A stretch of DNA of 64,000 nucleotides from assembly GCA_026770705.1 (NCBI GenBank), contig JANJGN010000016.1, forward strand, positions 44,950,001-45,014,000. Reading direction: 5' to 3'. Source of the DNA: Isurus oxyrinchus (taxonomy: Eukaryota). The notes under the pieces are model-generated. The model ran no database searches. It saw only the letters and a list, made by a program, of their open reading frames with translations, and was not told the origin of the DNA. The position numbers and the translations under genes were made by a program. Numbering within the stretch: position 1 is the first letter of the stretch; every line of letters starts with the position of its first letter. Shown here one piece after another: positions 1 to 64,000 of the stretch.

Positions 1-205
1 ATCTATTCTGTCACACAGGTCAGCCATAAGAACAGGGAGCTGCTGTGTCTGGCTGACACTCATCCACCTCTGAGGAGGAGGAGGAGACCTCAGGGTGCAA
101 TGTCATGTGTCATATCATTGTTCTGCACCCTGCAGACAGTAACATGTTGGTGGGTATGCATGCCCCCTTAGATTTGAGCTCACAACCTGGTGACAGCACC
201 ACTCG
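1..205 (+). mobile_element. Possible remnant of a Harbinger Myb-like gene (late acidic exon)
   Basis: Short acidic run (tctgaggaggaggaggagacc) in a context resembling the late exon at 8113-8400; similarity judged by eye only. Confidence 0.25.
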
Positions 206-944
206 CTTATGTTCCTAATACAACAGCCCTTTTTTCATATCTCCTTTTTTTTTTTCAGTTCTTCTTGTCCTGAAATCTTGCTTCACTTTCAATTAATTTT
301 CTAGTGAATTAGCAGACAATTTGACTAATTTAGATTCTGAATAAACATTTGCATAACTAGGGAAATATTTTTTTCCAAACACTGTCAAAATATGTTGAAA
401 AGCCTTTTGATAACAAATGGCAAGAAAACATGGTTTAACAAAACACTAAAATCACACTTTTAAGATTGGAAAATCAGTATTGATATCTATTTAATCCTTT
501 AAGGGTTGTATTATTCATGGGCCACTCCTTGGCCTACTCTTGATGGTTGAAGGGAGTACCTAGCACGAACGGGATGGAAAATCACGTTAAACTCCATTTA
601 AATGCATTGTAATATTTAACTAAATAGTTGATTTCCAATGAGACAACTCCAGGGTAGTCTATAAGGTCATTAAAGATCTAGCTAGGTGTTTTGGAGCCCA
701 ATTCTGTGGCATCCAACATCTTTTCCATTCATTTGTCCCTACAGTAGTAATTAGAAAATGTACGCTACCATGTCTAGGGCCTGGTTTGTGATACCGGATG
801 TTGTTGCAACAAACATCACAATTGACCAGGATGTGACTAAGTTTAGGATCAGCTGCACTAACACTATAAATCCTATTTTAGTTGAAACAGAGATTTAAAC
901 AAAATCGATATCAATCAGAAACTGAGCCCTTGTACATGCCTTAC

Positions 945-978
945 CTTCAGATAATTCAGTCCCAGCTACTTGGTGCTC
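945..978 (-). other. Candidate 34-nt exon of an unidentified host gene (EHQVAGTELSE)
   Basis: Minus strand: acceptor attattcattgatAG, donor GTAAGG; open in phase 0. Confidence 0.35.
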
Positions 979-1345
979 CTATCAATGAATAATACAGAAT
1001 GATTGGATTTATGAATAAATACTTCTGTTTCTACCTGTGTTGAAGCTTAAAAAATACAATTTTGTTATGGAGAATCATTTCAATCCAAACTGAATACAAT
1101 TCAACCCTAACCAATTTCTGAAAAGGTATAAATGACGTGGATTGTATCAGAAATATACATCCGTCACTTCTCATAAAAATCTCCTGTGAAAACAACGTAT
1201 CTGCTTTCAGATCACAAGACTTGTCAAACCAGAACTTCTTGTTTTTATATTTATCACCAAATATATTCAATGCAACAGGTTCAATAATTAAATATGTTAA
1301 ATCAACCTCTTGAGGCAAAAGCTTAGCTCTGGCTGGTGCATCTCA

Positions 1346-1402
1346 TTACTCTGACTGGCTTTGTTTTCTTTGACTTAAACTGTTGTCTCTTGTATTACAA
1401 TG
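1346..1402 (-). other. Candidate exon (HCNTRDNSLSQRKQSQSE*)
   Basis: Acceptor tgtctgtttgtgggtttAG; phase 0 reading is compatible with the 5216-5394 segment; ends in TAA TGA. Confidence 0.3.
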
Positions 1403-2229
1403 CTAAACCCACAAACAGACAACAGCACAGTACATGCAGGGTTTGCAATTTTAATAAAGTACAGTTTTCCTGAATCGACTAATTACAACTTGGGTTTGAA
1501 AGGCAAAGGGCTTTGCTAACAGGTGACTGATAAATGTTGGAAGGATGCAGACTTAATTTTATTCAACAAGGACAGCATCGTTGTATGTTCAGTTAAGTGA
1601 TGGTGTAAATATTTTTAAGTGATGCTAGGGCAAACTTCAGGCTTAAAAATAATCAAGTCAATCGGCCTAACATATATATAATACCATGGATGATTGCTTG
1701 GACGTGATAGCTTAGAAAGAATGTTGTGGCTTCCAGCCAACGAAAGCCAGATGGTGTCCTGCATGAACATATGTCAAAGAGTGTCGACTGTTGCTGCATG
1801 GGAAAAAGCACAATGATGAAAGCTTCTGTTCAATGTTCTCCAACAGGTGGTGGCCTTAATCTTGCAAGTTTGGTGCTATAAGTTTTATAAGTGCTTCATT
1901 ATATTCCAATGTATTGAGTTGTAATTCACAGCCTGCCTTTTCACTTTGGGAGAACTCACTTACTTTGTCAGCAATCTCAGCAAACACTTGAACGGCTGGA
2001 GGTTGCAAGTCATTAAACATCTAGAGATAATTCTGCGATGGGACTTACTGAGCTTGACTTTTGCATTTAACGTAAGTTGAGTGGGCAGTAGGAACAGCAT
2101 CTACTGCACCCCCTTGTCTATGCAGTTGAGGGAAGACCCTAGCCAGCTTTGTGATCAGCTTTTATTAGCATAATTGCAACGTTTCCACCATAATTGTGCT
2201 GCCTATAGGCAGCATGCCAGTTGGGAGGG

Positions 2230-3900
2230 TGGAAAATCAAGCAGCGCAGCTACTACTTAAAGGCAGCCTGCAGATCCTGAAAGGGGGGGGTGGGTGGTGT
2301 ACCCTTCAATGGTGTTGAGTGGAAAGTGATTTTCTGAAGATACAGTCCACATGACATTATAGAGCAGCAGTAAAGAAGCCGTTTTTCCCTCTAAGTGGGG
2401 GGACAGGTATGGAGCAAAATGAGTCTGCACCTCTGCTTTTTGCCCTCGAGGTGGCTGTGGGGGGGAAGAGTTGTTCACCTCCTTATGGAATGTGCGTTTG
2501 CAAAGAAGGTCTGGAGAGAGATGCAGTGTTTTTTGTCGAGTTTCATCCCAAACGTGTGACACAGGACTCTGTGCTCTACGGGATGTTCCCAGGGACACAC
2601 ACCGAGACAAACATCAACTGCAGCTGGAAGATCATTAACTCGGTGAAAGACTCTCTTTGGTCTACCCGAAACTTGTTGGTCTTCCAGTGCAAAGAATTGT
2701 CCCCAACCGAGAATTGCAGAGTGGCACATTTCAAGGTCCAGGACTACGTGCTGTGGGATGCACTAAAGCTTGGGGCAGCCGCCGCAAAGGCGCAATGGGG
2801 AAAGGTCGCTGTCTAAGACCTTTCTGCCATAATACACTGAGGGGCTGGGAATTGTATAGACTTCTCGAGCTGTATGGCTCGCAATGAATGTATGCATTGA
2901 ATACTAATTTTATTATAATTGTATTGAAGCACCTCAGAGTACAACATGATGTATGTTGATGACTCCAATCCCATTCCACTGTCTGTCTATAATGACCATA
3001 TTGAAATGACTAATATTCATTGATTGTATTGAAGCACCTTGTAACCCGTGTGTAAAAGTTGAATATGATTGCACTTTTTGTGATGGTGATTTAGAAATGC
3101 TCTGTAATGTTCTTTCAGATATTTTATGAATAAAGTATATTTTTCAAAAAAAAATAAGTCTGCACCAAAGGTGGCAGGGCAAATCATTGTCACCAGCATT
3201 ATTCTCAGAATCAAGCTGTAGTACTGTCAAGGTAAGAATCTTATTTACACTTCTTTTACATCCTGTATAGCCCTGCAATATCCCACAGTAGCCCCAGCAC
3301 TATCAATGCTTCCCTCTCTCACTCCTCATGCCTCTCCACCAATGACAATGAGGCATTTTATTGCACCTCCTTCTGCTGGCTTTCACACCCTAAAAGAAAA
3401 TGCTATTACTCTCACAACTGTTTCCCTCCTCTTGGTCACATTTGCTGCTTCTTCTCCTCATCATGTACACTATGCTAAGTTGCTTCAAACACTTTCAAAT
3501 CCCTCAAGCAGGGAACAGATTAATCCACTTGCACTCTTGTTGCAAGAGAAGTTGGTATGCAACAGGAAAGCCTGTCAAAACAGGAGGGAGCCCTGCATCT
3601 GTATATATGTTGACACCAGTGGATGAGGCAACCATCAATATTGTAGGCAGGGAGAGATGGTGAGGCTGGAGATTGTACATGGTAGGATGTTCGGGCATCT
3701 ACTGTTCCTTTTCTCTTTATACACAACTGGGCCAGACCTCTCCAGCAGCTACTACAATCAGGTTCATTCAGCTTTAACCTCCTGGAGGTCACTAACCATG
3801 GGCATCTCAAGAAGCTGAGCTACAGTACTCTTCTGCTTCCCATGCTGAAACCACTGGGGAGCACAGTGTAGTGGCAACAAACCTAGAAAGAGAGTACTCC
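2230..3900 (+). mobile_element. Decayed PIF/Harbinger Myb/SANT gene remnant, interrupted by a Tx1 insertion
   Basis: Exon 1 pieces (FSEDTV..AVFPS / KVAGQIIVTS..R) end at donor caag|GTAAGA (~3231). Exon 2 at ~3547 reads EKLVCNRK..KTGGSPASVYMLTPVDEATINIVG, matching the EKxAHN..KTGGG..LT..EE..I.G pattern of Harbinger Myb proteins. Confidence 0.6.
2432..3150 (+). mobile_element. 5'-truncated Tx1/L1-clade non-LTR retrotransposon (ORF2 C-terminus, 3'UTR, polyA)
   Basis: C-terminal peptide VTQDSVLYGMFPGTHTETNINCSWKIINSVKDSLWSTRNLLVF..KAQWGK; AATAAA plus polyA at ~3129-3154; TSD aaaatgagtctgcacc (2416-2431) / aaaataagtctgcacc (3151-3166). Confidence 0.85.
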
Positions 3901-4575
3901 AGATAGGCTCTAGAGGGTCAGAACATAGTGATATTTAGTGATAGACATTTGTATAAGGGAGGAAAATTATACATTTTTTTGAATAGTTTATGCATAGAGC
4001 CCATTCCTCCCGTAACTGGTGACCCCATGTTGTTAGTTGTTGTGAATTATTGTGATATTTTCAGGTGGATAGAGTTCATTTAAGGATGGAAAGACAGGGA
4101 GACATATTGGACATAACTTCCAAGGCAGATGAGTCAGTGCAATGAAAATTAGGTCAGTTCTTCTTTTATCTCGACCAGATTACTACTCATGAGGCAGTTA
4201 TAAAATGACCTCTTAAGTGTTTCTTAAAAGACTGCACGCTGCTCACTGCTGGTGACTGTGTTTGCTGGAAAGAAAACAATTGGCATGTTGTGCACATTAG
4301 ATAGTTTCTGGACTCTAGCAATCATTCAGCGTTGACAGCTTCAAATTCTCATTTTCTCATCTAATGAGAGAATTCCTGATATATTATCCATGTATTTCTA
4401 TTGCTCCTGTAGAAACGCATATGTTCTTTACATTTTAAAAGCATCAGGAGTTGCCAGATTTATGGACATTTCTTGTCCATCATGTTGAGACATTGCATCC
4501 AATCTTTGAGTTTCTTCTTTCTTGAAACAGGTTTGTCCTTAAAAGTTGTATCTCATTTCCAAATCTCTCCAAATC

Positions 4576-4903
4576 AGATTTTGTTTTTATTCATTATTGG
4601 ATGGGGGCATCGCTGGCACGGCCAGCACTTATTGCCCTTGAAAAGGTGGTGGTGAGCTGCCTTCTTGAACCGCTGCAGTCCATGTGGTGTAGGTACACCC
4701 ACAGTGCTGTTAGGAAGGGAGTTCCATGACTTTGCAACAGTGAAGGAACAGTGATACATTTCCAAGTCAGGATAGTAAGTGACTTGGAGGGGAACGTCCA
4801 GGTGGTCATGTTCCCATGTGTCTGCTGCCCTTGTCCTTCTAGATGGCAATGATCATGGGTTTGGAAGGTGTTGTCTAAGGAGCTTTGGTGAATTCCTGCA
4901 GTG
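4576..4903 (-). mobile_element. 3' end of CR1-group LINE (family B)
   Basis: SFTVAKSWNSLPNSTVGVPTPHGLQRFKKAAHHHL; same 3' end as 46285-47330. Confidence 0.85.
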
Positions 4904-5215
4904 CAATACTTCACATAGGCTAATGTTTACTGCCATATAATCCAAGCTCTTAAAACAATCTTAGATGCAAAATTGCTGGTTGGCTGTCAATGAATTGCAG
5001 ACAGTAATCCAACCAGGATTCAGATGATGAACAGATGATACAAAAGGTTATGATGCAATCTGAACCAATTGATGATTCAATTACTCACTTGAAATTCACT
5101 GACAGTCCTCCAATATCCTCTAGTTGCATGAGATGTTGATCCATTCTTTGGAATGTTTTTTATAATTTATAGAGATAACATCATGATTCAGAAGTTGGAA
5201 GAAGAATGTGCTCAC

Positions 5216-5394
5216 ATACAAAGGACCAAAATAACTTGACTGTCCGAGAGAGTGAGATAGATTTTCCACTTGCTGTCTGGCCTCATAACTGTATTGTGGA
5301 TTGGTTGCTTGTTTCAGAAGTGAAGGTTGTGTGGTTTCAGTACCAGCTGCCTGTTCTATGACACTAGTTTTATGCCTGACAGCAGACTGACAAT
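5216..5394 (-). other. Candidate internal coding exon of an unidentified host gene (xCQSAVRHKTSVIEQAAGTE...SSYFGPLY)
   Basis: Acceptor cttattaacatAG, donor GTGAGC; 179 nt open, phase 1 to phase 0; not recognisably repeat-derived. Confidence 0.45.
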
Positions 5395-6006
5395 CTATGT
5401 TAATAAGACCCCCATTTAGTAACATATTAAGTCCACAATTCTTAACTACATCTGTATTATGTGTGATAAACATCCAAAGAATAAATTTAATTTTGTGACG
5501 CTGGGCATGACTTACTGATATCTTTGTCACATCACTTGTGAATTATTGTGCACAGAAAAATATCTGCAGCAATAAGAAAAAGAGATCTACAGATATGATG
5601 GTTAATATTTCAGACTCTCAGACAAGATATAAATAAAAACATATGACTTGATAGGCAATTCCTGCTTCCTCTGATGTCCAGTCTCTGTGCTCATTCTTGT
5701 CCCTTGCTATTTGATTTGTTACTGCTGTCCTTATTTGAATGCCCTGAAGCTGCAGATGCAAAGTCCTTCACACCTTTTCACTCCTCATATTCTCACTGAG
5801 TTGAAATCAAGCCTCAAGGTACCATTGCCTGCTCAGGAACATTGTCAGGACCTCCAAATGAAAAAGTCTATTTAACTGCCCCAGTCTTCCTCAACTCACA
5901 GAGCCAAAGCTTGACAATAAAACACTAGTGACTGCATGTCAAAAAGAAAGTAGTTAACTGGCTGTGGAGTATCCTGAGGTTGTGAAAGTTGCTGCATGGA
6001 ACCATA

Positions 6007-6700
6007 GGGCAGAATTTAATATTCCCAACATGGATACCGTCCACCCCACTGGGAAACCCATGTCTCTTTGGGGGAGGCCTGACTGAATTAAGTGCCTCTC
6101 AGGCATTTAACTGGCCAGCATTGGGCCATCCCCATGATTTAGGATCCTAGTGGCAGAAATCCCGCCCGCCAAAAGCTGCTAGCCAATCTCCGTTGCCAGC
6201 AGTGCCACTTGGCGTGGTGGCTGCTGTCGGTAATGCTCCAGGGCTTTCACCAGGGATTGTTGCTGGATCCCTGGACACAGGTGAGTGAAGGTTGGATGGG
6301 GGTCATGGGGAGGTGATTGCGGGAGAAGATGGGAAAGTGGGGCGTAGCTTTCAGTGGTCTGACAATGAGGAACCCTCCATGTTAGGCCGTTGGAAAGCCT
6401 TTACCAGGTTTGTTGGGTGACTTTCAGGAGGCACAGAAAGTTGTGCAGCTCCCATTTAATCCCTGAGCCGCCACCAAATTCCAGTGGGATCAGGGATAAT
6501 TGGCACCAGTTGACTTATTAATAAACCTAATTTACATCCGGCCTCGGGCAGACGAGTTTCCCGTTTGGGCCCCTTCCTGCCTCTGATTTGATCACCAGAG
6601 GTTTTCCAACTGCTGGGAAACAGATGCGTGGCCCCTCCAATGACTAAGTGGGCCCGGCCACCATGTATCCTGCTACGATGGGCTGGATTAAATTCTTCCC
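6007..6700. mobile_element. Harbinger-type MITE (subfamily shared with 37681 and 39377)
   Basis: TIRs gggcagaatttaa / ttaaattcttccc; TSD ATA/ATA; internal cccgccc..agctgc.agccaat motif shared with the 37681 copy. Confidence 0.8.
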
Positions 6701-7356
6701 ATATCCTTACTGGTTTATCTCATCCTTGAATGTATTCTTATCAATTGTGGTGTGGTCCTTCAAGAAAAGTCTTAACCGCTTCTGAAGTTTTTTTAATCAT
6801 GAAACTGCAATATGATGTCACTTTATCTGAGTTTTATTGGCAATAAAATTACAAAAATACTCATTCAGGTTCATGCCCTGAGTGGAAACCATACTGTGGC
6901 TGCTAGAATAAGCCTTGACCTGCAATGGGATGTGATAAACACATCAGTCGCAAGCTAAGCCTCACATGTGGAGATTATGATAGAACCAGACCGGCTTTTA
7001 TTTTTTTTTATTTGGAATTCCTTTAAGATGTATAATTTAGGGATAATCAGAGTGCAGGCAGATATTAAGCATTTTTTGTTTTGGAAGTACAAGTTTCATT
7101 GATTTATGTGGCTCCTCCTTTAAGACTAAACAATGAAGGATCGAAGCTCATATATTTAAAATGCATAGTCAGTAACTTTTGCTTCAACAGAAATGTTGCT
7201 CCATCCAGTGACAAGCTAAGTGAACAGAGATGCTGGAACTAGTGGCTAGTGCTACTTAATGAGAACACAGTCTTCTTAAAGGAGAGGTGCATTGAGGCTA
7301 CAAGAAGTGATGAGAGTCATATGAAAATTGAATCTGTGCTCTGCTTACTTTGAGGA

Positions 7357-8750
7357 ATGGCTGAACATGTAAGAATGCATGCACCAAGGCTTTCAGATAT
7401 TACATTGGAAATCTTGGTGGAAAAGAAGAAGAGAGACCCTTTATCTACAGGAAGGCAGGAGTCACTCCAGACAGATGCTTAGGACATAGTAGGAACAAGT
7501 AATGGTGGAGGTCAATTCCAGGAGTTTTGGTCCGAGAACACAAATGCACTGCAGGAAGAAGTTTAACAACTAAGTGATCGCCTTTATTTTCAAATGGCAC
7601 ATCCTACCAACTACATCAGTAACAGTACTCAATTTCCTACACATCCATCACCCACCTACCAACAAACTCTATCAATCAGTACTTTATTGTGTAATTCATA
7701 TGCTTTACCTCCCTTTCACACACTTTGCACTGTTGCAAACTTCACATGCACAACTCACAGCTCGCTGACATAGGCAACTGATCAATCATGACTGCCACAT
7801 CACCCAAACATATTGTACAACACTCACTGACACACTTCATTCTTTCTTGCAGGAAAAGGTGATGCATAACAAACACGCCTGCAAATTTTAGCATCCATTG
7901 AGGAGACAGTGCTGCCATTATGGGTAGGGCTATCACTGAGCCTGTAGCCACTGGCAGCACTGAAGCAAGCGATGGGTATCGCCATGCCAAATCCTCCTCT
8001 TCTCATCCCTTAATCTCTTCTGATGAAATAGCTGCTGATGTGTAAGCACTTAATTCTCACTATCTTCTCTCCCCTCACCACAACCCAGCACTTGTCCTTT
8101 TTTTCATTTCAGATACCCAAGAACAACTACCTGCCCAGTCAGTGGAAGTCAGTGGAGGAAGAAGAAAGTGAAGATGAACAGGGTCTGCCACATGATCACA
8201 TCCTAGCAGCCAGTAGCTCAGATACTGACACTTGATATATTTTAGTAGCTAGGATAGAGAAGAGATCTGGTGATACACTAGATACCAGTGCACAGCAGCC
8301 AGGCTTCAGGGGAAGGATAGTACAAATATCAGCTTGCTGGAGGGCAAGTTTGGACATAAGATCTCCTGCTGGGGACCCAGATGAAGATTTTGATGAGCCA
8401 AGTTGGAGAAGAACATTGATGGGTGTGTGTATGTAACAAAATGTTTGGGGCACTGGGATGCTAACCAGAAAGCTTGTGCTCAATGTCAAGGAACATGGAG
8501 GAGTCCAGTACCAACTTGGCACAGGGCTTCACACAGAGGTTGGAGGGCATGCTTTCCAACATGGTATGCCAGCCAGCACAGACTCCTCCTGGGAAGGCTG
8601 CAATGGTGCAGCCTGAAGCCAGGTCTTCTAGACCCAGAGTGACCTGAGACCATTCTCCAAGGCCATCCCCTCAATTGGAGGTCAGCAGCCTTCCACCAGC
8701 CACATTGCAACCATTGGGGAAGCACTTCATTTAGCACTAGCTAAAGATAA
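7357..8750 (+). pseudogene. Decayed intron-containing Harbinger Myb/SANT (MSANTD/NAIF1-like) gene
   Basis: MAEHVRMHAPRLSDITLEILVE...EQVMVEVNSRSFGPRTQMHCRKKFNN with frameshift and stops; acceptors ttcttgcAG|EKVMHN (~7853) and ttcatttcAG (~8112); acidic EEEESEDE segment. Confidence 0.8.
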
Positions 8751-8989
8751 AAGCAAAGCTAAAACAAAGGCTCATGTAAGAGAGGCACATAAAGAAGTGC
8801 ATAAGGGGATTCATTTATTTTTGGATGCACTACGTTATGTTTGAATTTATAAATTTGCATTGGAATGTTTATTTTCTGGTGGTTTTAGTTTTGTGTTAAT
8901 GGAAAAAGAATAATATGAGGAATGTCAGCGATAGAGGAAAGGTAAGGAGTGTAGCCCTAAGGAGTTGGTGAATGGGGAGGTGTGGTTGA

Positions 8990-9248
8990 GGTTACTGGGA
9001 TTAGTCGTTCATTATTTCATCACCTACAGCACAGGCAGAAAGGGGCTGTGTAAATTGTCACTTTCCTTCCTCTTCCTCCACTTTCTGCTGCATTTCTTCC
9101 TCCTCCTTGTTATCCTGCCTCTCCTCAGCTTCTCACCTGATGGGTGGTAGGAAGGACTGCACCCTCATAATGGTTTGTACAGCATGTAATATGCTACCAC
9201 AACACATTCTACCTGTACAGAAGGACTCCTCCAGAGCAGTCAAGATAG
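8990..9248 (-). pseudogene. C-terminal fragment of a Harbinger (HARBI1-like) transposase, convergent with the Myb gene
   Basis: Minus strand LDCSGGVLLY...VVAYYMLY, close to the RCLDxSGGxLxY...VVxCCMLHN motif, followed by an acidic tail. Confidence 0.7.
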
Positions 9249-10108
9249 TGGTGGCAATGGTGTGCTTTATAAATCTCTAAAATTCTTAAGAGCGAGAATC
9301 ATGACCCTACAAATATTAGTCATTTCTGCTCGTTTTCTAATTTCCAGAGGCTTTTCCAAGAAGAGTTTGGCTGGGTTTAGTGTGGTTTTTTTTACACAAT
9401 GCTAACCATTAGTCTTCAGGATACACAATATAATTTACATAACTCAGTAAGTTTAGTAGTACAGATAGATGAAAAGCCCTTTTTTTCTAGGAGGCACAAT
9501 AATATATGACCAAGGTACAATAAGAGTTGTTTCCTTTATCCACAAACAAGAACATTGCTATTCTTACAATTACTTAAAGTGCACATTGGAACTGTGTTTC
9601 TGCATCTACTAAGGGATGCTGTTAGTCTCCAGGCAACTGCACCATCAATGTTCGCCAACAGGGAATTAAAACCTAAATTAAAACAAAGTAGTTTTGTGCC
9701 TTTTTAGATTCCTGCCTGAACTTAAGAAGGCTTATTCACGACAACTTTTTCATTCTTTTTACAAAGTGATTGTATAATGACACAATTTGAGTTCCTCCAC
9801 AGATGTCACACAATTATTTATGTTTGATTCAGGCCCCTGGAGCTAACAGTTCATTATTATCTGAATTAAATATTTGCTAGCGTTATTTTAATCCCGCATC
9901 TGGAACTAGAGCAGGGAATATAGTTTAATGATGCAACATAGCCATAATGGATATTACTCCAACCCATCAGAGTGTTATATGAAATATATCAGTCATAAAT
10001 TCCCTTGGAGAATGTAATTAGGGAGGATGGGGGTGTGGTTGGAAATACTGTGAGGAAAGGCTTTTTCTGTCAGTGATGTAACCACAGACCCTACCAGAAT
10101 TGGCAGGG

Positions 10109-10418
10109 TAAAGAAAGAAAAAAAGAGCTTGCATTTATATAGTTCCTTTCACAGTCACAGGGCATCCTAAAGAGGTTACAGCTAATGAAGTATTTCTTAA
10201 ATGTAGTCACTGTTGTAAATGCAGCCAATTTGCCCCCCAGCAAGGTCCCACAGACAGTAATGTTTCTGTTTCTTTTTAAAAGAGTTTTAGTTGAAGGATA
10301 AACATCGACCATGACAGGAGCGATAACTCCCCTGATCCTTGTCACAATAGTGCCGTGGGATTTTGTATGTACACCTTAGAGAGCTTACAGAGCCTTGGTT
10401 TAGTGTCTCATCCAAAAC
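10109..10418 (-). mobile_element. Deu-domain SINE (SacSINE1/AmnSINE-like), partial
   Basis: gcatttatatag..tttcac tail and ggataaa..aactcccctg.tc.t...aatagtgccgtgggat core; shared with 34047, 41883 and 59800. Confidence 0.75.
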
Positions 10419-11454
10419 TTGTGCTAGAAAAGATTCTGAAGAGGTTATAGTATTTCCAGATGCTGAGTCACTTCATGGCAGCCTCAGTGTCACAAGCATC
10501 AACAGCTGCAACCAAAACCCTTGAAGGATCAGTGCATAGCTCACAGTTTCTCAGGTACTGAACTAAAGGTTAGACAGATGAGGATGTGTAAGGAAGGCTT
10601 GTTGAATGATTACTGGAAGTGAACCAGTTTTGAGAAGCGAACAATGGTGTTGGTGTTCCCAACATGGAGAGATCAGTGAGTCTGTTGCCAAGATTTGTTG
10701 TTTACTGGATCCAACAGTGAGAAAATTCCCGAAAATGGATATCTCTAACTGGCACCTCTCTTTGGCTGGTACTGATCATTCACATATGAGACAAAGAGGA
10801 GGAGAAGGGTAATGATTATGAAGAAGAAATCAGTCTCTTAGCCTCTGGCAAAGAATCTTCTCTTTCACTCCATGCATTACTCAGTTGCTTTTTTCTGCTC
10901 GCCATCTAGGTGATTTTCACCCAGAAGCTGAAGTTAGTGAGATGAAGAATTAGCACTGGGGTATTCACAATCCACTAAGGAACCAGACCACTGGGGAGTG
11001 AAGGAAAGGCTGTGGAGGCATCCACCCTCAGCTGAAAAGACAACAGATTCAAATCTCAAGGGTCTTCTCTGAAAATATTAGCATTGTACACAGGCACTGA
11101 AATCCAATTCCTAAGAAATGCAGTGGACACCAGTGAGTGCTTTCTTAAATGGCACCATTTGGGTAGCATTTTTTCTCACAACAAACATCAGTAGAGTGTA
11201 TGGCATCTTCATTGTGATCTCCAACCTCTCATCCAGGTGCCTCCTTTTTATAAGAAGGCTGTAGCCCTTGAATCTTTGGGAGACAGAGATAATGGGGCAC
11301 CCTATTCCCACTTTCTCTTGTTGGTTTACAAGAGATCCTTCTCAGCGTTTTCAGTACTTTGTTCTAAGCATGAGACCTGTCATCCTGCTGATCAGTGACC
11401 ATTCTTAACCTGTAGCTAGCACCTTTGACACAGTGAGGCTCCTCCAACATTAAT

Positions 11455-11650
11455 AATAGAAACAGAAAATGCTGGAAAAGCTCAGCAGGTCTGGCAGCAT
11501 CTGTGGAATGAGAAACAGAGTTAACATTTCAAGTCTGTATGGCTCTTCTTCAGAGCTTCATCTCTCCACAGATGCTGCCAGACCTGCTGAGCTTTCCCAG
11601 CATTTTCTGTTTTTATTTCAGATTTCCAGCATCCGCAGTATTTTGCTTTT
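11455..11650. mobile_element. Short palindromic non-autonomous element derived from a Penelope-like 3' end
   Basis: Inverted arms aaacagaaaatgctggaaaagctcagcaggtctggcagcatctgtgga / tccacagatgctgccagacctgctgagctttcccagcattttctgttt; the arm matches 59245-59338. Confidence 0.8.
11519..11557 (-). ncRNA. Minimal type I hammerhead ribozyme motif (partly decayed)
   Basis: Reverse complement AGCT CTGAAGA A GAGCC ataca GACTT GAAA TGTT AACT: CUGANGA and GAAA boxes present, stems imperfect. Confidence 0.65.
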
Positions 11651-12655
11651 ATCTCCTTCAGCATTATGCAGCTGTCTCCAGGATGTAGCTGCCTTCTTGC
11701 CAAGCCTGACTTAAATAGCAAGTAAGAGGCGGGGCCAGGCTGACCTGGCAGGTGGAAGAGAGATACAGTCCCCAGGCGGTTCCTGCAAGTTTCAGTTGCC
11801 ATAAGGCAGAAGGCCCTTGAGACTCTTGGTGATGCAGAGAGCTGACCACCTCTCACAACATTGGCTTCAGGTTACAGTTGGAAGAAGCACTAGATATGTC
11901 ATAGAAAAATGCACCTAGGCATCCAAAGGAAGCATAGTGATTGACTTATAGGGGAGATGTCCTCAAGAATAATAATCAAACTGATGTTGCTGTATTCGTT
12001 GGCTCTATTGTTCAATGAGCTCATTAGTTTCCTGAGACCTGGTTTGGGTCTAGAGGTAGGATATTTTGTGAGGCTGAAAGACAAATATTTTCACATGAAA
12101 GAAATAGAGCAGCTTAAGGAGATGCTGTGACAGATCTGTAGTCAGTGGAGTGATGTTATCAAAATGAAAATATATGATTAATAATCAACCTATATTTTCT
12201 CTGGCAGCTGGGACAGTAACCTCCTCTGAATTAAGAACATCCACATGTTGGCTTCCAAGTGTCCTCACCACCACATAAGCTGGACTTTCCTTCTCTATTG
12301 ATTCCAGTACCAATCCTTTAGAATTTCAAATTTATGTATGGCACAGCAAGCAACCACAATAGGAGTCTCATATCTGCTAGGTATTTCCCTGGAATATCAT
12401 TAATGTTTTACTGCTACCGATTCCATTGAGATGCTACAAAACCTCCAATTCAAAAATATTTTATTATGTCCCCCCACAGTGAGCTATTGTTAATAATTTG
12501 TAGATTGCCATATTGTATACAACACAACACAAAATTTAAAACCAAAAGCTAATTGTACACACCTGTTTTGATATGTCTACAATGAACATTTTCCTCTTTC
12601 CTACAGTAAAATGTGCATCTGCACTTATCTGCATCAACATGTTTTTATTTTTTAG

Positions 12656-12709
12656 GCCGAATACACCTGGATTGTTGAGTTAAATAGTGCAATACAAACT
12701 ACCAAGTAG
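12656..12709 (+). other. Candidate exon AEYTWIVELNSAIQTTK* (PH-domain C-terminal-helix-like)
   Basis: Strong acceptor gtttttattttttAG; W-I-x-x-L-x-x-A-I pattern followed by a stop. Confidence 0.3.
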
Positions 12710-13039
12710 AATCTTCCAGACCACCTTAGAATATGACTGCGGAACCTGGATTAAACTAACATGAAAGTACGTTAAAGCTACATAATTTACACCTAGTGCC
12801 AAATCCAAAATGCAAGTTTTTCATTGACTTTTTCAAACGTGTTTGTATGTTATAGGGGAATGATGTATTGGTTCAGTTTGTGCTCTGCTGATGTGTCGGT
12901 GTCTTGCCTGCCTAAGGGGTGTATATAGTACCTGGCAACATATAGCTAGATGTCTTCTGAATGGCAGTGACTGGAAGAGGGTAATAGGTGCTTATATTAA
13001 TGTTCTTGCCATTATATGATCTTAATTTTAATTTGTCCA

Positions 13040-13935
13040 AGGGATGCAGATGTCACTGCCAGTACCGTTAGGGATGGAGTTTCAAAATTTTGACCCGGCG
13101 ACATTGAAGGCTATATTTTCATCATGGTAGTCTGTGACTGGAGGGGGATCTGCAGGTGGTGATGTTTCCTTGTCCTTCTAGGTGGTAAAGGTTACAGCTT
13201 CAGCAGATGCAGTCAAAAGAGCCTTCATGTATTGCTGCATTACATCTTGTAGATCACTGTGCACTGGTGGAGGAGGGAATGAATGTTTAAGGTGGTGCTG
13301 ATCAAATGGCTGCTTTTTCCTGGTTGGTGCGGGGCTTTTTTAATGTTGTTGGAACTGCGCTCATCCAGGCAAGTGGGAAATATTCCCTCACACTCTTGAC
13401 TTCTGACTTGTAGATGGTGGACAGACTTTGGGAAGTCAGGAGGTGAGTCACTCAGGGCAGAATTCCTAGCCTCTGACCTGTCCTTGTATCTTCAATACTT
13501 ATGTGGCTGGTCTGTTAAATTTTGGGTCAATGATGATCCCCAGAATGTTGATGGTGCGGGATTCAGTGATGGTAATGCTATTGAATGTCAAGGGGAGATA
13601 GTATTCTCTCTTGTTGGAAATGTTCATCACCTGGCACTTGTGTGGCATGAGTGTGACTTGCCACTTATCAGCCCAAGCCTGAATGTTGTCCAGGTCTTGC
13701 TGCATGTGGGCACAGATTGAATCAGTATCCGAGGATTTGCAATGGAACTGAAAACTGACTGCAATGATCAGAAAATATCAGCAATATGATGGAAGGAAGG
13801 TCATTGATGAAAAAGTGAAAAAAGGTTAGGCCTAGGACATTACCCTGAAGAAGTCTTGCAGCAAAGCCCTGGAGCTGAGATTTATGGCCACCAACAACTA
13901 CACCCATCTTCCTTTGTTCTTAAGTATTACTTCTG
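13040..13935 (-). mobile_element. CR1-group LINE family B, RT to 3' end, decayed
   Basis: QGNVLGLT..FINDLPSI; MQQDLDNIQAWADKWQVT..PHKCQVM. Confidence 0.9.
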
Positions 13936-15339
13936 CCAGTATATATTAAAGTCCTTGGTATCATATGGCTGACTTTAGTGGTGGTCTACTAATGGACTTC
14001 CTCCACTGATATGGAAAATTTGATTTTGAGGCCTTAGAGTATCGATTCCAAACGCAGCAAAGGTGCACTTCTGTGATAATCTAAACAAATAAGAGCAGCA
14101 CACCTTCCCTTCCTTATTGAACACTATGGTGATAGTTCAATACTGGCAGTCTCTAGCCACGTATCTTATCATTATCTCTGTAGGACTACTCCTCCACATT
14201 ATTTAAGAATGGAGCTTACTGTATCACTCAAAATCTTGCAATGTACTAAAAAATAATAACTGCAATGGGAATGGAAAAATATATATATTTAGATCCTAAA
14301 GGCTTAATGCCCATATTGTTAAAAGGAACTCTGTTTAACGTTGTCAGTTAATTATATTTTTAAATGCAGTGTAATGTGGCAGGGGAAATTAGAGAATTAG
14401 GAACCCTCCCTGTCCTGTGAGTTCAGAATTGTTATTAACTTGCCCTGTATTCATCAAATTCTTACTAGTAAGAGTAACTTTGTGTTCTAGATTCTATTCC
14501 CCAGAAGGTGGATACCCTGATTTATGCTACACCTCTTGGCTCTTTCAAATTTAAACCTGACAGTAAGCCAAAAGGTCAAAAAAGCACAAAATAGGTCGCA
14601 GACACCACTGATTAATTCCTCTTCAGAGAAAAGAGTGTTTCAAGTTTAGCCACAGACCTAGATGTCCTTTTACTACTGGCAGCCACCTAGGCCTCAATAA
14701 CACTCATAAAATTATGAAATGTATCCAAAAAACACTCAATAACCACAATATATACTCTATCATTAATGTTAAGAATTAAAAATTACAATGCACTAACATA
14801 AATAACATCATATTTAAAGTACAACTTTTCTCAGAAGTAGATTATATTTCACATCAAAAAATAATAGCTACCAATGAAGGTATCAAAATATAATTATGAA
14901 AGTAATGTGTCACCGTTAAATTAAAGGAGATTATGTAATGGATTATCAGCTAACAGGCTAGAAGAAATACTTGCTGTTGCAATGTGCATGAGGATAAACA
15001 TGGCATTTAGATTCATAAACCTCAAATTTCAAAATCTTAATCCAAAGTTTATTAGTATGCAAATACATATTACTGCCATTAGACCAGGAAATGCAAATGT
15101 ACATCAGTCTGAAATTAGATGGCCTCCCTCTCCCTTTCCCCCAGCCTTGGAGACTCAACTGGAGGACAGCCTTTAGTCTGCCAGCCAATGAGTACATACA
15201 ATCCCAGTCAGTTGAAAAGACCTTTTACTAGCATAAAGCAACTAGCAGATTACAATTAAAGTGTGTACCTCTTTCTGCTACATTAGTATACCAACGAAGT
15301 GGTTTGTACTTTGAAGCTAATGTTACTCTTAGTTCCACT

Positions 15340-15483
15340 TTAGCTGATTTGATTGTAAGAGAATCTCCATCAATGGATTCTTTGCTCCTGCACATTACTT
15401 CTGGAATCTTCCAAGGACCTATCCTATGCCCTCTCCACTTCCACACTTAGATGCTGCCCCTTGGCAACCTCATCTGAAGACAC
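15340..15483 (+). mobile_element. L2 RT fragment
   Basis: SGIFQGPILCPL..MLPLGNLI, close to GVPQGSILGPLLF..MLPLGxII. Confidence 0.6.
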
Positions 15484-15629
15484 GAGCCAGGAAATCCGGA
15501 AGTGGGATGCTAACTGTACAGTTCAGGTAAAGAGCCATGGAAAAGTCCACTGCAGGCCTCAATGAGTTCCTGATCCACTACAGGTCCCATTGTTTCGGCA
15601 GGAAATATCAGTTTAAGATTCTGCAATGT

Positions 15630-15943
15630 CTCCACTTGTGAGAAGAGCAAAACTAGAGGCCATTCACTGTAAGATATTCATTAAGAAATCCAATAGGAAA
15701 TTCAGAAGAATCTTCTTTACCCAGAGAGGGTTAAGAATGTGGGATTCACTACCACAGTGAGTGGTTGAGACAAATAATATGGATGCATTTAAGGGATGGC
15801 TAAATAAACATTTGAGAGAGAAAGGAATAGAGGTCCATGCTCATCGAGTTAGATGAAGAAAGATGGGAGGAGGCTGAAGAGCAGCACAAATGCCAGTATG
15901 AACTGGTTGAGTTGAATGGCCTGTCTCTTTGCTGTAATTCTAT
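15630..15943 (+). mobile_element. CR1 3' end
   Basis: ttctttacccagagagggttaagaatgtgggattcactacc and CR1 3'UTR ending gctgtaattctat. Confidence 0.8.
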
Positions 15944-16608
15944 GGGCAGGATTTTAAGTCCATTGGGCGGGTGTGCACCCGACCTGGTTGGGTATAAAAT
16001 CTGGCGTGATGATGTTGGGTGAGCGTCCCGGTGTCATCGCGCACTCTCGCGACCATTCAGTTGGCGGGTGCACGTGACAGTTGACAGCATGCCTGCTGAC
16101 AATTAAGAGGCCTATTAAGGCCCTTAAACTACTAGTTAAGTTGTATTCTTTGCTGCCCGCTCAACTGTTTGGTTGGCGGTCGGGTGGGCGAATAGGCCAG
16201 GCGGCCTTTGCATTTTTTACAAAACCTCATCCACGGGCAGGATGAGGTTTCCAATGGTAAGTAAAAAACTCAAAAAAAAAGTCACATGTCACGTGGGGAC
16301 ATGTTTATATCATTTATTAAAGTTTTATTTTCTTTTGTCCAAATCTTCAGCTCCCTGAGGCAGCTCTGTGCCCTCAGGGAGCTGTCAGCACGTGCTCCCC
16401 CATGCATACGCAGACTTCTGCACTTGCCCTCCTCCCTCCCCCACCCCAGTAGCGCTGAGGTTCTCAGCATGCCTTGCACGCTGGCTGGCTGTTAATTGAC
16501 CAGCCAGCATAAAATCGTGGTTGGTGCTCGTTTGCGGGCGGTGATCCGTTTCGCGGCTGCTCCCAGGCCCGCCCGTTGCATCCACCCGATGAAGTAAAGA
16601 TCCTGGCC
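15944..16608. mobile_element. Harbinger-type MITE (hairpin subfamily)
   Basis: TIRs gggcaggatttt / aagatcctggcc; TSD TAT/TAT; internal hairpins aaacctcatcc-N7-ggatgaggttt and ctccctgagg..cctcagggag. Confidence 0.85.
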
Positions 16609-17921
16609 TATGTGTATAGAAGTGAAACTGCAGAATATACATCAGAACACATTTAGACAATTACACACGTCAGTTTTAGGTGCACAATTAGGTATAGATT
16701 ACTGGAAAACTGACAATACAGCTTTCATATTAAAACAACCAATAAAGAGTCTAGCTTTGTGCTTCAATTGACGTAAAAAAAATGTGTCACAAGAGCACAA
16801 ATCCATTACTGAGAAAACACAGTCGATTTAGTCTTATTTTGTGGTCACTCGATGATTGCACCGCAGCAGTTTAACTCTCCATGGATACAGAGTGCAGGGA
16901 ATTAAATCCACACTCAATCATTTGTTCAGCCAAGGACTATTGCATTAATAAATGTGACAATTTCTCTAATGTCATTGCAACCACTCAAGCAACGTTGGGA
17001 CTTGGAATTATATTGACCCTTCAGGTCAAATGTGTTTAAGAAATGAGTTGGTGAGCCTCACCAGCATCAATTTATTCACAAATAAACAACTAACCATTTC
17101 AGAGCAGCTACTTCATAGCTTAGAAAGATATTTAGTTCTACCACATTACAGATACACTAGCTATTTCCAGTTCATTCAGGCAGAATTTATACCCCAGCAC
17201 AACATGCAGCCAGCTTTGTGGTTTGCCACTGCAGCAAATGGAGTATTTGTTCTAAGTGCAGCAAGGATCATCTTTGCCTTGCCTACCATGTGGAAGCAAT
17301 TACATGGATTTTCTTTTATTCTGCATTGGAGGAAAATGGATGTAACTTTAAAAAATAAACAGCGTATAGGTACATATTATATATGATATATTTAAAGTTC
17401 AAGAGTTATACCTTGCTGAAACTCTCTATATCTCAAGATATAGGCATGTACGGTTCACAGTGGTAGGATGGGGACCTTAAACTGATGTCATATTTGTCAT
17501 CTTTTAGAGGGCTGCCATGGACTCGATGGACTGAATGGATTCCTTTCGCGCTGCAAATGTTCAATGATTCTATGGAGTAATCCTATAAGATTATAAGAAG
17601 GAATTGGAATAAGATTGGTGCAGGAAGAAAGCAGAGCCTTGAGGATGCAAGGTTCAGTCAGGCAATGGTCACTGAAGTGATTAATATACAGCAGCTCAAT
17701 GCCTCCAATCTTTGTGGCTGCTCTGGCCTAAGACTTTTGCTGCCCACTTCACACAAAAGCCTTCTGGACACTCAAAAAGTTCGACGACAGTTTAAATAAA
17801 ATTAAAAATATTAAACCAAAGTTAGCTCAACAAGAATCCTCATTCTTCAAACACCAACTGGAACATCATGCCAGCCTACTTTAAACCTGATTTTTGCTAA
17901 TTGCCGAACAGAGGTGCTTAC

Positions 17922-18001
17922 TTTGAGCTACAATCAAACTGGACGACAAAAATGTTAATTATACATAAACGCTCTGTAATTACTGCACACCAGGCTCTGT
18001 G
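17922..18001 (-). other. Candidate exon (HRAWCAVITERLC...)
   Basis: Acceptor ttggttttcAG, donor GTAAGC; 80 nt, open in phase 0; product not recognised. Confidence 0.25.
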
Positions 18002-18596
18002 CTGAAAACCAAATGCTTCTTGCTGATTGACAAGGCTTCAAAGGGCACAATAATCCTTCCAGAATTATTATTTTGGAATAATTATTTGTTTTTGTTGGAA
18101 ATGGTATGCACCTTTGAGAGGAAAAATACATCATAATGGATTACTATATTTCAAAAGTAATATTGTTTTAGGCAGCCAAAACAGGTTGTGCATCAGAAGT
18201 ACAAAAAAATGTAAATAACCACATCTTTCATTTTCAGTGGAACATCCTGTGGTATAGAGACCAACCAATGGTTATTGAAAGCTTTCAGTGTGTTCAAACA
18301 TGTCATTGTTTGAAGCATTAATCCAGAAAATGAAATGCAAAATAACAGGAAGGCTCAACATGTTGACACTTTTTTGTTCCTAACATTGATATGAGTATTA
18401 TTTTTAAGAAAAGACACTTAGCTGCAAACCAATCAATGCTTAAAATTCTACCATTTTACTATGCTATTCTCCATGTGAGCAATATAATCTTGTGGAGGTA
18501 TAATTTTGCAAAAAGACTATTACTTAGAATACCTCATCGCAGGAGATCCCGAAGGCTAAGAATAACATTTGGCTAACTCAAATAAATTATATCTTC

Positions 18597-18947
18597 AAAA
18601 AGTGCTGGAGAAATTCAGCAGGCCTGGCAGCATCTGTGGGGAGAGAAACAGAGTTAATGTTTCGAGTCGAATATTCTTCTGTGGAACAGATGTTGAGTTC
18701 TGAAGAACAGCCATATTCGATTTGAAATGTAACTCCGGCTCTCTCCACAGGTGCTGCCAGACCTGTTGAGTTTCTCCAGCACTTTACGGGCAGAATTTTA
18801 TGGCTCCGTTTCAGTGGGGATGGGACTGTAAAATGCGGCGAGACATTCTAAACCTCATTGGCTTCAGCGGGAATGTAAAACCCCGCTGTCGTAAAATTCT
18901 GCCCATTGTTTTTATTTCCACTTTCCAGCATGTGCAGAGTTTTGTTT
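18597..18947. mobile_element. Penelope-derived palindromic element with hammerhead-like motifs on both strands, interrupted by a mini-MITE
   Basis: Inverted arms 18600-18655 / 18731-18786; central motifs at 18652-18687 (-) and 18696-18734 (+). Confidence 0.8.
18788..18904. mobile_element. 117-bp Harbinger-type mini-MITE
   Basis: Perfect TIRs gggcagaatttta / taaaattctgccc; splits the host element's cagcacttt|tgtttttattt. Confidence 0.85.
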
Positions 18948-19884
18948 CTAAATTACACCTTCCTTTGTGTGATTGACATTACAAGAATTTGCAAAGCACC
19001 AAACTAACTACATTCAATTGATTAAAAGAATAATAAAAAGAATAAAAAGAAAATGGTATGATCATTAGAAAGGAATCTGTGATGTCCAGATATTAGGGAA
19101 AGTAAGTAAAACTTTCAGAAATTTTGTAAAGACTGATAGGTCCCACAATCAGTGGCCAGAAAAGATCAGTTATATTGCCAAAATTTTCACAGGGTCGATA
19201 CAGTAAAGCAGAACCCTGGCCTCAAATTAATTCATCAACTGTGAATGTCTGAAACAAATGAAGGCAGGAAACCATAGAGTACCTCCCGCTAATGAGTTAT
19301 TTCAATACATTGGCTGAATGAGAGAAAGGTAATTAGCTACCTCATCACTTCCCTTTAAAAGAGACTTTCAGTGAGATAATATGAGAAAGGTATTAATTCA
19401 TTATAAGTTGAGGTGCTCTGGATACAAATATCCTATGGTTTTCAGACTCAGAGTCTTGTTCCTCTGTTGTAAACAAACAGTTCCTTCTCTTACATAAATA
19501 AAAAGACAAATAAGCATTAAGTGCAGTGCTACTTTGACAGATGATCAGTACTAGCACATTGCACAGCTGAACAATGGAATTCAATTCCTCATGTGGCAAG
19601 TTCCCAATCTCATCTGTATAATGTGCAGAGGCAGCAAACTGATGGTAGTGGGATGGGAAATCATGCTGCTTTCATACACCTCCCAGCAACCAGCTCAAGG
19701 CCCTGACAGGAATCTGGGGCTTTTCTGTCTTCTGTATCGGTGAGGGACAAAAGAAAAACCAAAGGAAAAGTAAAAAAATTATAGCCAGAGGGAGGAAGTG
19801 GTATTTTATCTCAGTAATTCACAACAAATTAAATTCATAAACAGGACCATAGTACAAAAAAAAGCTGTGTTAAAATGTTAAAAA

Positions 19885-22800
19885 GAGAATCTAAAGGCAC
19901 TGTATCTGAATGCATGGAGCGTTCACAGTAAGGTAGACAAATTAACAGCGTGAATAGATGTAAACGGGTACGACATGATTGCGATTATAGAGACAAGGCT
20001 GCAGGATGACTAAGGCTGGGAACTGAAATCCAAGGGTATTCAAGATTTAGGAAGGACAGACAAAAAGGAAAAGGAGGTGGGGTGACATTGTTAAGGACAA
20101 ACTCAGTGCAATAGTGAGAGAGGATATTGGTTTAGAAAATCGAAATGTAGAATCAGTCTGGTGGAGCTAAGGAGCAACAAGCAGCGGAAAAACATTTGGT
20201 GGGAGTTGTCTATAGGCCTTCACGCAGTAGTGGTAAGGTAGGGGATGGCATTAAACAGGAAATTAGAGATGCAAGTAACAAGGGTGCTACAATAATCGTG
20301 GATAACTTTAATCATATTGACTGGGCAGACCAGGTAGAATAATACTGTGGTGGATGAAGCCCTGAAGTGGCAAATGAGATGGTTTTTTAGACCAGAATGT
20401 TGAGAAACCAATTAGGGAACAGGCAATCCTAGATTTGGTATTGTGCAATGAGAAGGGGTTAATTAAAAATCTTGTTGTGCAGGGTCCTTTAGGGAACAGT
20501 AACCATAACATGGGTTGGCTAAGATAGATTGGAGAACTTCATTAAAAGGTGGATAGGCAATGGCTAATATTTAAGGAATGAATATATGCATTGCAACAGT
20601 TATACGTTCCTTTCTGTTGCAAAAACGCAAAAGGAGAAGCAGCCCAACCATGGCTAACAAAAGAAATTAAGGATATTATTAGATCCAAAGAGGAGTCAAA
20701 TAAATTTGCTAGAAAAAGTAGCAAGCCTGGGGATTGGGAGCAGTTTAGAATTCAGCAAAGGAGGACCAAGAGATTGATTAAGAGGGGAAAAATAGAGTAT
20801 GAGAGTAAACTTGCAAGGAACATAAAAGTGGACTGTAAAAGCTTCTATAAGCATGTAAAAAGAAAAATATTAGTGAAGACTAAATGTAGGTCCCTTGCAG
20901 TCTGAAATAGGAGAATTCATAATAGAGAACAAGGAAATGACAGAGAAATTAAACAACTACTTTAGTTCTGTATTCATAGAGGAAGACACAAATAACTTCC
21001 CAGAAATGCTAGAGAAATTATTGGGACTGAAAGCCAATAAATCCCTAAGGCCTGATAATCTACATCCAACGTACTAAAAGAGGTGGCCATGGAAATAGTG
21101 GTTGTCAACTTCCAAAAGTTTGTAGATTCTGGAGCAGTTGCAGATTGGAGGGTGGCAAATGTAACTTCACAATTTTAAAAAGGAGGCAGGGGGAAAACAG
21201 GCAATTATAGACCAGTTAGCTAACATCAGTGGTAGGGAAAATGCTAGAGTCTCTTATAAAGGATGTGATAACAGGACACTCAGAAAATATCAATGGGAAT
21301 AGACAAAGTCAACATGGATTTATGAAAGGGAAATCATGTTTGACAAAGCTACTGGAGGTTTTTGAGGACATAACTTGCAGAATAGATAAGGGAGAGCCAG
21401 TGGATGTAGATTACCAGGCCTTGGAGATTTATTGGCTTTTAGTCCCATTAATTTCTCCAGCACTGTGTTCTTAATAATACTAATTTCCTTCAATTCCTCC
21501 TTCACACTAGACCCTTGATTCCCTAGCATTTCTGGGAAGTTATTTGTGAAGACAGAACTAAAGTAGTTGTTTAATTGCTCTGTCATTTCCTTGTTCTCTA
21601 TTATAAATTCTCCCATTTCAGATTGTAAGGGACCTACATTTGTCTTCACTAATCTTTTTCTTTTTACATGTTTATAGAAGCTTTTACAGTCCACTTTTAT
21701 TTTCCTTGCAAGTGGGTGTGGTGTATTTGGATTTGCGAAAAGCTTTTGATAAAGTCCCACATAAGAGATTAGTGTGCAAAATTAAAGCACACGGGATTGG
21801 GGGTAATATATTGACACTCATTGAGAATTGGTTAGCAGACAGGAAACAGAGAGTAGGAATAAATGGGTCTCTTTTGGAATGGCAGGCAATGATTAGTGTG
21901 GTATCGCTTGGGCCCCAGCTATTCACAATATATATCAATAATTTGGATAAGGGAACCAAATGTAATATTTCCAAGTTTACTGACGACACAAAACTTCATG
22001 GGAGTGTGATTGGTGAGGAAGATGTTAAGAGGCTTCAAACTGATTTAGACAAGTTGAGTAATTTGGGAAATGCATGGCAGATGCAGTATGACGTGGATGA
22101 GTACAAAGTTATCCACTTTGGTAGGAGAAACAGAATGGCAGAGTGTTATTTAAATGTTGATAGATTGGGAGATGTTGATGCACAAAGGGACCTGGGTGTC
22201 CTTGTACACCAATCACTGAAAGAAAGCATGCAGGTGCAGCAAGCAGTTAAGAAGGCAAATGGTATGTTGGCCTTCATTGCAAGAGGACTGAGTACAGGAG
22301 CAAGGATGTCTCACTGCAGTTGTACAGGGCCTTGGTGAGACCGCACCTGGAGTACTGTGTGCAGTTTGGTCTCCTTACCTAAGAAAGGATACACGTGCCA
22401 TAGATGGAGTGCAGCGAAGGTTCACCAGACTGATTCCTGGGACGGCAGGATTGTCGTATGAGGAGAGATTGGGCCGACTAGGCCTATATTCACTGGAGTT
22501 TAGAAGAATGAGAGGGGATCTCATTGAAATGTATAAAATCCATCAGGGCTGGTACAGACTGGGTGCAAGGATGATGTTTCTCTTGGCTAAGGGGTATAGT
22601 GCAAGGGACCACAATCTCAGGATATGAGGCAGGCCATTTAGGACTGAGATGAGGAGAAACTTATCCACTCAGAGGGTGGTGAACCTGTGGAATTCTCTAC
22701 CACAGAGAGCAGTGGAGGCCAAGCCACTGGATATACTTAAGAAGGAAATAGATTTCTAGACTCTAAAGGCATCAAGGGGTATGGGGAGAGAGTCGGAGCA

Positions 22801-22892
22801 TGGCGTTGAGATAAAGGATCAGCCTTGATCACACTGAATGGTGCTGCAGGCTTGAAGGCCTGAATGACCTACCCTATTTTCTATGTTTCTAT
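19885..22892 (+). mobile_element. CR1 LINE ORF2 (APE endonuclease + RT) with 3'UTR, decayed, with an internal inverted segment
   Basis: LKALYLNA; QPWLTKEIKD; QSQHGFMKGKSCLT; VYLDLRKAFDKVPH; SKFTDDTKL; tail ttctatgtttctat. Confidence 0.95.
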
Positions 22893-23701
22893 GGGTGGAA
22901 TCATCCCAGATTTGCACTATGTGCAGTAGCAGGTGGGAAAAAGAACGTTTTACCCATCGGCTGCAAAGGTGGCTTTTCACCATATCATCCCAATCCTGCC
23001 TCTTTAATCATGCTTTCCCAGGAAATATGCCAAGTCATTGGCGGGGCATCCTCTCATTTGCCCGCCTCGCTGTCACATCAGGCCTTCAGTAATCCAGGAA
23101 CCATACTTAAAGTGCACCCCTGCATAGAGCTAGCACTCTCTAAGGCATCAGAAGCTGCTGCAAAGTCATGGCTGCCAAAGGGAGGAACCATGCTGCCCCC
23201 AGATTTAGCAATGCCTTACTTCAGCACCCACTGGATCCTCCTTCTGTGACCTTCCACCTTCTGTGAGCTGCTTTGCGGAGGAGCCATATTCACAAGAATA
23301 CAGCCAGCATGCGATACACATTCCTCCAGGCTTCCATTGCTGTAGGGCCATGGCATCTTCTGCTCCTGAGATGTCTGTGATGTGAGCAAGGCCCTGCGGG
23401 GTAACTCTGCACATAAACGTTGTGAAGGTGTGTTCTGTACTGGAGTTTTCCCGCCGACCTGGGCAGAAAATTTGACGTAGAGGGATGATCCCGGTGAGCT
23501 GGGCTCATAATTAGATACAGATGTTTTAGAATTAAGTTCCTGACGTGCAGCGGTGGGAAATGCGCCCGCCATTGACAGGCAGTGCGGATGATTGTAAACT
23601 GATTTCACAACGGTGTGAAACCAATTTTTGGCCTTCCCACCACATTGTCTGCTCACGTCCGCTATGACATCTGATGCCAATGGACACCGAAAATTCTGCC
23701 C
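22893..23701. mobile_element. Harbinger deletion derivative / MITE
   Basis: TIRs gggtggaatc / aaattctgccc; TSD TAT/TAT; contains Myb start MAAKGRNHAAPRFSNA at 23168. Confidence 0.8.
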
Positions 23702-23964
23702 TATGCTTCTAAAGAATACACAACTGGTGAGGAGCTATTAATGCAATTCGATGCTCCGAATTTCTTCAGATCACAGAAAATTATGTCTGATAGACAAAGT
23801 ATATTGCTCAGACAAGGTTAAAAAGTTTGTCAAGACAGAATCTCATTTGCATAACGACCAAAATTTGCTGAAGCATACTTCTTTCTTGCTTCTGAATTAA
23901 GTCAATGTAAAATGATTTGCCACAGTCAAACAGTTCAATAAAGCTCTGTAGAAGTGGCTGTTAA

Positions 23965-24345
23965 AATTCGTTCCCTAGCGAATGATTCCATCTCTCTCTC
24001 TGGCAACTGTCTGAGGCTAAACCAGATCGTTATTGGTATCATATTTGACCCCAAGATGAGTTTCAAATCATACATCCATTCCTTCACAAAGATCACCTAC
24101 TTCCACTTCAATAACCCATCCCCACCCCTGCCTCTGCCACTGAGGCACTCACCTATGCCTTTGTTACCTCTAGACCTGACTATTCCAATGTGCTTCTGGC
24201 TGGCTTCACATCATCCACAATCCACAAAAATGGAACTCATCTAAATCCCTGCTGCCTATGTGTTCTAACTCATCTGAGGTCCCATTCACCAATCACTGCT
24301 GTCCTCGCTAACTTACATTGCTGCAATTTTAAAATTCTCATCAGT
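23965..24345 (+). mobile_element. L2 LINE fragment (upstream piece of a split element)
   Basis: SISLSGNCLRLNQ..GIIFDPKMSF; RSHSPITAVLANLH..FKIL; continues at ~29872. Confidence 0.8.
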
Positions 24346-25332
24346 ATTTTCAGACAGTTGAAGGGTTTACAATTGATAAGGAGATGGCACTGGATAGGCT
24401 GCCTGTACTTCAAGTTGATAAGGCACCAGGACTGGATGAGATGCATCCAAGAAAAAAGTGAAAGTGGAAATTGCAGAGCCACTAACCATAATTTTCCAAT
24501 CTTCCTTAGGCTCAGATGTGGTGCCAGAAGAGAATTTCAAATGTTACACCCCTATTCAAAAAAATGTGTAAAGACAAGCCCAGAAACGGCAGGTTAGTCA
24601 GTTTAACCTCAGTGGTAGGGAAGCTTTTAGAAACTTTGGCTCAGATGGTCTCCGGATAATCAGAGACGGATCTACGACCCTAGACGTGAGTTAGGACCCT
24701 GTAGAAGTTTGACACATTGACTCCGTGGCAGTTGCCTGGGAAGTTTGAACTTCTGGTGGGCAATTTCCCTGTTCCCCAGGACCCTCTGAAAAAGTATCCA
24801 ACTCTGAGTTAGAGTCAGAGGCTTTGGACAGTTCTGATGTACTTACCTGGGTAGTTACCCAAGAAATGTTGGACAGAAAAACCCTAGTCTAACTCCTGGG
24901 TAATTATACAACTGATACTCCAAACACTCACTCTTAACACCAGACTCCACCCCTCGACCCCTGACTCTTGCCCTAACTCCCCACCTACTCCCTGACCCAC
25001 CTACCAATGCCATCCTAACCACTTACCATCCGACCGAACTGATATCCTATCCACCTGCCCCCTACCCAGCTGCCACCCTACCTACCTACCACCCTACCCA
25101 GATGTCACTATATCCACGTACCAACCCAACCAGCTGCCACCTGACTTGTGAGTAAAGTTAGAACTCATGGAATAAAGTGGACCGTAACTGCATGGATAAG
25201 AATTTGGCTGAGTGACAGGAAACAGAGAGTAATGGTAAACAGTTGTTTTTTTCAGACTTGAGGAAAATTAATAGTGGCATACCTTGGGGATTGGCATTAG
25301 CTCCCTTGCTCTTTGTGATATACATCAATGAC
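24346..25332 (+). mobile_element. Older CR1 RT fragments (with unrelated insert ~24637-25158)
   Basis: gataaggcaccaggactggatgagatgcatcc; VSLTSVVGKLLE; KVRTHGIK..WIRIWLSDRKQRV..LFVIYIND. Confidence 0.85.
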
Positions 25333-28300
25333 CATAAGATCATAAGACCATAAGACAAGGGAGCAGTAATTAGGCCATTCGGCCCATCAACTCTGCTCCG
25401 CCATTCAATCATGGCTAATAAGTTTCTCAACCCCATTCTCCCTTTGATCCCCTGACCAATCAAGAACCTATCTATCTCGGTCTTAAATTCACTCAATGAC
25501 CTGGCCTCCACAGCCTTCAGTGGCAATGAATTCCATAGATTCACCACCCTCTGGCTAAAGAAGTTTTTACTCATCTCTGTTCTAAAAGGTCTTCCCTTTA
25601 CTCTGAGGCTGTGCCCTCGGGTCCTAGTCTCTCCTACTAATGGAAACATCTTCCCCCACGTCCACTCTATCCAGGCCTTTCAGTATTCTTTAAGTTTCAA
25701 TCAGATCCCCCCTCATCCTTCTAAACTCCATCGAGTATAGACCCAGAGTCCTCAAACGTTCCTCATATGTTAAGCCTTCCATTCCTGGGATCGTTCTTGT
25801 GAACCTCCTCTGGACTCTCTCCAGGGCCAGCACATCCTTCCTGAGATATGGGGCCCAAAATTGCTCACAATATTCTAAATGTGGTCTGACCAGAGCCTTA
25901 TAAAGCCTCAGCAGCACATCCCTGCTTTTATATTCTAGTCCTCTTGAAATAAATGCCAACATTGCATTTGCCTTCCTAACTACTGACTCAACCTGCAAGT
26001 TAACATTAAGAGAATCCTGGACTAGGACTCCCAAGTCCCTTTGCACTCCAGATTTCTGAATTCTCTCCCCATTTAGAAAATAGTCTATGTCTCTATTCTT
26101 CCTACCAAAGTGCATGACCTCACACTTACCCACATTGTATTCCATCTGCCACTTCTTTGCCCATTCTCCTAACCTGTCCAAATCCTTCTGCAGCCTCCCT
26201 GCCTCCTCAATATTACTTGTCCCTCCATCTATCTTTGTATCATCTGCAAACTTAGCCAGATTGATCTCAGATCCTTCATCTAGATCATTAATGTATAAAG
26301 TGAAAAATTGTGGTCCCAACATTGACTCCTGAGGAACTCCACTAGTCACCGGCCGCCACCCCTTATCCCCACTCTCTGCTTTCTGCCAGACAGCCAATCT
26401 TCTATCCATGCTAGTACCTTGCCTCTAACACCATGGGCTCTTATCTTACTGAGCAGCCTCCTGTACGGCACCTTGTCAAAGGCCTTCTGGAAGTCCAAGT
26501 AGATAACATCAATTGGCTCTTCTTTGCTTAAGCTATTTGTTACTTCCTCAAAGAATTCTAACAGATTTGTCAGGCATGACCTCCCCTTGATGAAACCATG
26601 CTGACTTTGCCCTATTTTACCATGCACTTCCAAGTATTCTGACATCTCATCCTTAATAATGGACTCTAAAATCTTACCAACGACTGAGGTCAGGCTAATC
26701 GGCCTGTAATTTCCCGTCTTTTGCCTCACTCCCTTCTTAAACAGGAGGGTTACATTAGTGATTTTCCAGTCCTCTGGGACCCTCCCTGATTCGAGTGATT
26801 CCTGAAAGATCACCACTAATGCCTCCACTATCTCTTCAGCTATCTCCTTCAGAACTCTGGGATGTAATCCATCTGGTCCAGGTGAATTATCCACTTTCAG
26901 ACATTTCAGTTTTCCTAGCACCTTCTCCTTGGTAATGGCCCCCATACTCACCTCTGCCCCCCGACTCTCTTGAACTTTGGGGATGTCACTCATGTCTTCC
27001 ACCGTGAAGACTGACGCAAAGTACCTATTCAGTTCCTCCGCCATTTCTTTGTTCCTTACTACTACTTCTCCAGCGTCATTTTCCAGCGGCCCAATGTCCA
27101 CTTTTGCCTCTCTTTTACCCTTTATATATCTAAAAAAAACTGTTGCAATCTTCTTTTATATTACTGGTTAGTTTACCCTCATACTTAATCTTCTCCCTCC
27201 TTATTTCTTTTTTAGTTGTCCTCTGTTGGTCTTTGTAGGTTTCCCAATCCCCTGGTTTCCCACTGCTCTTCGCTGTATTGTATGCTTTCTCTTTAGCTTT
27301 TATGTTGTCCCTGACTTCCCTTGTCAGCCATGGTTGCCTCGTCCTCCCTTTAGTATGTTTCTTCTTCCTAGGGATGAATTTTTGTTGTGTCTCGCAAATT
27401 ACTCCCAGAAACTCCTGCCATTGCTGTTGCACTGTCTTTCCTGCTAGGCTCATCTCCCAGTCAATTCTGGCCAGTTCCCCTCATGCCTCTGTAGTTGCCT
27501 TTATTCAACTGTAATACCGTAACATCTGATTCCAGCTTTTTCCTCTCAAATTGCAGGGTAAATTCTATCGTATTTTGGTCACTTCCTCCTAAGGGTTCCT
27601 TCACCTTAAGCTGCCTTATCAAATCTGCCTCATTACACATCACTAAATCTAGAATTGCCTGTTCCCTGGTGGGCTCCACCACAAGCTGCTCCAAAAAGCC
27701 ATCTCGTAGATATTCCACAAATTCCTTTTCTTGGGATCCACTACCAACCTGATTTTCCCAGTCTACCTGCATATTGAAATCTCCCATGATCACTGTAAGC
27801 TTGCCTTTCTTACACACCTTTTCCATCTCCAGATGTATCTTGTGCCCCACATCCTGACTACTGTTCGGAGGCCTGTACGTTACTCCCATTATGGTTTTTT
27901 TACCTTTGTAGTTCCTCAACTCTACCCACACAGATTCTACATCATCTGACCCTATGTCATTTCTTGCTATTGATTTAATTTCATTTCTTACTAACAAAGC
28001 AACACCACCCCCTCTGCCAACCTGCCTATCTTTTTGATAGGATGTACATTCTTGGATATTTAGCTCCCAGTCCTGATCCCCTTGCAGCCATGTCTCTGTG
28101 ATGCCCACCACATCATACTTGCCAATTTCAATCTGCGCCACAAGCTCATTTACCTTATTTCGTATACTGCGTGCTTTCAGATACAACACCTTCAGTCCTG
28201 TATTTCCCGTCTCCTTTCTCATTGTCATCCCTTTATCTGATGCGCTTGAAGTTAGATTACTAGCCCTTTCCAAACGCTCTGTCCTATTTTGTGTTCTGGA

Positions 28301-28945
28301 GACTTTAGTAGCCTCTCCTGGGCTTTCCTTTCTTTTCAGTTTTTTCATAATTTTCCATGAAGTTGAATCCACCCCCCCCCCCCCCCCACACGCTAACCTG
28401 CGGCTTTGTTTCCCATTACTCATACTTCTTGGGGTTTTACCCTTCCCTTTCCCCTACTTTCTAGTCTAAAGTCCTGTTGACCATCCTATTTACCTTTATC
28501 GCTAGAACATTGGTCCCAGATCGGTTCAGGTGGAGACTGTCCCAATGGTACAGATCCCTCCTGTTCCAATACTGATGCCAGTGCCCAACGAAATGGAACC
28601 CCTCTTTTCCACACCACTCCTTTAGCCATGTGTTTACTTCCCTTATTCTCGCAAGCCAATTTGCACATGGCTCGGGTAGTAATCCGGAGATTATAACCCT
28701 TGAGGACCTGTTCTTTAACTTGGTTCCTAGTTCCTGATATTCCCCAAACAGGTCCTCTTTCCTAGTCTTACCTCTGTTATTTGTCCCGATGTGGACCACA
28801 ACAACTGGATCTTCCCCCTCCGTCTCCAATATCCTTTCAAGCCGGTCAGAGATGTCCCTCACCCTGGCACCGGGCAGACAACATACCATGTGGGACTCTC
28901 GATCCTGCTTACAAAGGATGCTATAAATTCCCCTAATTATAGAAT
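25333..28945 (-). mobile_element. Relatively young CR1 LINE: ORF1 SGNH esterase domain + ORF2 EN/RT + 3'UTR, few frameshifts
   Basis: ORF1 DSIIRG..VCCLPGARVRD..VHIGTNN..DSLHLN (28461-28945); EN YDVVGITETW, MGDFN; RT QHGFIKGRSCLTNL, KFADDTK; tail (cttatg)n. Confidence 0.97.
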
Positions 28946-29870
28946 CTAGGCTTTTGTGTACAGGGCACAATTTCAAAATTTGCAGATCATGCAAAACTTG
29001 GAAGTATTGTGAACAGTGAGGTGGATAGTGTAGAACTTCAAAAGAAAATAGGCAGGTTGGTGGAATGGGTGGACAGGTAGCAGATGACAGAGAAGTCTGA
29101 AGTGATTCATTTCAGTAGGAAAAATGCAGAGACACAATACAAAATAAAGAGTATATTTCTAAAGAAGGGGCAGGAGCAGAGGGATCTGGGTATACATATG
29201 GATAAATCATTGAAAGTGGCAGAACAGGTTGAGAGAGCAGTTAATAAAGCATATGGCATCCTGGGCTTTCTCAATAGAGGCATAGAAAAGCAAGAAAACT
29301 ATGTTAAAGCTGTATAAAGCTCAACTGGAGTATTATATCCAGTTATGGGCACCACATTTTAGGTTGTGAAGACATTAGAGACAGTGCACAAAAGATTCAT
29401 GAGACTGGTTCAGGGATGAAGGACTTTGCAGTTACGTAGAAAGATTGGAGAATTTGAGACTGTTCTCCTTAGAGGGAAGGTTGAAAGGAGATTTCTAAGA
29501 GGTAGTCAAAATCATGAGGGATCTGGACAGAATAGTTATGGAAAAATTGTTTCCATTGGTGGAAGGATTAAGAACCAGAGGACACATGTTTAAGGTAATT
29601 GATAAAAGAAGCAATGACGACATAAAAAAAACATTTTCATGCAGCAAGTAGTTAGAATTTGGAATGCACTGCCTGAGATTGTGGTGGAGGGAGGGTCATT
29701 TGAGGCTTTCAGAAGAGAATTGGATCATTATCTAAAAAGGAAAAAATTGCAGGGCTAAGTGGAAAAGGCATGGGAGTGTCACTAGGTGGATTGGCCCTTC
29801 AGAGGGCCAGTGCAGACACAATGGGCTAAATGGCCGCCTTCTGTGCTGTAGCTATTCTATGATTCAATGA
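28946..29870 (+). mobile_element. Older CR1 resumes (RT C-terminus, 3'UTR)
   Basis: Joins 25332 in frame as YIND|LGFCVQGTISKFAD; tail ttctatgattcaatgattc. Confidence 0.9.
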
Positions 29871-29871
29871 T

Positions 29872-30243
29872 TCAAAATCCTCCATAGCCTCAGCCCTCTT
29901 TATCTCTTGAACCCTCATCAGGCCTACATATCCTCCCATTATCTGCACTCTTCTAATTCTGGACTCCCGAGATTCCCAGTTTTAATTATGCTTGGTGGCC
30001 GGGCCTCCAGTTGCCAATGTCCTAAGCTGTGGGATTCCCTCCCTAAGTCTCTCTCCTTTTCTACCACCCTCTCCTTTCAGACATGCCTTCATACCTATCT
30101 CTTTGATTAAATGACTGGTTATCTGTCTGAACTAATGTCTCCTTATGTCATTCTCTATCAGCTTTTGTTTGATTATGCTCCTGTGAACTGCCTCTGAACA
30201 ATTTGGTATTACTAAAGTGGCTACCTAAATGGTAATTGTTGTG
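29872..30243 (+). mobile_element. L2 3' end (downstream piece of the split element)
   Basis: GGRASSCQCPKLWDSLPKSL..HTYLFD, followed by an L2-type tail. Confidence 0.8.
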
Positions 30244-30297
30244 TGCATCTTACGTCCACATGTATAGCCCTAAATGTGCTGTGGTAATTTAAACCAT

Positions 30298-30944
30298 GGG
30301 CAGAATATTGTGCTCGGCACCCGGGCGTGCGCCCGACCCACCCGAGCGTAAAATGACACCTGATGACATTGGGCGTGCATCCCGACGTCATCGTGCAGTC
30401 TGACAATATTTTGTTCGGCAGGTGCACGCTGGAATTGGCTGAGTGCCCGATATTAATTAAAAGGCCTGTTAAGGCCACAAACAATCTAATTAAATTCAAA
30501 TTTACCCTGCCGTCCAACCTAACGGTTGTTGGGCAGGCGAAAAGGCCAAGTGGTCTTTACATTTTCTAGGGAACCTCAACCACAAGAGGAATGAGGTTTC
30601 CTAAAGCTAATAAACATTAAATAAAAACTTTAGCTCATGTGTGACAGAGTCACATGAGGGGACATGTTTTATTAAATTTTTATTCTCTTAATTTTTTTTT
30701 AGCGCTTCAATCTCCCTGAGGCAGCTCCATACCTCAGCGAGATTGAAGCGTTCTTTCTCGATCATGCCGTATCACCCTCCTCCCCCCCGCCCGCCCAAGC
30801 AGCACTCAGCACTGTCGCTCGCGATCCACGCAAGGAAGGTCTTAATTGACCCGTTCGTGTGAAATCGCGGTGTGCAGTCAATCGCAGGCGGCTGTCAGCT
30901 TCCTGCCCCCACCGAGCACCCCTGCCAAGGGCAAAATCCTGCCC
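30298..30944. mobile_element. Harbinger-type MITE (hairpin subfamily)
   Basis: TIRs gggcagaatatt / aaaatcctgccc; TSD CAT/CAT; homologous to 15944. Confidence 0.85.
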
Positions 30945-31159
30945 CATGTTACCAATGTAAAATGCCAAACCACAGGAAGAAAAAATGTCTATGTTCAAAA
31001 ATAGTTAACTCTCCCTCCTTCCATCCTGTGACTGATTCTTCCAAACTTTATCCAGCCAAGGAAGAATTTGTTGAGAAGAAAGAAATTGAAATGTTGATTC
31101 CTGCATGGCATTCCACTTATGCAAGGAAGGTGACCCTGATTATTACAAACTACTCTTAC

Positions 31160-31256
31160 AATGGCTGGATGTTCTCTTTCATAGCTGATCCAAAATTGTT
31201 CCGTATCTGCACACTTGGTTTTCAATGTTCTACAAAATGTCCAGCAAGTTTTCAGC
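31160..31256 (-). other. Candidate exon (97 nt)
   Basis: Acceptor ggatttttacAG, donor GTAAGA; one frame open (LKTCWTFCRT..EHPAI), another reads AENLLDIL*NIENQVCRYGTILDQL*KR. Confidence 0.3.
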
Positions 31257-32061
31257 CTGTAAAAATCCCCCGAAGCAGAGAGAAAGTACAGCAGTTTCTC
31301 AAATTCATAAAAACCAACAAACACTATGTTCAATTTTATGATTTCAATTTGATTAAAATCAAATGCTAATTTCCGACTCATATAATGAAGAGGGATCTGG
31401 AAAATCATGATGCTACAATTAGAAGGTTAGCATAGAAAAATACGAGATAGAGGGCTTTGTAAAAAAAAGGCTCAATTAGATGAAATCATTCAATACTGCG
31501 GTCTGAATTGGGAGAAATTAATCATCAGAAGAGGTCAATAATCAATTTTTATTGTCTCTTTGTGCTGTGGTTACTTCAGGACATGGATGGAAAGGAACAG
31601 AAAACCTTAAGCAAAGAAGTGCAGAAGAACAAGGTCAGATTAGGTTTTCCCCCTTTCTGATTTCTGTTCTCATCTTATCCCTGTCTTCTTGGTCATTATT
31701 ATGTTAATAACTTGGTAAAGCCAAGAACCTTGTGAGCCATTGCAAACATACCTTCCAAAACCATGTATTGTAACACTAATGTCATTCTCCCTGATCACTT
31801 TCATTGTTGGTTTTGCATGGTTTGAATAGTTTATCATGATGTTCCTCCATGTATTGCAAATGATCTCTGAACCTGACCATTAAGTGGAATTACAGTGGAG
31901 CTTTCTTTACAGAAAGTTTGGTACTTTATATTTTTACGACCATGTGGGGAGGAGTAAAAATTGACTCCGTCTCTAATTTACGATTCTGCATCTGGCTGTA
32001 ACAGGGTTTTGTTGTGCATTTAGCGAGGATGTTCTTTGCCAGTACTTCAGGAGTTCTACTA

Positions 32062-32988
32062 TGTATGCTTTCAGGCTATAAATAATTAGCCAGACGGGTG
32101 TTTTGAGTTTAAATTAAAGAACGAGATAGGTTTATTGACCCTAATTCCTGAATTTAAAAAAAACTAGGTAAATCGTGACCCTCATTCATACGTTACACAC
32201 ATTCCTCAGGCCCCAAAAACACACTAGCACAAATGGTAGAATATGAGGATAGAGTTAAAGAATTTTTACAATTTATGAAGAACATAATCAAAGAAATATG
32301 TAGTTAACTGTCCTTTGGCTGGTCCACTGCAGTGATTCCATGTTGCAGCCGTTTTGTTCTATTGTCTTCCAGGGTGTAACTATATGGAACGGATTTCTAT
32401 GCTTTATCCCCAAAAGATCTTGCAATAGATTTCTCTTCTTAGAATGGCTGCTCTGCAATATCGTGCACAATACTTCCACAAGAGAGAGAGAGAGAGAGAG
32501 GGGGAGGGAGAGGGAGGGGGGAGGAGAGAGAGAGAGAGAGAGACAGCTCTTACAGCCTTTCAATATATCTTTCCGGTCATTGTCCTGAATTGGTAAAACA
32601 GCTCTTAAAAAGCCTTGCTGGCTGTATATTCTAGAAGAACTCAATTACCATTTCTGCTCTAGTCATTGTGTTGTAGTACAGGTAATTACATTTTTGATGT
32701 CTCATCTCAGAAACTTTTGAAGAGTAAAAGTCAAAAGGAGATGGGATCTTTCACTCTCCCCAGGGGATGGGGGGAGGTGGGGGGGGTGGGGGTGGTGGGA
32801 GTTGCGGTGCAGGAGTGTTGAGAGTCTGTTCCTTTGCATCCCAATTTGGGTCAGAATGCAAGTTGTCTGTTCAGCTGGCTGTCAGTTTTTCCATTGTCTT
32901 AATGGGATTACAGTTTATTAAAACCCAGCCAGAAACAAGGCATTAGAAATTGTACCTTTGTCTTTAAAAATAACATGCCCTTGTAACA
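32062..32988 (-). mobile_element. Possible solo LTR
   Basis: TG...ACA ends, minus-strand AATAAA near the left end, internal (GA)n; no exact TSD seen. Confidence 0.3.
32481..32543. repeat. (GA)n / G-rich microsatellite
   Basis: Read directly from the sequence. Confidence 0.95.
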
Positions 32989-34046
32989 ATATAAACAAGG
33001 GTGTTTTCAAAAGACCCAGGTGACTACCTTGTGACTCAATGAAAATATCAAGGTACAGCAGCCTGCAGGATAAATGTAAGCTTGTAAGCACAGAGTGGAA
33101 CCTGCCAAGTCTCTCCCCATGTCAATATTGTTTTAAATGTCAAGCATGCTGCTGCACCTGGTATCTAGCACTGCTTCATTGAGAGCTCTGACTTATGGAT
33201 GGGAAGAAAGATGAACTGCCAAGAAAAGGGCTGCAGGGATTGTCCATATATTTCTTTGTTTTACTACACTGCCAGTCTGGTTTATGGCACTTCTACTTTT
33301 TAAATCATCGAACTAAACTTTACTAAAGCAAATTATCATGGAATATAATTGTAATTTCAGATTTTCCTTCTCTTTCAGTAATGACACATGACAAAAGATT
33401 GAACCAGGCTTAAATGTGTGTATCCCTAACAGCTCTACAGAGAGGGTGACTAGGACTAAGGCTCACTCTTAAAATAAGTCACTTAGATTACAAAAGAGAT
33501 TAGACTTATTTTACATTTTTGTGAAAGAAGGCCTTTTCTAACATCCACCTTTGCTGTTCATGCCACTTTCTCACAAATAAACTTCCTGTCCTTGTAAGAA
33601 GTAAGGCATTCAGAAGAATTAATCCACAACATGTATTTATAAGGATAGACAGGAATGTCAAACGGTTTACCACAAGTACATTGTCACAAAATTTAACCAA
33701 AAAAAAACCGCAAGTAAGCAATTTAACATGGCTATAGGGTTAATCACACTCATCAATGCCTATTTTTTGTAATATTTTAGTAATATTATAATCATCAGTA
33801 CCACATAATTCAAAAGGGGACAATTGCATTTCTTTGGGAGGAACACACTGTTCTCGCCAACTTCTTTAAAATAAACTTTATAGCCTGCCAAGAAAAGCTT
33901 GTGTAAGTCAGCAAACTCCTGTAGTGACCTTCTAACAGAGATTGGCAGCTAGAATAGAACTAGTTATGGCTCCACAAATTGCAACCATCCTGACGTTAAT
34001 GGTCACAGTACCAGAAAATATTGCACAGATCTGGTTACAGTGAGGT

Positions 34047-34497
34047 AAGAAAGAAAGAACTCACATTTAGATAGCACTTTCATGGACTTCAGGATGTCCC
34101 GGAGCATTTCACAATCAATGAAGTAATTATGAAGTGTGGTCAATGATGTAAAATAGGGAAATTCAGCAGCCAGTTGAGTGAAGCATGTGCCATAAACAGT
34201 AATGAGATGAAAGATTTGGTAAACTGTTTTAGGAATGTTGGTTGAGGGAATATTGTTGCCAGGACACCAGAAGAACTCTACTGATCTTCTTCAAATAGTG
34301 GCATGGAATCTTTAACATCTACCCAAGATAACAGATGGGCCTTGATTTGACATCTCATCTGAAAGACATGACCTCCACCAGTGCATCACTCCTTCAGCAT
34401 TACTCTGGTGTCAGTCTAGATTAAGTGCTCAAGCAGTGGGGCTTGAACTGAGGACCTTCTGATTCAGAGGTGCACTCCACAGATCCAAGGCTGAGGC
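34047..34497 (-). mobile_element. Deu-domain SINE, near full length with tRNA-like head
   Basis: aaagaaagaac tail, Deu core, head ggcttgaac..ttctgattcagag. Confidence 0.8.
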
Positions 34498-34724
34498 CTA
34501 ATGGAAACAGCAACACTTGGCAATTAGGGGCAGGAAACCATTGAGTATGAAACTGGATTGAGCAGCAAGAAGAAAAAGTAGCTAATATCTTTCCATGTCT
34601 TGTTAAAAAAAAACTTAACAGGAAAATAACTTTTCCATTGCTCTTGGTCAGAAGAAATGGTACTGGAGGCATTAAAATTCATAAATCTAGCCATTCAGGT
34701 AAGAACACAAGACTAGTGAAATAT

Positions 34725-35410
34725 GTGGATGCATAGCAGATTAAATTTAATGCAGAGAAGTGTGAAGTGATGCATTTTGGAAGAAGAGAAGTAAGGAAAG
34801 CAAAATAAACTAAATGATACAATATTAAAGGGGATGCAGAAGAGTTTACATATATAAATCTTTGAAGGTGACAGACAAATTGGTAAAACTATTAAAAAGA
34901 GCTATTTAAAAGCATATAAATCCATGGTGTTATAAATTGAGTACAAAAAGAAGGAAGTTATGTTAACCCTGGCTTCAGCTAGAGTATTGTGTCCAGTTCT
35001 GAGCTCCACACTTTAGAAAGGACAGTAAGGCGTTGGAGAGAATGATATCAGGAATGAGGGTGTTCGGCAATGGAAAAACATAAGATGTTGGATTTGACCT
35101 CCTTAGAGCAGAGAAGGTTAAGGAAGATTGAATAGAAGCATTCAAAAGAAATGAGAAAATATGGAAAAAAAATTCTAATGGTGGGTAGCTGGTTACCAGG
35201 GAACATAAATGTACACTAATGGGCAAAAGAGTCAGATGGAAGAAAGGGGCAGATAGGTTACATATAGGATGGTGGAAGCAAATTCCACAGTAACTTGTAA
35301 AAGGAAATTGGATAAACACTTGGAAAGGAAAATTTTTGTCGGAAAATATGAGGAAAGAGTGGGGGAGCAGGAGTTTGTCCAAAGGCAAAATGGACTCCCT
35401 CTGTGCAGTA
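34725..35410 (+). mobile_element. Old CR1 RT/3' fragment
   Basis: FNAEKCEVMHFG; LEYCVQF*APHFRKD. Confidence 0.8.
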
Positions 35411-35759
35411 ACATATTCCCCATACAGATGATGTCATGATGATGGAGAACAATAAGACCGGCACTATTCAGTGAGGTTGCTTCAGTCCATGTTCTGAGTT
35501 GCACCATTGATTGAAGCACATCAGTCTGTGGTTAGTTAAGAAAATATAGCTATGTAATGGAATCATTTGGATTATCCATACTTTGGTCCAGAGTTCTGTG
35601 GAAAGGGTTGTCAGAAACATAGGATGCCAGTGTTGCCTGAGAAATCTGAAAAGACTTCTAATTAAATGACAATTTAAGCTATCAGGTGGTTGAAGATTGT
35701 TTAATTGTACACAGCTGTTGGACAAAAAGGACTGCAGCTGTTTTCACACAAAATGTGGA

Positions 35760-37060
35760 ATTGTAATACTGAGCTGCTATTGCCACATTTAACAACAGTG
35801 CTTGTATCTGATGTAGTAAAATTCACAGGAATGTTATCAAACAAAATTTGACTCAGAGCATGTTAGGGCAGATGACCAAAAACTTGATCAAATAGATAGA
35901 TTTTAAGCAGTGCTTTTAAGAAGGAGGGAGAGTTAGAAAGGTAGAGAGGTATAGGTTAGGAATTCCAAATATTCCAGATAGACATTGTAAAATGTCCCAT
36001 TTTAAACTCTAGCCTTCAGGGTTAATATGAGATACATGTGAATTAGCAGGCAAACTGTGGTCGAACACAGTACACTGCACAATAAATGGCAAATGCGACC
36101 AAGATAGATCCCATGGATTTCTCAGCAACCCACCCAGATATCAGTAAACACTGAGACAACCAATCTCATTGAAACTCTATCTCTCTCATGAGGAATTCCA
36201 GTCTTCACCTTTGAATATTTAGCCTTGTAATTCTCTCGAAACGTTGCTCCGACTTAGACTGCCTCAATGACTGCTCACCTCCAGGGTTTCAATCTCATTT
36301 CCTGACACCCTATTCCCCTGGATTCCTGAGTCTGCACTCTCCAGAACCAATTCACTAGCACAATTTCAGCTTTTTAGCCACATCAAGCAGAACACCACTA
36401 TTCCAAAGGGCTACCTTTGTCCCAACAGCCTGCAGCACAGGATCACTAACCTTCAGCTACCTTCCCAGAGCTCCAGGGTTTCTCCTGAACCCTCATTACT
36501 TAAAGCCTGCTGACTGCAGTACTCTTACTTGCAGCCTCTTTCCTTGCTCTCCGTCTCGGTGGCTCCCTCTCCATTTCCTTCTTTTTCTCTGGGGACCTCT
36601 CCCTGGATTCCCTCTCTGGGTTCCCTCTTTGGGATCTCTCCCTGTCCCCTCTCCCCGGATCCCCTCTGTGTTCCCTCTTTAGTACCTTTCCCTGTCCTAT
36701 CTCCCTGACTTGGTGAAAGTAAGGACCTGAGCCGTAAAGTCCTGGATGACCTCAAGTTTACAGAGGATAGAATGTGGCAGGTGTGCCAGGAAAGCATAAA
36801 GTTTAGTCTAGAGATGACTAAGGTATGGCTGGGGGTTTCAGCAGCAGATGAGTTGAGGCAGAAATGGAGTCAGGTGATGTTACAGAAGTGAAAATAGGCA
36901 GTCTTAGTGATGGTGTGGAATATGAGGTCAGAAGCTCATCTCAAGGTCAAACATGACACCAGGTTTGCAGAAAGTCTGGTTCAGCCTCAGATGCTTGCTA
37001 GGGGGATGTATGGAGTTGTTAAGGAACAGAGGTTGTGGTAGGAACTGAAAACAATCGCTG
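35760..37060 (-). mobile_element. L2 fragments (35760-35975, 36716-37060) flanking an LTR-like insert (~35987-36715)
   Basis: L2 3' end and RT C-terminal fragments on the minus strand; the insert begins TGTAA and has pyrimidine-rich degenerate repeats. Confidence 0.5.
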
Positions 37061-37589
37061 TCCATTTGGTACATTCTTCCACAAATCTGAGAGTACACAA
37101 CTCAGTAATGGATACAGGCTGCACACATACATTGAGAGTTAGGGTATGTAGTAGCTAGGGAGGGGCAGACTGCACAGACACATTTAAATTCCAGCTTTGA
37201 GCTGCAGTTGCTTCACATTTGTGGGGTATTGTTTAATTTTTAAAAATTTTTCTTCATTAGATTTTTCTCCTTTTTGTTCTCTCCTGAAACCTGGGACTGA
37301 TGTTAAGATATGATTAGTCCTCTGAAATCTTGTTGAAAAGTCAATTTGGAAATAAGCAATTCAACCATCTCAGTCCAGTCCGACTCTGTGTTTAGCTGCA
37401 GACATGCCATATGGATGTTCATTCATTAGCTTGTCCCAGTATACTTGCAAACACTGATCCTTGCCTAAAGTTTAGATCAATTTGATCTGTTTTTTATTTA
37501 TGCAAAGGTATACTCTGCCAACATTGATAATACATTTGTTCATCACTTGTAACAGATCATAAATCATAACAATGATGTTGGCAAGTATA

Positions 37590-38700
37590 AAATGCAGCGC
37601 AAAAATCTAGGAGGTTTGTGGGGCTTGAGGATTTTGCAGAGATAGGAAGGGAATGGGACAATGAGGGATTTAAAAACAAGGGGCTGGATTTTGTTCCAGC
37701 GACGTGGGCCCCCACTACTACCGCCCACCTCCTGCCAATTAGAGAACCAGCGAAAACCATATGTTACTTGCAAGGGGGAGGCCTGACACAAACCATCTAA
37801 CGTCGGGCCTCTCACAGGATTAAGGCCTCTGGAGGGTGGAAATCCCACCCCTGAAAACTGCCAGCCGATCAGAGGCTGGCATCTCTCTATTGCAGGCAGT
37901 GCCAATGGGAGTGGTGTCTGCTGTTGGTAATGTGCTGAGGCCCAGCCCCAGGATTGACACTGGATCCCAGGGCAAGTGGTGATGGGAATTGTGGGGAGGG
38001 GGTCACCCGGGGGGGTGGGGGGGGTGGGGGGGGTGGTGGGGGGAGGGAAGGGAAGAGGGAATGGCTTTCAGCAACCCCCGCTTCCCGATGTCGGGTCCTT
38101 TGATCAGGAACAGAGCACCTGTCAATGAGAGCCCCCGCCTATGAGGTTGCAGTAAACCCAACAGGATTTGCTGGGTGGCCTTCAGGGGGCACAGGAAATT
38201 GTTCAAGTTCAAGAGAATCCCTGAGCTACCACTAAATTCTGGTGGGCTCAGGGATAATTGGCTCTAAATGACCCATTAATGAGCCTAATTCCTTTACTGG
38301 TGATGTTCGTGCATTGAGCCCTCCCCCCCCCCGACCTAATTGGGACAGTTTTCCTGGAATCCAATGTGGGTACCCCCACCAGCATGACCTCTCTGGCTGG
38401 CTCCACCAGATCCAGCCCAAGGTTTAGAATTTTTAAATCAAGACAAAGCCGGACTAGGAACCATTGTAGGTCAGCGAGAACAGTGGTGATTTAGTGAACA
38501 GGACTTGGTGCAAATTGAGTTAAGAGCAGCAGAGTTTTGAATGAGCTCAAGTTTATGGACAGTTCAAGCTGGGAGGCTGGCTAGGAGAATATTAGAGTAC
38601 TTGAGCATAGATGAGGATTTTAGCAGCAGGTATACTGAGGCAGGGTGGAGACACGTGATGCTGCAGAGGTGGAAACAAGTAGTCATGGTAACGATGATCT
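37590..38700 (-). mobile_element. L2 fragment split by a MITE
   Basis: gagggatttaaaaacaag | aaggtttagaatttttaaatcaagac is contiguous across the MITE. Confidence 0.7.
37681..38418. mobile_element. Harbinger-type MITE
   Basis: TIRs gggctggatt / agatccagccc; TSD AAG/AAG; homologous to 6007. Confidence 0.85.
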
Positions 38701-39302
38701 CCTGCAATGATAGCAAAGTTTAGCTCTCAGCTCAAAATATCAAAAGGACATAACAGCAGTTATCCTCCTTATATAATGTTTCACAGTAACTATGAATGTA
38801 TATACTTTACACCTGAATCAGATCAAAGTGTTTTTTTGGAAAATATCTAAACCAATGCAACCATTGCTAATTAACTGCCCAATTTGATGACTCACCACTG
38901 CTGTGAATTGTTTACAAAGGTAACATAATTATTTTTATTCTCCCCAAATCCTCTTATGGTGACCGTTTAAAGCTGCTCTGCTGAGGCAGACTGCTGTGAT
39001 AAATTCAATACAACTGTAGGACATGTTGCCATAGGAATATTATGTTCTTTAAATGCAACAAATTTAAATTATTTAATATTATTTAACACATTTACATCGC
39101 ATGTTCTTGAATACAAATAAATAAAAAAGCTGTTTACAAAAAGTTAAAGTGAATGAACTTTTGTTTGCCTAATCTATCCTATGAAATGTAATATGCAAAT
39201 ATTTTAATTGTAAGATCATTAAAGTGCATCATAAAGAATTTAATTAATTCAATTATAATGTTACTTGCTTTGAGCCAAGTGTCAATGGGACATATAAGCA
39301 CT

Positions 39303-40372
39303 TGGAATAAAAACAGAATATGCTTCAAATATTCAACAAATATTGCAGCATCTGTGGAGAGAGAAACAGAGTTAATGGGTTTGATTTAATCTCTGTGCAG
39401 GTCAATGGATTTGGAATGGGTTAAAATCACAGCCAATAGGCTGGATTTTGACACCCACCCCCTACCCCCCTCTGCCGAGCATGGTTTTAGTGGAGTGGAA
39501 CATAAAATATGATGGGTGGCTAACCCACTGCCATCCAGCCCACCCCCAACCTGATCCTCATAAAACAGTAGGTTGGCAGGCGCCAAAATTGGCAGCCTGA
39601 CTGCCATTTAAAAAATAATAATTAATAGGCAATTGAGTTTGTTTACAGGCCAGTTGACCCAAATATTATGTTGCTCACTCCATAATACATTTGGTGTGGG
39701 CAGACGGGTGGAAGTGTGTAGATTGTTTTTTGTTAACCAAACTGGTTAAAAAGCAGGCAGGAAAATGGTTATGTCCTCCAGGGATGCCCTGCACAACAAG
39801 GGCACCCCTCCAAAGACGTTTCCCCTTTGCCACTTCCCAGCTGGCCACCAAAACCCACCACCCCAACCTCCCATGCCCACCTCCCTAAGCTTCCTAATAC
39901 CCCCCTGTCCAATACCCCCAATTTACTGTTTCCAGGATCCATGTTGCCTTCATCCTACGGCCTGGTTGCAGTCCCAGTACTACCTACCACTGAGTTGAAG
40001 CATTGCTGGGGCTGTTAGAACTGCCAGCCAATCAGATTATCCAGCAACTCTCAAGGGCGGGACTTCTTCCCACTGATGGGCACCAACTTAATGGCCACCT
40101 GGAGGGCATTATGGTTGTGGGACGGCCTTATTTAACATCAGTTGGCTTGGGACCGACGTTTCTTCTGAGGGTTTGTACACCCCTCTACCCTTCCACCTCC
40201 GTAAAATTCAGCCCCATGTTTCACGATGTTGACATTTTGTTGGAACCTGCACAAGGACCTGGAACTAGTTTTCTCTTTCCAAATCTGGTGCCAGACCCGC
40301 TGAATGTTTCTAGCATGCTATTTTCTACTTTTATATGTGATTTCCGGCACCCACTGTATTTTGGTTTTGTAT
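39303..40372. mobile_element. Decayed Penelope-derived palindromic element interrupted by a MITE
   Basis: gcagcatctgtggagagagaaacagagttaat | gtttc ... tgccagacccgctgaatgtttctagca. Confidence 0.7.
39377..40214. mobile_element. Harbinger-type MITE (opposite orientation to 6007/37681)
   Basis: TIRs gggtttgattta / taaaattcagccc; TSD AAT/CAT (1 mismatch). Confidence 0.75.
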
Positions 40373-41569
40373 GTCAAAACTTGGCTCTGTTACACCGAGT
40401 GTTTATTGGTTATGAAGATTGGTAATTATGCTTGAGCAGATTGCTTTTTTCCCCAAAGACTGGCCTTCAAAACAGGTTGTTTTTCTCAAAGAGTTTTATA
40501 GGCATAAAATTCCCATATAGTTAATATATCAGCAATTGGGTTGATCTAGCTAAGGTGTGTAGAGGTAGAATATGGACTTATAGGTTTATGTGTATGTATA
40601 CTTCATAAAACCTATATCCATTTTATTTGAAAAAGAATCCAGCTATTTCTAAGAAAACATCAGTTTTATCAAAGTTTTCCAGGAAGTTTCAAAGGACCTA
40701 ATTTGTTTAATTAGTCTGCTTAACCCTTCATGAACTATCACCAAGCATTTTTTTTGGATTGATGTCAACACCTCATTCCTACCCTTCAGACTTGGCCAGA
40801 TTTCATTTCTGAGTACCTGGGCTGTTTAATGTGGTTCTAACCACATATCTGAATTGACATGATGTCTAGTGGAATTCCTAATATCTTCAGTAACATAAAG
40901 GATTCATTATTCACTTGGAGCAAGGAATTTAACACACATCCATAACTAAGCATGGCTCTTCTAATACATTTATTATCTGTAGAACTCACCAGCATCCAGC
41001 ATTACACATAGAATACATTGCACTCTGCATGACCCAATACAAGGATAAAGTAACGAGCTAGTTGATTTATTGGTACTATGAAGCAGTCTCACTAAATTCC
41101 AGTATAATAACAGATGCTAAACACAGCATGCCAAGCAGGAGAATCGGGTAATTTTGAAGATGACTACAGCAGCTTTGCAGGAGGTTGGGGGAGGAGTAGG
41201 AGAATTTCTATTATTTGTTCTCACAGGCTGCTGTGCAAGCTAAGTAGCAATTTTTGTCTCATCAAATCATTATGACAGAATGCACATTTTGGGGAGCAGC
41301 ACAGTTATGTTTTAATGATGATGTGAGAGGTTTTAACAAAACAATTGAAATCAGGTCAGAATGACAGAATTGCAATGAGGGTTTATTGACAAATTTACCA
41401 AATTATACAAAAGAACACTCAATCCAATATTCTTTCAAGAACAGAAATTCTGATCTTCCTCTACAACACATTTCACATATAGAATATTCCCTAACAAGAA
41501 ATTCAGAGTGAAGCTTGGAGCTATGGTAGAAAATGAGCAATTTTAAGGAGAGTCAAGAAAAAAGGAAGA

Positions 41570-41881
41570 CTTGGGGTTCATGCACGGGCTTCATCCATGA
41601 GTGGGGCAAGGATTCCTAAGGCTTTTACAAATTAAATGAAAACTTTTTTTGAAACATGTGCCATGGGACGTTTCATTAAATTTTTATTGTATTTATTTAT
41701 TTTTTTTAATAAAGCGCTTCAATCTCCCTGAGGCAGTTTTGTGCATGATCCACGCAGGGCGGGCGTAATTGACCCACCTGCATGAAATCACTGTGCAGAG
41801 CCGATTGAGGGCAGCGGTCAGCTCTGTGATCGCCCCCGTCCACTCCTGCCAAAACCACCCGACAAATGGAAAATCCTGGCC
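41570..41881. mobile_element. Partial Harbinger MITE (right half, hairpin subfamily)
   Basis: agcgcttcaatctccctgaggcag shared with 30701-30724; ends aaatcctggcc. Confidence 0.75.
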
Positions 41882-41882
41882 T

Positions 41883-42192
41883 TACATTTATATAACACTT
41901 TTCATAACCACCGGATATCTCAAGGTACTTTAGAGTCAATGAAGTACTTTTTGAAGTGCAGTCACTATTATAATGTAGAAAATGCAGTAGTGCACAGCAA
42001 ACTGCCACAAACAGCAATGAGACAAGGACCAGATAATCTGTTTTTTTTATGTTGATCGAGGGATAAATATTGGAAACACTGGCCAGAATAACGGGGGTAA
42101 CCCCCTTGCTCTTCTTTGAAATAGTGACAATGGGATCTTTTACCATCCATCCAAGCACACTGATGTGGTCTCGCTTTAACATCTCATCCAAA
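41883..42192 (-). mobile_element. Deu-domain SINE, partial
   Basis: Same core as 10109 and 34047. Confidence 0.8.
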
Positions 42193-42199
42193 ACAGAGT

Positions 42200-42498
42200 G
42201 CAGCTAAAACAACACTCAAAACGTTCTACACCAATCAGGACAAAGCACCTCGATTGACTGGCACTTCCATCCACCACCTTAAATATCAGTTCCTCCACCA
42301 CTTGTGCACAGTAGCAGCAGTGTGTATTATGTACAAGATACACTGCAGCAATTTGCCTGGGCTTCTTCAACAGCATCTTCCAAACCCATGACATCTTACC
42401 CCCGCTCCAGAAGAACATGGGCAGCAAGCTCTTGGGACCACAATCACTTGCAAGTTCCCATCTAAGGCACACACTATTCTGACTTGAAAATATACCAC
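42200..42498 (+). mobile_element. CR1-group LINE family B 3' fragment
   Basis: Homologous to 46860-47140. Confidence 0.75.
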
Positions 42499-42499
42499 C

Positions 42500-42668
42500 T
42501 AAATGAGAGCCTGCCTGCCATCGAAATGGTATGTTGCCTGGGAATGCATGATTAATGAGACAGGATTGGGACAACACGGCATGAAAAGCTGCCATTGTGG
42601 CCAGCAGGAAAAACATTCGCTTTCGCGCCTGCTACTGCACTTAGTGCAAATCTGGGACCATTCCGCCC
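42500..42668 (-). mobile_element. Terminal fragment of the 22893-type Harbinger element
   Basis: Reverse complement aligns with 22893-23060 (cccagatttgcacta.gtgcagtagcagg..cccaatcctg.ctc.ttaatcatgc). Confidence 0.8.
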
Positions 42669-44734
42669 TAAGGATTAAGTTACTGAAAGCCTACACTGTT
42701 GGAGTGCTGTGCAACGCAAGAGGAAATAAATAGTGTGAGTGTTTTACACAGAGGAGAAAATAAAATTACTTTTTGGAATCATTAAATGTACATGAGTACA
42801 AAGATCCACACCTAGACCCAAATTGCAAATTAGATTTTGACTAAATGTGATTATTCTACATACATATTAAACATTTTACCACATTCTAATTTATGAGAAC
42901 TCTGTTATTTCCCTTTGGACAGCTGCAGTTTTTTTGCTTTTCTTTTACATTTAATGATAAACTTTTCAAATTCCATAAGCATCTACATATAAAGGACACA
43001 TTTCAGACCTGAAGCCTGTAATCTGCAAAAAATACATAGCAGTTTTCTGGCATGTCAAAGCCTTCATCAGGAGCATTGAGTATTTACTCATGTTTAGTCA
43101 ACACTGATTCCACTTCTCCAGAAACTTTGCAGAATGATAAATTTTAATCCCCTGAAAGCTGGAATAAGCTACAACAAATCATTGAAGAGCAAATAGATAT
43201 TGCAACAACTGCTTGATATTTTAACTTGGTACTAAGGAATTGTCAATAGGAAAGGCCTGCTAAATTCTGATTCACGGCTCATATTCCATTTTGATTCACG
43301 CACTGCTTTTAAATGATTGTGGTCAATGATTCTGTTTGGCCTCAGCTCTCTTGTGCCAGAATTTGCCATTCTGGCCCCTCTGTTGATTGAAAGGGATTAA
43401 GGAGGGATTAGCTAGGGTTACGGTGGGTTCTCTGGTGGACAGAGGTTTAACCAGCTGGAGAATCTAATTCTGCAGAAACAGAAAATCTAGGCCTACACTT
43501 CTGCATTAATACCTTAACTTCTGGCAGGTTTGAACCCAATACACTTCTTAAATTAAAGACAAAGAAAATAGTATCTACATTTCAATTGGCTTTCCAGCTA
43601 TTCCAGATAAGAAATCAGTGACTTACTACTACTAGAGGTTAATATGTTTCCTACCTTACTTATGTTAAAGTAAGGGAATAAAGCCTGCTCTGTTTAATTA
43701 GAAGACACCTTATTTTTTAAAAAAACAGTTAACCTGCAACGTAACAGTTTAATGAATGGTACACAATATATTACATGAACACAAATGCTGAACATTTTTC
43801 CAAACTGAGAAATTTTTGTTGATTATCTGTGTTCTGTACGGGTGAAGCTTATTTTAAAAAAAGCCAATTTCATCTTCAGACTTAGAATGAGATAAAATTT
43901 CAAGCAGTTTACCACCAGCCACCCAGTTGTTCGTGCTTTCTATAAGAACAGCATCTGTGCTTGGACTTGATTACATAGTAGTCTTTGAGACTACTGATCC
44001 CAAGATGCCAAAACGGGGCCAGCTCCAAATTATTTGGAGAACTCATTTGCCTTCTCCACCAAGATGAGGCAAGGTAGTTCGGATGGCTAATTGATTCAAT
44101 GCTGGGACAAGCTGATATGTGCATCCTCTTCCACTGCCTACACAATTTCGATTGTGATTCTACTCATTTTTTCAGAACATGGAAAAATTGGTGGGAGCTG
44201 TGTTACATTTCTGTGCTGTTACTTCCTTCATTTCTTCAGGATGACCTTTCACATAGTGGATGACTGTTTATTTAACTCAATGGAGTTGGACTTGTACTTC
44301 TGGCTAACCATGTTCTCAAGCTGTTCTCTCTCTCTCTCCACTTAACAAAACACTGCAACCAGGTGGCATTCTCAACGCTTTATACTGAATTTACAATGGT
44401 CAGCACATTTCATTGGTTGCAGCTTGATATCAATTTGAATTCAAACTCTAATTATCTATACTTTTTCAGTATGAACGAAATAATTAATTTTAATGCATTT
44501 TTAATGGGAGCTGTATTTAGCACATTTGTTTTCAACGAATGGACAATTATACACAAAACAGAGATCACTGTATTGTATTAAACATAATTAATATTAATGT
44601 GATAAATCTCTTAGGTTCCTAACAGATAGAATGTGACTTGAATACAAATGTTATACACAATGCTCCCTTGTTCACTAGTCTTCACCTGTAATCTTTAGTC
44701 ACTGAGCAGCCATTTCAAATGCAAAATAAAAAGT

Positions 44735-44858
44735 TCCAAAGAGACTTGAAACATTAACTCTGTTTCTCTCTCCACAGATACTACCAGACCTGCTAGGCTT
44801 TTCCAGCACCTTGTTTTTATTTCAGGTCTCCAGCATCCACAGTATTTTACTTTCATTT
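44735..44858 (+). mobile_element. Single arm of the Penelope-derived short element (3' half of the hammerhead motif)
   Basis: gacttgaaacattaactctgtttctctctccacagatactaccagacctgc. Confidence 0.75.
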
Positions 44859-45180
44859 CAGATACGAACCCTGGTCAATATTCTTTCCATAGCCCAGTGA
44901 GGACAATTGTAGTGCCCCTGTTGCTATTCAGATTAATTCACACTAATTTAAACAATCCAACGAACCAAGTAACTCCCTGACCTATACAGCTCAGTACCAC
45001 ATTTTCAACAAAATTGTTAGAATATTAACTTGCAGCTTTAATTTTTGAGATTGCATTTGTTGCGTGCAAGCTCCATTTTCCTTCCATAAAACTTTGATGC
45101 ACCAAACAAAAACAGCAATAACTTATGTTTATATAACATTAACACAGTAAAACATCCCAAGGCATTTTCATGACTTTATC

Positions 45181-48100
45181 TGTTACGTTCCTGCTGTCGG
45201 GCCACTTTGCTCAGTGAACACGGTTGCACACCTATCTACTGGTGAGTGAGTTGGTAAACAAGATACTGCAAAAACAGAGACCAATGCAAGATGAAGTACA
45301 TGCTGTTTATTAACACAAGTAACAGAGCACTAACACATGTACTTCTCAAACCAGACCCTATTCTAAACTATTGATTAACATTATAGCCGGTGCTACACAG
45401 CAATTGGGTAATACGGTCACGTGGTCAATCTGCTCACATTCCCTTAAAGGTGTATTGCACCTCAGGTTACCACATCCTTCCCTTTTTACTCGAAAATACA
45501 ATTTACAATCTTTACAATATATCAAGTATTTACATAAATAAGCTACTTACAAATTCAGTCTCTCTGGAGGCTTCTTCAAAAGTGTCGAACGTCGCAGTTC
45601 TCTGACTTTGGATGAGTTATCCAAGGCCTCCCTCTCAGGAGTCATCTGTTCACTAGGCTCTCCAGTAGGGTCCTGTAAATTTGCTTCTTCGACTCTCTCA
45701 GGCTCGATGGATCCTGCAGGTACTCCCAAACCAAGGGGAGTTCCTTCCACATGTGGTGTAGATTCTGACGGGAATGCTTGGCCCATCCTTTCTTGTGGAT
45801 CTGTTTCCCTTTTCCTGAGGTGTTCTACGTATTTCTTAATTATCCGACCTTTGACCGATATGTGATAGGAAAGGGGTCCTGACACAGCACTAACTACACC
45901 TGCAGCCAATGGTTTGGCCAAACGGGAAATCCTGACCTTCAAGTCTGGAATGTAAAAACTGAATGGAGACTCTATTGCAACTAGATCATCGCATTTTCTA
46001 CTCAGCTATAGGACTATGCCAGACACGGCCACTGGTATTTTCCCCGCAGAGTTATTGATGAAGAGATGTCTAAGGACATTTGAACCCATCTCGAAAGTTC
46101 TTTGCAAAAACTGTGTCTCCAACAGTGAAATTTCTTTCATGACTGTGGTAATTGTGTCCATTTTTCTGGGCCTCCTGACTTACCTCTACTCTCCTTTCTA
46201 AATTTGGTGTTATGAGACTCAAATGTGTCCTTAGACATCTCTTCATCAATAACTCTGTCATGGACAGATGCATCTGCGGCACACAGGTTGTAGGAGGTCA
46301 GTCATCTCAGCTCCAGAACATCACTGCAGGGGTTCCTCAGATAATGTCCTTGGCCCAACCATCTTCAGCTGCTTTATCAATGACCTATCTTCCATCATAA
46401 GGTCAGAAGTGGGAATGTTCACCAATGCTTGCATGATATTCAACACCATTCGCAACTCCTTAGATACTGAAGCAGTCCATGTCCAAATGCAGAAAGACCT
46501 GGTCAATATCCAGGCTTGGGCTGACAAGTGACAAGTAACATTCACGCCACACAAGTGTCAGGCAATGACCACCTCCAACAAGAGAGAATCCAACCATTGC
46601 TCCTTGAAGTTCAATGGCATTGCCATCACTGAATCCTCCACTATCAAATCCTGGGGGTTACCATTGACCTGGTAACTGGTAACCAGAAACTGAACTGGAC
46701 TAGCCGTATAAATACTGTGGCTACAAGAGCAGGTCAGAGGCTAGGAATTGTGCGACAAGGAACCCACCTCCTGATTCCCCAAAGCCTGTCCACCATCTGC
46801 AAGGCACAAGTCAGGAATGTGATGGCATTCTCCCCGCTTGTCTGGATGAGTTCAGCTCCCACAACACTCAAGAAGCTTTACACTATCCAGGACAAGAGCA
46901 GCTCGCCTGATTGGCACCACATCCACAAATATTCACTCCCTCCACCACCAACGCACAGTGGCAGCAGTGCGTACCATCTACATGATGCATGCAGGAATTC
47001 ACCAAGGCTCCTTTGACAGTACCTTCCAAATCCACAACCACTACCATCTAGAAGGACAAGGACAGCAGATAGATGGGAACACCACCACCTATAAGTTCCC
47101 CTCCAAGTCACTCACCATCCTGACTAGAAAATATATCACCGTTCCTTCACTGACGCTGGGTCAAAATCCTGGAACTCCCTTCCTAACAGCACTGTGGGTG
47201 CACCTACACCACGCGGATTGCAGCAGTTCAAGAAGGCACCTCTCCGCCACCTTCTCAAGGGCAATTGGGGATGCAAATAAATGCTGGTCCAGCCAGCGAC
47301 ATCCACATCCCATGAATGAATGAGAAAAAAGACTTTGGCTCGTTAGACCATCCCTGTAAGACTTGTTCCCTTACATGAGACAAAACTGGATTGTGGTCTG
47401 TCCACTCTCTAATTTGTTTAGCATGTACTGGTGATGAATCCAGAAAGTTTAATAACAAGACAAGTTCTTGAGGAATTGGGACATTCACATTGCTGTCTTT
47501 TAGAGGTAACCGGCTCAGTGCATCGGCATTTGCAATCTGGATTCCCGGCTGGTGGATAAAAGTATATTCGTAAGCAGCTGGAATCAGTGCCCACCTTTGG
47601 ATGTGTGCAGAGGCAATTGGGTGTATTGCCTAATCTTCCCTAAACAAGCCTAGTAGTGGACTGTGATTGGATACAATGGTGAAATGGCAACCATGGATGT
47701 ATTGGTGGAACTTCTTAACACTGAGTACAATGGATAAGCCTTCTTTCTCTATTTGTGAGCAACACTGCAACACTGCAGTTCGTTCTGCAGCACTGAATGT
47801 TCTTGATTCGCTATCTGGTGGGAGAGTACTGCCCCTATTCCATACGGAGATGCATCGCAGGTCAAAGTTAATTCTTTCTTTGGGTCGAAATTTACCAACA
47901 GGGCCGAATGTAGCAACTGCTTTACTGTCATAAAAGTCTGTTGTTGTGGAGCTTGCCAAGTCCACCTGTGGTTTGCCTTGAGCAAAGTGTATAATGGAGC
48001 CAGTGCTGCTGACAAATTTGGGAGAAAACGGCCATAATACTTAATTATTCCCAAGAAGGACATGAGTTCCATGGTGTTTTTCAGTGCTGGCGCCTCACGA

Positions 48101-49356
48101 ATTGCTCTCACTTTGTCTTCTGCTGGGTGAAGGCCCTGCGAGTCGACCCTTTGACCCAGGTAAATTACTTATTTTGCTTGGAAGATATATTTTTCTTTTT
48201 TTAAATTTACTCCAGCTAGAAACACTGCAATACCTCTTCCATGTTAGCCAGGTATTCTTCATCAGTTAGTCCTGTTACTAAGACATCATCGAGATCAACC
48301 ACAATATGGGGCAAATCCAATGTCTGTTAGAAAATGGCAAAAACCGATGAGACTCCGAAGGGTAACTTGGTATACTGGCATAACCCCCAATGTGTGTTGA
48401 TAGTTACAAAATCCCAAATAGTCTTTACTGGCTTGGCTTGCTGGTAAGCGTGGCTCATGTCGAATTTCGTATATGGGGTCCCCCTGACAGCTTGGAGCAC
48501 AATTCTTCAATTTTTTGGTATAGAATGCCTGTCAAGTCTGGCCACTTTGTTAACGGTCAACTTGTAGTCTCTGCATATTTGCACACTCTAGTCAGGTTTT
48601 AGTGCTAGAACTATGGGTGCTGCCCATTCAGAAAATTGTACAAGTTATAAGACTCCCAACCTTTACAGCCTGTCTAATTCAACATCAACTTTTTCTCATA
48701 ATGCAGAGGAAACTGGCCTCGCCCTCAAGAATCTGGGATATGACCTGGGATCCATATGGATTTTAGCTCACAGCTCCTGAAGCTTCCCAAGCTCTTCCCT
48801 GAAAACAGAGGCATATTTCTGTAATAATTCTTGCAGATCTTTCATTCTGAGTTGAAAAATCTTGGTCCACTCCAACTTTATTTCCTCAAGCCAGTTCCTC
48901 CAAGTAGACTTGGACCCTCCCCTGCTACCTCTATCAGGGATGATTTAACAGACCTATTTCCATACTGTACTGACAAGGTACAGCTGATTTACTCCTGTTG
49001 AATTTCTGCGGTTTCCTTTGGTGTCATGGACTGGTTGTGCTCTGCCTCGTCACCAGTTATGTTTTTCTTGTCAGGTCATTTTGCTCAGTGAACATGGTTG
49101 CACGCCTAGCTACTGGTGAGTGAGTTGGTAAACAAGATACTGCAGATGCAGAGACCAATGCAAGATGAAGCACATGCTGGTTATTTACACAAGTAACAAG
49201 TAGCAGAGCACTAACACATGTGCTTCTCCAACCAGGCCCTATTCTAAACTACTGGTTAACATTGTAGCCCGCGCTACACACAGCATTGGGTAATATTTTC
49301 ACGTGGTCAGTCTGCTCACATTCTCTTAAAAGTGTACTGCACCTCAGGTTACCACA
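45181..49356 (-). mobile_element. Gypsy/Ty3 LTR retrotransposon provirus, internally deleted
   Basis: LTRs 45181-45474 and ~49055-49356; TSD TTATC/TTATC; PBS tggtgacgag; PPT aaaagggaagga; RT/RNase H (FLGIIKYYGRFLPNL, LTCDASPYGIGAVLSH, SQIEKEGLSIV); IN C-terminus KKPPERLNL. Confidence 0.95.
46285..47330 (+). mobile_element. CR1-group LINE family B (5'-truncated) nested in the Gypsy element
   Basis: VLGPTIFSCFINDL; NIQAWADK; ATRAGQRLGI; tail catgaatgaatgagaaaaaa. Confidence 0.92.
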
Positions 49357-50404
49357 TTATCATAACAGATTTAACCATTGGAATTTCTTTAAAAATGCAG
49401 CATCACAAAGTAATAGCATGATGCCAATTTTCAGCACACAAGGTGGAAGAAATTTGGGTGTAGGTGACTTTTGGAAGTTTTGAATCTAAGCCAGGATTTC
49501 CCCATCTTTGTCATGAATTTAGTGAAACTCATTCCAAAACCCTCTGCTGCTCATTAACAGAATTCTGCCCTCCATGTGGAATTATGCAGTACCCTGCATT
49601 TATGTTAGTCCTGAATACGTGTAAGTTTATGCCTATTATTTTAATCAGGTCTTTCTGGTGATTTCTGATGATTTTAAAAGATTTTTTATGTTGTTTTCCC
49701 TGCTAGTAAAAAGACAATGGTTTTTATGTTCTGGGTTATGTCAATGAGATTATCTGGAAATTTCCGCCTAAATTGGCTGTTCCACTGTTTGAAGAAACTG
49801 TGAGCCAACATTTACACAATTGTACTTTTTGTAAGAAAATTAAGACTCAAAATGAAACATTTCAACTGATTCTACAATTATTCTGAATGATGAAGCTGTA
49901 GCTGATAAGGACTGGCAATGTCTCACATCCAAAGACCTATGTTCCTCAACATGCAACAACAATTTACTGGATGTCTGCTGAGTAGGCTTGGCATTTCATG
50001 AATGGAAAATTGTACACAACAGGTGCCTGCATGCCCTGGCTAGACATAGTATTAATTTGTCTGAATTTAATAGTAAAAGGGCATTGTTTATAATTGGTTG
50101 TGAAACCTCCCTGAAAGGGCAAATAAAGTTCAATCTATATGTCACAGAAATTACAACTGTTTTGATTTTTACAGTGGACTCTACAGGAGCTACAGTGTAC
50201 TGTAATTATATGCTATTCTGCAGAGTGATGGTCAATGTAAAGATTAATGTCTACAAAATCACAGTTGACAAAGGGTGAAAAGTTTGATTATATTACAGGC
50301 TTTATAATTAACATCTGTTGAGGTTTATATTACTGTCCAGTCTAGTTGATATTTTGCTCGTGGTGTGCTACAGTTCACTCAGGAAGTTCAGGTTGCTGTG
50401 GCAA

Positions 50405-50633
50405 CATACACTTTTTACAAGCATGGTGTAGTCTGGAGTAGTGATGGTAGAGATGTGAACTTTCTTTCTATCACATGGTTGATCAGGAACGTCTCTTGCT
50501 CTTGCCATTGGCGTGTGGAAGGATTTGCAGGTTGATACTCAACCCATTTGGCCACCAAGTCCTGGGATGAGTCTCAAACCCAGAGCTTCTGGCTCAGAGG
50601 CAGGGACATTAACCACTATGCCAAAAGACCTCT
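50405..50633 (-). mobile_element. tRNA-derived SINE (head shared with 60670-60735)
   Basis: tcctgggatgagtctcaaacccagagcttctggctcagaggcagggac; B-box-like motif on the minus strand. Confidence 0.55.
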
Positions 50634-50812
50634 GTACGATGTTTGTAAGCAAGGCAAAAATAATTCAACTAATTTGCTTATCAAATAAACTAAGCTACAT
50701 AAAACAGTTTGCATTTATCTAGTGTGTTTAACACGGTAAAATATTGCATTTTTTCTTCTTCTGGATCTAGTCTTTGTATGAGTATTAGTGCTTATGAGTC
50801 GAGCAAGACATT

Positions 50813-51513
50813 GGGAAAAATTATCCCCCCCAATGGGAGGGTTGAGTGGGGGTGGGTGGGGTGGGCGTGAACCTAATCAGTGCCCCCGATCAGGGCCGCG
50901 CCGCCATTTTACGTGGGCGGGCCAATTTAGGCCTGCCCAGCATGACACTCGTCCGGAAGCACTAAGCACTCCCTGTGTAGGCGGGGGGATTCCCTGAGTC
51001 ATTTCCTGTGCTCTTTCGTGCATGGAAGAGTGCAGAAATCTCCCTGAGTCACGGAGGTGCCTCAGGGAGGCTAGTTTGACATGTGTCACTTTAAATAAAG
51101 GAGAAAAAAAACTTTTAAAACATGTCCCCTCATGTGACACTGTCACCAAAGCTGGGACATGTCAAAGAATTAATGTAAAAATTCTAATTAGATGTTAAAA
51201 CACTTCATGAAACCTCATCCCGCCAGTGGATGAGGTTTCATGAAAAATACAAAGGCCGCCTGGGCTCTTCGCCTGCCCGCCAACATTAAGGTTGGACGGG
51301 CGGCTCATTTAATTGAGTTAATTAAGTTTTGAATGACCTTAGTGGGCCTTTGACAGATTGGCGGGTGTGTAGCCGACTTGGCTGCGCACCCGCCGAACTG
51401 AAAACCTAAGTGACGCGCAGTGACATCAGGATGCCCGCCTGACGTCACCGCCTATCATTTTACACGTTGGTAAGTGAGCCCCATCCCTGCTCACCAACTG
51501 GAGAATTCAGCCC
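50813..51513. mobile_element. Harbinger-type MITE (hairpin subfamily, inverted relative to 30298)
   Basis: TIRs gggaaaaatt / gaattcagccc; TSD ATT/ATT; hairpin tgaaacctcatcc-N7-ggatgaggtttca. Confidence 0.85.
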
Positions 51514-51549
51514 ATTGCCCTCTGGGGCAAGTGTGAGATAATAAATAAC

Positions 51550-54500
51550 ATTCTTTATTTTGAAACTCACAAAAAGGCTTGCTGCTGGAATTATTTAAAT
51601 TGGGACAACCACTCTGAGGGTAAGGAAATACACACTCACATAAAAAACACTGTTAACATGGAAAGTAAGGAACACACAGTGCATGAAAAATTGGGATCTG
51701 CAGTCTGGGATCAATCCATTGCAAACAGGTCAAATCAGACTTTATTGGAATTGGAAGGAGAAGGGCAAAGTAACATAAAGCCAAAATTGCTGAAACGAAA
51801 GGGATGACAGTAGTATGTTTTGTGAGTACTAACAATAGAAAATAAGAATGCTACTTTTGATGTGAAAGCATTTCTGCAAACAGGACTTGGCAAAAATTAA
51901 TGTCCCTAAAATTAGAACTAAAAGCCATAGCTAGGCAGGTAAAACTTAATATACAAAATGAATCATGGAGAACTGAGGGACTAAAAATGCTCCCTGAACA
52001 TCTCAGCCTCATTCCAGATTCGGAACAGATAGAAGAAGCAGAACCTGAAACAGACCAAGTTACCATTGCCAAAATTCGCCTAGAGCAGCGGAGTCTAGAA
52101 ATAGACTTTCAGGTAAGAGAGAGAGACAGAATTCCAGGAAAAAGAGAAAGAAAGGGAATTCCAAAAGAGACCAGGAGGAATGTGTTTTCTAGCTAGAAAA
52201 GCTTGGGAGAGAGTTACAGGCGAAGAAAGGTTGGGAACTGACACAGATTGCAGCTGCTAGGGAGAACCTGACTTTACCGAAACGTATTTCAATTACAACT
52301 AGACCAGAGATAAATTTTGATTTCCTAAAGCACTCCTGACTTGTCCTCAAGTTTGAAGGGGAGGATGTGGAAACCTTTTTTACATCGAGAAACTGGCAGC
52401 TCAATTACAATGGTCAGCAGAGTTTTGGACACCCTGAGCACAAGGTCATCTAGTCGGAAAAGCCCATTCGGCTTATTCCATGCTGCCTGTCAAGGTTTCT
52501 GCCAGTTATGATCAGATAAAGGCTGCTATTCTCAGTGCCTATTAACTCACACCCGAGGCATACCACCAACAATTCTGGAACTCCCAGTCAAAAATAATCC
52601 ACACAGACCTTCCTGGAATGAGCGAATTAAACAGCTAGCATTTGACCAGTAAGTCTTAGCTATAAATATTAACTGCACCTATGAAGGATTAAGAGAAATA
52701 ATACTGCTAGAGTTTTAAAATTGTTTCCCATACAGCCTCAAAACTCACATGGAGGAACAAAGGGTTTCCAAAGTCAGAGACATCGCTATCATGGCTGATG
52801 ATTATAATTTAACTCAAACTTCTAATCTAAAACATATTTAGATCCAGTAACTTTTACCAGTAAGGGAGAGATAGGAAGGAGGAAGATGGAACAGAAATAC
52901 ACTCCAGAGGAAAGGAGTGTAGAGAAAACCAATCAGATCAACCTTGAACTTCAGAAGGAAAGAACCTGAAAAGTAAATCAGCAGGTCCACAGCTTCCAGT
53001 ATGCAAGCTGGAGCACATAAAAGTAAAATGTTGGTTTGCCAAGAAACCAACAGGGGAACTAGGGTCAGAACTGTGTCCATAACCTTAAAAGTACCAAGCC
53101 CAGGCTCAAATGGGTTGAAGGCAGGATAAGATACCCACCAAGCCTTCCTGCTAAATAGGAAAATGACTCCTTTGCATAGCAAGCTCCAGAAAAATAAATA
53201 ACTATTTCTCAAGATATGGAGTGTGTTTTCAAATGCCGCTTGCAGTGAGGGTGGCTGATTTGCCACCCGAAAGCAGGACAAACACATAGCGCTAGTAAAA
53301 TGGCTTACTGGCACATGACTAAAGGTTCCTAGTAAAAAAATTTAAAAAGGTTAAGTGGGTCACCAGCGTAGTGACAGGTCGGGGTTATGCCGAACTTACC
53401 TAAGGTGGGGGGCGGGGTGGGGGGGGGGGGGGGGGGTGCGGTTTGGGAGGGTGGGGGGCTGGTGGTGGAGGTAGATCTATTTTTGGGAAATTACTTGGTG
53501 GTATCAGGTTGTGTGCTCAGTAGGTCAAGTACAGTCCATGGAGATTGGGGTAACAGAAGGGAACCAGAAAAATGCCATTCAGCTGCAGAGAGCTGAAGAA
53601 GCCCCTAGCATCCTACAGCAGCGATGGAACCAATAAGCAAAAGGGAAATAGAAGGAAAGCCAGAGGACTTTCTGGAGGCTAGGAGCGGGTCCAATGAGGT
53701 TAAGAGGGTAAGGATGAATGCCTACAGAGTAAAGAGGCCAAAACTGGACCATTAAAGTTTAAATAGGACGAGGAAAGGCCAGTGGAATTTAAAAGGAATG
53801 AAGGGTCTGAACCAGAGGTTTGGTTAGCAGACATCTTCTTTCAGACTGTAAATAGGGACAGAGAAAGTTCCCTAAACAGCAGACAGACAATGAGGAAGAC
53901 ACCACACCCAAGTGAAGAGCCAAGGGGTAGTGCAGCAGAAGCTGGCCAGCCACCTGCGGGAAGCAGAGTCCCAAAGGACATGGGGCAGATTGGGGATAAA
54001 CCCACCCCTAAAGTAACAGAAAAGAGGTAATCAATTTGTCTTGAGGCAATGCGAACTTGTGAAAGCCACAAGGGGAGTACAAGTGCAGTTAACACAGTAT
54101 TAACCACAAAGCCATCACAGAATTAGGTTCAAAACTTAAATCCAACTGAACCCAGCAGTTTGATCTCCAAGGTCACTGATGTTAAGGTGTGGGGGGAGAA
54201 CCCAGACACCCCACAGGAGAAACAATAAATCCCACACCATTACCCTAGAAATATGAATCCTCAATGGACCAGAATCTACATGATCAGACTGCTGGGCTGT
54301 GAAAGCAGCCATGAAAGGGTTAAGAGCTTTGCAGACATCACAACAAAACAGTCAGTGTAATTTACGTATTACAAGCTTTCAAACAAAATCCAGCCTGGTG
54401 AAACCTAACACGTCCCTAGGACATAGCATGGATTGAAAAATCATATATCTAGTAGATTTACCATTCCCACATTCTTGTGTAACATTAATCAACATTCACC

Positions 54501-55715
54501 AGATAACATGTAACTGGGGCTTGTAAGGAAAATGAACATGACAGAGGAACTGTAGCAGTATCAGATTAGTGTGTGTGGAAGTCCGAGTATGTATGAAGAT
54601 GTGAATGTGTACGTTTTTCTTTTGCTTTGCAAGGATGCCATGTAAAACTAAGCTCATCACAGGTTCCATTTTTTCCCTAGTGGAGGAATTCCCTATGTGG
54701 CTCTAGCACATTATGAACTTTCAGATTTACTTTAAATTTTTGAATAAAAACAGACTGTTAAAATGGTCACTGACAATGATGTGAGCTTTGGCAGTATCAG
54801 CTCCAGATAATCCTGGGACTCAAGCAAATACCCAATTACATATGGACATTCACAGCCATCCAGGAAATTCACGCATTCCATTGTTTATGGGCGGAATGTC
54901 AACAAAATGGCTGTAGCATTCCAGCTGACTCATCTTTCTGGTTCACTGTGGACAAAAGATGCTTGGAAATTCAAAGTGTGTTAGACGAATGGGAATGGAT
55001 CCCCATCGACCTCCCATTGTTTTATGATGGTCCCTCATCCAAATTCAGACTGGGTAAACTGCAAAGTGTAAAATGACAACACTGGAAGTTTATCAATCTA
55101 ACCATCCACTTTATTTGGACTTGTAAGATGTCACATGGGTGAGACAGCCATGTTTGTTGCCTGCTTTTAAAACAGCAAGAATCAGATCCATAGAGACAGA
55201 GAGACCATCAGAAAGCCATTGAACCAGTTGCAGACAACTAAGTTGCCAAGGCAATAAACAACAATATCTTGAAAGTGGGAGAAGAATTCCTACCAAAGTA
55301 TTCCAAATTCAAGTTCACCTGAGAACCAATATCCTAGAAATTCAACAGTAAGAAACCTCACAGTTTACTGAGGAACCTCTGTTTATAAGCCTTTCAGCTC
55401 AACTAAAAGCATCAACTCATCTAAGAAACTACAGGTCTGCCACAAAACAGAAACTGGGATAATTATACATTGCAATCATATTTTTTTCTCTTCATCTGCA
55501 TCTGGTTCTGGTATGAGTGAAAGTGTATGTAAGTTGAACAAGGGAGATCTAGCATTTTTAAACCTCTGTGGGATAACAAATAGCCTTCTTTATTTTAAAA
55601 CTCACAAAAAGGCTTGCTGCTGGAATTTTTAAATTGGGACATCGACTCTGAGAGTAAAAAATACTTGCATCTCACACACAAAACACTGTGATCATGGAGA
55701 GTAAAAATACATAGA
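51550..55715 (+). mobile_element. Decayed Gypsy (Gmr1-like) LTR element with SCAN-like gag; pol not recognisable
   Basis: Direct repeat 51550-51676 / 55585-55713 (LTR end); degenerate tRNA-Pro-like PBS ~51692; gag motifs LVGKAHSAYSML..YDQIKAAILSAY.LTPEAYHQQF..LREIILLE..IMADDY; PPT-like agtggaggaa ~54680. Confidence 0.75.
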
Positions 55716-55731
55716 ATTCTGCCCATTACAG

Positions 55732-56994
55732 TGTTATAAATACCTAGTTTATGGTTCATAGTAATATTGTAGAGGTAATTTTTAATTCTGGGAAGACTAA
55801 AGTAAACTGTAGAAAATGGGATAAACCCAACTAAAGCAGCTTCAAGGTTATGAAGCTTAAAAGTTGGGGGCATGTTGACTTAAGGGGCTTAACAGCTAGA
55901 AAAGTAAGGTCATAAAACAGCAAGTGGGCTTACTTAGTTAGAGGCGACTATACTGCTTGCAAAGAAATGCATCCCAGAGAGTTTTTTTGGAGGGAGTTAA
56001 AGCTACAATTAATTTAAATGCATTCAGCAAGCACCAGAAGACTATATTATCATAGATATGGATGGAGCTTAAGAAAATTCTAGGGTTTCAATTTATCTGT
56101 GTGTTTGTTGGGGAATTAAGTGTTCGGCAGCAGAGGGAAAGGCCACAGTGAAAAGGTATCACCTTTAGCAGGCTCCAGGCAGCCAAGATGTTGCTGTTGG
56201 GTAGATCTGTGGGCTCATAAGTTCTGGGGCGCCATTTGGTGACTCTGTGCAGTTAGGGCTCAGGAGAAGTCCTGGGGAGCTGAGAGGGTGGCACGCAGAA
56301 GGTCACTTCATGCTAGAAAGAGTTAGGACTCAGAAGAAGCCCTTTCATTTATAGCTTGGTGTAGCTGGAGAGGTTGGAGTTTGGTGAAATCCAAGGCCAG
56401 TGCCAGCCCAGTGAAGCTAGCGGACCATTAAAGAGCTGAAGTTGCACCAGTATATAGATGCTGGAGAACAGACTCAGAAATCCAAAGGAACAGAGTCTCG
56501 GGTGATGAGATCGAAAACCTGGGAGATGTGCAGTTGTTGATGTTATCTGAGTTGGAATGGCTTTGCGAGAACTCAGATGCCTGATTTTCAAAAGTGAAAA
56601 GTTTGAAGTCCCTTGTGAGGGAGACAGAGTTTCAGCAAAATTGGTTGACTAACGGTATTTATTGATGTCTGAGTGGGTTGCTGAAAAATCCATGGTCACA
56701 TTTGCTATTTAATGTACAGTGTGGAGTGTTGGACCACAGTTCACCTATTAATTCATATACCGCATGCTCTAATATTCAGGGTTAAGATAAGATAGATATT
56801 GTAAATTATTTTATCTTTTTGACCTTGTATAGTAAAGGTAATTTTTGCTTGTTCAAAACCCGTGAAACCTTGTGACTTTATTCTCTTGGCAAGTGTCTTG
56901 AATCTCAAACTCTCCCTGCTTTAAACAGCAAGTTATTGGTCCCTAACCAGATTGTACCAAAGACTTGGGGGTCTTGTCTAGGATCATAATAACA
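55732..56994 (+). mobile_element. Possible solo LTR of another family
   Basis: Begins TGTTA, ends ttgggggtcttgtctaggatcataataACA; no TSD seen. Confidence 0.35.
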
Positions 56995-57005
56995 TCTACA
57001 TAAGG

Positions 57006-59338
57006 AGATCCAACCCCAACATTGTCATCAAACTCACTGACAAGGGTGGTGCTATTGTTGTCTGGCGCACTGACCTCTACTTCGCGGAGGCTGAGCGTCA
57101 ACTCACAGATACTTCCTCCTACCTCTCCCTGTACCATGACCCCACCACTGAACATCAAGCCATTGTTTCCAGGACTGTCACTGACCTCATCCCCTCTGGA
57201 GATCTTCCTCCCACAGCTTCCAACCTGATAATCGCCCAACCTCGGACGGCCCGCTTCTACCTCCTACCCAAAATCCACAAACAGAACTGCCCCGGTAGAT
57301 CGATCGTGTCAGCTTGGTCCTGCCCCACAGAACTCATTTCTTGTTATCTTGACTCCCTTCTCTCTCCCCTTGTCCAGTCCCTTCCCACCTACATCCGTGA
57401 TTCCTCTGACACCTTACGTCACATCAACAATTTCCAGTTCCCTGGACCCAAACGCTTCCTCTTCACCGTGGACGTCCAATCCCTCTACACCTCCATCCCC
57501 CACCAGGATGGTCTGAGGGCCTTTAGCTTCTTCCTCAAACAAAGGCCCAAACAATCCCCATCCACCACTACTCTCCTCCGTCTGGCTAAACTTGTTCTCA
57601 CACTGAACAATTTCTCCATTAACTCCTCTCACTTCCTCCAAACAAAAGGTGTGGCAATGGGTACCTGCATGGGCCCCAGCTATGCCTGTCTCTTTATGGG
57701 GTATGTGGAACATTCCTTGTTCCAGTCCTACTCCGGCCCCCATCCACAATTCTTTCTCCAGTACATCGATGATTACTTCGGTGCCGCTTCATGCTCTCGT
57801 TGGGACTTGGAAAAATTTATTAATTTTGCTTCCAATCTCCACCCCTCCATCATTTTCACATGGTCCATCTCTGACACTTCCCTTCCCTTCCTTGACCTGT
57901 CTGTCTCAATCTCTGGTGATAGACTGTCCACCAATATCCATTACAAGCCTATCGACTCCCACAGCTACCTCGACTACAGCTCCTCACACCCCGCTTCCTG
58001 TAAGGACTCCATTCCATTCTCTCAGTTCCTTCGCCTCCGTCGCATCTGTTCCGATGACGCTACCTTCAAAAACAGTTCCTCTGACATGTACTCCTCCTTC
58101 CTTAACCGAGGTTTTCCACCCACGGTCGTTGACAGGGCCCTCAACCGTGTCCAGCCCATCTCCCGCGCATCCCCCCTCACACCTTCTCCTCCCTCCCAGA
58201 AACATGATAGGGTCCCCCTTGTCCTCACTTATCACCCCACCAGCCTCCGCAATCAAAGGATCATCCTCCGCCATTTCCACCAACTCCAGCATGATGCCAC
58301 CACCAAACACATCTTCCCTTCACCCCCCCGGCAGCATTCCATAGGGATCGTTCCAACTGGGACACCCTGGTCCACTCCTCCATCACCCCCTACTCCTCAA
58401 CCCCCACCTATGGCACCTCCCCATGCCCACGCAAAAGATGCAACACCTGCCCCTTCACTTCCTCTCTCCTCACCGTCCAAGGGCCCAAACATTCCTTTCA
58501 GCATTTCACTTGCATTTCCCCCAACTTAGTCTACTGCATTCGTTGTTCCCAATGTGGTCTCCTCTACATTGGAGAGACCAAACGTAAACTGGGCAACCGC
58601 TTTGCAGAACACCTGCAGTCTGTCCGCAAGAATGACCCAAACCTCCCTGTTGCTTGCCATTTTAACACTCCAGCCTGCTCTCTTGCCCACATGTCTGTCC
58701 TTGACTTGCTGCATTGTTCCAGTGAAGCCCCATGCAAACTGGAGGAACAGCACCTCATCTTCCAACTAGGCACTTAACAGCCTTCCGGACTGAATATTGA
58801 ATTCAACAACTTTAGATCTTGAACTCCCTCCTCCATCCCCACCCCCTTTCTGTTTCCCCCCTTCCTTTTGTTTTTTCCAATAATTTATATGGATTTTTCT
58901 TTTCCCATCTATTTCCATTATTTTTAAATCTTTTATGCCCTGATAGCCTTTCCACCCCACCCCCACTAGAGCTGTACCTTGAGTGCCCTACCATCCATTC
59001 TTAATTAGCACATTCGTTTAGATAATATCACCACCTTCGACGCCTCTGTGTTCTTTTGTTCTTTTGTCTGTGACATCTTTTGATTATCTGCTCCTATCAC
59101 TGCTTGCTTGTCCCTACAACCACACCACCCCCCCACCCCCACTTCTCTCCCCCTGTCCCACCTTAAACCAGCTTATATTTCACCCTTTTCCTAAGATTCA
59201 CTCAGTTCTGTTGAAGGGTCATGAGGACTCGAAACGTCAACTCTTTTCTTCTCCGCCGATGCTGCCAGACCTGCTGAGTTTTTCCAGGTAATTCTGTTTT
59301 TGTTTTGGATTTCCAGCATCTGCAGTTTTTTGTTTTTA
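57006..59338 (+). mobile_element. 5'-truncated Penelope-like element (RT + Cys linker + GIY-YIG endonuclease + 3' terminal repeat)
   Basis: DKGGAIVVW; FYLLPKIHK; DVQSLYTSIPH; GVAMGT; YIDD; CPRKRCNTC; VYCIRCSQCGLLYIGETKR..RFAEH; GLN; ends at TGA 58822; frameshift and stop near the 3' end. Confidence 0.95.
59204..59242 (+). ncRNA. Minimal type I hammerhead ribozyme motif in the PLE 3' terminal repeat
   Basis: AGTT CTGTTGA A GGGTC atgag GACTC GAAA C GTC AACT: stem I AGTT/AACT, stem II, GAAA box, palindromic ACGU stem III, GUC triplet; core differs from CUGANGA at one position. Confidence 0.75.
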
Positions 59339-59339
59339 T

Positions 59340-59575
59340 AGGTAGATCTGGGTGTTCCAAACATACACATGGAACCTGAAATTTTGATTTTTGATGATGC
59401 TGTCGAGAGGTAGAATGATGTTGAGAAATAGAAGGATGCCAAGGAATCTTTGGAGTCCTCTGGCGGTAACAGTTTGGGAGCAGCAAGAGAAACCATTGTA
59501 AATTACTCTTTGGAATGAAAAAATAAGAATGGAACCAGGAGAAGGCAGTGCCACCCAGTTGAACAATGGAGGCAG
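59340..59575 (-). mobile_element. L2 RT fragment
   Basis: LLPPEDSKDSLASFYFSTSFYLSTASSK; decayed GVPQGSxLGPLLF-like region. Confidence 0.5.
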
Positions 59576-59799
59576 CAATTGTTAAACTGAAATGTGTGAC
59601 TCAATTTGTAGTTAAATCCATTGTGACTGGAAGCTTGGATGGACTATTCTCAGGCAATTCCTTCACTTTTAAAGAATTTCTTTACTCCTTTCTCTAACCT
59701 TCCCCATCCCAGATTTACATCTTTCTCCACCATACACTATTTCTGCTCAAGAGGTGAGGTAGGTTAGCTTTTGCTGGATCTCTTTCAATAATGAAAGAT

Positions 59800-60248
59800 G
59801 TGCAATTATCTAAAGCTTTCCACAACTTCAGGACCCCCCAGTGTTTTTTTTCAGCCAATAAGATATTTTTTGAAATGTATTGCTGTAATTTAGGAAATAC
59901 AGCATTGAAGTTGCATTCAGCATGGTCCACAAACAGAGATGTAGTAATGACCAGCTAATCTGTTTTAGTGATGTTAATTAAAGAATAAATATTGGCTAGC
60001 ACACCAGGGAGAACTCCCCTGCTCTTCTTCAAATAGTTCCATGTGTTCATTTATGTCCATCTGACAGGACAGACTGGACCTCACTTTAACTTCTCATCAG
60101 GAATACAGTACTTTTCACAGCGCAACATATGGTCAGTACTGCCCTCAAATGTCAGTCTTGATTACAAGCTTAAGTCTCTGCAGTGGGACTTGAACCCACA
60201 ACATTCTGACTTAAGGGAGAGTGTTACCCACTGAGCCATGGCTGACAC
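59800..60248 (-). mobile_element. Deu-domain SINE, near full length
   Basis: Deu core plus head gggacttgaacccacaac.ttctgact..gagagtgttacccactgagcca. Confidence 0.8.
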
Positions 60249-61156
60249 TCAACCATCAGTTACCGGGAGATTCAAATAGTACATTCGTCACTTGATTATT
60301 AAGAGAATTGCAGTGTGATGTAAAATCTATTCTTTTACAAGTGCTTGTCACCATTCACCCTCTAAAAGGAAAGCATGTTCAAATGCAACATGATGTCAAT
60401 GAGAATAAGTTCAAATATTCTCAGCCAATTTGCAATTCATTTATCCTCCTTAATTCTCCTCCTCCTTTAGGTACATGCCTTAGGCGAACATGGACTTCCA
60501 TTGGATTGGTCCATATACTTGGCTAAGTACAGCAGTGGTTTGTCATTGCCTTCTACAGTATGCTGACTAGGAAACTCTCCCACTCTTACTGCCCACCATC
60601 AGGTGTATTGGAAGGATTAACTCATTAATAATCAATCAGTTTGGCCATGTTATGAACACATCTTTCTTAGCCATCAAATCCTGAAGTGAGACTTGAATCC
60701 AGAGCTTCTGGCCCGAGATCGGTGCCACAAGGCTCCCCATCTCTTCTTAGTAGATGTGCTAAAAATACGTGTAAAACTTTCAGCTATTCTGCTTTTCCGA
60801 GGATCACCAAATCCTTATGACATTATTGTAGCTATGGAGTCATGTGGGAGGGTCAAGAGTTGATGCTGCGCATGAGAAGAAATGCTTAGCATAGCACTAA
60901 TTCTTCTTTCCAATTTAAATTGCTACCTTGTCATTTTGATTAATTCATGGCATCTGTATTTTGTATCGCACTGTGGCCCAGAACCTTAACCTAAAATTAT
61001 ACAAGAACACACAGAAGTAAACAAATGCCAGTATTGGATTGTTCTCAAAGAGTTACTGACAGGGAAACTAGGAAAGCAGGCAATCTATACCCTGATGTAA
61101 ATACATTGTAATCTCTTCAGTGTGGAATGCTTAGGACCAAGACATTTCTGGATGAA

Positions 61157-61452
61157 GGAGATGGTGTAGTAGTAATGCCACTAGACTAACATTCCAGAGG
61201 CCTAGACTAATGCTCTAGGGACTTGGGTGCAAATCCCACCATGGCAGCTGGTGGAATTTAAACTCAATTAATAAATTTAGAAATAAAAAGCTTGGCTTGA
61301 CTTAGCAATGGTGACCATGACAACTATCATCAATTGTCTAGTTCACTAACCTCCTTTAGAGAAGGAAATCTGCCATCCTTACCCAGTATAGCCTACATGT
61401 GTTTGACTCTGAAACGGCCAGCAAGTTAATCAGTTCAAGGGCAATTAGGACA
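61157..61452 (+). mobile_element. tRNA-derived SINE with a LINE-family-B-type tail
   Basis: A-box-like ggtgtagtagt, B-box-like gggtgcaaatccc, core gttcactaac.tccttta.agaaggaaatctgccatcctta, tail ttcaagggcaattagg. Confidence 0.75.
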
Positions 61453-62929
61453 AGTATGTGAACTGGAAAACACCTTATATATAAATATTTAACTGAAACA
61501 TAAAACAATATTTAAAAAAAAGTGTACCACATTAAGGAGGAGTTAAATGTTCATTATCTTTACAGAACTTTCTCGATTTGTTACAGCATTTGAACAGTCG
61601 AGTGTGAGTCAATGAGTTGATTGAGTCTGCTCAAAAAACTTCTGGTCAACTGGTGTTTCTGAACAATACATTTCCAGACTGGAGAGGTTCCAGTGTAATC
61701 AAATTCCCTATTGAGCAGCCATATTAGTTTTTTAATTGTGACATTATAAAGAGAAAGACCAATGCATCTACATTACCCATTGAGATATCCCCCAACTAAA
61801 TTTCCAATTCATGTAGTCCGTTGTAGGTTGGCACTTCTTAGTTCATGGGATATGGAAAATGTTTGGCCTTGAGAAAGAAAAATCTGACCACGATATGAAA
61901 GAACTACTGTGGGGCAGGAATACCCATGGTAGAATTGAGTGGCAATTGATACTGATAACCCAGCCTGTTTTCTCAGCTTTATGTATTTTATGCACTGTGA
62001 CTCACAAAAGGCAACAAAGAGATGTGCTTTAACAAATAGCTAACTCTTTTCTGGTCAAGTTGAGGTGAGAGTGTAATGATCGCTTCCAGTGTGGTTATTG
62101 AAAAGTTGACATTTAAGTCAATTGACAGTATCTTATTTGATTGTTTTAGCTTTAGCAGTTATGGAAAGCAGTGAAAGCCAAAATACCCATTTTATAATGT
62201 ATATTTCATGTTCTTTCTAAAATGTTTCAAAGTTGCAGCTCTAGAATTCCACTTGAGGCATTGATATAAACCACAGGTGATAAGGTTTCCTGATATATTC
62301 CTGCTTTTATTTCATATGATTCAAAATTTTACTTGCTCAATGTAAAACAAATCAATCGGATATTTAGATTATGAGGAGAGTCCCATCTGTACTACCTTTT
62401 GTACAGAAAGAAGAGGATGCAAGTCTATTCAGGTAGCACGTTGCAACCTCAAAACTTGCCACACAGAATTCTGTTATGTAGTTGTAACTCAAACTCAGTG
62501 GCACCACAAAGAGGAAACATTGAGTGAACAGCAGACACTGGCCAATAGAGAGGGAGGGAAAGCTCTTGTACATGATTAAGCTGCATAGGTGAAGGCCTGT
62601 GAACCAGTTAGCCACTTTCTTGACAGATGGTTTTTCTCAAGCTTAGATGGCCCAGTAAAGAGAAAAGAAAATACCTCAACAAAATTATGCAAAAGCATGT
62701 GCTCAAGGCATCTTGACCAGGGCTAGGAAGAAATCTCCACTCCCTTGATTACCTGACAGAGATGTGTAGTAATTTTTCGGACATATGTTGTACTCCAGCA
62801 TGCATTTACAAGCTCAGGTGTGAAGCATTGAAACAGAAGGTAGTCTTAGCAAAATCACATAGTTAGCAGTACAAAAATCAAGGAATGATCTGCTGAATCA
62901 GTGCATAGTACAACAGAATTAGACACAAT

Positions 62930-63629
62930 GGGCAACATTCCCCCCCCGACCCCCCACCATTGGGGGGAAGTGCGAGAGCGGGCGGGCTTCCAATCAACGC
63001 CCCCGGTTGGGGGTGCGCCGCCATTTTACATGGGTGGGCCAATTAAGGCCCACCCAGCGTGACATGCACCGGGAAGTGCTATGCGCTCCCTGTGTGGCTG
63101 GGGGGTGGGGGTGGAGGGGGTGGTGGGATTCCCTGAGCCGGAAAGAGCGCACAGATCTCCCTGAGGTAAAGTGCTGCCTCAAGGCTATTGGCTCCGACTT
63201 AAAACTTTTAATAAACATCTTTAAAATTTTTCCCTGCCATGGGCCCACGTGTGACAGTGTCACGAGTTGGGACATGTCCATAACATTTATTGTAAAATAT
63301 TCTGTATTTTTAAAATCCCTCATGATACCTCATCCCACTGGTGGATGAGATTTCATGTTTTTTCACAAGCCAGCCTGGGCTCTCGGCCTACCCACCGACC
63401 TTAAGGCTGGACGGGCAGGTCCATTAATGAGTTCAATTGGTTTTTTTAATGGCCTTAAAAGGCCGTTGACAGGTCAGCAGGCGTGCAGCTGACTCGGATG
63501 CCCGCCTGCCGAACTGACAATCTAAATGACGCGGAGTGACATCAGGACACACGCCCGACGGTACCCCGTGTCAGTTTACGCGTCGGCAAGCGGGACCCAC
63601 CCTCGCTCGCCAACCTGAAGTTGCTGGTC
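62930..63629. mobile_element. Harbinger-type MITE (same orientation as 50813)
   Basis: gcgccgccattttac.tggg.gggccaatt.aggcc shared with 50898-50934; degenerate TIRs. Confidence 0.85.
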
Positions 63630-63632
63630 TAT

Positions 63633-64000
63633 AGGCAGAATTTTTGGTCGATGTGTGGGGGGAAGACCCGACACGCCGAAGCGCAATGACGTCGGGCATG
63701 TGTCTTGGCGTCTCCGTGCACCATTGCAATATTTCGGAAGGCGGGTACGCTATGAGCTCCGAGGTGTGCCCACCATTAATTAACGGGCCAGTTAAGGCCC
63801 TTGAGACTGCAATTGAAGATGATTTCTAGCAGCCCGTGCGATTTTCAGTGCATTGCACAGGCGCAACAAGCAGGCGGGCAGGCCACATTTCTAAAAACCT
63901 CATGCACGGGTGGGATAAGATGGGTGAGTGGCCTCACTGATGCGAGTTCTTAGAACTTTAGATTATTATTTGCTACTGCTTCCTTGTGTGAACAGGACAA
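63633..64000. mobile_element. Second related MITE, inverted, running off the window end
   Basis: Starts aggcagaattttt; same order of motifs as 15944/30298, including aaacctcatgcacggg. Confidence 0.75.

Follow-up and report, generated by a model that had tools for sequence, protein, structure and literature searches.

Hammerheads on opposite strands and inverted pLTRs with a one-sided tail have both been published already. In Schistosoma, minimal hammerheads lie on opposite strands 100-700 bp apart and are ascribed to truncated PLEs; minimal PLE hammerheads are reported to require a same-polarity partner, and even then to cleave poorly (PMC4209133). A PLE protein has been found in vitro to extend both strands of its target, starting at two RNA sites that lie on either side of the tail (PMC11167929). 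The pLTRs of rotifer elements are described as carrying TATA and Inr-like motifs (PMC3846280), and the promoter of D. virilis Penelope as TATA-less and internal (PMC2377424). A Zn-finger-like motif between RT and EN is given as a Neptune trait that is shared with Nematis (PMC8557442). For retrozymes, the tables of a preprint include chondrichthyan families (bioRxiv 10.64898/2026.07.22.740005).

The window analyzed here, a stretch of 64,000 nucleotides from Isurus oxyrinchus, contains a fold-back at 18597-18947 that the original prediction had delimited as one element. This locus is a real, old, and decayed inverted-pLTR insertion of a known kind. It very probably represents a single old insertion of two short PLE terminal-repeat copies, which stand head to head within a 14-bp target duplication (TSD) and likely were formed on the spot by an enzyme priming on both strands of the cut site. 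The left TSD (18583-18596) agrees with the right TSD (18949-18962) at 12 of 14 positions, a score equalled by 1.5% of 3000 random stretches of the window. Because this duplication encloses the whole predicted span, the fold-back is one insertion. Its tail-less, inverted pLTR arm (18597-18687, minus strand) begins at the hammerhead 5' edge and matches the PLE 3'-end model (nhmmer, E 5e-19). The 8-nt insert at the center (18688-18695) is unique to this copy, as a genome-wide pattern search allowing up to two mismatches returned only the insert itself and one other match that is not a fold-back; it resembles a motif of its own arm and may be a templated end-joining insert. The tail-bearing arm (18696-18785, plus strand; nhmmer, E 2e-15) begins at the putative transcription start, and its remainder lies at 18907-18948 together with a PLE tail of 30-35 nt that matches the tails at 11608 and 59295. 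The left arm has no tail. Between the two parts of the right arm lies a later, nested insertion of approximately 120 bp (18786-18906) with terminal inverted repeats of 12-14 bp, which we take to be MITE-like. Its relatives occur in 7 of 113 blind loci (see below), and one of them (L169:3967-4085) is 88% identical. Longer elements with the same termini also exist, for example L103:6457-7090. As the nested element separates the right arm from its tail, the predicted 351-bp span is composite.

The near-symmetric inverted repeat noted in the original prediction was confirmed by folding. Positions 18597-18785 are a true inverted repeat, whose arms share 82% identity and whose plus strand reaches a minimum free energy of -121 kcal/mol (z -14.5; 0 of 200 shuffles were as good); the corresponding values for the minus strand are -104 and -14.6. 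DNA-type contigs from three runs of two studies join the left arm to the unique sequence on its left, the center being uncovered at 98% likeness. Hammerhead-like motifs stand on both strands at the predicted places, but both are decayed. In the minus-strand remnant (18648-18687) three of the seven core bases are changed (U4, G5, and A6) and stem II has a 3-nt deletion. The plus-strand remnant (18696-18735) has intact core boxes, but it has lost the G10.1-C11.1 pair along with most of stem II, and its cleavage triplet is short by one base. Neither strand of the window copy passes a descriptor of the minimal (type I) hammerhead, and an Rfam scan of the window gave no match to the hammerhead families and three weak unrelated matches. 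The minimal type I hammerhead is present in the pLTR of family members. In the youngest PLE subfamily, whose copies are about 98% identical, core position 6 is U, not the conserved A, and the cleavage triplet is GUC; this combination was located in L213-L241, L242-L292, and at 59200-59260 of the window.

Further members of the family occur in the window. All three related copies predicted at 11455, 39303, and 44735 belong to it, but only the first is a fold-back (11453-11652). It has a different center and its own 14-bp TSD (11439-11452/11653-11666), and its plus-strand arm begins beyond the hammerhead. The others are single arms without a hammerhead core, one truncated (39298-39377, minus strand) and one with a tail (44736-44859, plus strand). 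Another single arm, decayed and tailed, lies at 40253-40373 on the plus strand; its combination with 39298-39377 into one interrupted fold-back was rejected, the TSD score being only 7. The plus strand also carries a 5'-truncated coding PLE of a younger subfamily at 57006-59345, with RT and GIY-YIG regions, a pLTR, and a tail. Its frames contain the RT motif and the endonuclease motif, and over 2.3 kb it is 91% identical to a near-full-length copy of the younger subfamily in a blind locus (L180:3799-7225). Other inverted structures were also seen, namely an inversion within a LINE fragment at 20809-21713 (arms 90-95% complementary), presumably CR1-like judging from its RT motifs, and a long inverted pair at 22183-22753/25470-26043 (73-77% complementary).

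The parentage of the arms was traced by a single-arm search, after which the shared upstream sequence of long arms was followed outward. The search returned solo arms, fold-backs, and arms that share long upstream sequence. These long arms extend upstream into frames with RT motifs, a Zn-finger-like CxxxxCxxC linker between RT and EN, and a GIY-YIG-type C-terminus. Pfam scores for RVT_1 (17.5 bits; curated cut-off 29.6) and GIY-YIG (20.8; 22.6) are both below threshold, and the domains stand in the expected order; a PDB sequence search with the RT-EN frame gave no match. A multi-kb inverted pair, L172, ties the older subfamily, to which the window copy belongs, to the RT. From these upstream frames, and as far as sequence can tell, the fold-back arms are pLTRs of an EN+ PLE with RT and GIY-YIG of the Neptune/Nematis type; Neptune rather than Nematis is our working assumption. 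The original prediction was right about the PLE origin, about the hammerheads being of the minimal type I, and about the inversion of the terminal repeats.

The population of copies was surveyed in the 4.98-Gb assembly. A blind sample comprised 113 stretches of 10 kb (1.13 Mb) at round positions of large contigs; seven targeted stretches were left out, and matches from a likeness search with the whole fold-back were excluded from the frequencies, being chosen for likeness. The blind sample contains 124 arms, 48 of which form 24 adjacent inverted pairs. The true number of pairs is at least this large, since a few arms counted as "unpaired" do have a partner, if a very short one. Extrapolated to the genome, the arms would number roughly 5x10^5 and the short fold-backs roughly 10^5; such fold-backs are very common in this genome. 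As an observation on counting, the same PLE junction repeats at a spacing of about 16 kb in G000:C1:257088911-257165293, a tandem segmental array able to inflate repeat counts. In addition, an exact genome-wide pattern search found 4715 young fold-backs that keep both cores, of which the first 50, all on C1, were inspected. One arm, and one only, carries the tail in 23 of the 24 blind pairs and in 46 of the 50 young pairs; no pair among the 50 has tails on both arms. When the 24 blind pairs were combined with 25 distinct matches from the whole-fold-back search, 34 of these 49 fold-backs had a TSD, compared with 6% of 2352 mismatched flank pairs; among the 50 young copies 44 had one, with a mode of 14 bp. 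The fold-backs measure between 156 bp and over 3 kb, and the series is continuous up to multi-kb fold-backs with RT inside. The blind sample also includes head-to-head pairs with arms of 0.4-2.2 kb, and the family contains both inverted 5'-truncated copies and partial tandems. MITEs and DNA fold-back transposons have symmetric ends and short, fixed TSDs; this candidate was rejected on the one-sided tail, the TSD of 13-15 bp, and the RT-linked arms.

The arm 5' ends, placed on the PLE 3'-end model, are unevenly distributed. The hammerhead 5' edge lies at model positions 560-580, and these 21 nt hold the 5' ends of 31 of 48 paired and 23 of 74 unpaired arms (54 of 122, two of the 124 arms having been dropped at locus edges and at least 2 of 32 "long" arms being misassigned). 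Only 8 of the 122 ends fall in the 110 nt upstream of it, and 5 (one paired and four unpaired) at the cleavage site (599-607). In 40 of the 50 long copies with an anchor, out of 61 given, a TATA-like box stands at -29 to -32 of the hammerhead edge; these copies are related, and the count lacks a shuffled control. The motif at the edge itself we assume to be Inr-like. The pile-up about 30 nt below the TATA-like box suggests run-off cDNAs from an RNA start, primed on both target strands. Together with the two-strand extension described for Anolis, it makes two-strand priming, run-off at the RNA start, and end-joining the best model. Staggered nicks about 14 bp apart would open the target. Reverse transcription would then be primed by the 3' end of each nick, at one or the other of the two internal start sites flanking the tail, with either the same RNA or a sister RNA as template. 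Many of the cDNAs would be 100-140 nt long when they run off the 5' end of the transcript, which would lie immediately ahead of hammerhead helix I, and the two cDNAs would then be end-joined with trimming or a short insert. Such a product has neither the upstream TATA-like box nor an ORF and so would be dead on arrival.

The longer copies complicate this model. Thirty coding copies were chosen by their 5' unique region; 21 of them continue upstream through the hammerhead and none stops at 560-580, so that simple run-off needs read-through, circular templates, or a strand jump to yield long cDNAs; on the coding side, only L182, L243, and L258 have a 5' end at the hammerhead edge. In five of the 30 (L215, L219, L228, L230, and L239) the 5' truncation falls where the tail region of the 5' pLTR ends, possibly a second hot spot for stops or junctions. 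The outer end of the tail-less arm is variable, about a quarter of 50 falling well short of the second start site. Comparison of the extra base at the junction with a cap-derived G gave 1078 G, 610 A, and 248 T, and most of the G cases listed can be explained by the partner arm. The pLTR of the young subfamily has a strong splice-donor-like site about 85 nt past the hammerhead 5' edge. A spliced or back-spliced template, with a donor-like site joined to an acceptor-like site at the hammerhead edge, was rejected, as the join has a single match genome-wide, which contains a mismatch; a shared first exon upstream of the short arms was not seen. Contigs guessed to be RNA matched positions 11000-23000 of the window as short, paralogue-like fragments only, which are uninformative about transcription of the fold-back. 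Tentatively, and with a little less than even confidence, we propose that a "double strong-stop" step in PLE transposition left the short fold-backs, approximately 100,000 in number, as its fossils in the genome. RNA would start at a TATA/Inr promoter at helix I; from the two sites bounding the tail, a dimeric enzyme would copy the 5' end of this RNA onto each strand of the target. Jumps of the run-off cDNA to the 3' pLTR, as in LTR elements, would give the long partial tandems, and re-mobilization as units may have affected a small minority of the fold-backs.

The two arms could also descend from each other if one cDNA or an antisense template snapped back and primed itself, the second arm being copied from the first and the hairpin opened later. 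Self-priming has been proposed for rotifer PLE palindromes (PMC3846280), and the variable tail-less outer end, several centers that are perfect palindromes, and the private variants common to both arms of one copy (21 of 64 non-CpG variants, against a shuffled mean of 2.0 and a maximum of 8) would fit it. However, the tail-less arm extends further into the center in 15 of 23 blind pairs, by at least 9 nt in 12, and so is not simply a copy of the tailed arm; with these center bases unique to the tail-less arm and the tail unique to the other, neither arm is a copy of the other. Snap-back is thus disfavored, and we regard it as unlikely. Still less probable is a non-autonomous family in the manner of SINEs or retrozymes, in which the whole fold-back is transcribed and then retrotransposed by means of PLE proteins as one unit, whether for all copies or a minority. 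Recurrence of centers is the best evidence for this idea, which the original prediction had put forward: the 50 young copies fall into 27 center classes, the largest with 8, 7, 7, 4, and 2 members. The tailed end would serve as a cis signal, and both cores are kept in the 4715 young copies. However, all 24 blind pairs have different centers, and the window center has no second copy. The older subfamily has 172 copies, the first 50 of which, sorted by eye, gave 40 classes; a 1-nt center is common to 11 copies and the remaining 39 differ. The recurrent asymmetric centers of the young copies are found in either direction with respect to the tail (4:2, plus one undetermined, and 4:3), lineage variants cut across the classes, and two same-orientation copies of one center differ in arm variants and outer end. 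The recurrent centers read as the simplest joins at a shared breakpoint, reached convergently. The TATA-like box, moreover, lies outside the unit. Fixed differences between left and right arms were not found across copies: identity is 0.822 between left arms, 0.821 between right arms, and 0.822 across, compared with 0.887 between the two arms of one copy, which agree in subfamily and private variants. A lack of fixed differences together with a match within copies is the picture given by fold-backs that form anew time after time, each event drawing on one RNA lineage. Gene conversion could also produce the variants in both arms, and centers can lose length after insertion.

A viroid-like ambisense RNA needs a foldable, intact ribozyme in each polarity. 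That both polarities of the fold-backs self-cleave and form rod-like circles is the least probable of these explanations and borders on the negligible. The rod fold is strong and young copies have hammerhead motifs on both strands, but the rod-like fold is a trivial consequence of inversion, and the motifs on both strands are its by-product. In three intact copies the rod is predicted to be 50-67 kcal/mol better than the hammerhead-shaped fold, and the single hammerhead per strand is predicted to be buried in it. Both arms pass the descriptor in 2 of the 49 fold-backs, and in none with the canonical A6. With one hammerhead per strand there is no unit-length release and no partner of the same polarity for a dimer, as minimal hammerheads are reported to need (PMC4209133). 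The back-splice-type junction is absent genome-wide apart from the mismatched match, and the 5' ends do not pile up at the cleavage site. Thus the retrozyme- or viroid-like reading of the window fold-back, as an ORF-less family amplified as a unit, is not supported: when genomic copies were compared for shared, fixed boundaries, their junctions varied, which on the genomic side is the outcome that the original prediction had itself named as speaking against it, and the convergent recurrences, the lack of fixed arm differences, and the continuity with RT-containing fold-backs point the same way.

The locus itself is ordinary decayed repeat DNA. Screens for viroid-like RNAs by "ribozymes on both strands plus rod fold" will catch such PLE inversion scars. 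The population of copies records PLE insertion in vivo, a step called unresolved in the literature; the record consists of a stagger of 14 bp, a pair of start sites, a single lineage behind both arms, and, at the hammerhead 5' edge, a sharp stop. The copies offer a precise site for 5'-end mapping, and the population-level breakpoint is a modest but testable clue to the mechanism. A literature search, which covered few subscription papers, found no description of the family or of run-off at the hammerhead edge.

Among described systems, non-LTR retrozymes resemble the fold-backs in being small, ORF-less, related to pLTRs, and hammerhead-bearing (PMC7229834; bioRxiv 10.64898/2026.07.22.740005). 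As described (PMC7229834), they are head-to-tail tandems whose same-polarity hammerheads yield circles, whereas an inverted pair with one hammerhead per strand is found here. This candidate was rejected, since head-to-tail, same-polarity units and amplification of a unit of fixed structure, by which retrozymes are defined, are lacking. The dual minimal hammerheads of Schistosoma are similar in their type I form, the extra base at 9-10.1, the palindromic 15.2/16.2 positions, and their location on opposite strands, but the reported spacing is 100-700 bp compared with 0-15 nt in the vertebrate-type family here, and the U at core position 6 of the youngest mako subfamily differs from the hammerheads described there (PMC4209133). 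Anolis PAc (Poseidon) likewise has two internal RT start sites, one on each side of the tail, and cuts and extends both target strands in vitro, and in the account of that system, as here, there is no sign that hammerhead cleavage defines the ends (PMC11167929). The mako element differs from PAc in its zinc-finger-like linker of the Neptune/Nematis type, and the run-off point at the hammerhead 5' edge described here was not found in that account (PMC11167929). The closest likeness is to inverted-pLTR insertions of EN+ PLEs, such as Pen2a_Av of Adineta (PMC3846280) and Penelope of D. virilis (PMC2377424; overview in PMC8557442, Fig. 2), which share the inverted, 5'-truncated copy placed head to head, the tail of 30-40 bp at one end only, the TSD enclosing the unit, and the TATA/Inr-like motifs of the pLTR. 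Compared with these insertions, the TSD is about 14 bp here vs. 8-10 bp in the rotifer examples (PMC3846280), the mako halves usually measure only 100-140 nt, and their extrapolated copy number is about 10^5.
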